Shown piece after piece: positions 1-64,000 of a DNA stretch of 64,000 nucleotides (its first letter is position 1; each line of letters opens with the position of its first letter). The DNA comes from Schizochytrium sp. TIO01 (Eukaryota > Protista > Bigyra: Labyrinthulomycetes). Location: the NCBI GenBank assembly GCA_004764695.1, contig SMSO01000036.1, positions 1,922,001 through 1,986,000 of the forward strand, written 5' to 3'. The notes under the pieces are model-generated. The model ran no database searches. It worked only from the letters and a program-made list of their open reading frames with translations, and was not told the DNA's origin. The position numbers and the translations under genes are program-made.

Positions 1-2523
1 TGGGCGCCGGTATGCAGGTAGTATTGCCAGGGTGAGAAGAGTGAGTTTACGAGGGGTTGCTTTCATCTGCTGTTTTGGAGTGACTTGAACTTTAGCTAAA
101 TGATGTTTGTATGACTTTGATTAAGTGCCAATCACGCGAGCTCGCTATTTCGAAGAATTCAAAAGAGATGCCTGCTGGTATTTTTAGGAGGCGCATGCAT
201 TATGTGAGGTTGGGTCACTTGGGCCTGGAGCTAAATGTCTCAGAGCAAAGTCCCAAAATGGGCGTTTATTTAATTGCGAGTTCACACTGAGGTGAGAGGA
301 AACCAGCGAAACGAAAGAGAAACTAGCGAAACGAAAGAGTTGTTAGAGAAGTTAATGTAAAACAAATGAGGAGAAATGCAAATCCAAGGTACGAGAAGAT
401 CTATGATAGCACTACCCGCTTGGTTTCAACAGATAGGCTAAAAGTTGCCATAAAACATGGCATGGAGTGGCCAAGGAGGTATGCAACGTTCTAACAAATG
501 TGAGACAATCTCCGAGGATGTTATATCGGGTTGATTGGCTGGAGACATACAGGGTGAAAATTAGTTAAAGTTCTCTTCCAGCAGATTTTATTGATCTCTA
601 TCAAGGGGGAAAAGAAAGGGGGGAGAATCAAAGAAAAAAAACATGATTTATTTGGTTTTCGTTTCGTTTTGTTTCGTTTACATTAGCACAGAAATATTTT
701 GTTTCGACACCTAACGCATGAGCCTTGGGGCTTATCGACAAATCGACCTAAGGGGTGAAAAGCAACAACAATTTTACAGGACGATTCGGTGCGGTCACAT
801 AAATTCACGGCAAGAGAGATTTGTAAGAAAGCATTGATAATCAATCTATAGCAGCAAAGTTAGCGAGGGGCTTGTATCCATCGTTATCCGAAGAGAAGGG
901 TGGCAACGATCACAAGTCCATTAAGAGCGATGAGAGGCACTGTTGTTGTTTTCATCAAAATAAATAAATACGTAATAAGAAAGTGAGTTTTGCAAACACA
1001 TTGGTTTACGTATTTGACACATGCCAAAAGTTAGAATCCACAAGTATATGGCTTGATTTTCACAAAAGGAATGAGTCGTTACAGATAAACGTACTTCGTA
1101 AATACCTCACCGCGTGTAAAAGGCCAGCTATTTGAGCCTTAACGTTTCCTTGCTCGCTTGCTTGGTGGTCTACTACGTTCAGACCGTCTGTGTAGTAAAT
1201 TTGGGATAAGAATGAACAACTGTTAGATACTCTTCTGGACGTAATAAAGGTGTTGATCTCAACACATTTGTGTTATCCTCCACACCCAGAATATACAAAA
1301 CAAGAAATTACAGGAGAGTATCTCTTTTGCTAGATCCGACTTACATTTTGCGAGGAAGCGGTCCTCATGAAGCACTGCAAGAGCATTAATGCAGAGCAAA
1401 CCTGCTACGAAAATGTTCCAGATGGAAAGGCCCATCTTGGCTATTTAATCCTGAGAGTGTATGTTTACAAGGGAAAGACTGCTCCACGTAAGCAGACGAA
1501 GGATATACCCTCCGCAAGGTCGTCGCGCCTAGATCATTTGCGATTAAACAGCAAGCACAGAATTGCAACGCAACTCACAACCGAGACGACGTAAACGGGA
1601 AGTAGGCAAGGCAAAACAAAGCAAGAACACCGTGCCACGTCGGCATGCCCGTTAGTGATCCAGCCTCCAAACTAGCTGACTGCTCCTGGCAAAGTGAGGC
1701 CTTATTACCGTGCCATAGCAAGCCGCCTCGTTGAAACGTACGAGCTTTATATTAGTCTTTTGCGTCGCTGTTCCGATGCAGCCCGCGTTTGCAGTCTGCA
1801 GGTGAGCAAGCTGCTCGCTCTGTAGTCGAGGCTGACGCAGGTGTTCTGCAGAAGAAAGCAGACAAGCGAAGAAGAACGAGCCGACTGTATAAACCACTAT
1901 AACTGTGAAATCCCAAGTGAACTATACAACCCCTCAAGTGGGTTATAAGTTGTCTATACTCCACCTTGCAAAAGAGGCCTCCAACGGCAAGTGGAGAATG
2001 GCAAGTCCGCTATGGAGACTAAAGTGAACTATTCCTCTATTCTTCACTTGCGATACTGCTATCTTATAAGAAGATACTCGATAATCTCGACAGTAGTAGG
2101 GTACCTTACACGGTAGGTAGTTAGAAGATACAAAGCGAGAGACTATCAATGAGAAAAAAGAAACGAGAGTCGTAGTGAGGAGACTCGGTTTAGTCTATTG
2201 CAATGTGCTTGTACAAGTGAGTTATTGAGTTCACAATAAGTGAAACAAATGAAACAAGTGAAACAAATGAAGCAAGGCCGAAGGAATAAAATGAATGAAT
2301 GAAAAGAGTTGAGTTGAGATGGAATGGAAGGAATGAACGAACGAAACGCAGCAGCGTCGGAGCCTCCATTTCTAGGACTCGCAATCCATTACCACTCCTC
2401 TCCTGCTCCGCACGACTATACTCCTCTTGGAGCATCTGGACTGCGTCAGGCTGTCGAGGTTCGGTCTTGCGCCGTCTTCTCACAGCCTCGTCTCCAGCCG
2501 CCTCTGCCCGCCAAAATATCGCG

Positions 2524-5232
2524 ATGAGCAGCAAGCGCCCTCGCGACGCCTCCGTCAGCGACAACGTTGACATAAAGAGCCCCCCCAACGACGAAAACGC
2601 GGAGGCCAGTAGTTCCAACCAAGAGTCCCCGTCCTCCAACTCCAAGCGTGATCAAGCCCCGAAGCGGCAACGTCTCCACGACGACGAAGACGACGATGGC
2701 GACGATGACGATGCTCGGAGGCGGCAAGCGAATGAAACTGGCGCCGATGGCGGTGACGATGACGATGACCTGATGATTCAACGTGCCTTCCGCCGCAATG
2801 ACGCAAAGGCGACGCGAATCAAGCTTCTAACTGTGAAGGTTGGCCAGAATGCCTTGAAGGAAGAGTCTGCGCAGAAGCTTGCAGACCAGCTGCGAATGCT
2901 TGCCAAGGCTTTCGAGCCTGATTTCCAGGATTACGGCGACGTGAATGTCGCGGCACTTGTGGAGGCAGGAGGAAGCTTTGGATGGAAAGCACCAGTGTAT
3001 GGTACACTCGCGGGACTCTTGCCAACATCACTGCAGATGGACGCAGCAAGATGTGCAGAGAAGAGACTGCTCAAATGCATTCGAGGACAAACTCAGTTCC
3101 ATTCGCAAGCAGGAGTTGTACTCAGGCTTCTCTGTGAAATGTGCAATGCAAACGTTGTAGCGCTAGAACCTCTCGTGAAAACTATGGATGTTCTTTTAGA
3201 AAACGGGCTCGCTTGGATCGTTGTCAGAGCACTCCCATGGCTAAAGTTTGCGAGAGGAGACTCAGATGTCCGGAAGCAGTCCGTAAATGAAATTGTCAGC
3301 AAACTCGATGCAATGTCAGACGACGCTGCGCCCGGATGGAAAGAAGCCAAGCTGCTGCTAGAGCCTGGAAACCTTGAAGGAGCACACCTTATTAGGCCGT
3401 ATGAGAATGATGATGTGCAAAAGGTCCTCTCGCATGCGAGATCGGAGGATGCGCCGTGCATGCTGGAGACGCTGACTGAGAAGCTTGAGGAGGTGATCAA
3501 GGCAAACATGGAGGACAAATCTATTCCGGAACAGTTAAACCTTAGATTGTTCGATGTAGCAGGAGAAAAAGTTGTTGAACATCAGGCAAAACATATGCAG
3601 GATGGAAAGATTTTAGACATGGAGCAAGAAGAGGCGAAAAGTGGACTTCAACTGGCACGGGAGATGACTATTGAAAGCCTTCCGCCTCAGGTGCGGTGGA
3701 TCATGAGGCAATATGTAGAGGAAGTCTTGCATGCATATTACCCTCATGTGGATGAGGCAGTAGAAGGCCTATTGGAGTTTGGGGACGGACGCAAGTATGA
3801 CCATTTCATGTTTGAGAGCGCGCTTAATGTGCTTGCTCAAGGCACAGGAAACGCTATGTTTATCAAGCGCATTCTGATCGAACTAACTAAGATGAAGTTT
3901 GGATCTCGCAAACGCAAACGTTTCGCAGTAGTTGCAGAAGACGCAGTGGATGCGATCATGGTTCTTTTGCCCTCACTTCCTGCAACGGCGGTGGACGCCT
4001 TTGCAGAGTGGTTCTCCTTTCATCTTAGCACGGTGAGTCCGCAGTGGCCTTATGGGAAATGGGACCACCTCGCCGATGCTGAAGATCGCGACATAAACCC
4101 GCGCTGCCTCTTTTTGCGACGCGTGCTCGAGCTTCATGCAAACATGAGCTTGCGCGATAACTTATTGGAAACAGTGACTGCACCTCTACGCCAGCATTTG
4201 CTTGTCGGCGAGCGTAGACCCAAAAGTCGATTTCTTCCCGAAACCGGTGCCCCTTCACTTGAGGGCCTGGGTGCTGCTGATGTAGCCGATTTTGTGCGGC
4301 AAAAGCCTGAAGAAGACGAGTTTCGTCAATGGTTCAATGGTAAGGCAGAGAGATTGTCCGTAGCGGACCGCGCCGAATGTCTTCTTCATGGTGTTTTGCT
4401 TGCAGGGCAAGCAACTTTCACCCATACTACACGTGCGCTGGAACGTGTTTTGCCAGTTGTGAAGGAAATCATCGAAGCCAGTGGTGTGCAACCTTTGGAA
4501 ATTGCAGCAATGGCACATTCCTTTTGGGGTACATGCACGCAATGGAGTGCATTTGTGCTGTATTCTTTGGTCCGTCTTCAAGTACTGACTGCAGAAGAAC
4601 TTGGTGCATACTGTTTGACTAAGGTCGCAAAAGATAGGTATACAGAGTGGATGTTTCATCTTCTGCAAGGTTTGCTCGATAGCCGCAAGCAAGAAACTGC
4701 AGCACTGATGGGCCTTATGCGATCTACTCAAGAACAAATGAAAAATGCTGAATCTGAAACTCTGCCGCCTGGTAACCTGGAACGTTTGCAGCACCTCATT
4801 GAGGTAAACAGTGAAGCGGATAAGCTCTGAGCATCGGGAACAGAATACTCGTACTAGCGTTTTTTATTTTTTCAACCTCTCTCCTTCTCTTCTCTCTGAT
4901 AATTTTGTTTCTGTCGTCACAATTCGTTGGAACCATAGGAGCTTATATGCACATGTGATAGCCGAAGAAACAAAACCCCACATACACAATTACATACCTT
5001 GACCTTCTCCAAATTCTCTTTTGCTTCTTTCTTCTATTATTTTACTAATATGCGCCAGTTGTTGTGGGTAAGAGAACGATGCGAGAAGAGACTTAGGTTC
5101 ATGGAAACAATGAACCTATCATCATTTCTGAAAACACAATTTGCAACCCCCAAAGATTTATTCAAACCTACTTCTAGACATACATACCTACATAGATACA
5201 TATACCTACAGCCGAACTTTTTGATCTTTTAA
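2524..5232 (+). CDS. NCBP1: Nuclear cap-binding protein subunit 1 (CBP80, MIF4G repeats); probable exons 2524-4803 and 5059-5232
   Basis: Basic N-terminal NLS MSSKRPR at ATG 2524. CBP80-like motifs KAPVYGTLAGLL, FAEWFSFHLSTVSPQWPYGKW and TFTHTTRALER. Donor GAG|GTAAAC at 4804, branch TACTAAT ~5043, acceptor CAG 5056-5058, phase-0 join to LLWVRERCEKRLRF. The 3' exon is less certain than the identity. Confidence 0.85.
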
Positions 5233-5466
5233 TTTGTTCACCTGGATGTTTCATTATCAGCAGATCTCCACCTCTAGCCATACAAACACAGGCAGAATTC
5301 CCTGTGATGTTGCATATTCTAAATAAATAAAAGGTTCCAAATGAATATCTTGGGCGTTTGTTCTTATAGTTTTGAAAACTACAAATATCTTGTTTGTAGA
5401 GTAATAAAATGAAAATGTAGCTTATTTACATGCTAGTAGATTGGAAGACAGCAATACATATCTCCT

Positions 5467-7770
5467 TTACAATATATCAACTTCGTTTTCTTCGTCATCT
5501 CGAAACCCAGCCTCTTGGTCAGCATGCCACCGCTTTAGAATCGCATCGGCATCAAGTTCGCAAAGGAACTCGTCAATCTCACTTACAATGCTCTGGCTTA
5601 AAGTATTACTACGTTGTTGATGGTTTCTCCGGGAAGAACAAAGAGAATAAGGAGCCGGAGTCTCTAGGATAAAATTATTAGCGCTGATCTTCTGTGCACC
5701 TCGATTGCCATCTTGATTGCTATAACAATTATCTTCAAGCTCACTATCATTTCTCACCAAGGCATCTGATCTGGCTTGAAGAAAGACTAAAGTGTCATTC
5801 TTATTCTCCTCCGTGCTGTTTAAATTCAGGTCGATTTGCTCTTTTGAATCCTTGAAACATGTACTTGAGATCTCGAGGTCTCTTTCAATAGATTCTTCTA
5901 TCGAAACAACATCTTTTAACACCATGTTGGCACCATTTAGACTGGTACTTGTCCATCCTCTCTCAGTTACGTAATAAATGGCGTTATCAGACGGTAAGAT
6001 ATTAATGTAGCCTCTCGCGTGCCTTCTCGTTGGAGGAGGCGCTAATGCGTTAGCAATACTACTAGAACTGCTGCTGTGTCTACGCTTTGTGCGACCAAAT
6101 CGCCTACGCCGTCGATCGAGAAGGAAATTTGAGGACCTCTCCTTCGTTGACCGAGATGTCTTTTCTGGTTTACATGAGTTTACCACTGTTCCTGAGGAGA
6201 TATCAGGGGCATCAACCATAGTGGCATAATGGCGCTGGTCTAAACAGATTTCAGATTCCTCGCCTTCGCTATTAATGCTGCAGGTGTTGCCTTTGTCAAT
6301 TTCATCAGAATCTCTACTCTGCAAATAAGTGCTAGCCGATGATTCTGACGATGATGAGAAAGTCGTGGGGTTTGTCCCACTCCGGTCAATCTCCTGTAAT
6401 GGCATCGGACTTTCATGCAGGCCAACTAGAGCCATAGATCGTAAAAGTGCAGCTTCCTGTGAGGAGGGTACAAGAGCAAGTGCAGCTTCAGCGTCTACAA
6501 GTGCAGACCGGTTGTGATCAGCATTAAATCCAAGGCGCGCTCGGACAACGTAAAGGCTACATTTTGCATCACGAATTTCATTGTGAGCTTGAGAAATGAA
6601 TGACTCACGGGCCTGAACTGTATTTAAAGTGAGCTTATCCCAGTCATTGACTGGAGGCGTGAAAACGGACCAATGCCGCAGAGTCTCTAAAGATGCAGCA
6701 ATTTTCCGGCCAAAAGAGTCGAACATCGCCTCGTCGTCCGTACGCTTTTGCCAGGTTGCCTCTAGCCTCATGCGCAAATTCTGTGCACCACCCACGGCAT
6801 GCCGAACATCTAACAGATATGTTTGGGCCCGAAACAAAGCTTCCGCTGATTCACTGGAGGATTCCAAGAGACTGTGTTCATGTACTGAAACCACTTCGCC
6901 TTCACATCCGGCACTTGATAGCTGCACAGTATATTCGCAGCTCACTTGGTGCGCTAATATCCGAACATTGATGACCAAGCCTTCTCGCACGAGCCATGCA
7001 CCCCGATCAGGCTCATCGATCTGCGATAGAATAACTACTTCATCACCAAGCTTGAAAGTTGCAGCCAGTATAGACCCGCGCCGCTGCTGACAGATTCGCG
7101 CATCGCTGAAGCTGAATCCACGTTTGGCACCAGGGTCGATAATAACTAATGGCTCTAATTGATCTAGACCGCCCTCCTCAGCTTCGGGATCTACGCCATC
7201 GTCCTGAAATGCTAGGTCTGGATCGTACTCGTGGTCTTCTCCAAGTTCTTCGTCGCGGTCTTCCAGAATATCCGCAGAAGTTTGCGAAACCCATGGAGAA
7301 GGACTTTCAAAGTCCTCATTAAGTATGGCACTAATATTCGATGACGTCGAGCTTCCCATTGAGCTGAAGCGGAACGAATCATGTTCTCGTGCCGCACTCA
7401 TCTTGAAGTCTTCCATGTCCATGCTACGTCTTGACTGAGAAATTTCTCCAGTGCTGGTTCTGCGAGTCCGTGCTCGACGTTGCACCTCTCCTGGCCTTGC
7501 ATTTGCAGCTTTAGTTCTTGTCACCAAAGAGTTCAATGAGGATGTTGAACCCGAGGAGTCCCTTTGTGCTGAGTATGATGTCCCTCTCGAGTTTGTCTCG
7601 ACTTCGATGCTGTCTTCTCGTGATCTGTGATCTCGCGAGACTTCTGTACCAGACACTGTGGCACGCCGTGCTCGAGGGGTTTCTGCCAAGTCCAGCTGTG
7701 GCCAGCGTAGAGAGCATGCGTCGTCCCCGCTCCGAAAAAGAGGCCCTCCGCTCGCGGCCATGCTCAGCAT
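5467..7770 (-). CDS. Hypothetical 767-aa protein with a TPR-like segment and long disordered termini
   Basis: Uninterrupted ORF. SLYVVRARLGFNADHNRSALVDAEAALALVPSSQEAALLRSMALVGL fits a TPR pair. Confidence 0.7.
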   Translation of the reverse strand: MLSMAASGGPLFRSGDDACSLRWPQLDLAETPRARRATVSGTEVSRDHRSREDSIEVETNSRGTSYSAQRDSSGSTSSLNSLVTRTKAANARPGEVQRRARTRRTSTGEISQSRRSMDMEDFKMSAAREHDSFRFSSMGSSTSSNISAILNEDFESPSPWVSQTSADILEDRDEELGEDHEYDPDLAFQDDGVDPEAEEGGLDQLEPLVIIDPGAKRGFSFSDARICQQRRGSILAATFKLGDEVVILSQIDEPDRGAWLVREGLVINVRILAHQVSCEYTVQLSSAGCEGEVVSVHEHSLLESSSESAEALFRAQTYLLDVRHAVGGAQNLRMRLEATWQKRTDDEAMFDSFGRKIAASLETLRHWSVFTPPVNDWDKLTLNTVQARESFISQAHNEIRDAKCSLYVVRARLGFNADHNRSALVDAEAALALVPSSQEAALLRSMALVGLHESPMPLQEIDRSGTNPTTFSSSSESSASTYLQSRDSDEIDKGNTCSINSEGEESEICLDQRHYATMVDAPDISSGTVVNSCKPEKTSRSTKERSSNFLLDRRRRRFGRTKRRHSSSSSSIANALAPPPTRRHARGYINILPSDNAIYYVTERGWTSTSLNGANMVLKDVVSIEESIERDLEISSTCFKDSKEQIDLNLNSTEENKNDTLVFLQARSDALVRNDSELEDNCYSNQDGNRGAQKISANNFILETPAPYSLCSSRRNHQQRSNTLSQSIVSEIDEFLCELDADAILKRWHADQEAGFRDDEENEVDIL

Positions 7771-8312
7771 CCTCTAAGGACGAAGCAGTTGCGGAGTGCG
7801 CTGTAGAGACCATCGCGAGCTTGGTCAGAACCTGCCAAGAAATCAAGAGTCTCGCGATATCCGTAGTATCTTAAAGTGCTTCAGGTCTAGCTCGAGTCTA
7901 TCCAAGAGTCAAGACCCTGGGCTGCAGTTCCTGTTTTGATCAAGTGATTGTCGGCGCTTGTGAAAATGTCCACTAGCCATAGTAGGCAGTACCTACCTAG
8001 CTGGTACCTCGTAGCACATGTGTTTAAAAAGAGGCTCCTACCTACGTAGGTATTGGCTAAGCATTTTCCTTCGAGTCGCTACTTCGGGCGAATGGGCTTC
8101 CGAAGAAGATCAAGAAGTTGCAAGAAGAAATGAAGAAATAAACGCTTCTCGATTGAAAGTGACTATTTCATTGAGTTAGAAAAAAAAAAAGAAAAATTAT
8201 TATGAGCGAAATAATTCGGAAAGCGAAAAGAAATGCCGCTTCAGAATACCAGAGCACGCAGAAACTGGAGGAGATAGCAACGCCGGCAAACAAATTGGGG
8301 AACGCCATGCCG

Positions 8313-8518
8313 CAGCAGATATGAAGCCGGATGTAGTAGTGAGTTGGTGTTGGCGTGGGCTTGGGCTTGGGTCATTCAATCCAAGGTTTCCGCAACGATC
8401 GAGCCAAAGGCCCGGCTCGATCGCTTGCATGCGCCGGGTCGCTTTTCGTTGCACGTACCGGACGGATTCGACTTTGAGCCATAAGCAACCTCCGGTGAGA
8501 GGGACATAAATCTAGCTG
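8313..8518. other. GC-rich intergenic island with strong hairpins (candidate structured RNA or cis element)
   Basis: Perfect 10-bp stem CGATCGAGCC 8396-8405 / GGCTCGATCG 8414-8423, extended by GCAA/TTGC. Second stem ACCGGA 8457-8462 / TCCGGT 8491-8496. The ends can pair (CAGC-AGA-TATG / CATA-TCT-GCTG). Confidence 0.35.
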
Positions 8519-9345
8519 AAATGAAGCAAATATCTAGTGGCGCCTCGAAAAAAATTAGGAGAGTGCGATGTGAAAACTCAATCTTGCCAAAACATAGCAA
8601 GTAATGCACGAAAGGAATGCTGATAGGCCAATGGTGCAGAAAGAGAAACCCCTTTTAAAGATGAGGACAGCACGTGCAGATTGCATAGGACTTGTGTATA
8701 GAGGTGGTCGCCAAAGACCTGCACGCGCCATAAGATACGATATTACGGGAGACAATTATGGAAGAACATGCTGCTGCTATTGCCTAGCCTTTCTGTGTAG
8801 ATTAAAAAACACAAACTCATTAGGAAAATGATGCAAACTAAGACATCGAATACGGAGTCGCCTCAGGTATGCATAAAGAAATATAACAAAAAAATTATCA
8901 TCCTGCTGAATAAAATTGTTGCTAGTGAATGCCCAATTCCCATTTCTTATGTATTGCCTCTGATATTTACACCTGCATGGCTTAAGCTTCGAAGTGAACA
9001 ATGAAAGGAGAGAAATGAGCGATTATTGACTGCGAATAAGTGAGGTATGGGGATACATAGAGTGCGCTGAAAATTGATCTAGAGCCACGGCTGAGAAGGC
9101 AAACGCAGGAGTTTACAGCTTCTAAACTATGAAATCTGAACTAAATTTTACGATGATATTAAGTGCACAAATGGGGACTATCAATTCATACAAGTATAGT
9201 TTGGCAAATTCCATTTTTAGGAACCAAAACTATTCGGGACAGCGCTTTGTTTGTATAGAAAATATATATCAGCTCAACAATGCTTATTAATGCGAAAGAT
9301 GTAAAGTACAAGTTAAGAGAATCTATTAAAATAGCATATAACAAA

Positions 9346-12300
9346 TTATAGGTTCTGTACATCTTCGAGAGACAGACCCTCGTAGCAAGTGAGACCATCC
9401 GCATTGACTAGTGAATCGTCAGCACCCTTATTCATAAAGTACTCTGCAAGAGCATCAAATCCATATGCCATGCAGTAGTGCAGTACTGTCTGGCCATTGA
9501 GGTTCTGAGTGTTTATATCAGCACCACGACGGAGGCAGAGCTTGGAAATGCGCTTGTTGCCATTTTGGGCAGCAATGGACAGCAACGTATTGCCCAATGC
9601 ATCTTTGGAGTCGATGGGGAATGTGCAGTCTGGATCTTTGAAGTACTCGTCGATCTCCTCGTATTTTCCATGACGACACCAAGAGAACAATTTGTCAAGA
9701 TCCTCCGCAAGGCGTTGCTGATCAGCAGCCTGAGCACGCCTTTCAGCCAAACCAGCATGGTCACCAAAGAGGCCTCCTGACTGATCGTCGCCTTTCTCAT
9801 CAACAAAGAGTGAAGGAACGAAGGAGGTAGTATATTTATCCTTACCATCAGACCATGGATCAAAGCCGCTATGCTTCCAGTCTTTAATAATATTACGCGG
9901 CTTGACAACACCAACAGAAGTTGCTTCGTTGAGATTTGGCAAAGAAGGTAGATAGTCTGCATGCTGCTTGGCTGTATGCGGCTTATATACTGAGTTAACA
10001 AAACCTTCAGGCAAGGCCATACTAGAATGAATAATTTGACCCCGGGACTTTGCAACTGCTGTTCCGGTTGCAGTCCAGTATTTCCCTTGGCCAGCTGGTT
10101 CGTGAGTGTCAAACTCCTTGTCCATGTCATCCTCACTATCGCTACAGTCGTCATCACTAAGATCAGAATCGTCCGAATCTTGGTCTGGGTTTTTATCGCT
10201 TTTCGTGTTGACAGCGTTTGCCTTGGCAGCTTCGCTAAGCTGCATTTCTTGTTCATCGGGTGTTGGAGTTGGCCTGACTTTTGATTTTGAAGATGAAGGA
10301 TAGGGGCCCTTGTGACGAGGCGTAGCTACAAGCAAGGGAATGTCACTCTCGTCTCCTTCTCTTTCCTCTTCACGACGAGTTATCTCTGAATCCTCCTCTA
10401 CAATCGAAATACCTTCTTCATTCAGCTCTGGGAAATTTGCGTGGGCTTCTTCATCATATTCCTCTTCTGTATCGCTGCCATTGGGATGTGAAGGCGCTTT
10501 GGATGAAAATGAGCCCAACATTCGCGTGCGTCCGCCATTTGACAAATGCGAAGAAGGAGAACCAGGCCTCTGTCTTTGTTGTTTCTTGCCGAGGCCAATG
10601 CCAAGCCCCAGACCCATGCCAAGCTTTAAAAGGTCATCCGCAGAGAAGTCCTTGTTAGCTGCATACTGCTTAGTCATGGCGGTCTGCAATGCAGTTTGAA
10701 TAGTGGTCAAAAGCTGCGCGTGGTCATCGTCATCATCATCGGTTTCGCTTGGTATGCCTTGCAAAGATAGAGACGTCCTCCGATTCTGCGCCATTAAGGT
10801 TGCATGTTTTGGTGAGGATGGGCCCACTCCTACGGGCAATGCTGCAACATTGGACGATGCCTCTCCGCTGTGAGAATCATCATTGTTACCCATAGAAATA
10901 GGCATTGGGGCTTCTGAGCCGCGGTCACGTGTTCTGGGCTGAGTCTTCTCCTCATCATTTTCGCTTCCACTACCAACATCTACTACCTGATTGCCACCCT
11001 GCTGCTGCTTCCTTTTCTTTTGTCTCTTGCATTTCTCGCGCCGCTGCCGTTTAGCTTCCGCCCGCTCCTCCTCTATACTAAGGAGTGGTGCTGTACCCTT
11101 GAGCACAGAAGTTTGACCCACACGATCACGAAATCGTTTATCTAAAGCCCGCCGTTTCTCTTCAGCGCGACCAATTTCTCGAGCAAACTCTGGCTCCTGA
11201 TCATCTTCTTCTTCGCCTTCTCCTTCTTCATAATTCTTTAGCATGTGCTGTCGCATACGCATTTGGGATGGTGGCTTGCGTTTTCCTCCAAGAGTATCAC
11301 TGAACTTACGACGCTCAGATTCTGTAGTTGCCTTGTAAGGCTCTTCAATTAGAGGACGGTCCTCGTCATCGTCTTTCATATTGTTCAAGTCAATTAGTGG
11401 AGATTCCCAGAAAGTCTCTCCAGTTTTGCGGTTAAACCAATAGGGAACACCCTCTGCAGTCCGAAATTCTTCAATGTGAGGTGTTTGAAAGTATGCGAAT
11501 GACCTATATACACGCATTTCTAGAATTCCCAACAAAGCATCATGTTTCGCTTTTACCATATACAAGCCAGGGTCTTGGCGGCCAAGAGTTGTAAAACAGC
11601 AAGTAGAATTACTCGATGCGACAGGGGATACTAACAAATGAAAGTAGTCAAGCAAAGTTAATTCACGCGTTGAGGGAATGCAAAAGGGGTAGTCTGGACC
11701 AGCATTCGTTGTGATGGCTCCTCGAATGCCGGGTTTATTTGTCACAGCAATATCTGCAGATGGTACAAACTCATTGGTCTCTACTTTGCTCTCGACAGGT
11801 TGACTTGGAGCAACAGCGGTGGTTCGAAATCCAACATCCTCAACCTCACCGGTTTGCACTTCGCGATTTGTCCCATTTGTGTGACGAACTTTATGATCAT
11901 CGAGTCTACGGACGTAGTCCCCTTCTAAATACCTTTGCCATTGAGAGTCATGATGGCGTTTTGTGAGTTCTCCATTAAACACCTTGAGTCGTAGACTTTC
12001 ACTGAGATCTTCTTTCTCTTGCTCACGCTCAAGGGTTAGCTTCTCGTGCACCGCTGCGCTTGCAACAATACAGGGGGGTAAACGAGTGTTTAGTGCTGAC
12101 ACAAGAGGGGAGTAGCTGCATCCCATACCTCCTGTCTCTGGCGGTACAAACGATTTAAACGTTAGAGATTGATCCAAAACTCCATCTTTGTCTTGGAATT
12201 CATCGTACTTTTTCTTGATTGGGGCAATACTCATCTTGGAGGTGACCACGAATTTACCATATTGAGCACAAACGGCGGTAGTAACCTCCTGTGAAAGGAT

Positions 12301-15300
12301 GGCCATAAGGGGAGGATATCCACCCAGACGTTTGATACCTTCTTGGTCAAAATCCTTTCGAGCAAAATTCGCGTACTTGATTGTTGTTGGCGGAGGATGC
12401 TTAGTGCGGAGACGGACAATCTGTGGAATTTGATCGCGGATTTCCTTTACGGCTTTTTCTGTAGCACTTCGTGCGGCATGTGATGCCAAGCGTTCAATCC
12501 ACGATCCTTCCATCTGCATATCCATAAATACGTTAACAGATGTTCCGCGAAGTTGATTTGCCATTTCATCGGGTGGCTTCTTCGAGGTTTGCGTTGTAAA
12601 ATACTTTACTAGCTCCCGATCTGCATCTGGAGTAAAAATGTATGAGGGAGCGGGCACTCGAACAAACCGTGGAGGTGGAATATCAACGAGTACTTGCGGA
12701 CGATAAAGCGCAAACGGAGCTGAAGTAGGGGCCATAATCAAGCGAAACGCTCGACTAGGGCCGCCATCTGCAGCCCGAACCATGACCTTATATCCCACTT
12801 CAGTATCGAGCTCACCTCGAAGGGTAATATCATCTGAGGTCACGGGTGGCTGAGGTTCTACAAGGATGACAGTTTCTTTGAAGCTGCGAATCCAGCGATT
12901 GTTCATTATAGTTTCTTTTGCACGTAGAATTGAGCACTTGCGAGTTGCACGGTCTCCTTTGATTTTGCCAAGTCTGAGTTGGTCAAGTACACTATCAAAC
13001 CACTTTCGTACCTTTATGAGACTTCGAACTCGACGATTGAACATTCCGAGCACATCAAAGGTCGCACGATAAGTTGGGTGGCGTGCTTGAATAACTGTGA
13101 TAAATCTTTTACGATTCAGATCCCATCGTAGAGATGCATTCGCTTTGGCAAAAAGCTCCTGGATTTCCTCAGCGCGATATTTTCGTTGCAGTGCAGCTAA
13201 GTTCCAATTGGCACAGGTTAGAACGCTACCCTCGGCTGTAGTAGCTTGCTTCGCTTGCTGATGCTCATCACATCGCTTTACCATATCATCACCTGCACTC
13301 CAGCAGAGAAAACAAATTTCCTTATGTGGAGCAGCCATAGCATTGTTGCGTACCTTGGATTCGAGATTCCGCTCGGATGCGTCAGCAGTGATTTTATCTT
13401 CATCCACTTCGTCTACTCCCTGAAGGTCCTCGCGCCGCATTCCAGGATACGTTATGTTATAAATTGCAGGTGTTTCCTCTTCTTCCTCTACGTGTACGTC
13501 TTCATCGCGCTGGTCTTTGCGACGATCGCGAGGTTGCTTTCGAACACGTTTACTTTTGCGAATACGCAAGCCTGCGATCATTTTGGGCTCTTGTCGGCTC
13601 AAATTTGCACATTGAACAACAGCTTTTAAATCAAGATCCTCGTTTCCTTTCTTTGCTCTGCGGGCCGCCTTTTTCTGCAAAGACTTAGCCTCTTTTGCCA
13701 TGCTACTTAAGAGAGAAGACACTGAATCAAACTTAGTCTGTTTTAGTGCATGCCTTACAGTTTCTCGGAGCTTGACATCTGTGGATCCGTCAGGAAGAAA
13801 AAACCGTGGTGTTTCACAACTTTGTGACCACACACCTGTAGATTGGCTGAATTCTGAGCCTGCTTCGGAGTATTCATCATAATTGCGCTGCTTTGTAAAG
13901 TCTGGATCATGAGACGCCGGATCTTCGTGCTGCCCTCCAGGTCCTTGCCTTCGAGCTTCTTCATCATCAGAGTCCTCTACGTTGTAAAAGTCATCGCCAT
14001 CTTCATCAGAGCCTGCAACGTTTTTGTTTTCATCATCTTCACCCTCTTCGTTCACTTGAAATAAACCTCCTTGAGTGAGGTAGGCAAGATCATCATCTTC
14101 GTGATGATTTCCTTTCTTTTTCAGACTGGAGTTTTTGGTTTGACGACGCTTAGAGTCGCTCGCGTCCACAGCGAGCGACTCTAGAACATTCAGTTTTCCA
14201 GATTTTGATAACCCTTGCTTACTTTTCATTGAACCGAAAGTACCGCTTCCATCCTTTGGTTCTTTGCTTGGGGATGTTGGATGAGCGATTGTCTTAGAGG
14301 ATGACGTTAAACCATTTTGCTTGGGTGATAAAATGCGCGTCAAGGGTTCTTCCATCTGAGAATTATGTCGTTGCGACGCAGACATATGGTCATGGCCCAC
14401 GCGTACATTAAGTTCGTCCTTTGCTCTTCGAGCCTTACCTAGCGCTGCAGGCATATCCCATTGCGATTCTCCTGTAGATATGTTAAAGTACCAAGTATCG
14501 TCTGTATCTGGATCGTGAACACGGGTCCAATTCTCATCAAGCTCCTCAGACTCCACTGGTCGTGACTGGATTGCACGTACGTCCTCGATTGTGTTAGGAT
14601 CATTACTTATTGATGACCTGTTTTGGCCACTACAATTTGCTCCAGTGAGACCACCTTGATTACGAACCTCTAGCGCCCGCTTCCGCCCCAGGCGTCCACG
14701 GACACAACTCTGCATCATTGTTGCAGCTTGTGTTTCTAGTGTAACTCGATGGTGTTCTAGCTTGCGCTCCAGTGCAGCAGCTTCAGCCTCTTGCCTACGG
14801 AACTCCACATCTTCTACATTTTTAACCAATTGTATTTGGTCACTGTACTCTGCCACACTAACATTTGCCCCCGGGACAAAGTCATCAATTTTCAATGAAA
14901 CGCGTTGAGCCTCTTGCGTGAAATTTAGATTCCTCAGACTTTGCTCTTCAGATTTCGCCATAATCAAGCTTGGCCGCCTTAGTGCTGGCAAATGGGCAAC
15001 CTCGTCATCCTCCTCCGCCTGTTCTACGTCATCTTCAATATCATAGTTAGCTTCTGAGGTAACCTGGGTCTCGGAGCTTTGTGGCATGGTCTCTGCGTTT
15101 GTGTTGCTTTTCACATTTCGTAAATTTGGTTCTAAGTCAGGTGATACTGCTCCCCGATTTTGTTTTTCATTGGTAAGTTGTTGTGGTTCAACGTGCGTGA
15201 GTATGTCTGCTTTCTCGTTTATTGGGTTTGCTTCTAACACTGTTTCGTCTGCCTTTTGTGTTAAGGCTGATTCAAAGCTTGAATGGTCTTGTAAGTCTTG

Positions 15301-16125
15301 GACTCCCTTTGCAGTGGGATCTAGAAATCTAGGCAAAGACGAGTCTTCTTTGTATTCTTTCTCCTCTACTACGTCTGTATAATCTATTGCAGCTTCGTTA
15401 TTGTGTTCGCTTGTCTCTTCTTCATTGCTTGTCTCTTCTTCATTTGCCAAAAGTTTAGTTTCAGACCGAGGTCTTCGCCGTTTTTTCCTGATTCGTTTCT
15501 GGCGGGCTGCATACTTGCGTTCATGCAATGCGTCTTTATCAGGGCTATCAATAGCATAAACATCTATATCCACGTTCTCTGGCCAAAATTCCTTGTCCAG
15601 ATGAAGAAATTCGGAGTTAATTCCTTCGGACGTCTCTGCTGCAATAATGTCTGAAAGTTTGAGCGGGCCTGGGAGCGTGTCTTTAGAGGAGTCTGCCTTG
15701 TGGGCAACCTCTGGTCTTTTTTGTTTGCGTCTAGATAGTTTTGATTGCCCAAGGTTAGGATCAGCAGTTTGCACGAGCTTCCGAGAATGCATTGTATGAT
15801 CTGAAAGGTCTTCTGCTCCGATGTCCTGCATTACAACAGCATCTGCAGATGATGGCTTGGGGCCGACATATTCCTGTTCTAGGAAATTAGTGTCCTTGTC
15901 TAAAACTTCATCGCCCTCGCCTTCTGTTTGCAAGACATTAGGTGCCAGCTGAGACGCATTCGCACGCCGACGCTTCCGAGTCTTACTTTGGCGGGTGCGA
16001 GTCTTTCCCACAGAGGCTCTGGCCTCTCGTAATAGTGCTGCCGTCTGCTCCTCTAATGAAGTAAGCCTTGCGTTGCTGTCAGAACTGCTGGCGCCTAGGC
16101 CGCCTCCGCGCGACCTGGCAGGCAT
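9346..16125 (-). CDS. 2259-aa protein with IQ motif, two WW domains and C-terminal ankyrin repeats
   Basis: IQ: AATMMQSCVRGRLGRKR. WW: WTRVHDPDTDDTWYFNISTGESQWDMP and EEFRTAEGVPYWFNRKTGETFWESP. Ankyrin: GNTLLSIAAQNGNKRISKLCLRRGADINTQNLNGQTVLHYC. Confidence 0.85.
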   Translation of the reverse strand: MPARSRGGGLGASSSDSNARLTSLEEQTAALLREARASVGKTRTRQSKTRKRRRANASQLAPNVLQTEGEGDEVLDKDTNFLEQEYVGPKPSSADAVVMQDIGAEDLSDHTMHSRKLVQTADPNLGQSKLSRRKQKRPEVAHKADSSKDTLPGPLKLSDIIAAETSEGINSEFLHLDKEFWPENVDIDVYAIDSPDKDALHERKYAARQKRIRKKRRRPRSETKLLANEEETSNEEETSEHNNEAAIDYTDVVEEKEYKEDSSLPRFLDPTAKGVQDLQDHSSFESALTQKADETVLEANPINEKADILTHVEPQQLTNEKQNRGAVSPDLEPNLRNVKSNTNAETMPQSSETQVTSEANYDIEDDVEQAEEDDEVAHLPALRRPSLIMAKSEEQSLRNLNFTQEAQRVSLKIDDFVPGANVSVAEYSDQIQLVKNVEDVEFRRQEAEAAALERKLEHHRVTLETQAATMMQSCVRGRLGRKRALEVRNQGGLTGANCSGQNRSSISNDPNTIEDVRAIQSRPVESEELDENWTRVHDPDTDDTWYFNISTGESQWDMPAALGKARRAKDELNVRVGHDHMSASQRHNSQMEEPLTRILSPKQNGLTSSSKTIAHPTSPSKEPKDGSGTFGSMKSKQGLSKSGKLNVLESLAVDASDSKRRQTKNSSLKKKGNHHEDDDLAYLTQGGLFQVNEEGEDDENKNVAGSDEDGDDFYNVEDSDDEEARRQGPGGQHEDPASHDPDFTKQRNYDEYSEAGSEFSQSTGVWSQSCETPRFFLPDGSTDVKLRETVRHALKQTKFDSVSSLLSSMAKEAKSLQKKAARRAKKGNEDLDLKAVVQCANLSRQEPKMIAGLRIRKSKRVRKQPRDRRKDQRDEDVHVEEEEETPAIYNITYPGMRREDLQGVDEVDEDKITADASERNLESKVRNNAMAAPHKEICFLCWSAGDDMVKRCDEHQQAKQATTAEGSVLTCANWNLAALQRKYRAEEIQELFAKANASLRWDLNRKRFITVIQARHPTYRATFDVLGMFNRRVRSLIKVRKWFDSVLDQLRLGKIKGDRATRKCSILRAKETIMNNRWIRSFKETVILVEPQPPVTSDDITLRGELDTEVGYKVMVRAADGGPSRAFRLIMAPTSAPFALYRPQVLVDIPPPRFVRVPAPSYIFTPDADRELVKYFTTQTSKKPPDEMANQLRGTSVNVFMDMQMEGSWIERLASHAARSATEKAVKEIRDQIPQIVRLRTKHPPPTTIKYANFARKDFDQEGIKRLGGYPPLMAILSQEVTTAVCAQYGKFVVTSKMSIAPIKKKYDEFQDKDGVLDQSLTFKSFVPPETGGMGCSYSPLVSALNTRLPPCIVASAAVHEKLTLEREQEKEDLSESLRLKVFNGELTKRHHDSQWQRYLEGDYVRRLDDHKVRHTNGTNREVQTGEVEDVGFRTTAVAPSQPVESKVETNEFVPSADIAVTNKPGIRGAITTNAGPDYPFCIPSTRELTLLDYFHLLVSPVASSNSTCCFTTLGRQDPGLYMVKAKHDALLGILEMRVYRSFAYFQTPHIEEFRTAEGVPYWFNRKTGETFWESPLIDLNNMKDDDEDRPLIEEPYKATTESERRKFSDTLGGKRKPPSQMRMRQHMLKNYEEGEGEEEDDQEPEFAREIGRAEEKRRALDKRFRDRVGQTSVLKGTAPLLSIEEERAEAKRQRREKCKRQKKRKQQQGGNQVVDVGSGSENDEEKTQPRTRDRGSEAPMPISMGNNDDSHSGEASSNVAALPVGVGPSSPKHATLMAQNRRTSLSLQGIPSETDDDDDDHAQLLTTIQTALQTAMTKQYAANKDFSADDLLKLGMGLGLGIGLGKKQQRQRPGSPSSHLSNGGRTRMLGSFSSKAPSHPNGSDTEEEYDEEAHANFPELNEEGISIVEEDSEITRREEEREGDESDIPLLVATPRHKGPYPSSSKSKVRPTPTPDEQEMQLSEAAKANAVNTKSDKNPDQDSDDSDLSDDDCSDSEDDMDKEFDTHEPAGQGKYWTATGTAVAKSRGQIIHSSMALPEGFVNSVYKPHTAKQHADYLPSLPNLNEATSVGVVKPRNIIKDWKHSGFDPWSDGKDKYTTSFVPSLFVDEKGDDQSGGLFGDHAGLAERRAQAADQQRLAEDLDKLFSWCRHGKYEEIDEYFKDPDCTFPIDSKDALGNTLLSIAAQNGNKRISKLCLRRGADINTQNLNGQTVLHYCMAYGFDALAEYFMNKGADDSLVNADGLTCYEGLSLEDVQNL

Positions 16126-17014
16126 CGCGCTTCAATGTGACGCCACCTCGCAAGTGCGCTTTGATCGCAGCCAGTGGCAACAAAACTGTGCTACTGTCTT
16201 TATTACGTATAAATCAATGGAATGTGTGTCTCTATTAATTTAAATGTGATAAACATGCAGCTTTCGTGACTCGAGAGATGTAGCTACCGGCCTCAAAACA
16301 AAGCTCACCTTTTTATTGCTCTGATTTGATTACAAGTTATCAGAGAGTTATGAATTATATACACACACCCAGCTACTGGCCCTCTAAAGTTCATCGCATA
16401 TATACTTACATGTAGAAGATATGGTTACGTCGAGGTTGCTTGTATAATTATGATCAGTATTTTAACATTCTCGCAGAAAGAGAACTCAAGAACAAGCCAA
16501 CTCCTTTCTAAACTAGGAACCATAAAATATCCGTTAGACCTTTTAAACGGATGCTTAGACCTTTTTATCTTTTAAATTCTCAGGCTTGTTTTTTCTTTAA
16601 ATTTAAAGGCAAGTCATTCCAGCAATATTAGTATAAGTACTTCCAAGGTTTTTCTCTTTCTTTTCTTTGGATTGTAATCGTAGTATTGAAAGCTGAAATA
16701 GAAACTTATGTGTAGTAAATCGAGATGCCGATGATTGCTTTATGTGTAAGATTAATAACATGAAATTGTAAGTATGTACGATATAACGATTTTGAGACGA
16801 AGGACAAATAGTATATAAGTAAACTATTTACGCGAGAACATTGTTAATAAGTCCTTACATAGCTTGAGAACGCCTGGCAAGATCACTGTAGTGTATGTGA
16901 TCATTTATATCCCAAAATCCACACTTGAAGAAATACCTTTGCGTTCTGGAATAAATAATTTAAAGGAACCTCATCGGTACGCCTTACTTGGAAAATCTTC
17001 CAACTACCTTAATA

Positions 17015-19269
17015 TTAAGAATTTTCTAGACAAGTATCGAGATTTGCCCAATTCTTATCAAGTGTCTGTCGTGTGTTACACAAAACATTTAAAGATTGAT
17101 ATTTATTTATTTGTCCTTTCTTTCTGCTTTCTGTCTCCAACACACGTCGAAGTTCAGCAATCTCCCAATCTGCAGATCGACCGAAACCTTCCTCGCTCAT
17201 GTCTGTCTTGCGCTTAGCCATGCCAAAGTCGATAGTGACAGGCCTTTGAGTTTTCTTATTCCATAGGACACTGCGAGCCGCCACATCACCGTGCAACACG
17301 CCAAGAGAGTGGGTTTCACCGAGAGCATTCACTGCCTTTTCCACGAAGTCATCAGTAATTTCTTCAGGTGACAAAGACTCACCGGGATGCTTTGCTCCAA
17401 CACCATACAGAACATGATCATCAAATCTTCATGATCGATGAACTCGGGGATATGTTCGCCTCGTAGCGATTCTAGTTGCTTGTAAATTTCAGCTTCGTGT
17501 ATAAATTCTAGAATCTGATCTTGCTGTTTAAACATGTCCAGTACCTTTACCACATTGTTGCTCTTTTAATCTCCTAGCTGGGGGAAATGCAAGCGATATA
17601 CTGGTCCTGTGCGGCCTTCTGGGAGCTGACTATACTCCTTACGACGTATTGCCTTGAGTAAGTCAACCGCTTGACCATCCTGTGTGTAGCATTCACCTTA
17701 CTCGTTCAGCAGCGACTGTATTGATTGATCATCATACTTGACATCCCGATCACTCTTACGTTCATCTGGTAGTTTCACACGGCGTGGGTCTTTGGGTCCT
17801 TCTTCTTCACCACCACAGCGAACCATGACCAAATCTCCAACAGGTTCAAAATCCATCTCATCTTTATCAGCAGCGAGAAGAACAGCAAGTGAAAGAAGCT
17901 CCATCGTGCTGATTCTGCCGTTCTCCATGTCGCCTACACTATCATATGCAACGGGTTCCGTGATGAGCAGATTGCCTTCACAATCCCTAATGAAAACTTG
18001 CGTATGTTTGTAGTTGGAGGAAATTCCAACCAAAACACCATTCAAGTGCATACAGCTATACAGTTCACGAATGACCGAATGATTTTTATGTCGTTGTGAA
18101 GTGCAGCCCACACCGTCACAACCGTAATCACAATATTTACTCCCGAGATCAGTGGTTGGAAAGTTAGGACTTGTGTATTGGCCAATGATCAACGGTTTCC
18201 GAGGTGGTTCACGAGGTGCTAGGAGCGGCGAACTAAACTGCAAATCCTTTCCTAGAATATTACAACTAATCAAAAAGTCCATTTTACCTAGTGCCAGAGG
18301 ATTACTGAATTCTACGGTAAACGGGCTCATTCCTACAGGTACTTTTTTATTGGGAATTTCTTCCATGGCGAGCTCTATGGTATGCAGTAAAGGTAAAAAG
18401 GCATTTCCGACTGAATTTTTAGTATATAACCTGCGCCCACCTATGCATCGAAGGATTTGCGTGAGGTCGGTTTTAGTAGATAGTTGATTCAGGGTGTCAA
18501 TGTAGCCTCGACGGCGGCAATAATTCAAGTAGTGATCGATAGACATCGTTCTCACTCGCATGGGCGATACAGGATAGTTGACAAGGTATGTACTTCTAGT
18601 GTTCCACTTTAATTCATCTTGCAACAAAGTTGGCAAACCTTGTTTGAACTTCGTCGCAACCTTATTCAGATGTGCCTCGAGTTTCCGCAAATTGCTCATT
18701 AGACCCTCGATTTCTTTTGTAGAGTGATCGAAATCTTCCCAAAGCTGGCTAAGGCGTTGTTGTCCGGCAATAATGTCTTGCTTGGTCAGTTCTAAGAATT
18801 CTTCCGCGTTGAGAAGCATTTTGAACGAAGGATATAATTGACGAATACTTCTATCTATATCTTTTGGCGGACAATGGAAACGATATTCAAAATCTTCGTC
18901 CGTGACGATCTCGTCATTCTTGTCCAAGAAGGCATGCAGAAACATGTAATCGTCTTGTCCTAAGGTATCAATGAGTTTCTTTTCCAGAACCTTGATTTTT
19001 TGCGAAAGCTTGGATTCTTGACCCTCGAGGTTCATAATTCTCCGATCCACACGCTCATAATCCCCCCTTATTTTCTTGAGATCAGCTGTCCAAGTCTTTA
19101 AGTTAGATCGAACAACTTCAAGCTTTCTAAAATCATCCGAAGATCCACTGCTCAAATTGTTGGGGCCTCCTTGGGTCGCTGTAGTCATCCGCAATAGCGA
19201 AGGGCGATTTGCTTGGCTTGATCCTAGTCTGCCCACGGCATTGGCAGCTCCCTTGAAAACACTGAACAT
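17015..19269 (-). pseudogene. Disrupted coiled-coil + restriction-endonuclease-fold + protein kinase gene (Crinkler-type REase-kinase architecture)
   Basis: The 523-aa ORF ends at TAA 17698-17700, but the frame continues (LPEGRTGPVYRL Gly-loop). A second in-frame TAA lies at 17566-17568, followed by VVKVLD...HEAEIYKQLESLRGEHIP. After a 1-nt frameshift at ~17390 come LHGDVAARSVL and IDFGMA. Upstream motif: VIRELYSCMHLNGVLVGISSNYKHTQVFIR. Confidence 0.75.
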
Positions 19270-19979
19270 GGTGTTTAAACGATTTTTGGATCCTCGAACG
19301 ACTGGGGTCTGCGCTGCTGCTGTTGCTGCAAACTAGTTTGGGATGTTTGGTGTGAAACTTTACATTATTTACTGCGAACCCTAGATGATTCTTTTGTTTC
19401 GTACACACATCGTATCGTCTATATTCATATTGTTTACTTACACGGGAGTAACACGTAGTAGGAATATGACTTTTTAAATAAATAAATAAAAAATACTCGT
19501 GAATAAGAAACAGGTCTACGTACAAAAAAGTATATAAACAAATTAGGCTCTTTTTTTCTTTTTTTCTTTTTAAAAATAAATAAATAATAACTTTAAATAT
19601 AACTAGTCTATATTCTATTTTACTAACTTACCAATGAATGGCATATAGGTAGCTAGGTACTAGAATGAAGTTTTTTTATTTTGCTTTTTGTTTGTAGCTT
19701 ACTTGTGAAAAAAATAGAGGTACGCATTTTTTTTGATTAAATTATTGTTTAGGGTATATAAAAATAAAGTATACAAAAAAAACCGCGAATCCAGAGCTGA
19801 CGACCTTCGCCAAATGACTTAAGAAGCTCTGGGCCCCTTGGTTATACCTTAAGAGAGATACATATTCTACTTTCGTAACATCATCATCTTTGAAAGGCCC
19901 CTTCAAGTTGGAAAAACGAAAGTCGTGGTTGATTAGGGTGTTTGTAGTGTTTAACAATAAGAATTAAAAATGATCATTT

Positions 19980-21540
19980 CTTTCTTTCTTCTAGTTCTTG
20001 CGAGAGCACCACTTCGCATTGGCAGATTCCCTCGCAAAGGAGACCAAAGGTCTATTCCATGCGGTCGAAATCACGCCGACGCAAAGTAGTGAGCGTGAAA
20101 GGCGTCCGTGACCTCGGGTGCAGCGATTGTCTCGATATTTTCTATGCACAAAAGCATGTTCACTCTTCTAGCTACCAAGAATAGCACCTCACGTCTTGTG
20201 ATCAAACCATACTTCTTGCGTGCCTCTGCAAAGATGCCATTGGTCTTCAGTTGAGGCAGCTTCGCGGGATAGGCGTGGAGGAAACCTCTCCAGTCAATGA
20301 ATGGCACTCACGGCGAGTTCAATGGCATCTTGCCACTCTTTAGAGTTCGGGCCAAGGACAGCGAGAGACCCGACCCTCTCGCACACCCTCGCACACCTCT
20401 TTCTCTATGGTCAACTTTGACAGAGAAAAAATGAGTTAGTTAGTTAGTAGTTGGTATCACGTCATGATGGAGTCTTACTTGGATGACAAAGGAATCAAAG
20501 TCACAGAGGATTGGGATAGCATTTATTTTACTAGACGGCAAACACAAGTCCGTGACGGTCCTCAAGGTGTATTTTGGCAAGTCAAGGAGCGGGGCTGGGG
20601 CTCTTCGTAGAGAAACGAGAAGCACTGACTTTCAGATGAGCAGCTTGCAACGCAAAATAGAGTCTGCCTCTATGCTCCGTAGGTTAGCGTAACGCTTTAA
20701 TAACCGTTACAATTGACGTTAATTGGAAGCTGCCGGATCAGTTAGAGATTGGCTAACGCTCGCATCGTTCTTTTCTGATCTGAGTCGCAGATGTCCACAA
20801 ACAACGGAAACAATGGCACCAATCGTCGGCGCTTGCCAAGCTTGCAAGCACGCTGTGCATGATGCCAGTGTGCGCTTAAATTGTCATGCACACCGCATGG
20901 GCTCTTGAAATGCGCAAAGGTAGTACCGTGAGATTTTGCACGACGCCAATCAATACTTTGAGAAAGAAAGATCTTCTTCAGCTCAGGAGAGCCATGGACC
21001 AAGACCATACATATCAAGGTTTTTGTCGCTGGTATGTTTGGTCCCGAGTAATATCGGGCACGCTCTACTTGAGCCGCGGCACTGCTCAAGAGCTGATCAG
21101 ACCAGAGCAGAGCGTGAATGAAGCTCTCTCAGGCACTCAAGGAGCTGGCCCAAAGGTCCTCCGTCCACGAGTATCAGTTTCTGAGACTACAGACGAATCA
21201 ATCCCCTCAAGTTCTGGTGCCTGGGTCCTCCGCTTTCGGTTGAAGAATGCATCCAATGGACACCAGAGACGGATGCATCGATGCAACTAACCGCTACTGT
21301 GTACCCAGGTGGGACCTCGAGGGCAAGAACCGAAAGAAAGTTGGAAAACGTAGTACGCATGCATGCTACTTCGTTGGTGTACTGCTTCGTTGGTACTCGA
21401 GGCCGAAGTTGTTGGACACCTAAGGAAATGTATTCAGAGGAGGAGGAAGCTGAGGAAATGACGGCTTCGCGATTCGACAGCTGATGGGAACTCCCTCGGC
21501 GAGAGGGAGGCGGGGAGCTTCTTTCTTGGTGTTTCAACAA
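19980..21540 (-). pseudogene. Possible degraded gene remnant (unidentified)
   Basis: GC-richer tract with several short protein-like minus-strand ORFs (21187-21540, 20742-21089, 20440-20625, 20071-20307) broken by stops and frame changes. No recognisable domain. Confidence 0.25.
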
Positions 21541-22308
21541 TAATGCGACTTTTGCGAAGAAACTCGTAAAGGAGAGAAAGGCAGAGGCAGCGGACCTCGA
21601 CTCATCGGCACCACCAAGCTACCTCCTACCTACACGCAAGGTCGACTTGAAGCTGCAAAGGAGTGAAGCCTCGCTTCGCTAGTAGGTGAAAGAGCTTCGC
21701 AAGCAAGCGCCTTACCCGTGCGGGATCAGTGGCATCCCGAACGACAAGCTAGTTGAACTAACTGCCCACAACTTACCTCACCTGGGAAATGGAGTGCACA
21801 ACTGCTAAGCAAGCAAACAGCAAGCGAGCAATGCAAGAAAGGGCCTCTGGCGACTGACTGCCTGGTCTCTAAGTCACCCTCAAGCTCTGACCAGAGAGAG
21901 GTCTGAAGAACCACTGTAGATGGCGTGCTCATTGAGCTTCTTTCTCTGCGAGCTGAGCAGAGCTTGAAAGTTCCATGCAATGGTTTGATCTATACTGCAT
22001 ACAAAGTGAGTCACTTTGTTAAATGATCCTTTATAAAAGAAGAGCCTCTTTTTTGTTGTTGTTTGGTAAACCTCTCTTTCCTCAAAGTTTATGATGTCGT
22101 TGTTGATTATTAATTATTGTTTACTGCTAATGATGTTGTTTCGTTTTCTTTTCCTAGTTCTTCCTTAATTCTTCTTCCTTCAATATATTTCTTTTCTGCG
22201 TCTTTTTCCTGCGGCAGAACCGCTTCGGCTTCGGCTTCGCGTGCCTCGGCCTCCCTTTGGCTGTTCGGCGAGAGACGAAACGTAATCTCTCGCCGATCTG
22301 TAGCCGCG

Positions 22309-23091
22309 ATGGGCAATTTCCTCTGTTGCCGCGATTGCTTCCGCTCAGGATGGCTCCGCCTCGACGACATGTCCTCCGGTGGAAGGGCGTCTCGCCGTGA
22401 AGACCATCATCTCCATTTGCAAAACAGCCACAATAACAGCAATGGAATCAACAGCGCCAGTAGCAACAACAATGGAACCAACAACTCGAATGGTAGCAGT
22501 AGCAACCTTGGAGTGAGTGGTAGCAACAGTATCAATAGCAGTGGCCAGCAGCAACATCGTCGCCGTCACCTCCACACAGATTCTAACAGCGGAATCAACA
22601 ATAACAATGCTAATAGTGGGAACTATGTAGCTCTCCCGGGCAATGAAAGTGGCCATGATTTGGGGTCTTCGGCGTCGGTTCCACTGCCATGTTCTACACA
22701 ATCCACAGCTGCTGCGGCAGCGGCTTTACTTCAGAAGTTCAAGTCTGCGAGCTTCTCAATGTCAATGCCGCCTTCGGTAGAGGACGAGCGCCAGTACATG
22801 CGTGCGTCATGGGATAAGATATTTGCAGCTCAACGAAATGCTCCAGACGAGTGTGTGCTTTGCCTGGAGGAATTCTCGGAAGAATGTCCAGCCGTGCGAA
22901 CCTTGTGCAAATGTGGTATCAACAGACACAGCTACCATCTCAGGTGCTTGCTGGCGTGGAGACAAAGGAGCGGTAAAACGACCTGCCCAGTTTGTGATGA
23001 AGAGCTCTTCTACGAGGATGACAGGGTCGCTGTGCAAGGTAATTCAGCACCATCAGCATCGGGGTCGAACTTGAGAACACCGCTAGTCTAA
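22309..23091 (+). CDS. RING-H2 E3 ubiquitin ligase with predicted N-myristoylation/palmitoylation
   Basis: ATG 22309 gives MGNFLCCRDC, then an Asn/Ser-rich linker and RING CVLCLEEF...CKCGINRHSYHLRCLLAW...CPVC. Confidence 0.85.
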   Translation: MGNFLCCRDCFRSGWLRLDDMSSGGRASRREDHHLHLQNSHNNSNGINSASSNNNGTNNSNGSSSNLGVSGSNSINSSGQQQHRRRHLHTDSNSGINNNNANSGNYVALPGNESGHDLGSSASVPLPCSTQSTAAAAAALLQKFKSASFSMSMPPSVEDERQYMRASWDKIFAAQRNAPDECVLCLEEFSEECPAVRTLCKCGINRHSYHLRCLLAWRQRSGKTTCPVCDEELFYEDDRVAVQGNSAPSASGSNLRTPLV

Positions 23092-23802
23092 CAGACCGCC
23101 GCCTATGAACATGGAGTTCTCTCTCTTCTTAATACATATATTTTGCAGCAAGAACTTCTTCTACTCTATCACGTTGAGACCATATTAATAGCCCTTATGC
23201 CTGATTGCTGCTTACTTACGCGGTTTTAAACCGGTTGCTTTCAAGCTGAAGTGGGTCTCATTTATGCATGCAAATTCTTTGGCTTGCTTTGGGGCAGGCA
23301 GCTGCCCAGCTAACCAGACAGGCCAATTTCTGAGACAACCATTTGCGCACTCGTGTTGCAAAGACGTATGCATAATTTACAACTGATAATGTCTATATGC
23401 GAATTGCAAACCATGTCCTATATACACATAAGACAAATGCCGACCTTCTACAATGCACTCTCCGTTACTCTGGGCTCTTTTTGTACACACTAAGAGGGGA
23501 AGATGACATACGTTTACCAACCATCCTACCTATCAATTCACTATCTACTCCGATTTCTAGAGCAATCAAGAAAAAATGAAACATCAAATATAAACGTTAA
23601 ACTAAACCTGCGGTATCAGCAGCACTGTTTTGCACAGCGTACTTTGGCACTGCCCAAAAGAGCAAAATCATTTGGTCTTAACTTTTCATGAGCACGAAGA
23701 GTAGCTTACTACCACTAGAAACATAACAAGCATCTGCCTTCCGCACTATCATAACCACTAAAAAATATAGGAAAACAGCACCTGGTGGAAATTATAATAC
23801 GA

Positions 23803-24581
23803 TCAGAGCTCTTCTGCGGAGGCGTTCTGTTTCACAGAGTCCGCGGTCTCTCGAATACGTTGCTCGCCTTCTTGAATGAGTCTACGCAGATTGGCTGTTG
23901 TCTCTCTGCGGCGCTCAAGCTGAGTTTTCATCATATTAATGAGCAACTGGCGGCCCTGCGCGGGTCGTAGTTGATTAACGAGGTATAACAGATTTACGAA
24001 GACGGTCTCAAATTCCTCGGCTTTCTTTCTTGAGTCTGTCATGTTGATGTTCATATCTCCGAGCACGTCCAGAAAACCCGTGTATTTTTCCAGGGCTAGC
24101 TTACACACCTTGCTGAGTTCTGCAGCGTAGTTGATCTCTTGACCCTCAGGCGGATCATCAAAGAGCTGTTCACGACCCTCATCCTTCAGAGTTCTCGGTC
24201 TGTACAATTGTCATAAGTTTTCACAAATTCGGTCAGTACCACAAATCAGCATCGATCCATTTAGTTCTAAATAACCTTGTGCATAGTAGTACTCCTTGAC
24301 CCTCATAGACGCAATCTTGTGGAGCACAATAAGTCACTAGAGCACACAAAAACTTACTTCTCGTCAGGATTCCAGAACTCGCCAAAGGCCATGTACACGC
24401 CCTCCGGAATCTTGGGGGGATCGAGTGACACCGCCAAGGGGTGCTTCGGCGCCGCATTTTTACCGTAGGACCTGTAATAAACAGGTGGACTTGGAAAAAC
24501 ATTCGAGGTTGTTGGCTGCCGCTGCTGCTGTTGCGAAGATCCGCCTTGATCCCCTTTGCCGCCGTCTGCTGCATCACCCAT
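23803..24581 (-). CDS. MED7: Mediator subunit 7; exons 24581-24358 and 24199-23803
   Basis: Motifs FPSPPVYY, PPKIPEGVYMAFGE and NLLYLVNQLRPAQGRQLLINMMKTQLERRR. Intron 24200-24357 (GTAAGT...TACAG) joins the exons in frame. Confidence 0.92.
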
Positions 24582-25396
24582 AATGTTGATCTCCAGAGTC
24601 AGTCTTCGGCCGCCGAGAAAACAAGAAACGAGTGAGCAAGCGAGCGGGCAAGGCCAAATGTGAGCCTAGATTGCCACAAATGGGCTGTCTACTTTGCCAG
24701 AGAAGCGCCGGTACTGGCAGAGGCTCTCCGTTTTGCTTTTATTTCCAGTGATGATGATACCCTACCTATCATGCCTGGAGTGATCTGAGATCGAGGGCCC
24801 CTCTGAGCTAAGGCCTGCTCGCGCGCTAGCAAGCCTTATCCACCGGATGAAAAAAGGCTTCAAATTCACCAGAGAGAATAAAGGGCAACTTTGGAGGAGA
24901 AGTGCGAATCGCAAACAAGGGTGGATCATGCTGCGACGCGTGGGCTACGAGAAATAATGAGAACGTTTTTGATTTAATGTGCGGGGGTTTGTTTGTTTAT
25001 TTATTATATACAGTTGTCTCGCAGCTGAGGAGGAGAAAATGCTCTTTTGTAGGCTTAGAGTTTAATAACAAGGCAAGAAAGGCGCAGGCTTATTAAGGTT
25101 TACTTAGGCAAGCTTGGGTTCGCAGGAAAGTTGAGAACGGCACACGTCGCCGCTAAAGAACTCTCTTAAGATTGGGTCTTGAGCGACGACAGGAGTTGTG
25201 TGAATGTTACGTATTGGTGTAGGATGCCTCGTTTGGGGTAGAGATTGCTCTTGCTGCTGAGGGGAGAATATTCTGCCATTTCCAGCAGCTCACACCAAAG
25301 AAATAGAACGTCTTCGTTGATGGACTACTCCGTGTGAAGGGGGGGGGGGAGCAAGTACCAAGCTCTTGGCATTATTAAGATTTACCTAAACTTATC

Positions 25397-28300
25397 ATGC
25401 AGGCTGGCCTTAATATGCAGAGAAGATTGACAAAGTCGTCGTTTAACCTGGACACGACGCTATTTGGAGACAGCCAAACCATTTCCAACACAGAAGACTT
25501 CTTACCGTTTACAGCAGGGAATTTTGTTGCAGATGCTGGGATCAACGACGTGCATCCTACTTTGTCGGGAGATGAAAAACAAACACCGATGCTCGAGGCT
25601 CGCCGTGCTCTAGTTGAGATTGGAAAGCGTGTCGCAGATGCCGTGGGAAAATATGAAAACGCTACTCAACAGGAGCTACTTAGTCTTGTGGAGATTGATG
25701 CAAAACGTACGATACCGATTGTCTATCGAAATGTGCGTGAAATGATGACAGCAAACAAAGTTCGAATTGATACTTATCTGTCGAGACAGGACGACAATCG
25801 TAAACAACAACAGAAAGAGCTCTTTGAAGCAAGCAAGGTACTCGCCAAAATCCAAAACTTGCTTGACCAAGACATGCCTAAGAACAAGTCCGCAAAGAAG
25901 ATGGTGACATTAAGGGATGCGATGGATGCAGAAGAAGAACGACTAGTAGAGGATACACTTCTTCATGCTGAACACGTGATACATCTCGACTTACACTCTG
26001 AGCAAACCCGCCAGGAACAAAATTGTCAAAAGTTACATATTACCGCAGATCGAATTTCGAAGCACGTCAGAATGCTCATGGAACTTAAAGCAAACATGGC
26101 AAAAAAAGAATCAAGCAGCTTAGATCATCACATGCAATTTCTGGAGAACAAGTCTATGGACCAGTATCGTGAAATTCTACGTCTCCGCAAAATGCTTCAA
26201 GCTACAGAAATTGAGCGTGATCTTGAACGAAAAGAGAGTGCAAGCCTTCGACTAAAGATTGATGAGCTTGAGGAAAAGATAAAAACTTCTGTTGCGCAAG
26301 TAGGCGATGCCGAAGGGCTCATGCAGGCACGAAATAAACAAATCCAAAAACTCGAGAGACAACTGGAGTCACAAAAGCTGCTTGTTCGAACATTAAACAA
26401 AAAAATTGCACAGGCTTCGTCATCATCTTCCCCGCATCACATTAAAGATGTATCCCAAGAATCCTTTCGAAGCAAGGGTGATTTTTCTCATAGTAGCTTG
26501 CATGTGACCGATGTTGAAAGCGAAGTCGATCCTGAAGACGATGATAATGCCTCAGTGGCTTCAACTTCTTTCGTTGATAAAATGCCAATTGATGAACTCC
26601 GTTCCGAGCTTCGTGCAGCAAAATCTTTGGTTTCAACCTTAAATGCAGGCCTTGTACGGAAAGATAAAGAATGCGATCTTTTGAAAGTCAAAGCTTCTAA
26701 GTTGTTGTCCGAAGTGGAATCCTTTCGAAATCGCCCTATAACTGATCTGCAACCAGTCATATCAAGCTCAACCATGCAGTCTCAGCAAGCAGTTCCAGAT
26801 AAGGTTGAGCAGAGAATGGAAAACTACGTCGAAAAATCAACCTATGAAATGCAGCTTGCGGAGGCTGAGGGCTGGAAACGCAAATTTCAGCAAGTCTCAC
26901 AGCAACTTATGGATGCACGAGAAACCATAAACACCATGAAAAAGAAACACCTAGAAATGGTTGAAGTTTCAACAGCTCTTATTGAAGCAGAGAATAAGCT
27001 TTCTGAGGAGGTACAGATGCTACGTTCGTCGGTCAAGCGACATATGGAAACTGCGCGTGATCTGCGTCAAAAGGCTACCCGAACGATAGGAAGTGTTGAG
27101 CAGCCGCTTCCAGCACGGCAAAGCAGTTCCGAGGACGGCCGAGGCGGAAATTCTCACGCAGAAAAGGTTGAACACGCGTCGCAAAAATTAACAAACATGC
27201 GTGTGACAATGCTTGAGCGAGAGCTTTCACAACACAAAAAAGACGCTGAGCATGCATTACATGCTGCACTAGAAAAACAACGCAAAGAGCACCAGCACAC
27301 ATTAGACCGTCTTAAACGTGCTAGCATGGGCGCTCAGGCAGCTCGTGGTGATGCCAAAAAAACGATATTAGATCTTCAACATGAGCTGGCAGAGCTCTCT
27401 GCCGATCTTGTAAAGAAAGATCAGCAGCATGCCAGGCAGATGACTGAACTAAAAGTCAAGCTTGCGAAGGAGCTAGAAGAGGCTAAAGAAGAAGCCAAGG
27501 AAGAATTAGAACTTCAAGAAGCGTCGCATCAGAGGGCTCTTTCTGCACTTCGTAGTGAATTAGAAGCACAAGCAGAAAAGTTACAACGGACGACCAAAGT
27601 CCATCAAGAACTGCTTTTCATGCAAACCGTTGCTCAGCAGGATGAATCCATGCCATCTGAAGAAGAGCCCCCTAGTGAAGAGGACGACAAACCGACTGTT
27701 ATGAGATTGCGTCGTCGCTCAATTTCTGAAAATAACAAAAGGGTCCTTCAAAACCAAGGGTCTAAAGTTGGTGCACAGCTGCTGCGAATGGGCACAGCAA
27801 ATAACCAAAAAGCGAGCTCAGGAGCAGTGACTGAAGCTGAAATTAAAGTTCTTCGATTCAAAATTAAAACACTTCGAGACGAAGTGGATGCGCTCAAAAA
27901 AGCAAAAGCAGATTCAAACCAGCAGATCCGTAAACTGCGCCAGAATCTTCGAGAAAGAGACGCAAGCATGTCGTCAATGTCTCCTTTTCCAAATTCTACT
28001 GTACAAAGCATAGCTAAGGCCGAGACTGATTCTGATGAGCAAACCGATAGCCCACGGTCAGGTCAACAGAGCATTTTGTCTAACGATTCAAGTAATTCAC
28101 CTCGTGTTCCAGAATACGAAGGAGCAAAGTCCGCCAGCTTCACTCCTCAAATCCATTCTGGACAACACCAGCTTGTTCCATTTCAATCTGAAAACGCTTC
28201 GCAGCTTTCTATGCTTCTTGAACAACCTCAACAAGATCCAGCCATTTTTCTCTTGACGAACGGCGACGACATGCTGGAATCTGAAGCAAGTGCCACAGGA

Positions 28301-29482
28301 GACGAAAGTCAAACAAAAGTCACACGTAAACTTGAGGATAAGAGTGCAGAAGTTAAGAGCTTGCGTCTGCGAATTGCTGAGCTAGAGGACGCTCTTTTTG
28401 GAAATCAAGTCTCGAACTCAAACGATACAGGTGACAGTCGGCGATATTTCCAAACGCGTAACCGGATGAACCAAGATGGCGAACCTCTTGAAGTTCGTCA
28501 GTTCACGCCAGGATCTAACGAAAACAACGCATCACTACGCCAACGTACATATTCTCTATACTGTAAGCTCACCCGCGAGGCGAGAACTCATCGCGCAACA
28601 CATGCATGGCGTGCACTTTTCCAGCAATTGCTGCATAGACATAGACTTTTATCCTCTTTTGAAGATCAGCTCAACGACAGTGCCGTTCTTCAACTATGGA
28701 CGATATGGTTTGCGCGTTCTCAACGTGTATGGCATGCTCGCCGAGAGATGTGCCGTGAGAGGGAAATTAAAATCGACACGGCTCTCTATGCTACAGTAAA
28801 GCATATGTATCGAGAAGAAATGGCAAATATTCCAGAGCAACCAGAATCTGATCGTAAGACAGTGCCTCGAATTGATCCACAGAAGGTTTTGCTACACCAG
28901 CTCATGGGGCCGTGTGTTACGCATAACATCTTACCTATTTCAAATGCAGTTCTGCCAACCCAAAGGCAATCTGTAGTACCCGTTCATCTCACATCGCAGC
29001 AGATTGAGCGTATAATGATTATCGAACCTTTTATTCCCTCAAGCATGGGGTCTTCGGACACAGATGTTCCTTTACGGTGTAAAATAATATCCGAAATTGT
29101 ACAATATGTTTTGCATGGGCAACAAGCTGATCCCAAAGAATCCATGGCACCTATGCCCACACCACGAGAGCGTGAAGAACTACAACAAGTATCAAAAAGG
29201 CCTCAACGACATCAAATCGCTTTTGAGCCATCCGATTTTAATAAATCAAGTAAGGAAAAAAAGACTGCTTCTATTGGTTACTGCGGAATATCAAGAACAC
29301 CAACCAGACCAAATACAACTCCATATTCACAACGACAGCATGGTCCAGGAGCTCGTGGACCTGGTCAAAGGTTTTTGCGCCCTCAATCGTCACGCAATCG
29401 TAGCCCAGCAGCGAATTACGTTGGGTTTTCAGGCATTGTGACACCGCACCACGATCTACGAAGCTTTTCGCCGCCCTATTAA
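25397..29482 (+). CDS. 1361-aa long coiled-coil protein, function unknown
   Basis: Uninterrupted ORF rich in E/K/Q/L heptads. No catalytic motif recognised. Confidence 0.8.
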   Translation: MQAGLNMQRRLTKSSFNLDTTLFGDSQTISNTEDFLPFTAGNFVADAGINDVHPTLSGDEKQTPMLEARRALVEIGKRVADAVGKYENATQQELLSLVEIDAKRTIPIVYRNVREMMTANKVRIDTYLSRQDDNRKQQQKELFEASKVLAKIQNLLDQDMPKNKSAKKMVTLRDAMDAEEERLVEDTLLHAEHVIHLDLHSEQTRQEQNCQKLHITADRISKHVRMLMELKANMAKKESSSLDHHMQFLENKSMDQYREILRLRKMLQATEIERDLERKESASLRLKIDELEEKIKTSVAQVGDAEGLMQARNKQIQKLERQLESQKLLVRTLNKKIAQASSSSSPHHIKDVSQESFRSKGDFSHSSLHVTDVESEVDPEDDDNASVASTSFVDKMPIDELRSELRAAKSLVSTLNAGLVRKDKECDLLKVKASKLLSEVESFRNRPITDLQPVISSSTMQSQQAVPDKVEQRMENYVEKSTYEMQLAEAEGWKRKFQQVSQQLMDARETINTMKKKHLEMVEVSTALIEAENKLSEEVQMLRSSVKRHMETARDLRQKATRTIGSVEQPLPARQSSSEDGRGGNSHAEKVEHASQKLTNMRVTMLERELSQHKKDAEHALHAALEKQRKEHQHTLDRLKRASMGAQAARGDAKKTILDLQHELAELSADLVKKDQQHARQMTELKVKLAKELEEAKEEAKEELELQEASHQRALSALRSELEAQAEKLQRTTKVHQELLFMQTVAQQDESMPSEEEPPSEEDDKPTVMRLRRRSISENNKRVLQNQGSKVGAQLLRMGTANNQKASSGAVTEAEIKVLRFKIKTLRDEVDALKKAKADSNQQIRKLRQNLRERDASMSSMSPFPNSTVQSIAKAETDSDEQTDSPRSGQQSILSNDSSNSPRVPEYEGAKSASFTPQIHSGQHQLVPFQSENASQLSMLLEQPQQDPAIFLLTNGDDMLESEASATGDESQTKVTRKLEDKSAEVKSLRLRIAELEDALFGNQVSNSNDTGDSRRYFQTRNRMNQDGEPLEVRQFTPGSNENNASLRQRTYSLYCKLTREARTHRATHAWRALFQQLLHRHRLLSSFEDQLNDSAVLQLWTIWFARSQRVWHARREMCREREIKIDTALYATVKHMYREEMANIPEQPESDRKTVPRIDPQKVLLHQLMGPCVTHNILPISNAVLPTQRQSVVPVHLTSQQIERIMIIEPFIPSSMGSSDTDVPLRCKIISEIVQYVLHGQQADPKESMAPMPTPREREELQQVSKRPQRHQIAFEPSDFNKSSKEKKTASIGYCGISRTPTRPNTTPYSQRQHGPGARGPGQRFLRPQSSRNRSPAANYVGFSGIVTPHHDLRSFSPPY

Positions 29483-29942
29483 TCATTTCCCCAGGACTTT
29501 CTCTTTCATGAATTCCAAATTGACAAGTTTGCATTTTATGTTTTGCTATATAATTAAGAAGAGCGAGATGGTGTATAAAAAGAGCGGCCAATGCTTTTCC
29601 TAAAAATGTTAGTGTACAAAATTAATTCATCGAAGCAAATACCACCTTGTTTTGGCATGATATAAGAATATAACTCAGATTTCCGGATTGCATTTCAAAT
29701 AAGCTTTTCAAAGTCAGTGTTGACCACGTTTAGGTGCACACCTCATATGAGAACGCATAATATGCCGCGACGATGCTGGACACCACAACTATAGTTTTCA
29801 TACGCCTGAGCTGACTTTCTCTGCCTCCCTGAGGATCTCTCTCCGTACACTCTACCGTGCACTAAATTTAGAATGGCTACGTCGAGGAGGGGGTAGACGA
29901 GGGTGTAATTCTAAGCTTATGCTTCAATTCTAGTGAACGGGA

Positions 29943-32900
29943 ATGGGATCTGGAGTGTCTTCAGTTAGTCGTCAGTCAAGAGCTGCGGTGGTTTATCGAC
30001 AAAATGCCAATGAGGATCCTGAGCGAGTTAATGACAATGATGATACTCAAGCCTCAATACTAAAAAGAACACTGGAGAAAAATGCAGGTTCTACAAATGA
30101 ACTAGAACCTGCGAGGCGCAGTATCCAATCAAATGACCGTGAAGATTCAATTGAGGGCAACACACTAAAACAAAATCCCAAAAATGGTCCTCAGGTTGGC
30201 TCAGAAGACGACTCTGATCTTATGAGCCTATCATCCTTGGAGGATGCTGATGCTTACTCAGTCGATGCAACGTCAATACAAAGCCACGTCCAGGATGAGG
30301 ATGATGACTTTGTAGATGGGAAACCCGTGCCAAGGTTCTCGGACGGTTCAAAGTGTCATCCACAACGTCGCTGCCACTTCTTGGAAATACCTTTTGGGAC
30401 AAGTGGCGCGCTAAAGCGACGTGTTTTTGAAGTCCGCGAGCGCTTGGTGGAACCCTGTTCTTTGGAGGACCAGGTTCTAGCGTCACAACCTCGAGTCCGC
30501 CACGCCTCCACTAATATGATTGTTGTACGTTGGGATATGAGTAGCTGGGCGGAGGCAAAACGTATTACTCAGTTCGAGCTTCAGTGGCGGCAGGTGGGAC
30601 TTCGGCAGGGCGAGTATCTTGAAATTCCAGCCAGCAAAGCTGATGCTGATGATGGTAATAGGGAAAGTCAAGTTCTAAGTGGAGAGCTTGAGCCTGTGAA
30701 ACCTGAAAGTTCTGCTGAGGCTGCATTTGGCACAGTTGATGCACTTCAGACCAACTCATTGAGCAAAGCACAAGCGTATCATACAGTTATTTGTGACGGC
30801 CAGTTTTCTACAATGCCCACTGCTGTCATTCGTCAAATTGACCTTCGCGCAGAAGTCCGTCTACACGGCTTGCCAGGATCTTGCGCACCATTGATTTTCC
30901 GCGTGCGTACTAAGCTTGGTCACCTTGGTTGGGGCCAATGGAGTCCAGAGTCTGAGCCAATCCAGACTTTACCAAATATTTGTGATGACCTTACTCCCAG
31001 ACTTGAATGTGCCACAGCCCACTCTGTTCGGTTGAAGTGGTGTGCTCCAGCTAACAAGGCATACGGCAAAGTGGTGCGATATCGGTTGTTTGCAGCGCTT
31101 GCCAAAGCTAAACATTTAAAAGGTGACGTGGAGACACAAGACTATTGCGATGAAACTGTCGAACTATTAAATGATGATGACGAGGAAATTGCTAAAGAGG
31201 CTTCAAGAGAAGTAGGCTGGGCATTGATTTATGAAGGTCTTGAAGAGGAAATTGGCATTGGAAAAGAACCAAGACTAAAAAATAGTGATAGCGAAATGCG
31301 AGCACATGATTTGCTCGCAAAAAGCTTATATAGTAAAGGATCGAATTTACACGCGATTGGACTTGAACAAGGCCTTCTTCCATCATCATGGCCTATCTTT
31401 GTAAAGTTAGAGGCTGACATGGGTTCCTGGTTTCATGGAGAGTACTTTGCAAATGATGTACGCAGCCCAGCAACGCAAGTTATTACTTATGATCCTATTC
31501 CTGACCCGCCGCCACCACCAGAAACCCTGCCCTACCACGGAACTATACAAGCACGGCATATCCTATTATACTTACGGCCATCCCAAACTTATGGTAATGG
31601 GCATCCGGCAGAAACCTACAAGTTTATGTATCCGGGACGGGATGCCTCGAACTGGTTTGGCTTGGACATTGCAGAAGGCTTGAAAAACCCTAAATCTTTT
31701 CAGCGCCAGGCTCTGAAGCAAAAGACTATAGACCTTTGGAAGGAAGCAACAGAAAATTTCGAACAAGAAATGGCAGCCGAGAAGGATGATCTACGCCGCG
31801 AAGGGTGGACGCAAGACAAGGAGGGAATATGGAATTCAAGCTTATCACATGAGGAGCAAGTCAATCATCCTTATGTAGACGACCTTCCAATCGCAGAATT
31901 CATACTCATGGGCCGTATGCTATCAGCGGAGATCATTCATCCCTTTCGAGAACTTTATCGAGGACCGAGTCGGCATGTGCATTTATCGAAACTTGATCCA
32001 ACTACCAAATATGAATTTTACGTAACCACATCTGCCCGAATGACAACTTACGGTAGCAGCGAGCCATCAGGTCGAACAATTGTGGCTACACAGCTTGAGT
32101 CTACAGAGAAGCTATCACTGCCACAAGGCTGGGTAGAACTTTGGGATCCGGTCTCCGAGTACGTGTACTTTCATGAATCTTCCTCGACTACAATTCAATG
32201 GGAGCATCCCGCGGGGGCAAATATCGACGACCCTGAACTAAGGTTTCGAACTCTCCGTTTTCGATTACTGCATCGTTTATATCAGCGATTACCTCCGGCC
32301 CAAAACGTTGAAACCCACAAGATCTATTTAAATCGCAAAAAACTAGTTCAGGACTCCTATCGAGAGGTGGGCCTTTTGAAAAAGGAGCAACTGTGTGGAA
32401 AATTTAATGTACACTTTGAAGGTGAGAGTGGCATTGACTCTGGAGGCATCACCACGGAATGGTATCATTTATTGACAAAGGCTTTGTTCCAGCCTGAAGC
32501 CAAGCTTGTTATATGCACGGAGGCGTGTAATCGGTATTCTTTAATGCCTGCACCTCGCATTGCAGGTGATGATAGGCGATGGCATCTAGATCGATGCTTT
32601 ATGCTGGGTAGGATAATGGCGAAGGCGGTGTATGATAAGAGAGTCGTGAATACCCCATTCTGTACATATATTTATAAACACCTCTTGGGAATACCACCAG
32701 ACATGGATGACTTACGTCAAGTAGATCCTGTTTACCACCAAAGTCTAGAATGGATGTTGCATCATGAAATTTCGGATATTATTTTTCAGCCATTTACTGT
32801 TCATGATAAGAATGAGATTGAACATGATCTTTTACCTGGAGGCTCGCATGTTGACGTCACGGACGCTAACAAACATGAGTATGTTGAAAAGGTTGTGGAG

Positions 32901-33365
32901 TGGCTGTTGACGAAATCTGTTAGCGATGAAATGGAACGCATCTGCGCAGGCTTCCACGAACTCTTTCCAGTAGATGAGCTTAACGAATTCACCGTCGCTT
33001 ATTTGGAACACTTGATCAATGGCTCTGAGGAAATCCCTGTTTCAGAGCTTCGTGGGGCTGCTCGATATGCGAACGGTTTCAGTGCTCGTTCTAAAGCTGT
33101 TCAGTATTTCTGGGCGTTCATGGAAGGTGCTTCACCATCTAAGCAGGCTGCGATCCTTGCTTTTGCTACAGGGTCGTCAAAGATGCCTCTGGAACCTTTG
33201 TCAATGCAGATCGTAAAATCGCAAGAGGGTTGCGATGCGTTGCCAACTTCACATACTTGTTTTCAGCAACTTGTCATTCCTGACTACGAGAGCCTCCAGC
33301 AACTTGAAGAGAAATTTGAAGTAGCCCTGGACCATGCTCAGCATGGAGGGTTCATGATGACCTAG
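29943..33365 (+). CDS. HECT E3 ubiquitin ligase with FN3-like domains, a WW domain and an N-myristoylation signal
   Basis: N-terminus MGSGVS. FN3-like segments (SVRLKWCAP; LSKLDPTTKYEFYV). WW: LPQGWVELWDPVSEYVYFHESSSTTIQWEHP. HECT: FEGESGIDSGGITTEWY...LPTSHTCFQQL, with the catalytic Cys. Confidence 0.92.
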   Translation: MGSGVSSVSRQSRAAVVYRQNANEDPERVNDNDDTQASILKRTLEKNAGSTNELEPARRSIQSNDREDSIEGNTLKQNPKNGPQVGSEDDSDLMSLSSLEDADAYSVDATSIQSHVQDEDDDFVDGKPVPRFSDGSKCHPQRRCHFLEIPFGTSGALKRRVFEVRERLVEPCSLEDQVLASQPRVRHASTNMIVVRWDMSSWAEAKRITQFELQWRQVGLRQGEYLEIPASKADADDGNRESQVLSGELEPVKPESSAEAAFGTVDALQTNSLSKAQAYHTVICDGQFSTMPTAVIRQIDLRAEVRLHGLPGSCAPLIFRVRTKLGHLGWGQWSPESEPIQTLPNICDDLTPRLECATAHSVRLKWCAPANKAYGKVVRYRLFAALAKAKHLKGDVETQDYCDETVELLNDDDEEIAKEASREVGWALIYEGLEEEIGIGKEPRLKNSDSEMRAHDLLAKSLYSKGSNLHAIGLEQGLLPSSWPIFVKLEADMGSWFHGEYFANDVRSPATQVITYDPIPDPPPPPETLPYHGTIQARHILLYLRPSQTYGNGHPAETYKFMYPGRDASNWFGLDIAEGLKNPKSFQRQALKQKTIDLWKEATENFEQEMAAEKDDLRREGWTQDKEGIWNSSLSHEEQVNHPYVDDLPIAEFILMGRMLSAEIIHPFRELYRGPSRHVHLSKLDPTTKYEFYVTTSARMTTYGSSEPSGRTIVATQLESTEKLSLPQGWVELWDPVSEYVYFHESSSTTIQWEHPAGANIDDPELRFRTLRFRLLHRLYQRLPPAQNVETHKIYLNRKKLVQDSYREVGLLKKEQLCGKFNVHFEGESGIDSGGITTEWYHLLTKALFQPEAKLVICTEACNRYSLMPAPRIAGDDRRWHLDRCFMLGRIMAKAVYDKRVVNTPFCTYIYKHLLGIPPDMDDLRQVDPVYHQSLEWMLHHEISDIIFQPFTVHDKNEIEHDLLPGGSHVDVTDANKHEYVEKVVEWLLTKSVSDEMERICAGFHELFPVDELNEFTVAYLEHLINGSEEIPVSELRGAARYANGFSARSKAVQYFWAFMEGASPSKQAAILAFATGSSKMPLEPLSMQIVKSQEGCDALPTSHTCFQQLVIPDYESLQQLEEKFEVALDHAQHGGFMMT

Positions 33366-33842
33366 TGTTTCAAAAGAAAAATAATTTTACAAAGATTGAA
33401 TGTTTGTCTCCAAAGGATAGTTCATGCCCAACTGCCACCTCCAATCAACAAGACTTTCAAATACAAAGGTTCACTTTGTCAACTGGTGGGAACACTGCTT
33501 GCGGCTGAGAGGTAGATGGAGTCGCACGCCAGATACACGTTTCTTGCGAGGAGATGCGTTTGCACCCCTCAAAACCTTATGAAGACATAGAACGATGGCA
33601 TTCAGTCTTCGCGGATGACAAAAGATGCTGAGGTACGACACGCAATATCATGCGTAGCATCTCCGGCCCGCATTCTGCCTCAAAGAAAAACGATCAGACG
33701 AAGCTTTCATGTACTTTGGTGAGCAACACGACAAATGAATCTCCATCTGTCCATTCCTGCAGCCTTTTCGTTACTTCGTTTAGTTCTTTTTATTTCCAAG
33801 GGATATACATGATCAAATTGAACCTGGTCGATTTCTCATAAA

Positions 33843-35774
33843 TTAAACTTTATGGTGAACGCACCACACCAAGAGCCACTTTAGGTTAGTGACTACATGA
33901 CGTAGAGCCTTGGTCCATGCGTACGCTTTTATAATATCTGCATTGTGAGGAACAGTGCCGGGGCTGTAAAATGGTGCATGCATCAAGTCGACCGACGTTG
34001 AATCGATTTTACACGAATTAGGAGGAATACCACGCTGGCGAGCATTCTCGTCAGGGATTTCAATTGGGTACATTTTCTTACCAATATCTAATGTAACCCC
34101 TGTGCTAGTTTTCATAGCCTCGTCACAGAGGTACTTCAGACAGATAAGAAATGCGCGCATTGCGTGGTTAAAATTTTCAACAGCAGATCCGCCACCAACG
34201 ACCATGAGTCTGTCCAGCATGGAGTTTGACTTGCTAATATCTAAATACAGGGGAAAGACAGTCTTGTTTGCCTTCAAAAAATCAAGTGCCGAAGGGGCCT
34301 TGGTAAGGCTGCGGATTGTGGTTCGAGACCCGATGGGCTCAATTTTGTAACCAGGGAAAGTCTTACCACATGTTTGAGCAATTGCTGCAAGAAGCATAGC
34401 GCTGAGCCCCCAGGCAGTATTGATTTCCTCCCACTCGGGCGGCGCTTTGCTTAGTTCTGGCGCAAGACTCTTACCCATGTGATGTGGCATGCGACCAATT
34501 AGTTGCCCAAGCCGAAAACCATTAATTGTGCCATATTCTCCGTCTCGCCAGATAAAAAACGCATCATTGAAGGCATGTATCGGGCTCAACATCCAAAGAA
34601 CACTCATTGTTCGGGAGATGCGGTTTGTGAGTGAATCTGTCTTTTCGCTCACTACATGCAACAGCTCCTTAAGCGAACCGGACTCTGCCCACACTTTGTT
34701 TTCTTGCGCAGCAATCTTGGCTTCTTCAGCATCAAGCTTGAGTTGTTCTTGCCGAATACATGCTCGTGCGCTTTCCGTATCTTTAATTTCTGCCATGAGA
34801 CGACTTTGCTCACGGAGGAGCATTTCAACCTCAAGCGCCATAGCTTCTTCGTCAATAGGTTCATCCACAGGGGTCTGAGTCTGCTCCCTGAATGCTCGCA
34901 ACTTCAATGTGGTATCAACGCACTCGAGCATCTCGGCATTCATCGCACCTCGTACAAATGCCTTACAATCGTTGCACAACTGAGGAGCACGTTGCTCAAG
35001 TTCAGACTTTTGAACTCCTTGCTGTTCCTGCTCCAACTTTAGCTCTTCAGACCGAGGAACCCGTGGCCGTACAAATGCATCATCAACGTTTTCAAACGCT
35101 TCATCTTCGCTTCCACGGCCAAGTGCCAATGCCAAAAGCTCCCGTTTGCAAGCTGCCGCAAAGTAGTCCAACTCTTCTTTCCTGGCAGTGTTGTGGTTGC
35201 TAGGCGAACCAAACTGCGCCGAGGCCGCCGTTGACGTCGTTGAAGACAAAGTTGACGAGAATAATGCAGCAGCACCAATTCCACCTATGTGCGCATACTG
35301 CGATGTGGATGAATTAAATGATGTTGAAGACGAAGACGATGACGTAGATATTTGCCTGCTCACGTTCCTTGGTGTGGCAAGGTTATCGTCGGCATTGAAT
35401 CTTCCACCATCCATGCCGTCCGGAATTGGTACATGAATAAAGTCATCGACGCGAAGTCGCTTGCCACTGGTCTCCTCCTGAAGCCGTTGAGCGCTGCGGA
35501 GTCGCTCATTCATAGGCGGCGGAGGAAAGACCTTTCGACCGCAATCGCAGCAGGCAATGCTCTCCGCTATTTCCGCATCATCACAAAAAAGCTCAGGCCT
35601 CTCAACCTTCAATCCTCGAGACGATTTCGACTCCATGTCTCGCGAGGCATGTGAAGCTGCAGTCCTGCTTGAACTTGAAGCAGTTGAAGAAGTAGAAGTA
35701 GACCTCAACAGCGATGGTGACGAAGAAGGCGACGATGCTCCCGCCTTTCGGGGCGTCGGAGCAGGAGTAGACAT
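33843..35774 (-). CDS. BECN1: Beclin-1 / ATG6 (VPS30)
   Basis: PQLCNDC, a coiled coil, then BARA motifs GTINGFRLG, WEEINTAWG and WTKALRHVVTNLKWLL. Confidence 0.93.
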   Translation of the reverse strand: MSTPAPTPRKAGASSPSSSPSLLRSTSTSSTASSSSRTAASHASRDMESKSSRGLKVERPELFCDDAEIAESIACCDCGRKVFPPPPMNERLRSAQRLQEETSGKRLRVDDFIHVPIPDGMDGGRFNADDNLATPRNVSRQISTSSSSSSTSFNSSTSQYAHIGGIGAAALFSSTLSSTTSTAASAQFGSPSNHNTARKEELDYFAAACKRELLALALGRGSEDEAFENVDDAFVRPRVPRSEELKLEQEQQGVQKSELEQRAPQLCNDCKAFVRGAMNAEMLECVDTTLKLRAFREQTQTPVDEPIDEEAMALEVEMLLREQSRLMAEIKDTESARACIRQEQLKLDAEEAKIAAQENKVWAESGSLKELLHVVSEKTDSLTNRISRTMSVLWMLSPIHAFNDAFFIWRDGEYGTINGFRLGQLIGRMPHHMGKSLAPELSKAPPEWEEINTAWGLSAMLLAAIAQTCGKTFPGYKIEPIGSRTTIRSLTKAPSALDFLKANKTVFPLYLDISKSNSMLDRLMVVGGGSAVENFNHAMRAFLICLKYLCDEAMKTSTGVTLDIGKKMYPIEIPDENARQRGIPPNSCKIDSTSVDLMHAPFYSPGTVPHNADIIKAYAWTKALRHVVTNLKWLLVWCVHHKV

Positions 35775-36799
35775 CGCCGAAAGTGCAGCGCACCGACGCT
35801 GCTACCCACGTCGAGGCAATATGCTATATAAGTGCCACACAAGTCTGCTGCGACCCGACCAACGTGCCGCGAGTTGGCTTCGTGTTTGGGCGAATGTGGT
35901 AAGTCTCTGACAGCGGATAATTAAAAAATTAACGCCACTGTATGGATAATTCGACCACCTTCTCTTATCCTTTATATATAAAGGTTCCGTGACATTGGCT
36001 TAATTTTTATTTCGGGAGGAATCTGAGCAGGCATCTTAAATCCTGCTTGATGGATTGTTTGTCTATGCTTTTGTCTACAGATAGAGATCGAGAGTCCCAA
36101 AACTTTGTTCTTTTCTTTTCTTTTTCTTCAATTTAGAAGGATAAAAATCTTGAAAGGAAAAAGAATAGCAATTTTTTAATTATAGAGCTCCTATTCCAAA
36201 AGGCCAGGTTGACAGGTTGATATGTAGGCAATCAAAAGTCTTGAGGATATCGATGATCACGTGAGTGGGTGCTTCATTTTTCTACAGATAACTATGCCGC
36301 TAGCGCCTTAATGATGGGATTCAACGCCATGGTGTTCTCCACTTTTGCTGTCACACCACAAAAGAACTCATTTCGGTAGCGAGGAAAAAAATCTACAAAT
36401 CAACTCTGGCAGCATGGTGTTTGTAACTTTATATGTCTGGGTTTACTTTGTTTTAAAAATAGTGCGACTCTGCAAGGTGTTAGAAGGGACGTGCCGCTGA
36501 TTTATATTCACACTGTAATTTTTAATTTGGCTCATTGTCTCCTCTCGAATATACTGACACAAGATATTTCACATTACATAAGCAAGTTAAATACGAGAAG
36601 CTTTATTCTTGACAGAACAACTCTTCTCATTTTCATGTCAGTGATTTATTGTGACAACGGCGGCTTATCTTCTGAATGAAGAACTGTGTAAAATCTTAGG
36701 TTCGCAACCAATTTGAAGAACCATTTATGGCAAAGATCGTTCATACTCTTCCGTATGTTATTAAAGAAACAGACCTTTAAATGGCGATAGATCGGGCAT

Positions 36800-38370
36800 A
36801 GCAATCAAAACCTATGAAGAAGAACAACGATGGCTTTGAATAGCCTTATTAGGGTACGACGAGCAATGTGGCAAACTGATGCAAAGAGGTCACGCACCCT
36901 AGGAGGCAGTGCTTCAGGCGGAAAATTCGCAATACAACTCATTACTCAAGCAGCCAGCCATGTGAATACTTGCGTTGGCGTCGCGAAGTACATACCGGAG
37001 GTTGTGGCTACTCCAATAGAAGCTGCATTTTCACAATTTCTAGCGGTGCAAACAAATGTTCTGTCCAAGGTGGACGACTAGGGCAGTAGAGATGAACAAT
37101 AACTCTCGGAAGCAGGCAGGTCGTTTACAATCTGCACTTTTCCAACGAGGGTTGGAAAGTAGACTTTGAACCGGGCGCAGTAGTTGCTCAATCGATATGT
37201 GAAAGCGGGCTTCTCCCTCTGTGCAAACGTATCTACCCTCCGCCACATTTGAGACGAGCGTGCCGCTTCCTATTGTACGAGTGACACTTTACACAAGTGT
37301 TCTCATCGCGGAACTCTCTCATGAACTCCGCTTTTTCCTTTTCCTTGCAACTTCTTTCCTTTCCTTCCCTGCAATGCACACTCTGCCCAACTTCGCAATC
37401 GCATCAAAGGAACATCGTCTTGCACGCTCGCAGTGTCCTCCGCTGCTGCTGCAATCTGCAAACGTTCGAGTCCTCCGGTTTCCATCTTGTTTTGGGGTTT
37501 TGTTTCTTTCTACTTTAGAAAGAAGCAACTCGAATGAACTTGAGCCCAATATAAAAAAACAATTAAAATACTAACAACGAGAAGAGAGCGAAGAACTTCG
37601 AAGGAAAGAACGAAAGAACGAAAGAACGAAAGGAAAAGGTACCTTAAAGAGATTTCTTTCTTTTTTCTCGGGGGTCCCACCCAGTACCTTCATCCAATGT
37701 CCCACATGGTACCCAGCCATTTTCGAGGATAGTCCAGTGTCCAGGAGGATGGGAGCGAGATGAGTCCAGCACATTCTCACGTGATCATCGTGCCACAAGT
37801 CACACCGCTCTCTGGTGCTCACAGCCAATCGGCCTTCAAGGCCGACCCACGTCTCGCGCCAGTTTCCACTCCTTTCCGTTCCGTCTCTTCTTTTCTGGCC
37901 CCTCTTCCTGTCAGAAAGGCCTTCGTTCGACTCGAGCAGAGGCTCCCGACCTTGAGTCAAGTCCGCGAGGGCTTTCATCCTCGAAGACCTCGGGGCCTAA
38001 ACTTGGGAACAACTTGCCAAACAAACTGTTCTCGAGTTCCCAGGGTACGTAGCTCCTCAAAGCTTAGCTCGAGATACGGCACCAAACGAAGAGTGCCGTG
38101 TCTTGAAATGCCATTCATGTCATACCGTGTCATACGAGATGACCACTTGACCCCGATTGACTAGCGAAACGAGTCCTTGTGTCACATGCTCTGGTCCTCC
38201 TGTGCCATGCGAAGCGCCCACCACGCGAGGCAACCATCTGCTGTGTTGGCCACGCTCGTCTTGCCCAGGCATGATCAAACCCATCTTCGAGTGTCTGACA
38301 CAGAGCCTCCAATCTCCACTCCAAGAAGCCTGCGCAAGGTCCTTCACATCGCGCATGTCCTTGTCTCATT
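36800..38370 (-). pseudogene. Possible degraded or spliced gene remnant (unidentified)
   Basis: Protein-like ORF pieces (38120-38356, 37571-37978, 37303-37485) and a donor-like AAG|GTACCT at ~37640 followed by a pyrimidine tract. Includes a Cys-rich piece CVKCHSYNRKRHARLKCG. Frames are interrupted. Confidence 0.25.
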
Positions 38371-39076
38371 CAGCGGCACGTGCACACGCGCTGGCATGGT
38401 ATAACCTATAGTATCGTACAGTAGACTATACTGCCTTTAAATGGGTTATCTGGAGCCTCTATAGTAGGCCATTTGCGCTTTATTGTCGTTGTCGATGAGG
38501 GGACAGCGCCGGTAGATAGACTCCCAGGCTCAGCAAGTATCTGAGGTAGCTAGACGGACAAACCAAGGTCCTGCTGCAGCGTGATGAAGCTCTTCCTTGC
38601 CGTTTCTTGCAACTGGGTTTCACGGGTAATGATCTTTCCCGCTGCCAGGTTGTAATGGTGGGTCATGGAAAGTGCGATGCGCAGCATTCAGTTGGTTTAG
38701 TTTTCTAAAAGAATAAAAAGATTGACTCACTTTTTCTTTTTCCTCCGTTACTATTTACTGTTTACTCTTTTTTCTCACGACGAGGTAGGAAGGTACTAGT
38801 CACCTACCTAACTAATACTTTGAACATTCACGGTAGTGCCAGTAGTAGTACCTGGTACACAACTAAACTTGTAAAGAGCAACGGAGATAATACAATAATA
38901 TATGAATTAAGAAGCAGGTACTTTTGTGGACACGTATTTGTAAAGCAGGTCCGCCAAAGAGCAATCGATCGGCCGATCGATCGGCCGGTCGGTGCAGCAG
39001 TTGCAGTTTTGGCGAAGGCTTGACCTTGCGGCGCCAATACGTCTGTAAGGAGCAGTCCCACGCTCACTGAGGAAAG

Positions 39077-42000
39077 ATGCCTCTTGGAGCACTTGCTTTG
39101 GCACGGCGCACGCACGTGCCGGCAGGCCAGGCTGAGGATGAGGTAACTCGTGTCGAAGGACAGAATAACACTAGCACGACCGGGCTCATGGCGCTTAATG
39201 TGGAGCAAGAGATATGGGAGAACCAAGTCTCTGTGGTACGTTTGCGAATGGCTTTGCGCGGCGTGGATGGATGGGTCCTGACAGGTGCAGGTAGCGAAGA
39301 GTATATTTTCGTTTGAGTTTTGGGGTCTTTTCAAAATGATTAAAGAGTCATGTGAACTGGAGACTAGCGACATCTTGCTAAGCACACCCACGTGCATTTC
39401 TTGAAAATTGGGATAAATATTGCGGTACTTGTAGAGTTTCCGTAAAAGATTTATCAAAATAAGTAAGGAGTATAGGTTTCCATTGCACATGAAAGTCAAG
39501 ACTAACGAGACAGTTATTTTAACCTTGGGAATGGATTGCGGGAATAACAGGAAGACGAGTCCTACCAGCAGGATAGCCAACAACATCATCAACGCTCTCT
39601 TACATCATCAGTGGAGGATCGTGAGGCATCTGCAGCAAAGTTATGGACTACAACTGATGCCGAGCGACCTGCCTTCTCTGATAGGAATGGAGAGGTCTCT
39701 TTACTTCACCCAGAAATGACTCATGTCCCTAGCGGATGGCAGGCATGCGGGCCCTTCCTTGTAGACAAAGTTGGTGATGAAAACGGTTGGTTTTACGGTT
39801 CATCATTTGCTGGGTTGGATGCAGACTACGCTGAAGGCAATTGTAGAGCAAAGGAGCGCAGCCGTGACACGTACAGACGCCGTCGATGGTACCGAGAGAT
39901 TAAGCCAACAGCAAGATTAGATGCCTTGGACTCGGCCAACACCCCAGTGTGCGAGGGTTGGTTAGGTGTACGGTCGAACTCTAAGCTCCTTGTTAACCGG
40001 TCAGAGTGGAGATCCCGCTATTGCGTGATTTGGGCGGGTATACCCAAATCGCCATCAATAGGAGGAACTCTTGACTCACCAACATCGCCACGTTCACCGA
40101 GTAGTTCACATAGTAGCAATAGTGACGGTACACATGGTCGGAGTCCTCACGTCGAAGATCCCGTTGTGGAGTCAGAGAGCAACACCAGTGACTATGTCTC
40201 TGAGTCAGGGTGCAGAAAGACAAAAGAGGCAGCACACGCCAAGGGGCATAAACAGACATCGAGCTCTAAAGAGACTCGTATCTGGCAAAGAGGCAAGTTT
40301 CCTCACTTGCACAAGCCTCGCTCACCAATCACAGAGCTGAAAGATATGTGCAACAGCCCCCTTTTTGTCCATTATAAGTCCAAGTCCCTAGCAGAAGAAA
40401 CATCAAGAGTTGCTGTCATGAGTCGGATCGAGAGCGAGGAAACTGAGAGCAAGAATAGCCACCACGGTGTCCACTTGTCATCATCAATTACCTCTTCATC
40501 AAAACACGCATTTCGTCATTTGGCAGCTCACGAGGAGCCAAAAAGTGATTCTCAAGATGTAGCCTGGCTTGTCTTAAACTCGTCCTGTATTGTGGACGAT
40601 ACTATTGCGTCGGCAGAGCACCCAGGATATTTTGCGATTCACTATTCCCGTAAGCACGTTCAGGTTTTGAACGCCGGAAGCTCTGCTAAACGCCTCGTTT
40701 GGATTGACGCTTTGCGGCGTATTCTTGCAGCAGTTAATCCATGGCTTACCTCAACAGCAGTTGTTCGTAAGCCTCAAACCAAGCATGGTCTCTCCTTTCG
40801 CAAGTTCAAAACTCCCACGCGTCTGGTGCTTGATCAAGATGAAGATGAAGAGGAAGCAACGCGCATTGGCTCAGATAGTAAGCCGCGACTATCCTCAAGC
40901 AACTTGCTTTTTTCATCAAAATCTACTCGTTATACTGCTTCGTTTCTCTCTGGATCTGGTTCAAGGCGGTCAACTACGAACCTTTCTTCTGGAACCGAAG
41001 TTGAAAAATATTCTCAGCATCATGGTCTTGTGGCTCACCCGCCTCCTCTCTCAACACCATCAACAGTCCACTCGTCAGTTGGATCTCAAAAGTCTGGATT
41101 TAATCAGAGAATTTTTCGTTCCAAGTCATCAGGTACATCTTCGCGCAAGTCTCCATCTTCTATGCTTTCAGGGAAAAGCTCCTCTGGAAACTTTTTCCCA
41201 AGCTCTCGAAGTTTTTCCACTTTGTCAAGATCCGATTCAGCAGGAACTGATTCGTCGTCTGCTATCCAGAGCCCTCGAAGTGAAGATGGTACCCGAAGCC
41301 TTTCTAAGTTTGGAGCTCGTAACTCAGCATATGACGATGATTTTCTTACTTTGAGTGGTCAGCAACCACGTCGACGAATGCGATCGTTTAGTCGTCGGTT
41401 CAAAGCTTCTTTGCAAAAAGCCCAGCCAAATATGCATAGACGTTCAAGTTTGGAAAGCCGTACTCAAGATGGTACCAACCCGTCGCAGCAAGACAACAGT
41501 TTTCATTGGAAAGTTAAACATTCTTATTTGAGACGATCCTTGTCTCAGGCTGAGTATGAACAAGACAATATGAATAAACATGGAAAACCTACATTGCCTA
41601 CGCAAACAGAGTCTACAAGACTGCAGGCTCAAGATAGTGATCCACTTCGGTTCCGGCGTTATTTGACTAGCTCAGATGCCTCTGACTCCCGAACAAGTTG
41701 GTTTGGATCCTTTCTGACCAGAAGCGAGTCTTCTCAGCCCTCCAAAGGACCCCTCGATGAAACCTTCGAGCCACTGATCCTTCGAACAGCATCGTTGGGC
41801 CACAAGCGAAGCCACGAACATGAAGGAACCTCCATGCAGAGATCCGCTTCAGCGGTTGACCTTAACGAGACCGATCCCGATAACTTACCTGTGGGTGACC
41901 ATGCAAGTGAACATTACCAGAGCAGCAGGAGCAGTGCAAGTCTAGAAATGAGTAGCCATGGTAGTAGTGGACATCAGCGGATGGATTTTCCTCATGGTGA

Positions 42001-42625
42001 AAAATCGTCTCTACTATCATTTGCTGTGGACTGCCCGTCAGTATCGTCAACCCGAGATGTTCTGATTCTCAGACAGAAAACTGGGTTAGGGCTTTCGATT
42101 CGCCAAGACGTGGCTGCCGGTACGGTGGTGCTAAACAAACTTGAGGCCTTTACGAAAGTCTCAGAGAGCAGTGCGCTCCCTTGTGTTGGAGACCGGATTC
42201 TTTCAATCAATGATCAGTCTGTGTTCACAGCACAAGACGTCGTAAATGCTGTGCAGCAAATTGAAGAAGGGACATGGGTACACGTGCGTCTACAAGGGCC
42301 AATTGCGTGCAGATCCTTGTCCGAGGAAGAGAAGACTCTTGAGATTTTTGAACTTTTCGCAATAGCAATTGATGAGCTTTTCTCCAGTCTTTCTGATGCA
42401 GAAAACTCTGGCAAGGACCTGGGTTCTCCTTTAGCGCTCTCATACGTTGATCTACAAGCATTTTTATGCAATGTACTAGGTGTCCCATCAACAATGGCAT
42501 CTACTGCGGTGTGGCGTCGATGGTTTCGCGACAAGCTGGATCGCTTTTTCATGGATAACCAAGACCTCTACATCATCACTGGAGTGGATCCTGATACTCT
42601 TTCTGCCGTGGTTCAGCGACGCTGA
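39077..42625 (+). CDS. DysF (peroxin/ferlin) + split PH + PDZ domain protein; probable exons 39077-39235 and 39551-42625
   Basis: DysF: EQEIWENQ (exon 1) and GWFYGSSF...RRRRWYR. PH: EGWLGVRS...WRSRYCVI...WIDALRRIL. PDZ: GLGLSIR...GDRILSINDQSV. Donor GTACGT 39236, acceptor ACAG ending 39550, phase 0. Confidence 0.8.
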
Positions 42626-43171
42626 TATCTTGCTAGGGCCACTTCTTGTATTTTACTGGTCTCTTGCACATTAAAGGCTTGTTGCTCATTATTCTAATTT
42701 ATTTTTGACAAATGTTTTATTCTCTTCAATTCTTATGTTCAAGAATAGAATTACCTGACCACGATCTTCGTCTTAAGGTGGTGATGTGCTATGGAGCCCA
42801 TTTTTCATTACACCTTTACTAAATTTTTATCGTAACTCTACTGAAGGTAAAATAATTGAGAATAAGTTCTTGTGAGAATAAGTTTGAGTTTAAATAAGGT
42901 GTTCCGAGCACCTTTTCTTACGTAGAGTTAGCTGCCCAGCTTCGCACGATTAGTTTCTGCGCGACACTTAGGGCCATGGTTGAAACCACCTATGTGTCAA
43001 TGCTGCCGGGGTAGCTCCAAATCAAGATGGTAATACTTTGAATCAAGATGTTTTCTAGATTTTTATAAGCAACTATGGACGCAGTATAGCGTTGGAAAAA
43101 GTCAAGTCAACGAGTATGCTCGAGACAGTGCAGAGGGAAAATACGGCCTATTAGTTAACGAGCATAGTAAT

Positions 43172-45972
43172 TTAGAAGTACGGTTCCACCTTCTCACTGA
43201 TAAAGACCTCTTCGGTCGTGTCCATAACCTCATACTCGTCGTCATCGTCGGGAGAAGCAAGACCAAGGCGAACACGTTCGGCCTGGGCCACGAGGAACTC
43301 CTTGTGACGCTCCTCGCAGAGCTCGCGGAACTCCTGGAGAGCGCTGATCTTCTCCTTGTTGGCAGCGGCCTCGAGGCGCTTGCGGCGGACCTCGTCCTCC
43401 TTGCCGAAGCGAGCCATGTAGCTCTTGAGGCCACGCTCGACCTTCTGGACCTCCTCCTCATCAAGGAGAGTCTTGGGACGCGGGCGCCAGAGGAACTGTG
43501 TATTATCATCATCCAAAGCGGATCAAGCATCAGGAAGTTAGTTAGTTATTGCCATTGTTCAAACCAGAAATAATTCGTCTTATCCAATCCAGCCCTTCCC
43601 CCCATCAAAATAACAATAATCAAACGCTGTTCCTTTCATTTCAGGAGGATGAATGAACCAGTGAATGTTTGCTCAGCCGCACGCGAGATACCATAAGGAT
43701 ATGTGGTGAGCTCCCTACGAAACCCCACTCTCAGACCGCTGCAAATCACGGTGTGGAGTGCCCGGCATGATGCACAAGATTTTAATGTTCGCTGCCTTCT
43801 ATACCCGTGGCAAGTAGCTATCGCGTAAACGATATTTTCTTTGCCAAAGGCTGTTGGGGCTGCGAGTCTCTCTGCCTTAAAAAAAAATAACGGGCCCTTT
43901 CGATGTCTACGCAAGGATGGATAACTAGACGGGCCACTCCAGGATACAATATAATCTACCCCCCTCTCCCCCCGCCCCACCCTCGTTTACAACAGATTGG
44001 ATAAAGACTAAGCTACCGCCATCATCGTCACCACAGGGGCGCTGCTACCACCATCGTCATAGAATCTATTAATCGCAGCAACAGTAGCAACTTGCTCGAC
44101 TGCATACTCAAACGGTTCTATTGTTATAATTGATGGGGGCGAACGAGCGACGTCGAAAGATGCGGAATAGATATTAAAAAAACGTACCTGGTAAAAGTGC
44201 TCCATCTTCTCCTTGCGGAGGGAGTCACCCTGGAAGCTCCACAAGTTGTATCCGTTCTCAAGCTGGTACTTCATGGCCACGGATCCAAACATGGGCTGTG
44301 TGACGATGGTGGCAACCATGCGTCCAGAGGGGTCCCATGAAATTTCGTTGCACATGAAGTGCTCCTCAGCAGCGGTCATAACCTCCTCATCGACATCCCA
44401 GAACTCGATCTCACCAGAGATCGCGCTGCCGGCGAAGATGACGTTGTTACCGGCCGGGGACCAGTGAAGGACGTTGAAGGCCTTGTTAGGGATGTGGTAC
44501 AGAAGCTCGATCTTCTTACCGTCCTTGATGGATCCGGCAGTGTAGAACGAGATGCCGAGGCGGTGCTGGCTCTCGCCGTGGATAATACCGAAGCGCTCGC
44601 GGTTCGGCTCCCAGGAAAAGTGCTCAACCATGTCCTTCATGGAGAGCATCTCGTTGGGAATATCGTTATCGCGCATGCGGAAGAACTCAAAGTTGGTGAA
44701 AGTGGTCTTTCCGCTCTTGGTGTGTCTGAGGACCTGTGCACAGAGGAAGTCTCCAGCGTTCTGCCAGTGCAACTTAACCTCTCTGACATTGAACAAGTTC
44801 TTGGATCTCTTCTCCTCGCGGGTCTCCGGGTCAAGGAGCACAACACGTGCAGGGAAGTTATCTGCCTCGGGGGCCCAGTATGCAATGATGTTGTCGCTCG
44901 AGGACCAGTAGAATTCGCGGATGTTCTTTGCCTTGATGGGCTTCTTCTCCAACAACCTTCCGGTAGAGGCATCAAACACACTGATTCCATCTCTGATCTG
45001 TCTGGCAAAGTACTTATCGTCTGCGCCCCACTTCATCACAGGCCACACGGCGGGCTCTCCGTCAGGCTGCTTGTCAACCTTGAAGCACTTAATCTCCTTT
45101 CCGGTGCGCACGTTCCAGGCAATGAGGGCTCTTGCGTTGGTGTTGTCATCGACTCCGTTCCAGGTCAAGATGTACTTCTCGTTGGGCGAGAAGAGGATAT
45201 GCTGCACACCAGGGTGGGCGAAACGTCTGATGCGCTGGAAGTCGTCACCACCCCAGAGCACAATACCCTGCCTGTGGAATGTGGTCAAGTAGGATCCCTG
45301 CGGCGACCATGCAGTGTACATCTCACACCAGATCTTCCCGTTGCGGCGCTCGCGCTCTCCATCGTAGACAAGAGTGGGCTGTGCGTTCATGACAGCGTTC
45401 TCGCACCAGTAAATCTCCGTGTTGTTACCGTGGCGGAGCAGGTACTGGTCACGGAGTGCAGGGTGCATCATCCATGACTTGAGGTTGGCGGCGGGCTTGT
45501 ACTCAGGGAGCTCAGGCTCCTGGTACTGCTCGGGCCAGGTTGCGAACTTCTCCAGGTCTGTGTACGGGAAGAGCTTGCATGTGTGCTTGGAGTCGAGCTT
45601 AATACCATCAAGGACCTTGATTGCCTGAAGGGCGCTGTCCACGGACTTGTACGCGAGGAAGGCAAATCCAAGAGTCTTGTTGTCAGCATCAGAGGGAAGG
45701 TACAGACCGTCATCCTGGAGATCGCCGACCTTTCCAGTGAAGAGCTTGCGGATAACAGCCTCGAGCTTCTCGTGCTTCTCCTGGGGCACGCCCTTGGGAA
45801 GGTTGTCCACGACCACCACGCAGTCGAAGTTCTTGCTCAGGTCTGCGCCCTCGCCCTCCTCCTCGGCGAAAACGCGGTCAGTGTCAACATCGCCGTCGGA
45901 GATGTAGTCCTCAAGGAGGTCAAGCTCCTCGAGGTCCACATCGAGGTTCGAGTAGTCGAAGTCGATGGGCAT
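43172..45972 (-). CDS. EIF3B: Eukaryotic translation initiation factor 3 subunit B; exons 45972-44188 and 43495-43172
   Basis: RRM (VVVDNLP...TLGFAFLAY) and beta-propeller (WSPQGSYLTTFHRQGIVLWGG, WDPSGR). HFYQ|FLWRPRP is rejoined across a 692-nt GTACGT...ACAG intron. Strong codon bias. Confidence 0.95.
43663..43775 (-). ncRNA. Second intronic snoRNA-like element (class uncertain)
   Basis: Two hairpins (CACUC/GAGUG; GCUCA/UGAGC) and a terminal ACA at 43668-43666. A 10-nt antisense to conserved 18S GCCGCACGCG (43676-43685) runs into CUGA. Confidence 0.35.
43783..43945 (-). ncRNA. Intronic box H/ACA snoRNA predicted to guide 18S rRNA pseudouridylation
   Basis: 3' hairpin: lower stem UCGCAGCC/GGCAGCGA, upper stems GCCU/GGGU and UGGCAA/UUGCCA. 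Pocket strands CCAACA and AUAGAA. ACA (43788-43786) lies 14 nt from the pocket top. The pocket matches conserved 18S UUCUAU-UU-UGUUGG. A 5' hairpin (GGCCC/GGGCC, GUCUA/UAGAC) is present; the H box is imperfect. Confidence 0.7.
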
Positions 45973-47042
45973 TGTGCTTGGCCTTGCTTCGGTCAAGCTC
46001 TGTTTGTAGTCTAATGAAGACGGAGATGAAGCGAATACGCTCCTCTCAACCGTGAACCGAGCGAAGGGGAGATGAAGCAACCAGAAACGACGACGCTACC
46101 ACTACTTCTCTGCAGTCTCTTGCTCTCCGCACGCGAAGAGAAGGGACGGCCACGAGGAAAGAGACTGCCTAATAATCAATCGATCGATCGATCGAGCAGC
46201 AGCCTAATCACTCAATCTCTCCCTCAATCTCTTTATCACCCATATTCTCCAATACATGGATAGAGACTCTCTTTCTACAGTTAGTTAGTCAACTACTTAC
46301 CCGCCTACCACCCACCTACCCAATACGCTAACCAACTAGCACCCGTAGCCACTGCTTACTGCCCATAGCCAATCGACGGCCATCGAAAGAACAGCAACAT
46401 TCACGAATCGAAGGTAACTCGTCAGGATCGCACGAGCTGCAGAATAAATGACGATTGAAGCGCGAGAGAGTGAGGAAGCTTCAGTTTGGAACACAGTCAG
46501 TTATCATACTCGCAAACTACTTACCCAGCTACTTGCTACTCGTGTGCCACTTGTTGCTTCACATGCTTCGAAAGCAAGGCAAAAAGAAAGAACATCATCG
46601 CTCATAATCACATCTTAAGTAAACAAGAACAGAACGGTGGCTCTAAATTAGCGCGCAGAGCCCGCCTTGACGCAGAGCAAACGCGGTGTCAGAGGTGCGA
46701 AGGGGAGGGGACAACCATCTACGTGAAGCTGCACACAAAGGACCTCCACAGCAGCATTATCTGCCTGTCAGCAGCGCGACTATTGCTCATCTCGCCTCGC
46801 AATTCGGAGACATCAAATCAAGAAACGTGCCTTCTCATCAATGCATAAGTCGTCGTTGGCCCAAGGACACTCCTAACTTTTAGTATAGATGCTTATTAAC
46901 CAAGCCCTCTTACCAGGGAGCCTAGCAGAGGACCTAGAAAGCTGCAAGCCGCCCAATCTCTGCGTCACTTTATTATCGAAGTTACCCTAGTTGAGGCTAA
47001 ATTATATTACTACAAAGTAATTTAGATATGGAGTTACTTTAT

Positions 47043-47292
47043 AATCCGGCGCAAAGAGGCGCCGATTCACTAAGAGGTGAGAGAGCTCTTATGTGGCACC
47101 TAGGGGAAACCTGTCACCACATATACAAGGAGAATGAATAAGTAGTCCCTGCGTTCCCTCATGCCATGGAACTCTTTGTGTAAGGTTCGTTAAGTACATT
47201 AGCAGGAAAGGACAACATGCTCGTGCATGTCTGTAGTTACGAATAGGCTAGGAGGACCAAAGGCTTGGTCGTACTCATGTGAGCTAAATTCG
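47043..47292 (+). ncRNA. Intergenic hairpin array, probable box H/ACA snoRNA(s)
   Basis: Hairpin CCTGC 47148-47152 / GCAGG 47202-47206, then an ANANNA H box AAAGGA 47207-47212 and a second hairpin (GCTC/GAGC, TACGA/TCGTA). Loop strands are complementary to conserved LSU rRNA segments. Additional stems lie at 47043-47123. Confidence 0.5.
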
Positions 47293-47819
47293 TCTTCTTT
47301 CAATTTGGTCTCGTACGTATTTTATTAGTGTATTTCTTCAAACTTGATAAACTTCGGGCTATAATTCATGAATTTTCAGGTATATTGTGGCAAAATTTGA
47401 TCTTCGCTTACAATCTAAAGAAAATCCTGCAGCAAATGTGTCAAGGAATTTCATATTTTGACAAATACCAGCTACACCGTGTATGGACCTTGAGAGATGT
47501 AGTATCTACTAGAAGAAGGAGCTTGAAGTTAATCAATGATTTGACATAGTACACGAAATCATTCGCATGACCGTCTGTAAGGCATGGCTGGCTTGTAAGA
47601 CATCTAACGAAGATAGCCACTACCATTTCGGAAACCTTTACATAATGAATGACAAATTCTATTTGTTGAAGAGAAACTTAAATCTAAGCTTTTTAGGGAG
47701 GAGTTAAAAAAAAAAAAAGAATGCAGAAGATATCTTCGATCATGCGGTTGTCCTTGTTACAAGATTATCTTTCATCATACATGTAATATCGCACTGTGCA
47801 AGGTTGTACTGAAATCCCA

Positions 47820-50225
47820 TCATGAAATACTCATTGAAGTGATCGCATGGAAAAGTGCAGGAATACTGTGCGATTTGATGGCTTTACGACAAGCTGTAAC
47901 AACAGCCTTCTGAGGGGGGCCAACCCGAACAAGCGATGCGCGTTGTATTATCTGGTTGACCTCACGAAGAGCGGCAAGCAATTCTGCTTGATTGTTTGAG
48001 CGTTTTGTGTATTCACCGATGAGCTGCATATTCACAGCGGTAAGATCAGAGTAAACTGCAGTTAAATTCGTAACATCCTGTAAGACCCGGGCATCTTCTG
48101 CACGAACAATTCCATTCTTAATGTAGGTTGATTCATCCGCCATTTCTGCGTGTAATCTCTGCCGTAAGCTCTGTAGTTCATCGACGCGCTGCATTAGGGC
48201 TTCAAGCCGATGCAACACTGATGGAAAATCTAGACAAGCCTCAACTTGTTTCACCTCAAGCAACGAGGCAATCGCTTGTACAAATTCTGCAACAATGTCA
48301 AGTGTGCTTCCCTCCACTTCATTCGTACGCCTGTTTCGTCCTCAGCAGCATGAATTGAGATTAAACTTCCATCATTTAGGTGGAAGAAGTGCATCTCCAA
48401 AGATCCAGATTTGCTCGGCTTACACTGGTTCGTGACTGCTTCGTGAGGAAACAGAGAGCGCAGGATATCCTCAACCGCCGCTAGGTTCACCCGTTTCAAA
48501 ATAAATGCAGCGTTGCCAATGTCCTCGTTCGGAGATTTTGTAGGAGCAAACATAGAAAAGCGGCACATAGGCTGCTCGCATTCAAAGATATGTAAATACT
48601 CCGATGAACCTCGAGCCGCAACTAGCGCCTGAACACGAAGTGTAGTAGGGATATTTTTCAAAGGACACAATGGCACCACCAAACGGCCATTTGATCCCGA
48701 GTCAGTAGACGCCCCAATGACACATTCTCCATCAAAAAGGCCAGCATCGAGAGAGAAAACGACCACATTCCTTACAACGCACCCCTCACTGACTTTTACG
48801 TTCAGGTGAAGACACTTTTCCTTTGCGTTTTGTATGAGCTCCACATCAACATGCGTGTCGTCAGGAATAGCACCAACCGCATCATCGATACTACCACTTT
48901 TTGCATTAGTAAGGTTCTTTTCCAATGAACGCAGCTCCATAGTCTTCAGCGTAAGCTGTTCTTGGAGCATAGCTAACTCAGCATTGTGGGGACCCACTTT
49001 GTTGTTTAAATTGCGTAGAGAAACCTGTGGTTTATCCTGGGCCAAAGCGTGCTCTGGAAGCAGTGCATCTCCTTTATCTTGCTCAGCTATATTAGCACCC
49101 TGCAACGCACGCAAGATATCGTCTCCAGAATTCTCATCCTTCATTAAAGTATCCAGGGGGCCAAAATCCGCTACGTTTTCTCCCATACTGGATCCTGCAA
49201 CAAACTCGTGCTTAGAGCCATCATATCCCCTCACCTCTCCATCTAAGGTGCAACAAATGAGTTCGTCTGCGCCAGTTCCTCGGTAGTCCCCAGTAAGAAG
49301 TGCACTCACTGAGGATGCAAGGGTTTCACGATACAGCACTTGTCCATCTTCATTCCGGCGAGCTTCAAGCTTACCATTGGACCACCCAGAAATGACCTCG
49401 TCCACTCCATCCCCATCCAAATCGTAAGCTGCCATAGTTTGTACGGTGTCCTTGGCTTTTACCCGCCATACGCGTATTTTCCCATCATAAACACCAATCG
49501 TGCCATTTGAGAGTCCGTATGCAAATCGAGACGTGAGATTTGAGTCAGTTGAGCCAGAAGAAGTTCGAACAGGGCATAGATGAGAAATACTTTCGGTCTC
49601 TGTAACCTCAAAAAGACTTTGTTCATTCTGAAAAGCTCGAATTTCAAAATCATCGCTTCCTACAATCAACTCGTCTTTACCATCACGATCAACATCAGCA
49701 AACATCATGGATGTTGCGCTACCACCGACAACAGTCCAGAACTGCTCTGTACCAGACTGGTCAAAGCCCTGCAGAGAGCAATCTCCTCCAACAAACACCA
49801 TGTTTTGTTTGCGGCCGTGCAGACAACCAAACTGCATTGACCTGACTCCTTCTGGGACGTCAATATAAAATTTATCTGAATTGTTGTGTACATCGTAGGC
49901 CAAAAGGCTACTGGTTGAGCCCACTAGCAAAGTATCCCGATTTTCTCCCTCGAAGCGACCGCAACGAAGTGCGCTGATTTGGCGGTTTAAGTTCAGGTAC
50001 CTTGCATTCGTCTGACTTGTCTCGGTGCTTTTCGGGCCTTGTAGAAGAACCCGATTCCCGCTTGTGGCAATCGCAAGGGTTCGCGGAGCTCGAGATCCTA
50101 TACTACTCTCATCTTCACCAGCGCGTCCGTTTGGCTTGCTGCCATGTTCATCGAATTGCCCAAGGCAAACAAGCCCCGGGGTGAATCTGCGTGTTCAACG
50201 CTGTGCGAAAGCTTGGTGCTAGCAT
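47820..50225 (-). pseudogene. BBS2: Bardet-Biedl syndrome 2 (BBSome) gene interrupted by two 1-nt frameshifts (pseudogene or assembly error)
   Basis: Motifs LLAYDVHNNSD, VGGDCSLQGFD, ELIVGSDDFEIR, FAYGLSNGTIGVY and C-terminal RAEDAR...N.QLIGEYTKRSNN. ATG 50225 (MLAPSF). +1 shift in CCCCGGGG 50174-50181; -1 shift at ~48320. Confidence 0.85.
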
Positions 50226-50479
50226 TATATCCTGTTCTTGGTATTTCAAGCCCGATCAGCGGCAGTGAGAGCAGTTGGAGTCCTGCGGAGTCGCCAGGGT
50301 TTGACTAAGCACTTGGCTGCCTTCGTGACCACTGTCTTCGCTGTCTTTCGTAATTGTTTGAGCTGTTGTTGTGCAGACCTTTCTTTGCTGTGAATTTGTG
50401 TTGCTCTAAATCCTATTCTAAATAAGACTAATCTAAAGCAGAGGTTCTATGACTTGTTCATACATACATACATACAAAT

Positions 50480-50773
50480 ATGAAGGACCTATCGTGGGTT
50501 TCCGTTCGTAGCCTTGGGCCTTACGCGTGGCTCTTACGATTGGGACCTCGTATTCGTGCACAATCTTCACCAGTAGCCCGTGGCAGCCTTGCTCTTGGCT
50601 CTAGTCCCCTTTTGGGCCCACCACGCGCTTCAATTGCAGCTTTCCGAGCGGAAACTCGACTTTCATCTCTTGGTTTCAAGTCAGACATCACACAGCCGTT
50701 GAGAGGGGGTACTCTGCACCGGTCGATCCGCAAGAGATGCCTTCCCACCCATGTGACGCCCCGCTTCACTTTT
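50480..50773. ncRNA. Candidate ~290-nt structured RNA of unknown class
   Basis: Nested stems 50498-50508/50645-50655, 50524-50530/50621-50627 and 50542-50546/50604-50608. Further stems 50658-50662/50678-50682 and 50686-50695/50749-50758. Terminal pairing TGAAG/CTTCA followed by TTTT. Confidence 0.45.
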
Positions 50774-51149
50774 CGTAATAACTCCTAACATACCCCTCCT
50801 CGCGCCGCCTCCCATTTAATAAGGACAATATGGGGGACATCCAAAAGAATTTATAAATAGCCTAATCTGATTCGTGTCGAGATTTCTACTAGTAGTGGCT
50901 AGGCACCTTGCTAGTACCTGCCTAGCAGTGGTGTTTGGGAGACAGAGATAATAAGGCAGAGAGAGATGGAAGATGTAATGCGAAGAATCATTAATATAGA
51001 AATTATGGAACAAGCAAGTGAAGACAGTAATGACGATCGAGTTGGCTTGATCTGTCGATTCACGGCGTCCTTGGCGAGCCTCTGCAGATCATAATTGGGA
51101 CTCGGAGGAGAAGATTCCTGTCGCTTTGGAAGCTTGAAGGGTCGCGAAG

Positions 51150-52664
51150 ATGGCAACTTTGGAGGAGGAGTACGACGTCGTAGTCGTGGGTGGAGGCCTT
51201 TCTGGGCTTTCTTGCGCCGGCCGGCTGGCACAACAACAGGAGGGCGTCCGCGTGCTGCTCTTGGAGGCCAAGGACCGCGTTGGAGGCCGGGTGTGTCCTG
51301 TGAAAGGCGTGGAGGGATTTCCTGAGAATTTAGAGTTTGATCTCGGCGCAGAATTCGTGCATGGAGATGGCACTGTGCTGCACGAGATTGCACGCGAGGA
51401 GGACTGGAAAATGCGCCAGATCTTCATCTGGGCTCACGGAGATGGCGGCCCTGCAGAGGAAGAGGCACCCGATGGTGGTGCGGGTTATTACTACGATGGT
51501 ATGGATCGCAAGCTTATGCGTTTTGATGCCTTGGATGACGACTTTGAAGAGCTCTCTGACGCTCTCGATAAACTTGGAGAGGATGGCGGCAAGTTTATGG
51601 AGGGCGAGAGCGTAGAAGGCTCCAAGATGAGCGAAGAAGAGCGTAAGACAAATTTGAAACAACATCTTTACAGTGCTGGCGTTTCTCGACGCGGAATTGC
51701 CATGGCTGAGGCCGGTTATGCGAATACTTTGGGTGCCTCCTTGGAGCACTTGTCGCTAGGACTGACAAGGCGTATTGAATATTTATGGGACAATGACGGT
51801 GGAGATGTGGACTTTCGCATCGTTCCTTCAACACGTCTTCTGCTCGAGCGACTCCAACGCGGCTTGGATGCAGAGCATGGAGTAGAAATTAAGAAGGGCT
51901 GCCCAGTCTTCAAGATTGAGCTACAGAGCAGTTCTGAGGCAGACGCGAGCGCTTTGGTCCAGGTTGAATATTTTGAAGGAGGCGAGGCCCGCACAGTCAA
52001 GGCTCGCCATGTTGTTGTTTCTGTGCCAGTACCTATTTTACAGGGTCGGATTGAGGGCGAAAGTATCAACTTCGTCCCGCAGCTCCCAGAGGACAAGAAG
52101 GCTGCCATTGACACTCTAGGTGTGCGTGGTGCCATGAAGGTTGTAGCACGTTTTAGCGAAAAGTTCTGGCCAGAGGACATGCACGGCACAGTCTGCTCTG
52201 ACAGCCATATTCCAGAGTTCTGGGCGCATGGAGCTGGCGCTCTCGTCGATGCTGACAGCAAGCCCATTGAAGGAGAACAAGCAGCTGCAGCTGCCAGTGC
52301 GGAACCTTGTCACATTTTGGTAGGTTTCGCTATGGCAGGCGCCGCAGCTAACCTAGCTACGTTCAAGGAAAGTCAGATCCTTGATATGTTCGTACAGCAG
52401 CTTGATGTGATTTTTGGAGATAAGAAGGCCTCGTCTAGTTTTTTACATGGTTTTGTACTGGACTGGTCTCAGGAGGCGTACATTCGAGGTGGTTATTCTT
52501 TCCCAAGTATCCATGAGCATACCAGCTCGCGAGGTATTGTGGCACGTTCTGAGTTTAACGGTCGTTTGCACTTTTGCGGCGAGGCCACCGATGCAACAGA
52601 GTCTTATATGACGATGCATTCCGCTATGCGCACTGGCATTCGTGCCGCCAACGAGATCCTATGA
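51150..52664 (+). CDS. Flavin-containing amine oxidoreductase (polyamine/monoamine oxidase family)
   Basis: FAD-binding VVVGGGLSGL...LLEAKDRVGGRV, DLGAEFVHG, and C-terminal HFCGEAT...TMHSAMRTGIRAA. Confidence 0.92.
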   Translation: MATLEEEYDVVVVGGGLSGLSCAGRLAQQQEGVRVLLLEAKDRVGGRVCPVKGVEGFPENLEFDLGAEFVHGDGTVLHEIAREEDWKMRQIFIWAHGDGGPAEEEAPDGGAGYYYDGMDRKLMRFDALDDDFEELSDALDKLGEDGGKFMEGESVEGSKMSEEERKTNLKQHLYSAGVSRRGIAMAEAGYANTLGASLEHLSLGLTRRIEYLWDNDGGDVDFRIVPSTRLLLERLQRGLDAEHGVEIKKGCPVFKIELQSSSEADASALVQVEYFEGGEARTVKARHVVVSVPVPILQGRIEGESINFVPQLPEDKKAAIDTLGVRGAMKVVARFSEKFWPEDMHGTVCSDSHIPEFWAHGAGALVDADSKPIEGEQAAAAASAEPCHILVGFAMAGAAANLATFKESQILDMFVQQLDVIFGDKKASSSFLHGFVLDWSQEAYIRGGYSFPSIHEHTSSRGIVARSEFNGRLHFCGEATDATESYMTMHSAMRTGIRAANEIL

Positions 52665-54284
52665 GGAAATGGATGAATTACTATCTGACGATAGATCTGA
52701 GTCATCACTTAATTGAGACGTTGCTCGCTGGCGCCCATTGTAATTCTTGAGGACTTTTTCAGATGAAGAATGCGGGCTTGCATTATCTAAGTAGCCTTGG
52801 CGAATTCGATTTCTCCGTCGATTCGTATTTCCCATTAAACCTCGTTCATGAACAATGTTATTCTCATTAGCATTCGTATCTTCGTTGAATCCTCCTGGGT
52901 CACTCTTCTTGCATGCATTACCAACAACATCCAATCGAAAAGTTTGCCTATGATTCGTCTCCCGGCGTGGCCTTTTATTTGGTCGCGCTTGCAAGCTGTT
53001 ATTTCCTGCACTACTAGCATCATTGGGAGCAATCAAGTTCACGTCGTTGCTGTTACTGCTGCTGCTACTGCTATTACTACTTGAAACAGCACCTGTGAGT
53101 TGCGGAGTACTTGTACTTGCAGAAGGTGGTGGGGCCCGAGTTGAATTCTTTTTGCAACTCGTTGCAGTGAGTGGTGATACTATGGCGGCAATATCATCGT
53201 TGTCAACTTCATCATCAGACGATGCAATATCTATCGTAATCAGTTGGGGTTCGCCATGGCTAATTCGCATAGATGCCATTTTTTCTGGAGTAATTGATTT
53301 TACGCTGTTGAGCTTGGACTGAAGACGAACAGCGATTTGCTCATCCTCTTGTTGTTGACGAAGTCGGTTTGCTTCGTTCTCAAGGCCTTCTGTACGAAGG
53401 AATTCCTCTAGCTTTCGTTCATTCTCAGCGGCCTCATTTTGACGAATCTCATTGTATCTTGACTCAAGATTCCGCAAATCAGCTAGAAGTTCGCCTTGTT
53501 TAGGAGCAATTACATTCTTGGGCAACAGTGAACTCGGACTAGACTCAGCTTTCGCAGTTTCCAGGCCTTGTGACAGTTGTTGCTCTAGTTCGGCTGTAAA
53601 TTTGAGCTGGATGTACTCCCATAAATTTGTATGAACAAATGACTCCATACCGCCAACACGACGAAGAAGTGTCCTTGATATTCCCATCGAGCATATTGGA
53701 CACTTGCTGCCATATTTTTCATAATAATCTTCCCATTCTTTGAAGCAAATCGGAGATTGCTTTCGGCATCTACATGGTAGCACAACAGGTTTGACAGGAA
53801 GTTCTTGACATATTGGGCACATTGGTTTCTCAGTTTCATCCACCGGGTCAAACCTAAGCAATCCCTTCGCAACCGCCTCAAGAACCTTATTTCCCTGTGA
53901 GACGCCTGAATCTGTATTCGTTGCTTGGGTATTGGGACATGTGTTTGCTTCTTCGCGTTTGGCCTGTTTTGAAGTCTTTTTCTGCTTCTGGGATTGTCGC
54001 CCGTCATTCTTCTGTGCCCTGCTCTTGGCGCGGTTCGAGCCCATTGTAGTGGTACTTGAGTCTGAGAGATTGCTACCAGATTTTACTTCGTTCTCTACCA
54101 CGAGTTCGTTCACAGCACCTAGCACGGTTGACCTGCTATTCAAAGCTTGTGCCATCATGCTCGTGTGAACACTGCTTACCTCTTTTGCGTGTTGTCTTCG
54201 GCGCCTGTAAACGTGCGTACTGGACGCACGATCTTTGATCTGCTGGTCGCCGTTTGCAGTTTCAGACTCGTCCGCGTCGCGCAT
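52659..54284 (-). CDS. RNF168-like RING + ubiquitin-binding (MIU/UMI) protein
   Basis: First ATG at 54284. RING CPICQELPVKPVVLPC...CPIC, then LWEYIQLKF, KQGELLADL and MIU-like QQQEDEQIAVRLQ. This order matches the RNF168 N-terminus as I recall it. Confidence 0.7.
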   Translation of the reverse strand: MRDADESETANGDQQIKDRASSTHVYRRRRQHAKEVSSVHTSMMAQALNSRSTVLGAVNELVVENEVKSGSNLSDSSTTTMGSNRAKSRAQKNDGRQSQKQKKTSKQAKREEANTCPNTQATNTDSGVSQGNKVLEAVAKGLLRFDPVDETEKPMCPICQELPVKPVVLPCRCRKQSPICFKEWEDYYEKYGSKCPICSMGISRTLLRRVGGMESFVHTNLWEYIQLKFTAELEQQLSQGLETAKAESSPSSLLPKNVIAPKQGELLADLRNLESRYNEIRQNEAAENERKLEEFLRTEGLENEANRLRQQQEDEQIAVRLQSKLNSVKSITPEKMASMRISHGEPQLITIDIASSDDEVDNDDIAAIVSPLTATSCKKNSTRAPPPSASTSTPQLTGAVSSSNSSSSSSNSNDVNLIAPNDASSAGNNSLQARPNKRPRRETNHRQTFRLDVVGNACKKSDPGGFNEDTNANENNIVHERGLMGNTNRRRNRIRQGYLDNASPHSSSEKVLKNYNGRQRATSQLSDDSDLSSDSNSSISS

Positions 54285-54911
54285 CACGTCAATATCCTCG
54301 CTACCAACGCTTGAAATATCCCCGCGTGCCCGAGGTTTCGGGGACTGTGTGCGCCCTTTTGCGTGCGTCTTTTTGCAGGGTTGTTTCCTCAAGCTGAGAT
54401 CTGCCGATTAGATGGTCTGTTTTCCTATGTAGGTACTTTAAGTTTTGACTATTTTTTGCTTCTTTATAGAATTTCATCATATGAAAGTTTTTGACCAGAG
54501 ATCGATATTTCTAAAATAGTTTTCCATAGAATTTATAAAAGAATTTATAAACGAAAGGAAAGGATCTCAAGCCTTTCCAATGACGAAAACACCATCATCA
54601 TAATAAACAATAAGTAATACTTGGTACCTAGAACATACGTTGCCATCGGGAGGTTGATCAAAGCCACCCCCCAACTTTTCTGAAATGTGTGTGGTGTAGT
54701 AAGTATAATATGAGAGCACCAGCACATGGAGAGGAGTTAGGTTGGAAAATTAAGTTCTATTCTCAAGAGGAAAAATCGTATGACTGTTGTTTGTATGGTT
54801 TTCTTGTCAACGTGTAAAGATCAGCACAGCTATTACTTAGTTACTTTATCATCCAGTATGGATGTGCGCAGATGGGTTTTACATCAAGCTCGGTTATAAT
54901 CTTTTGCTTGC

Positions 54912-56882
54912 TTAGTCGAGCTTGACGAGCTCGTAGATCTTGTAGATAAACTTGCGGGAGGCGTAGTAGCCGACAACGCCAGTTGCAAGGAAGAAGAGGA
55001 GCGAGAAAATAGTCATGTAGCCGAAGTAGAGGATGGCACTGACCATCAAGTCCATCTTGAGGCGGCTGGAGAAGTAGAAGACACTGTAGAGGAAGAGGTA
55101 GAGAGCAGACGAACCCGAAGTAAAGAAGGCACGCCAGCGCCAGCGGTAGTCCTCACCACAGAGCGCAAAGTAGGTAAGCACAACAGTGATCTCAGCGCAT
55201 GTGATAATGAGGATGATAAAGACAATGAAGAGGAAGCCAAAGAGACTGAAGAACTGGTCAAGCCAGAGAGAGGACAAAACGAAGAAGAGCTCGACAAAGA
55301 TAGCACCAAAAGGAAGGATGCCACCAATGAGCACAGTGAGCACAGGGTTCATGAACCAGGGTTGCTCGGGGATGGCACGCGGGATGTCCTGGGTGATGAC
55401 GGGCGGCTTCTCGAGGTCCTTCTTGTAGCCAAGGTAGGCACCGAAGAAGGTGAGAGGCACGCTGATGCAGAAGTAGAGCAGAAGGACAGCCACGATGGAA
55501 CCGAAGGGCACGGCGGTGGTGGATCCCTCGGCCCAAACCACGAGGTTAAGGAGGAAGAGCACAGCGCTGATGATACCAGGGTACAAAGTGGCAGTGAGAA
55601 GGGTGCAACGCTGCCACTCAAGGCCGGCGAACTCCTTGTAGGTACGAGCAGAGAAGTATCCTGCAGCAATACCCATGAAGATAAAGAGCAGCAGGAGACC
55701 GGTCATGAGAGAGCCACGGTAAGCAGGGCTGAGGAATCCGACAGCAGCAAAGACAATAGTTGCAACGGCCATACCAAGAACTTGGATACCGGTACCAACA
55801 GTGACTGCAAAGAGCATAGGGGCAGTGGGCGGGCGCAGGACATCTCCGTGGACAAGCTTCCAACCGCTCTCATCACGCTCCTCCATGCGCTCCTCCTCGG
55901 TGGGCACGCGGTTGTAGCGGGAGAGGTCACGGTAGACAGTGCGCATAAGGATCATTGCGACCATACCGGTGAGGAAGACGTCGATGAGGAGAGAGTTGAT
56001 AATGGAGAACCAGTGCACCTCGTCACTGCGCTTGTTCTTGGAGGTAAGGTAAACGTCCCAGCGAGAGGCCCACTTGATGTTTGACTTCTCCCACATGACG
56101 CTGTAAGACCAGACAACGGTGGTCTTGGCCTTCTTCTCGTCGAGAATGAGACCGTACTTGGTGTCCTTGGCCTCTGCGTTGGCGAAGTCACACTCGTACT
56201 GCTCCTTGATGCTTCCATCGCTCGCAAGGTTGTGCTTGACAGAGTAAGGTTCTGCGAATGCTCCGACAATGCGTCCAGGGAGCTCCTCAAACTGGATCTT
56301 GTCCTGGTTGGCAGCTACCTCAAAGTCAGGCACATGGTACTGGAGGATAATGTTAACGTGGTTGTTGAGGAAGTAGTGGGACTCACTCGGGTTTGAGGGC
56401 GAGACCATCATGCCACCAAGGGGAAAGCCGTGAGAGTAGTATCTGAGCTGCTTGGTCTTGGCCTCATTGAGGGTGCGGTAGGCAACGGGAAGGTTGTCCA
56501 CAATCCAGTTCACGAGGTATTGTTCCTCGATCTTCTCTACGAACTGACCAACCTCCTTGGCGGTGTACTCCTTGGTACAGAGAACCTTGGGGCACTTCTC
56601 CTCCTGATACATTCTGATATCGTACGGGGAGTTCTGCACAAGGTTGCCGGTGAGGTGCTCACCAAGGTTTTCGGGAGCGTCTTTAACGCCACCCTCGGGA
56701 AGGCAGTGTGGCAGGGAGTAGAAGCTGTAGTCAAGGTGGGTGCGCATGCTTGTCATGGCGTTAACCTTGAGAGCCACCTGTTCACCAGACTTATATTCAT
56801 GAGGGGCCACACCCGGAAGGTAGAACGCATTGGCGCTGGCCACCACGGAGGCGAGGACCACGACAGTGTTTAGGATCTGCAT
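54912..56882 (-). CDS. Transmembrane 9 superfamily member (TM9SF2/4, EMP70-type)
   Basis: Signal peptide, then FYLPGVAP, WASRWDVYL, HWFSIINS, EESGW-like DESGWKLVHGDVLRPP, nine TM helices and a C-terminal KLD. Confidence 0.95.
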   Translation of the reverse strand: MQILNTVVVLASVVASANAFYLPGVAPHEYKSGEQVALKVNAMTSMRTHLDYSFYSLPHCLPEGGVKDAPENLGEHLTGNLVQNSPYDIRMYQEEKCPKVLCTKEYTAKEVGQFVEKIEEQYLVNWIVDNLPVAYRTLNEAKTKQLRYYSHGFPLGGMMVSPSNPSESHYFLNNHVNIILQYHVPDFEVAANQDKIQFEELPGRIVGAFAEPYSVKHNLASDGSIKEQYECDFANAEAKDTKYGLILDEKKAKTTVVWSYSVMWEKSNIKWASRWDVYLTSKNKRSDEVHWFSIINSLLIDVFLTGMVAMILMRTVYRDLSRYNRVPTEEERMEERDESGWKLVHGDVLRPPTAPMLFAVTVGTGIQVLGMAVATIVFAAVGFLSPAYRGSLMTGLLLLFIFMGIAAGYFSARTYKEFAGLEWQRCTLLTATLYPGIISAVLFLLNLVVWAEGSTTAVPFGSIVAVLLLYFCISVPLTFFGAYLGYKKDLEKPPVITQDIPRAIPEQPWFMNPVLTVLIGGILPFGAIFVELFFVLSSLWLDQFFSLFGFLFIVFIILIITCAEITVVLTYFALCGEDYRWRWRAFFTSGSSALYLFLYSVFYFSSRLKMDLMVSAILYFGYMTIFSLLFFLATGVVGYYASRKFIYKIYELVKLD

Positions 56883-57551
56883 CTTGACTGTTATTATCGT
56901 TGTCAGTAACGAGATTCAATAGGACAGAAGAAATCAAGGAGATGTGCAAGAGACGAAGCCAAGAATCACGTTGATTCAACCACAAAGCTCTTCTGTCGGG
57001 CGAATGTGTCTGTTGAAACCCACGAAAGCTCTACTCGGCGCAGATATTGCGACGGGCGCCAGCTGTCGATTCCAACGTTCGCCACCTCGCTGCGGAGAGG
57101 CGGGGTAAGCTTGGCGGGAAGAGGGAAACTGCGGACCTCTGCTGGAGCGGCGGGCGGCAACGGCGGTAACTCTCGCGCGCAGCACCGAGCAGACTCGGCG
57201 GAGGCGAGCGGGTAGGAGTTATGTTGGATTCACTCGGGCATCCCTTCACTAACCTTGATTATTCACCTCTACCTGTCTCCTTTCTCCCTTTTACACGCAG
57301 CCGGCTCCATCGGAGAATCCTTTCATCCTCTCTATAGGCGGACAACGCGTGTCGGCAAAACTTCGCCGTTATTGGGCACTGTCGGCTATTCTTCAGTCCT
57401 CAGCGCAGTCCTACGGTTTACCATATACACCGCTACCAGTGCCTTTCCCAAAGTAGATAACTTTTTCTTTTCTTTCCTTTGATCTGCCTCATTACTTTTA
57501 GGTAGCGGTAACTTAATATTGAGAATATGCAATTTACATTAAATTATTAAC

Positions 57552-57580
57552 AATAATAATAATAATAATTATTATTATTT
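57552..57580. repeat. (AAT)n/(ATT)n inverted microsatellite
   Basis: aataataataataataattattattattt. Confidence 0.7.
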
Positions 57581-58488
57581 TAAATGAGAAAAGTTGGTGT
57601 AAAAGAATATTTTTGCCTCCAGCAGTTACTAGTAGCTAACTAACCGTCTGCCTATTACATAGCGAGTAAAGAGGCCAACTGTCCCTCCGTTTCTTATGAT
57701 GGGAGGAGCGTCTAAGAGAGAGAGAGAAAGCAAAGCAAGAACGGCAAAGCTCGCCCATTCTTGGCGGCGGAGGCTTGCCCAGTTGTGGCAGATATGGGCG
57801 GGGGCGTCCTCCTTCCCGGTCGGCTGAGCAGAGCTCTTCTGGGCTGTATTGCAATGCTGGTCTAGCGGGAGATTCGATCTCTGCGTGAGGAATACTTTTT
57901 CCCATCTAAAACGGTGCCGCTTTCCTTTTGTTTTCTTTTTTGTTCTTCCGTTATTAATTTTTATTAAATTAAACAGTTTTGTCCTTTTTCTCTCTCGTTT
58001 TCGTACTACTTCGCCGAAAGATGATGTACTTCGTTCCGTTTCTTCGCAATAACGCATGGATAGATATACTGTATCATAAATATGATGTGATGCACATCTT
58101 AGATACTTAGCTAGCTAGTTGTTTTTCAGGTATGTAGGTAGTAGGTACCTCCAGTGATTTCGCTGTTCCTGACAAAATCATGAGAGCAAAACTCGATTCA
58201 TTATATGGAATGGAGGGCTCTTGATCGAAATAGGGCATAGTCGAGAAAAGAGAAAGAGATAAACAAACAACCTATGAAGAAGAGCGCTAAATGAGTAATA
58301 TATTCCTATGTTGGAGCAAGCAATCGGTGATTCTTTGGAGTCTTTGCTCATCAACTTGAACTTGCTAAAAGCCTTTGACTCATACCTGCGTACTATTAGT
58401 TGAATTTGGGAAGTTCTCAGCTTTGATTGAGTACTCCATTTGACAATTCTTGTGCTAGCCTTCGATTCTTTGTCTGTTCGATCAGTCT

Positions 58489-58534
58489 ATTGCTCAATTG
58501 ATGCTCAATTGCTCAATTGATGCTCAATTGCTCA

Positions 58535-58594
<60 letters not shown>

Positions 58595-58597
58595 CTC
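58489..58597 (+). repeat. Compound repeat: 19-bp unit TTGCTCAATTGATGCTCAA x2 followed by ~15 x ATTG
   Basis: Read directly from the sequence. Confidence 0.9.
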
Positions 58598-61500
58598 AGT
58601 GACGCATCGATTCGATGAAATGTGGTAGCTCATGATGGTGAACGCAATGGGTACGCCACGTTACTTCATCAACCACCTGAGCCTGCGCGAGTATGAAGCT
58701 GCACCCATATAGCTTGCTAGCTAGCTAGCTATTTGCACCGCTTATCACTTACTATCTTGCTTGCTTGAGACATGGCGCCGAGAGCACTCAGCAAGTTGAA
58801 GCAAGTTGAGTGATAGCTGTAGGTATCTATAGTTTGGGTTGTAGCATAGCCGACGCTATTCCGGTTGAAGCTGCCCATCCTGATAAATGAATGAAATGAC
58901 TGCACTCCAATTGATATCTTTCGCTGAGGTGAGTGAGCTGCCTGAGAGAGATTGGCTAACCTGGCTGCCAGCAGAGATTCGACTAAGCAGCTCAGGTTTT
59001 CACTCGACGATTCCATGTTACGAAGCAAGCAAGCATCACCGTGTTGGAAATACAAGAGTGGTACACGCTTCGAGTTGGGTAAGAAAAGCTCAAGCAAGCG
59101 AAACTAGGAGTTGGAAGTAGCGAGTACTCGTGGAAAGAATGAATGAATGAATGAATGATTGAATGAGTGGATGGATATTCAGAATACACACACCCAGATC
59201 AATGCGTGATTCCTTTGCCTGGATAATTTTGCCCAAATTCTCCATAGCGAGGTGCGCTCTCACAACTAGCCAGTCAGAGACAACTCCGAGAAGCCTTTAA
59301 GTTTGGGTAACAATTAAAAGCCAAAACATGCAATGACTCGCCTCTTACTGCACTCAACTGGTTGGTAGGTAGGTAGGAATCGTATCAAGTATCGAGGACC
59401 ACTGAGAGTCGAGAAATAATTATAGATTTTGAAGAATTAACACGCTCGCACTTTTCTTTTGCACGTCTAGGTACGGCACCATTTGACTCAGCACACCAGG
59501 ATCGTCACCGTTAGTCGGCGACGGTTCTTGGCGACAGGTTGAAGACAATTTAAGCTTCTGCCTCGAGCATGCATGCTGCACACTGAGCACGTTTTACTCA
59601 GTTCTTTTCTGAGCTTACTGGACTTCTGTGGCCCCTGAAAGGGTACTACCTAGATAGGTAGACCTAGGTACGCGCTGCCACTATAAAGCTTTCAGAAGCA
59701 CATGGAGAATCTGTGAGTCTTCTTTACCATATATATGTAGGTATGAAGGTAACAATACAGATACTGAAGACCGAAGAAAGCCTTTTGATTAATTAAATCC
59801 GGAGGTTGAAGCGGCTTGGGCCTTTATTTAGCAAAGGCCCAGCTCATGGCTCTTGCACAACATATAATGAACTAGGCAAAACTTCCACAGTCAGCGCAGG
59901 TTTCTTAGGGTTGCTTGTGCGGAGCTGATCACCGGTCATGACTGATTATTCCATGATGAAAAAGGCTATATATATATGCGTGTTTGTGTGATAGAGCAGC
60001 CATTACTTATTTGTTAAAAGATGTACAGTGGTGAATATAAGAAATTGGCGCTTTCTGATGCAAGCTCAAGGAAAAAAATGAAGCTCGCGGGGTGGAGAGA
60101 GAGCATCGGAGGAAATAGGGGCAAAACTCTAGTTTCCATCATAAAAACAATGTGTCAAGTTTTCTGATATGCGTTATATCGTATGTATGGGGCCGCTACG
60201 AGACATTTAGCTATGAAACTCGTTCTAAAGTTTATTTCTAATTATGATACGAACGCACAGTGTTGACTTTCCTCTACTTTCGCTATTAATAATCAAGCTA
60301 TTCACTCTCACTGGGTCTCCTTGTAGGGTATCAAATGTTTTTTTTTAGAATGGCGGAAAGGTACCTCTTGGGATAGGTTCTATGTGATTAGACATAGCAA
60401 TGCATTATAACTAATACCAAAAATTTGTGAACCTGGCAAAGCTAGGTTACTGCGCTTGAAGAACCAGAATAACATGGTGTAAAACAAGCAGATGAAAAGA
60501 GATTTTGAAAAGAAAGTGTCTCCTGGTTATTAGATATTGAATTAAGATTTAGTTACTTTACAAACGAAAATTTATTTCAGGAAACCAAGTAATTGGAGCA
60601 GCTTTCTCAATAATCTCTCAATACAGGCAAGAGAAATGGCCCCAAGGTTTGAATTTCCGATAACAAACAAGACATAACATCTACATCTGACCTATTCAAT
60701 CCAGTTGTAAGGATTAAATAAGAAATACCCTAGAGCGCGTCAGTATTTTGATAGGGAAATACATACTGATTCCACTACAAATTGTCCGGCGATTCACATT
60801 TTAAATAATGCAGCCCCTTTCTCCCTTTTGATCGTTGCCGTCTAAGTTCGCAGTCCTAGTAGCTGTGTCAGCATCAGTAGAGATCTTCTCAAAAAGAGTT
60901 CGGAATATGGCAAATCATATTTAAGAACCACTCCAATGGCTTGAAATGAGGTTTGCTTGAATAGCTCTTGTAAATGATTTCGAGTCGATAGATTCTTTAT
61001 GAGTGGGAAATTCAGAAGGAAAGTTGAAAAGTCTCAATGGATGGACATGCTTTTCTTGTAGGTTTGTTGAGTGAATGAATATCAATTCCACAGTCTAGAA
61101 GTGAACACAATTTGTACAGAGTTATTATGTTGGTTGTCAAATCTTCATAGCAGATTTTCAGTTATGCAAAGTAAATTTGAGTAGAAGTCGATGCTTTTAC
61201 TCAGATATCATATATTTAGGTAAAAGCTAGTGACTAAAAGTTCAGGATGTCAAGTTGAAATGGTTGCATAACTTTCATACATACATGACTTTTAGTGAAT
61301 TTAGAATCGAAAGCTTTACCAGGGCGTCTTTTTCAACTACGTTCCATACTAAATACACAAGTTATCCTAAATATGAGTTTTCCCTTTGTAGGAAGAGAGA
61401 GTTTTGCCAGCATAGCAGACCAGGGCCATGTGAGTGTCACGTACAGTTCCATTTTTTCATATCCGTGCAATTACAAGCAGAACGTGATAGAAGCGACAGT

Positions 61501-63784
61501 GGTTCTCATAAAGTCCTTGTCTGAAAATTAAGACTGTACAACTTGAGAAAATTGTTTTTAGTCGAACTCTCGGAGGATAGCTTAGAAGAAAATTGAAAGA
61601 AATATAGGACGAATTTGAAAGGGCTTGGGAGGGGTCCAAGCCAACGTATGGGCAAAACTGTGAGTGTAACTCAATCAACTTTAAAAAAAAAAAGGTGAGT
61701 TATACAGTTTAAAAACTATCTATTTGGAGATGGTTAGCGCGAAAGGTGCAAACTAGGTCCAGGCAATCGCAGGTCAAAGCATGACTAGCGAATATGCAAT
61801 GGCATTGCTAGAAAACAGAATGGGGCCAATACTTTGTAAATGAGAGTAAAATGTATAAGATCAATTTTGATGACACTTGCTATGTCATAGAGGATATTGA
61901 AAGTTGGGAGTTTCTGGGAAGGCTTTTGAACGTGACGGTGATGGCCTTATTTCTGCATGTAAGAGACCTGCGACTAAGAGTCATGTTGGACGAGATAGAT
62001 TTTCATAAAACACAGCATCTGCTTCAATTCGAAGTATTAGGATCTTACGACGTTCGGTATGAGTTTGGATTAAGCACCCCAAGAGGGAGTCAATCGAGCT
62101 TGCAAGCGACACGAGAGGAAGTTAATTAGGGTAGGTTTTGCTCATCAGCAAGTAATACTTGATATGATCAAGGATGCCTTGGCCATCATATTTATTCCCT
62201 CCAATCAGCGTTTAGTTTTGACAGTGCCGATTTATTTTGGCAACTGTGCCTTGGGGGAGCGACCAAAAAAAGGTTAGCCAGGCAGAGGCTGTACATCACC
62301 TTTTGAAGTAACAGTAAAGATCCTTATTTCTTGTTAAGAAGGTTGAAAGCATAGTTTAGTTTACAATGCTCAAGATAAGTGTTCTGGACTCGTGCAAAGT
62401 ATCATGACAGGCATTCCAGAATTATGTGGATCAAAGCACTTTTTATCCTCTCATTTGCTTGATATGTCTTTATACTATTTTCGAACAAAATCATTGAAGC
62501 AGAGAAATTGAAGTATTTGAGATTTCACTGAATGTAAGGAAATTGGTTTAAGCCAAAACATCTTTCAACTATGGACTATGCTGGGGAAAGCAAAGTTTGG
62601 TTCTAGCCTGTTTTGAAATTCTGAAAATTTGTAGTGGTATGGTAGTTCTTTTGCCAACATGGAAATCAGGATTTTAAAGAAACAGATGTTGTCAAGTTGA
62701 GCACCAGCTATGTTCTGACGCGATCAGCTGTCCGCGATACCACGGTAACCTATAATCACAGGCTCCCACGTCATAAAACACTGAAATGCCTTAGAAAAAG
62801 GGTACTCGCAACAAATATAGTCAAATCAACTCAGAGCCTCAGTGTAAAGAAAAAACTATTGCTAACCAAACTCGCAGGTTTTTGTACAGGCAATCAAGCT
62901 CATTTCTGTATTAGTCAGTAGATCATCTTGGACGAATCATATCTTTTGCATTCATTTCATTCCCACATTTCAAGCTGCTGGTTTGAAGATGTAAATGACT
63001 GGCGGTGCCTCTCTGTCCTATAAATAAGGACCATGCAGTCCCACATGCATTCTGGCCTTTTCACCATTCAATCATCTTGATTTTTTCTCCTGTACTCTGT
63101 CAAAGCTCGCTTGAAATCTCTGCCTGGTAGGTAGTAGAGCAGTAGCTGCTGCATACAATCATTAATTCTCTTCTCTTGAACCATTGTCAGCAATCTCACT
63201 ACTCGTTGCCCAACTTGGCCAAACTCCAGAACGATGAACCCTGAGCATCGAGCAGACCCCTATTAATCACTATATGACTCCTATACAAGTCGCTTGTGGC
63301 CACCCATCACTAATCATAAAGCAGTTCAATGGGCGATGAAAAGAGCAGAATAAATGTCTGGTTTGTGGGAGTGAAGATGAATGTCAACTGCTTCGCAGGT
63401 CGCGGCAGCCGAGGAGCTTGCACATAAGCATTCGCAGAACATGGTGACTTGCTGGGCCCAATGGTACCATGACTCGAAATGGCCCCGGCCGCAATGCACC
63501 TGATGTTTTTTCGATGATTTTGCACATCCTTTGATTTTTTTCATTCCCCATATTCCCAGTATTTAATCAATTTGCTAGCAGTTGATTGAATGGAATATGG
63601 TAAAACATAATGTAAATGAATGAATGAAGAAATAAAAGATCATATAAATCATAGAGGAACATAGCACAGAAACTGAGAATGGAAATGAATGGGTGAATGA
63701 GCTCGTGACAGAATCCCATCATCGCCCCGTCCACCCGACCATTTCATTCTCCAATCGCCGCGCCGTCGCGAGGTAGTTGCGAGC

Positions 63785-64000
63785 ATGGCTCGAGCGGGCA
63801 AGGCCAAGGGCCGCAAGGACCTTAGCGGCGCCTTCAACGCAAAGCACTCGCTTCGTGCGAGCGGCAAGGCAGCCTTGGGTGCCTCTCTTAAAAGCGGCGG
63901 CAAGAACAGCAACGCAGCGTCCAAGAATGTCGCCAAGAACGTCAAGATCAAGGCCAAGGCAGCTGCTTTGAGCAACCCTTTCGAGGAGCGTGACAACCGC
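63785..64000 (+). CDS. NOP14: 5' end of probable nucleolar protein 14 (truncated by window edge)
   Basis: ATG 63785 gives K/A-rich MARAGKAKGRK...SNPFEERDNR, open to the window end. NPFE..N is the Nop14 N-terminal motif. Confidence 0.6.
   Translation, partial: MARAGKAKGRKDLSGAFNAKHSLRASGKAALGASLKSGGKNSNAASKNVAKNVKIKAKAAALSNPFEERDNR

What the first reader, a model, noticed from the sequence alone, without database searches (positions are those of the whole stretch)
43783..43945. Unannotated H/ACA guide snoRNA in the eIF3b intron with an exact 18S target
Seen: the 692-nt eIF3b intron is far longer than the other introns here (~160-315 nt). It holds a hairpin-pocket-ACA unit whose pocket strands reverse-complement to UUCUAU and UGUUGG, with ACA 14 nt from the pocket top. 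Known: eukaryotic 18S contains GGUUCUAUUUUGUUGG, giving a perfect UUCUAU-[Psi]U-UGUUGG fit. From memory, this corresponds to a human 18S site near Psi866 whose guides (ACA19/ACA28) lie in introns of translation-factor genes. Inference: a conserved guide hosted in a translation-initiation gene in this protist.
Basis: partly seen in the sequence, partly recalled or inferred. Interest (0 to 1): 0.75.

Follow-up and report, generated by a model that had tools for sequence, protein, structure and literature searches.

The report
Intronic H/ACA guide RNA, thraustochytrid eIF3b
An intron of a translation-factor gene in a marine protist holds a hairpin, kept in the same intron of distant relatives, that is likely part of an uncatalogued small guide RNA of a well-known class, predicted to convert one uridine of 18S ribosomal RNA to pseudouridine at a site other than the one first proposed.

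Summary
The guide hairpin is real, but the target name is wrong and the extent probably is too. The 692-nt intron is spliced in 3 of 3 RNA-type runs that cover it. The CCAACA/AUAGAA pocket lies on the minus strand, 14 nt before ACAUUA. Its 12-bp fit to 18S alone is weak (49/1000 shuffles). Conservation is the strong evidence. The same intron of a 50%-identity relative carries the pocket (4/20000 shuffles) with four two-sided stem changes, and a third ortholog's read-through peptide is compatible (2/2000). A closer relative matches only loosely, and another lacks the intron. The target uridine corresponds to yeast 18S U831, 23 nt downstream of human Psi866/yeast 808, so this is not SNORA28 or SNORA19. 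ACAUUA is more likely box H, with a second hairpin and ACA downstream (43865-43663, about 203 nt). The organism's own 18S could not be read, so "exact target" is unverified; 10-12 bp is expected. No Rfam family matches. The scan has noted other intronic snoRNAs elsewhere, not this one. Verdict: a new member of a known class.

The parts
44188..45972 (-). eIF3b coding exon 1 (host gene)
   Evidence: Spliced frame gives 702 aa, identical to P0121 and 617/702 identical to Hondaea fermentalgiana eIF3b; Pfam eIF2A and RRM_1
43496..44187 (-). 692-nt host intron, GT..AG
   Evidence: Joint 43495/44188 in RNA-type contigs of 3 studies; same intron position in L014, L017 and several read-through gene calls
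43172..43495 (-). eIF3b coding exon 2 with TAA stop
43663..43865 (-). Predicted whole box H/ACA RNA, about 203 nt (best model; ends inferred)
   Evidence: Folding z -3.4, 0/200 shuffles; order hairpin-H-hairpin-box as in L017
43789..43865 (-). Guide hairpin with 6x6 pocket (likely the 5' hairpin)
   Evidence: z -4.7; four two-sided stem changes against L017; no strain substitution
43852..43857 (-). 5' pocket strand CCAACA, pairs with 18S UGUUGG (yeast 833-838)
   Evidence: identical in L017
43797..43802 (-). 3' pocket strand AUAGAA, pairs with 18S UUCUAU (yeast 825-830)
   Evidence: AUAGAC in L017
43783..43788 (-).
   Evidence: 14 nt from pocket top; AUAUUA at 13 nt in L017; ANANNA-compatible at 14 nt in P0008
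43746..43782 (-). Hinge or insert of 37 nt (pairs into the 3' domain in an alternative fold)
   Evidence: one strain substitution at 43761
43669..43745 (-). Candidate 3' hairpin; carries UCUGA (43735-43731) like the CCUCUGA of L017's second hairpin; no target established
   Evidence: z -2.5, 3/200 shuffles; no strain substitution
43666..43668 (-). Candidate terminal ACA box; predicted 3' end at 43663, 167 nt from the 3' splice site
43893..43935 (-).
   Evidence: z +0.1; no ANANNA between it and the guide hairpin
43537..43545 (-). Tandem CTAAC branch-point-like motifs

Best explanation
The eIF3b intron holds a conserved pocket hairpin that is likely the 5' half of a box H/ACA snoRNA, predicted to guide pseudouridylation of the 18S uridine equivalent to yeast U831. 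Shown: the intron is spliced; the hairpin and pocket are present and recur in the same intron of a distant relative with two-sided stem changes; the pocket is complementary to a conserved 18S stretch in expansion segment 6. Inferred from how the class works: the RNA is co-transcribed with eIF3b, bound by Cbf5/dyskerin, Nop10, Nhp2 and Gar1 at box H (ACAUUA) and at the ACA at 43668, trimmed out of the debranched lariat to about 203 nt, and pairs 10-12 bp on both sides of an unpaired UU so that the first unpaired U is isomerised. The second hairpin completes the particle. In L017 it fits a second 18S site (yeast 894); in the window its target is open. My odds: real H/ACA RNA about 0.9; target 831 about 0.8; 5'-hairpin order about 0.7.
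For: Splice joint. L017, 50% protein identity, has CCAACA..AUAGA plus box in the same intron: 4/20000 shuffles. Stem pairs differ on both sides at four places: U-A/G-C, U-G/G-U, G-C/C-G, A-U/U-A. L017's AUAGAC fits the GUCUAU variant of 18S seen in a stramenopile piece (L062). L017 has only about 20 nt between a U-rich tract and this hairpin, then AUAUUA, a second hairpin whose pocket fits UUAAU[UG]UCAGAGG, and AAA 14 nt after that pocket. P0008's read-through peptide allows pocket, ANANNA at 14 nt, a 5-bp upper stem and CCUCUGA downstream: 2/2000 shuffles. 0 of 8 intron substitutions in one strain fall in the two hairpins (p 0.11, not significant). 8 bp suffice for modification (PMC6049503). 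Numbering agrees with rm1 starting at 801 (PMC9176245).
Against: No small RNA and no pseudouridine observed: the RNA runs are contigs that show the whole intron at flat low depth, about 3-6% of exon depth. The organism's 18S was not read; one Thraustochytriaceae sequence pairs 10 of 12. The target match alone is reached by 49/1000 shuffles. L014, a closer relative (65%), matches only loosely (CCAA..UAGA; 500/20000 and 63/20000 shuffles) and has that hairpin in the 3' position. L016 (64%) has no intron here. Read-through tails P0012 and P0015 (56 and 49 aa) were negative. The hinge is long (37 nt), the window's second hairpin has no convincing target, and it has two competing folds. L017's pocket-to-box distance is 13 nt. 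The patterns were partly set after seeing the data: the last A of AUAGAA was dropped after L017, and P0008 was noticed by eye before the test.
Confidence: 0.62

Rival explanations
1. Same guide and target, but the pocket hairpin is the 3' hairpin and the RNA ends 3 nt after ACA at 43783, starting near 43945.
For: ACA lies 14 nt from the pocket. In L014 the CCAA/UAGA hairpin is the 3' one and ends in AUA. The upstream hairpin shares UCUA and CGAA with L014's 5' hairpin (by eye).
Against: No ANANNA between the two hairpins. Upstream hairpin z +0.1, whole span z -1.2. Three strain substitutions in the linker. L017 and P0008 show the opposite order.
Confidence: 0.13
2. The pocket hairpin works as a single-hairpin guide of about 85 nt ending after ACA, and the intron holds separate single-hairpin RNAs.
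For: Each hairpin in L017, L014 and the window is followed by an A-N-A triplet. Hairpin order differs between L014 and L017, and the window's hinge is long.
Against: The full ANANNA is kept after this hairpin in the window and L017 and is compatible in P0008. L017 and L014 have tight two-hairpin spacing. Single-hairpin guides are known from trypanosomes, Euglena and archaea (recalled), not from stramenopiles in my searches.
Confidence: 0.07
3. It is an H/ACA RNA that binds expansion segment 6 as a folding chaperone, like snR30/U17, or binds another RNA, and leaves U831 unmodified.
For: The site lies between snR30's rm1 (801-806) and rm2 (836-841) and overlaps rm2 by 3 nt (PMC9176245). No pseudouridine is listed there in human, and a search for Psi831-835 with 18S found 0 papers. 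Predicted guides can be inactive on endogenous rRNA.
Against: [quoted passage not shown] No complement of rm2 lies in the intron. No Rfam hit to snR30 or SNORA73.
Confidence: 0.1
4. The hairpin is a chance or decayed structure, or a cis-element of the pre-mRNA, and no snoRNA is made in this species.
For: Target match alone p about 0.05. No Rfam family. Only two orthologous introns could be read as DNA, and one matches loosely. The strict pattern also occurs once by chance inside a coding ORF near 5930.
Against: 4/20000 and 2/2000 conservation tests and two-sided stem changes. What is conserved is the unpaired, rRNA-complementary strands, not the stems.
Confidence: 0.08

Closest known systems
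Box H/ACA pseudouridylation guide snoRNAs (class; PMC6049503)
   Same: Hairpin with internal pocket, bipartite pairing of 10-12 bp around an unpaired UN, box 14 nt from the pocket, predicted hairpin-H-hairpin-ACA order.
   Different: No Rfam 15 family matches at gathering score or down to E 10; the hinge is long; the second pocket has no target in this species.
SNORA28 (ACA28) and SNORA19 (ACA19), vertebrate
   Same: H/ACA RNAs linked to 18S expansion segment 6; hosts in translation-factor genes (EIF5, EIF3A; recalled, not found in the papers read).
   Different: SNORA28 guides 815 and 866 (yeast 759 and 808); SNORA19 was ruled out for 866. This pocket aims 23 nt downstream, at yeast 831. No sequence match.
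snR30/U17 (SNORA73)
   Same: H/ACA RNA that pairs in the same part of ES6; its rm2 site overlaps this target by 3 nt.
   Different: snR30 uses m1/m2 motifs in inverse orientation and does not modify; this pocket has the modifying orientation and other sequences.
[quoted passage not shown]
   Same: Translation genes are enriched as hosts in human (3.79-fold).
   Different: Those data are vertebrate or pan-eukaryote surveys. Host location is reported as unstable across eukaryotes, so the eIF3 host is no sign of descent from SNORA19.

Membership tests
Box H/ACA guide snoRNA | Hairpin with lower stem, internal pocket and upper stem | tested here: met
   covariation with L017
Box H/ACA guide snoRNA | Box H (ANANNA) or ACA 14-16 nt from the pocket top | tested here: met
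   ACAUUA at 14 nt; 13 nt in L017; 14 nt compatible in P0008
Box H/ACA guide snoRNA | Bipartite pairing of at least 8 bp to an rRNA around an unpaired UN | tested here: met
   10-12 bp against other eukaryotes' 18S; the organism's own 18S was not read
Box H/ACA guide snoRNA | Two hairpins, hinge with box H, terminal ACA 3 nt from the end | tested here: inconclusive
   Candidate second hairpin and ACA at 43668, but long hinge and two folds; clear in L017 and L014
Box H/ACA guide snoRNA | Stable small RNA bound by Cbf5/dyskerin, Nop10, Nhp2, Gar1 | not testable with these tools
   Only contigs were served; they cannot show ends or levels
Box H/ACA guide snoRNA | Pseudouridine at the predicted uridine | not testable with these tools
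   Needs CMC, BID-seq or direct RNA mapping
SNORA28 / SNORA19 | Pocket aimed at 18S 866 or 815 (yeast 808 or 759) | tested here: not met
   Target is yeast 831
SNORA28 / SNORA19 | Match to the Rfam model | tested here: not met
   No hit down to E 10
snR30 / U17 | m1 and m2 motifs in the 3' hairpin, pairing to 801-806 and 836-841 | tested here: not met
   One 6-nt complement of 801-806 near the intron's 5' end, none of 836-841

The most novel reading that the evidence does not exclude
An undescribed, labyrinthulomycete-wide H/ACA family has stayed in one eIF3b intron across deep divergence while swapping the order of its hairpins and retuning its second pocket (yeast 894 in L017, 889 in L014). 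It places a pseudouridine not listed for human at the 831-equivalent in ES6, on a stretch that overlaps the rm2 site of the essential snR30/U17 chaperone, so the two RNAs would have to bind in turn during 40S assembly.
Probability: 0.3. Interest if true: 0.5.

Novelty: new member of a known kind. Interest (0 to 1): 0.33.

Why it matters
snoRNAs of labyrinthulomycetes appear undescribed: none of the top 15 listed papers in either of two searches paired snoRNA with these taxa. This RNA has no Rfam family. It predicts a specific 18S pseudouridine in an expansion segment, at a site not in the human list, which is directly testable in a culturable, transformable, commercially used protist. It also gives a case of long host-intron retention with possible hairpin reshuffling. 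The mechanism itself is the textbook one.

Tried and rejected
Rfam: one irrelevant gathering hit in the window (Sphinx_2 at 35651-35805); only chance-level hits in the intron and in the orthologous introns, including SNORA20 at E 1.6 on L014. No own genome is held, and the metagenome loci have no genome record. The 18S motif in viral contigs gave 13 of 13 chance matches. The organism's own 18S could not be obtained: the read-laying run gave nothing; a full-text search found 0 papers; 5 of 6 papers' supplements held no usable sequence (4 of 16 files of the last were not searched), and the sixth gave one unnamed Thraustochytriaceae row. A short C-terminal protein search found no further long read-through (5 hits). 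Two ab initio intron scans were too noisy to measure other introns. MAFFT put the lower stems out of register, so no covariance model was built. Targets for the upstream and downstream hairpins came out only at chance level or with broken geometry. Flat intron depth in contigs says nothing for or against a small RNA. The taxon id in the P0121 header resolves to a fungus and was set aside. A link between the host protein and the target region (eIF3b/g near ES6SA, PMC6887119) was considered; nothing places the target in that helix, so it is not claimed.

Full report
Host gene and organism. The finding lies in the single coding intron of a minus-strand eIF3b gene. Joining 45972-44188 to 43495-43172 gives 702 aa, identical to P0121 (an MMETSP0958 protein) and 617/702 identical to Hondaea fermentalgiana eIF3b. 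The organism is therefore a thraustochytrid; that MMETSP0958 is Aurantiochytrium limacinum is recalled, and the taxon id in its header resolves to a fungus. Contigs from 3 RNA-type runs of 3 studies join 43495 to 44188, skipping 692 nt with GT..AG ends; the fourth run laid covered only exon. The same runs cover the whole intron at 3-6% of exon depth. Contigs cannot show a small RNA.

The observation. On the minus strand the hairpin 43865-43789 has CCAACA on the 5' side and AUAGAA on the 3' side of a 6x6 loop, and ACA starts 14 nt after the pocket top. The orientation is right for an H/ACA guide. The hairpin folds better than 200 of 200 shuffles (ends chosen by eye). Rfam has no family for it. 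To weigh the target match I scanned for the best pocket against 1262 uridines of fungal 18S, 5.8S and LSU. The real intron's best pocket is this one (12 Watson-Crick pairs), but 49 of 1000 shuffled introns reach 12 or more. The match alone is suggestive, not more.

Conservation. Ten metagenome loci encode relatives. Two carry an intron at the same codon (L014, 195 nt; L017, 229 nt), one ends at the boundary (L015), and seven show no intron there, among them L016 on a 7.1-kb genomic contig. L017 (50% protein identity) has CCAACA and AUAGAC on the two sides of a pocket, followed by AUAUUA; 4 of 20000 shuffles hold that pattern (I dropped the last A after seeing L017). Anchored on the pocket, four stem pairs differ on both sides (aligned by hand, since MAFFT missed the register). 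L014 (65%) is a clean two-hairpin H/ACA shape with AGAUAA between the hairpins and AUA at the end, but its 3' hairpin has only CCAA and UAGA (500 and 63 of 20000 shuffles for two loose patterns) with an uneven pocket. A further ortholog, P0008 (62%), is a gene call that reads through the intron. Its peptide is codon-compatible with both pocket strands, a 5-bp upper stem, ANANNA at 14 nt and CCUCUGA 24 nt later; 2 of 2000 shuffled peptides reach this level. This is indirect, and I noticed it by eye first. Of 6 read-through tails tested only P0008 was positive; two are the L014 and L017 genes, one is the window's species and stops before the hairpin, and two short ones were negative.

The target. 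A scan of bacterial genome contigs returned 44 loci, giving 41 pieces of contaminating eukaryotic 18S with the motif. 32 of 41 read UU before CUAU, which gives 12 bp; the others give 10 or 11. One paper states that human 866 equals yeast 808 and that SNORA28's other target is yeast 759 (10.1101/2021.07.15.452550, passages; PMC6984369, passages). Counting from 759 in two Saccharomyces-like pieces puts 808 at the second U of GGAAUAAU and the four-U run at 830-833; rm1 starting at 801 agrees (PMC9176245, passages). The pocket leaves the second and third U unpaired, so the target is U831, about human 888-889 by offset. The human table lists 863, 866, Gm867, 897 and 918, nothing in between (PMC6182160, Table 1 passages). 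That budding yeast has no Psi831 is recalled. A search for Psi831-835 with 18S found 0 papers and one for Psi889 found no occurrence in the listed papers. The organism's own 18S was not read. The one Thraustochytriaceae V4 sequence seen (PMC8618269, supplement row) reads GCUAU and pairs 10 of 12, above the 8-bp minimum (PMC6049503, abstract and passages). Supplements of bioRxiv preprints were closed and might hold such sequences.

Extent of the RNA. But ACAUUA fits ANANNA, no ANANNA lies between the upstream hairpin and the guide hairpin, the upstream hairpin is not more stable than shuffles, and three of eight strain substitutions in the intron fall in the linker. In L017 there is no room for an upstream hairpin, and a second hairpin follows the box; its pocket CCUCUGA/AUUAA fits UUAAU[UG]UCAGAGG (yeast 894), with AAA 14 nt after it. 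The window has a hairpin at 43745-43669 with UCUGA on its 5' side, ending in ACA at 43668. Against this: the hinge is 37 nt, the second hairpin has two folds and no convincing target, and L014 has the opposite order. L014's 5' hairpin has an 8-nt complement of AUUCGUAU exactly 14 nt before its H box (yeast 889), in the same 18S helix as L017's second target, but its other strand does not fit the 18S pieces on hand.

Mechanism. By the established biology of the class, the RNA would be co-transcribed with eIF3b, assembled with Cbf5, Nop10, Nhp2 and Gar1, released from the lariat and trimmed, and would then isomerise the first unpaired U. None of these steps was observed. The target lies in ES6 between the two snR30 binding sites and overlaps rm2 by 3 nt, so the two RNAs could not pair there fully at once. 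The geometry is the modifying one, not snR30's inverse one.

Comparison and novelty. It works like any box H/ACA guide and meets the sequence-level tests of the class. It fails membership in SNORA28, SNORA19 and snR30/U17. Translation genes are common hosts (PMC13736004, passages), and host location is mobile across eukaryotes (PMC3511168, abstract and a term search). Searches for snoRNA with Labyrinthulomycetes, with thraustochytrid genera and with other stramenopiles listed no paper on such RNAs (listings only). The scan's own index holds no note on this place or sequence, but 65 notes with the words snoRNA, intron, guide and 18S in other genomes, the 8 shown being C/D-type. Verdict: a real feature and very probably an uncatalogued H/ACA snoRNA, with corrected target and probably corrected ends; a new member of a known kind, interest 0.33.

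Noticed in passing
L017:2282-2416: Complete two-hairpin H/ACA candidate in the orthologous intron; pockets fit 18S yeast-831 and yeast-894 equivalents; ends in AAA instead of ACA.
   Followed up: yes
L014:4084-4211: Two-hairpin H/ACA candidate (box AGAUAA, terminal AUA); the 5' hairpin has an 8-nt complement of 18S AUUCGUAU 14 nt before the H box; weak SNORA20 hit at E 1.6.
   Followed up: partly
L016:2761-4860: An eIF3b ortholog (64% identity) on a genomic contig lacks the intron, so the guide is lost or lies elsewhere in that lineage.
   Followed up: no
window 44122-44114 (minus strand): A second, 9-nt complement of the same 18S stretch (yeast 823-831) near the intron's 5' end, with no hairpin or box; about 0.1 expected by chance (my estimate); not seen in L014 or L017.
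   Followed up: partly
window 43906-43897 (minus strand): 10-nt complement of a conserved 18S stretch near position 313-322 (fungal piece L032) in the upstream hairpin, without a D box or H box at the right distance.
   Followed up: partly
window 47820-50194 (minus strand): BBS2 (BBSome subunit 2) gene in two ORFs, with a candidate 158-nt intron at 48328-48171.
   Followed up: partly
window 35651-35805 (minus strand): Rfam Sphinx_2 hit above gathering score inside a long ORF; a structure-less model, probably spurious.
   Followed up: no
L024-L067: About 40 of 44 bacterial or archaeal genome contigs returned by the 18S motif are eukaryotic rDNA contamination, including whole fungal rDNA units (L045).
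   Followed up: partly
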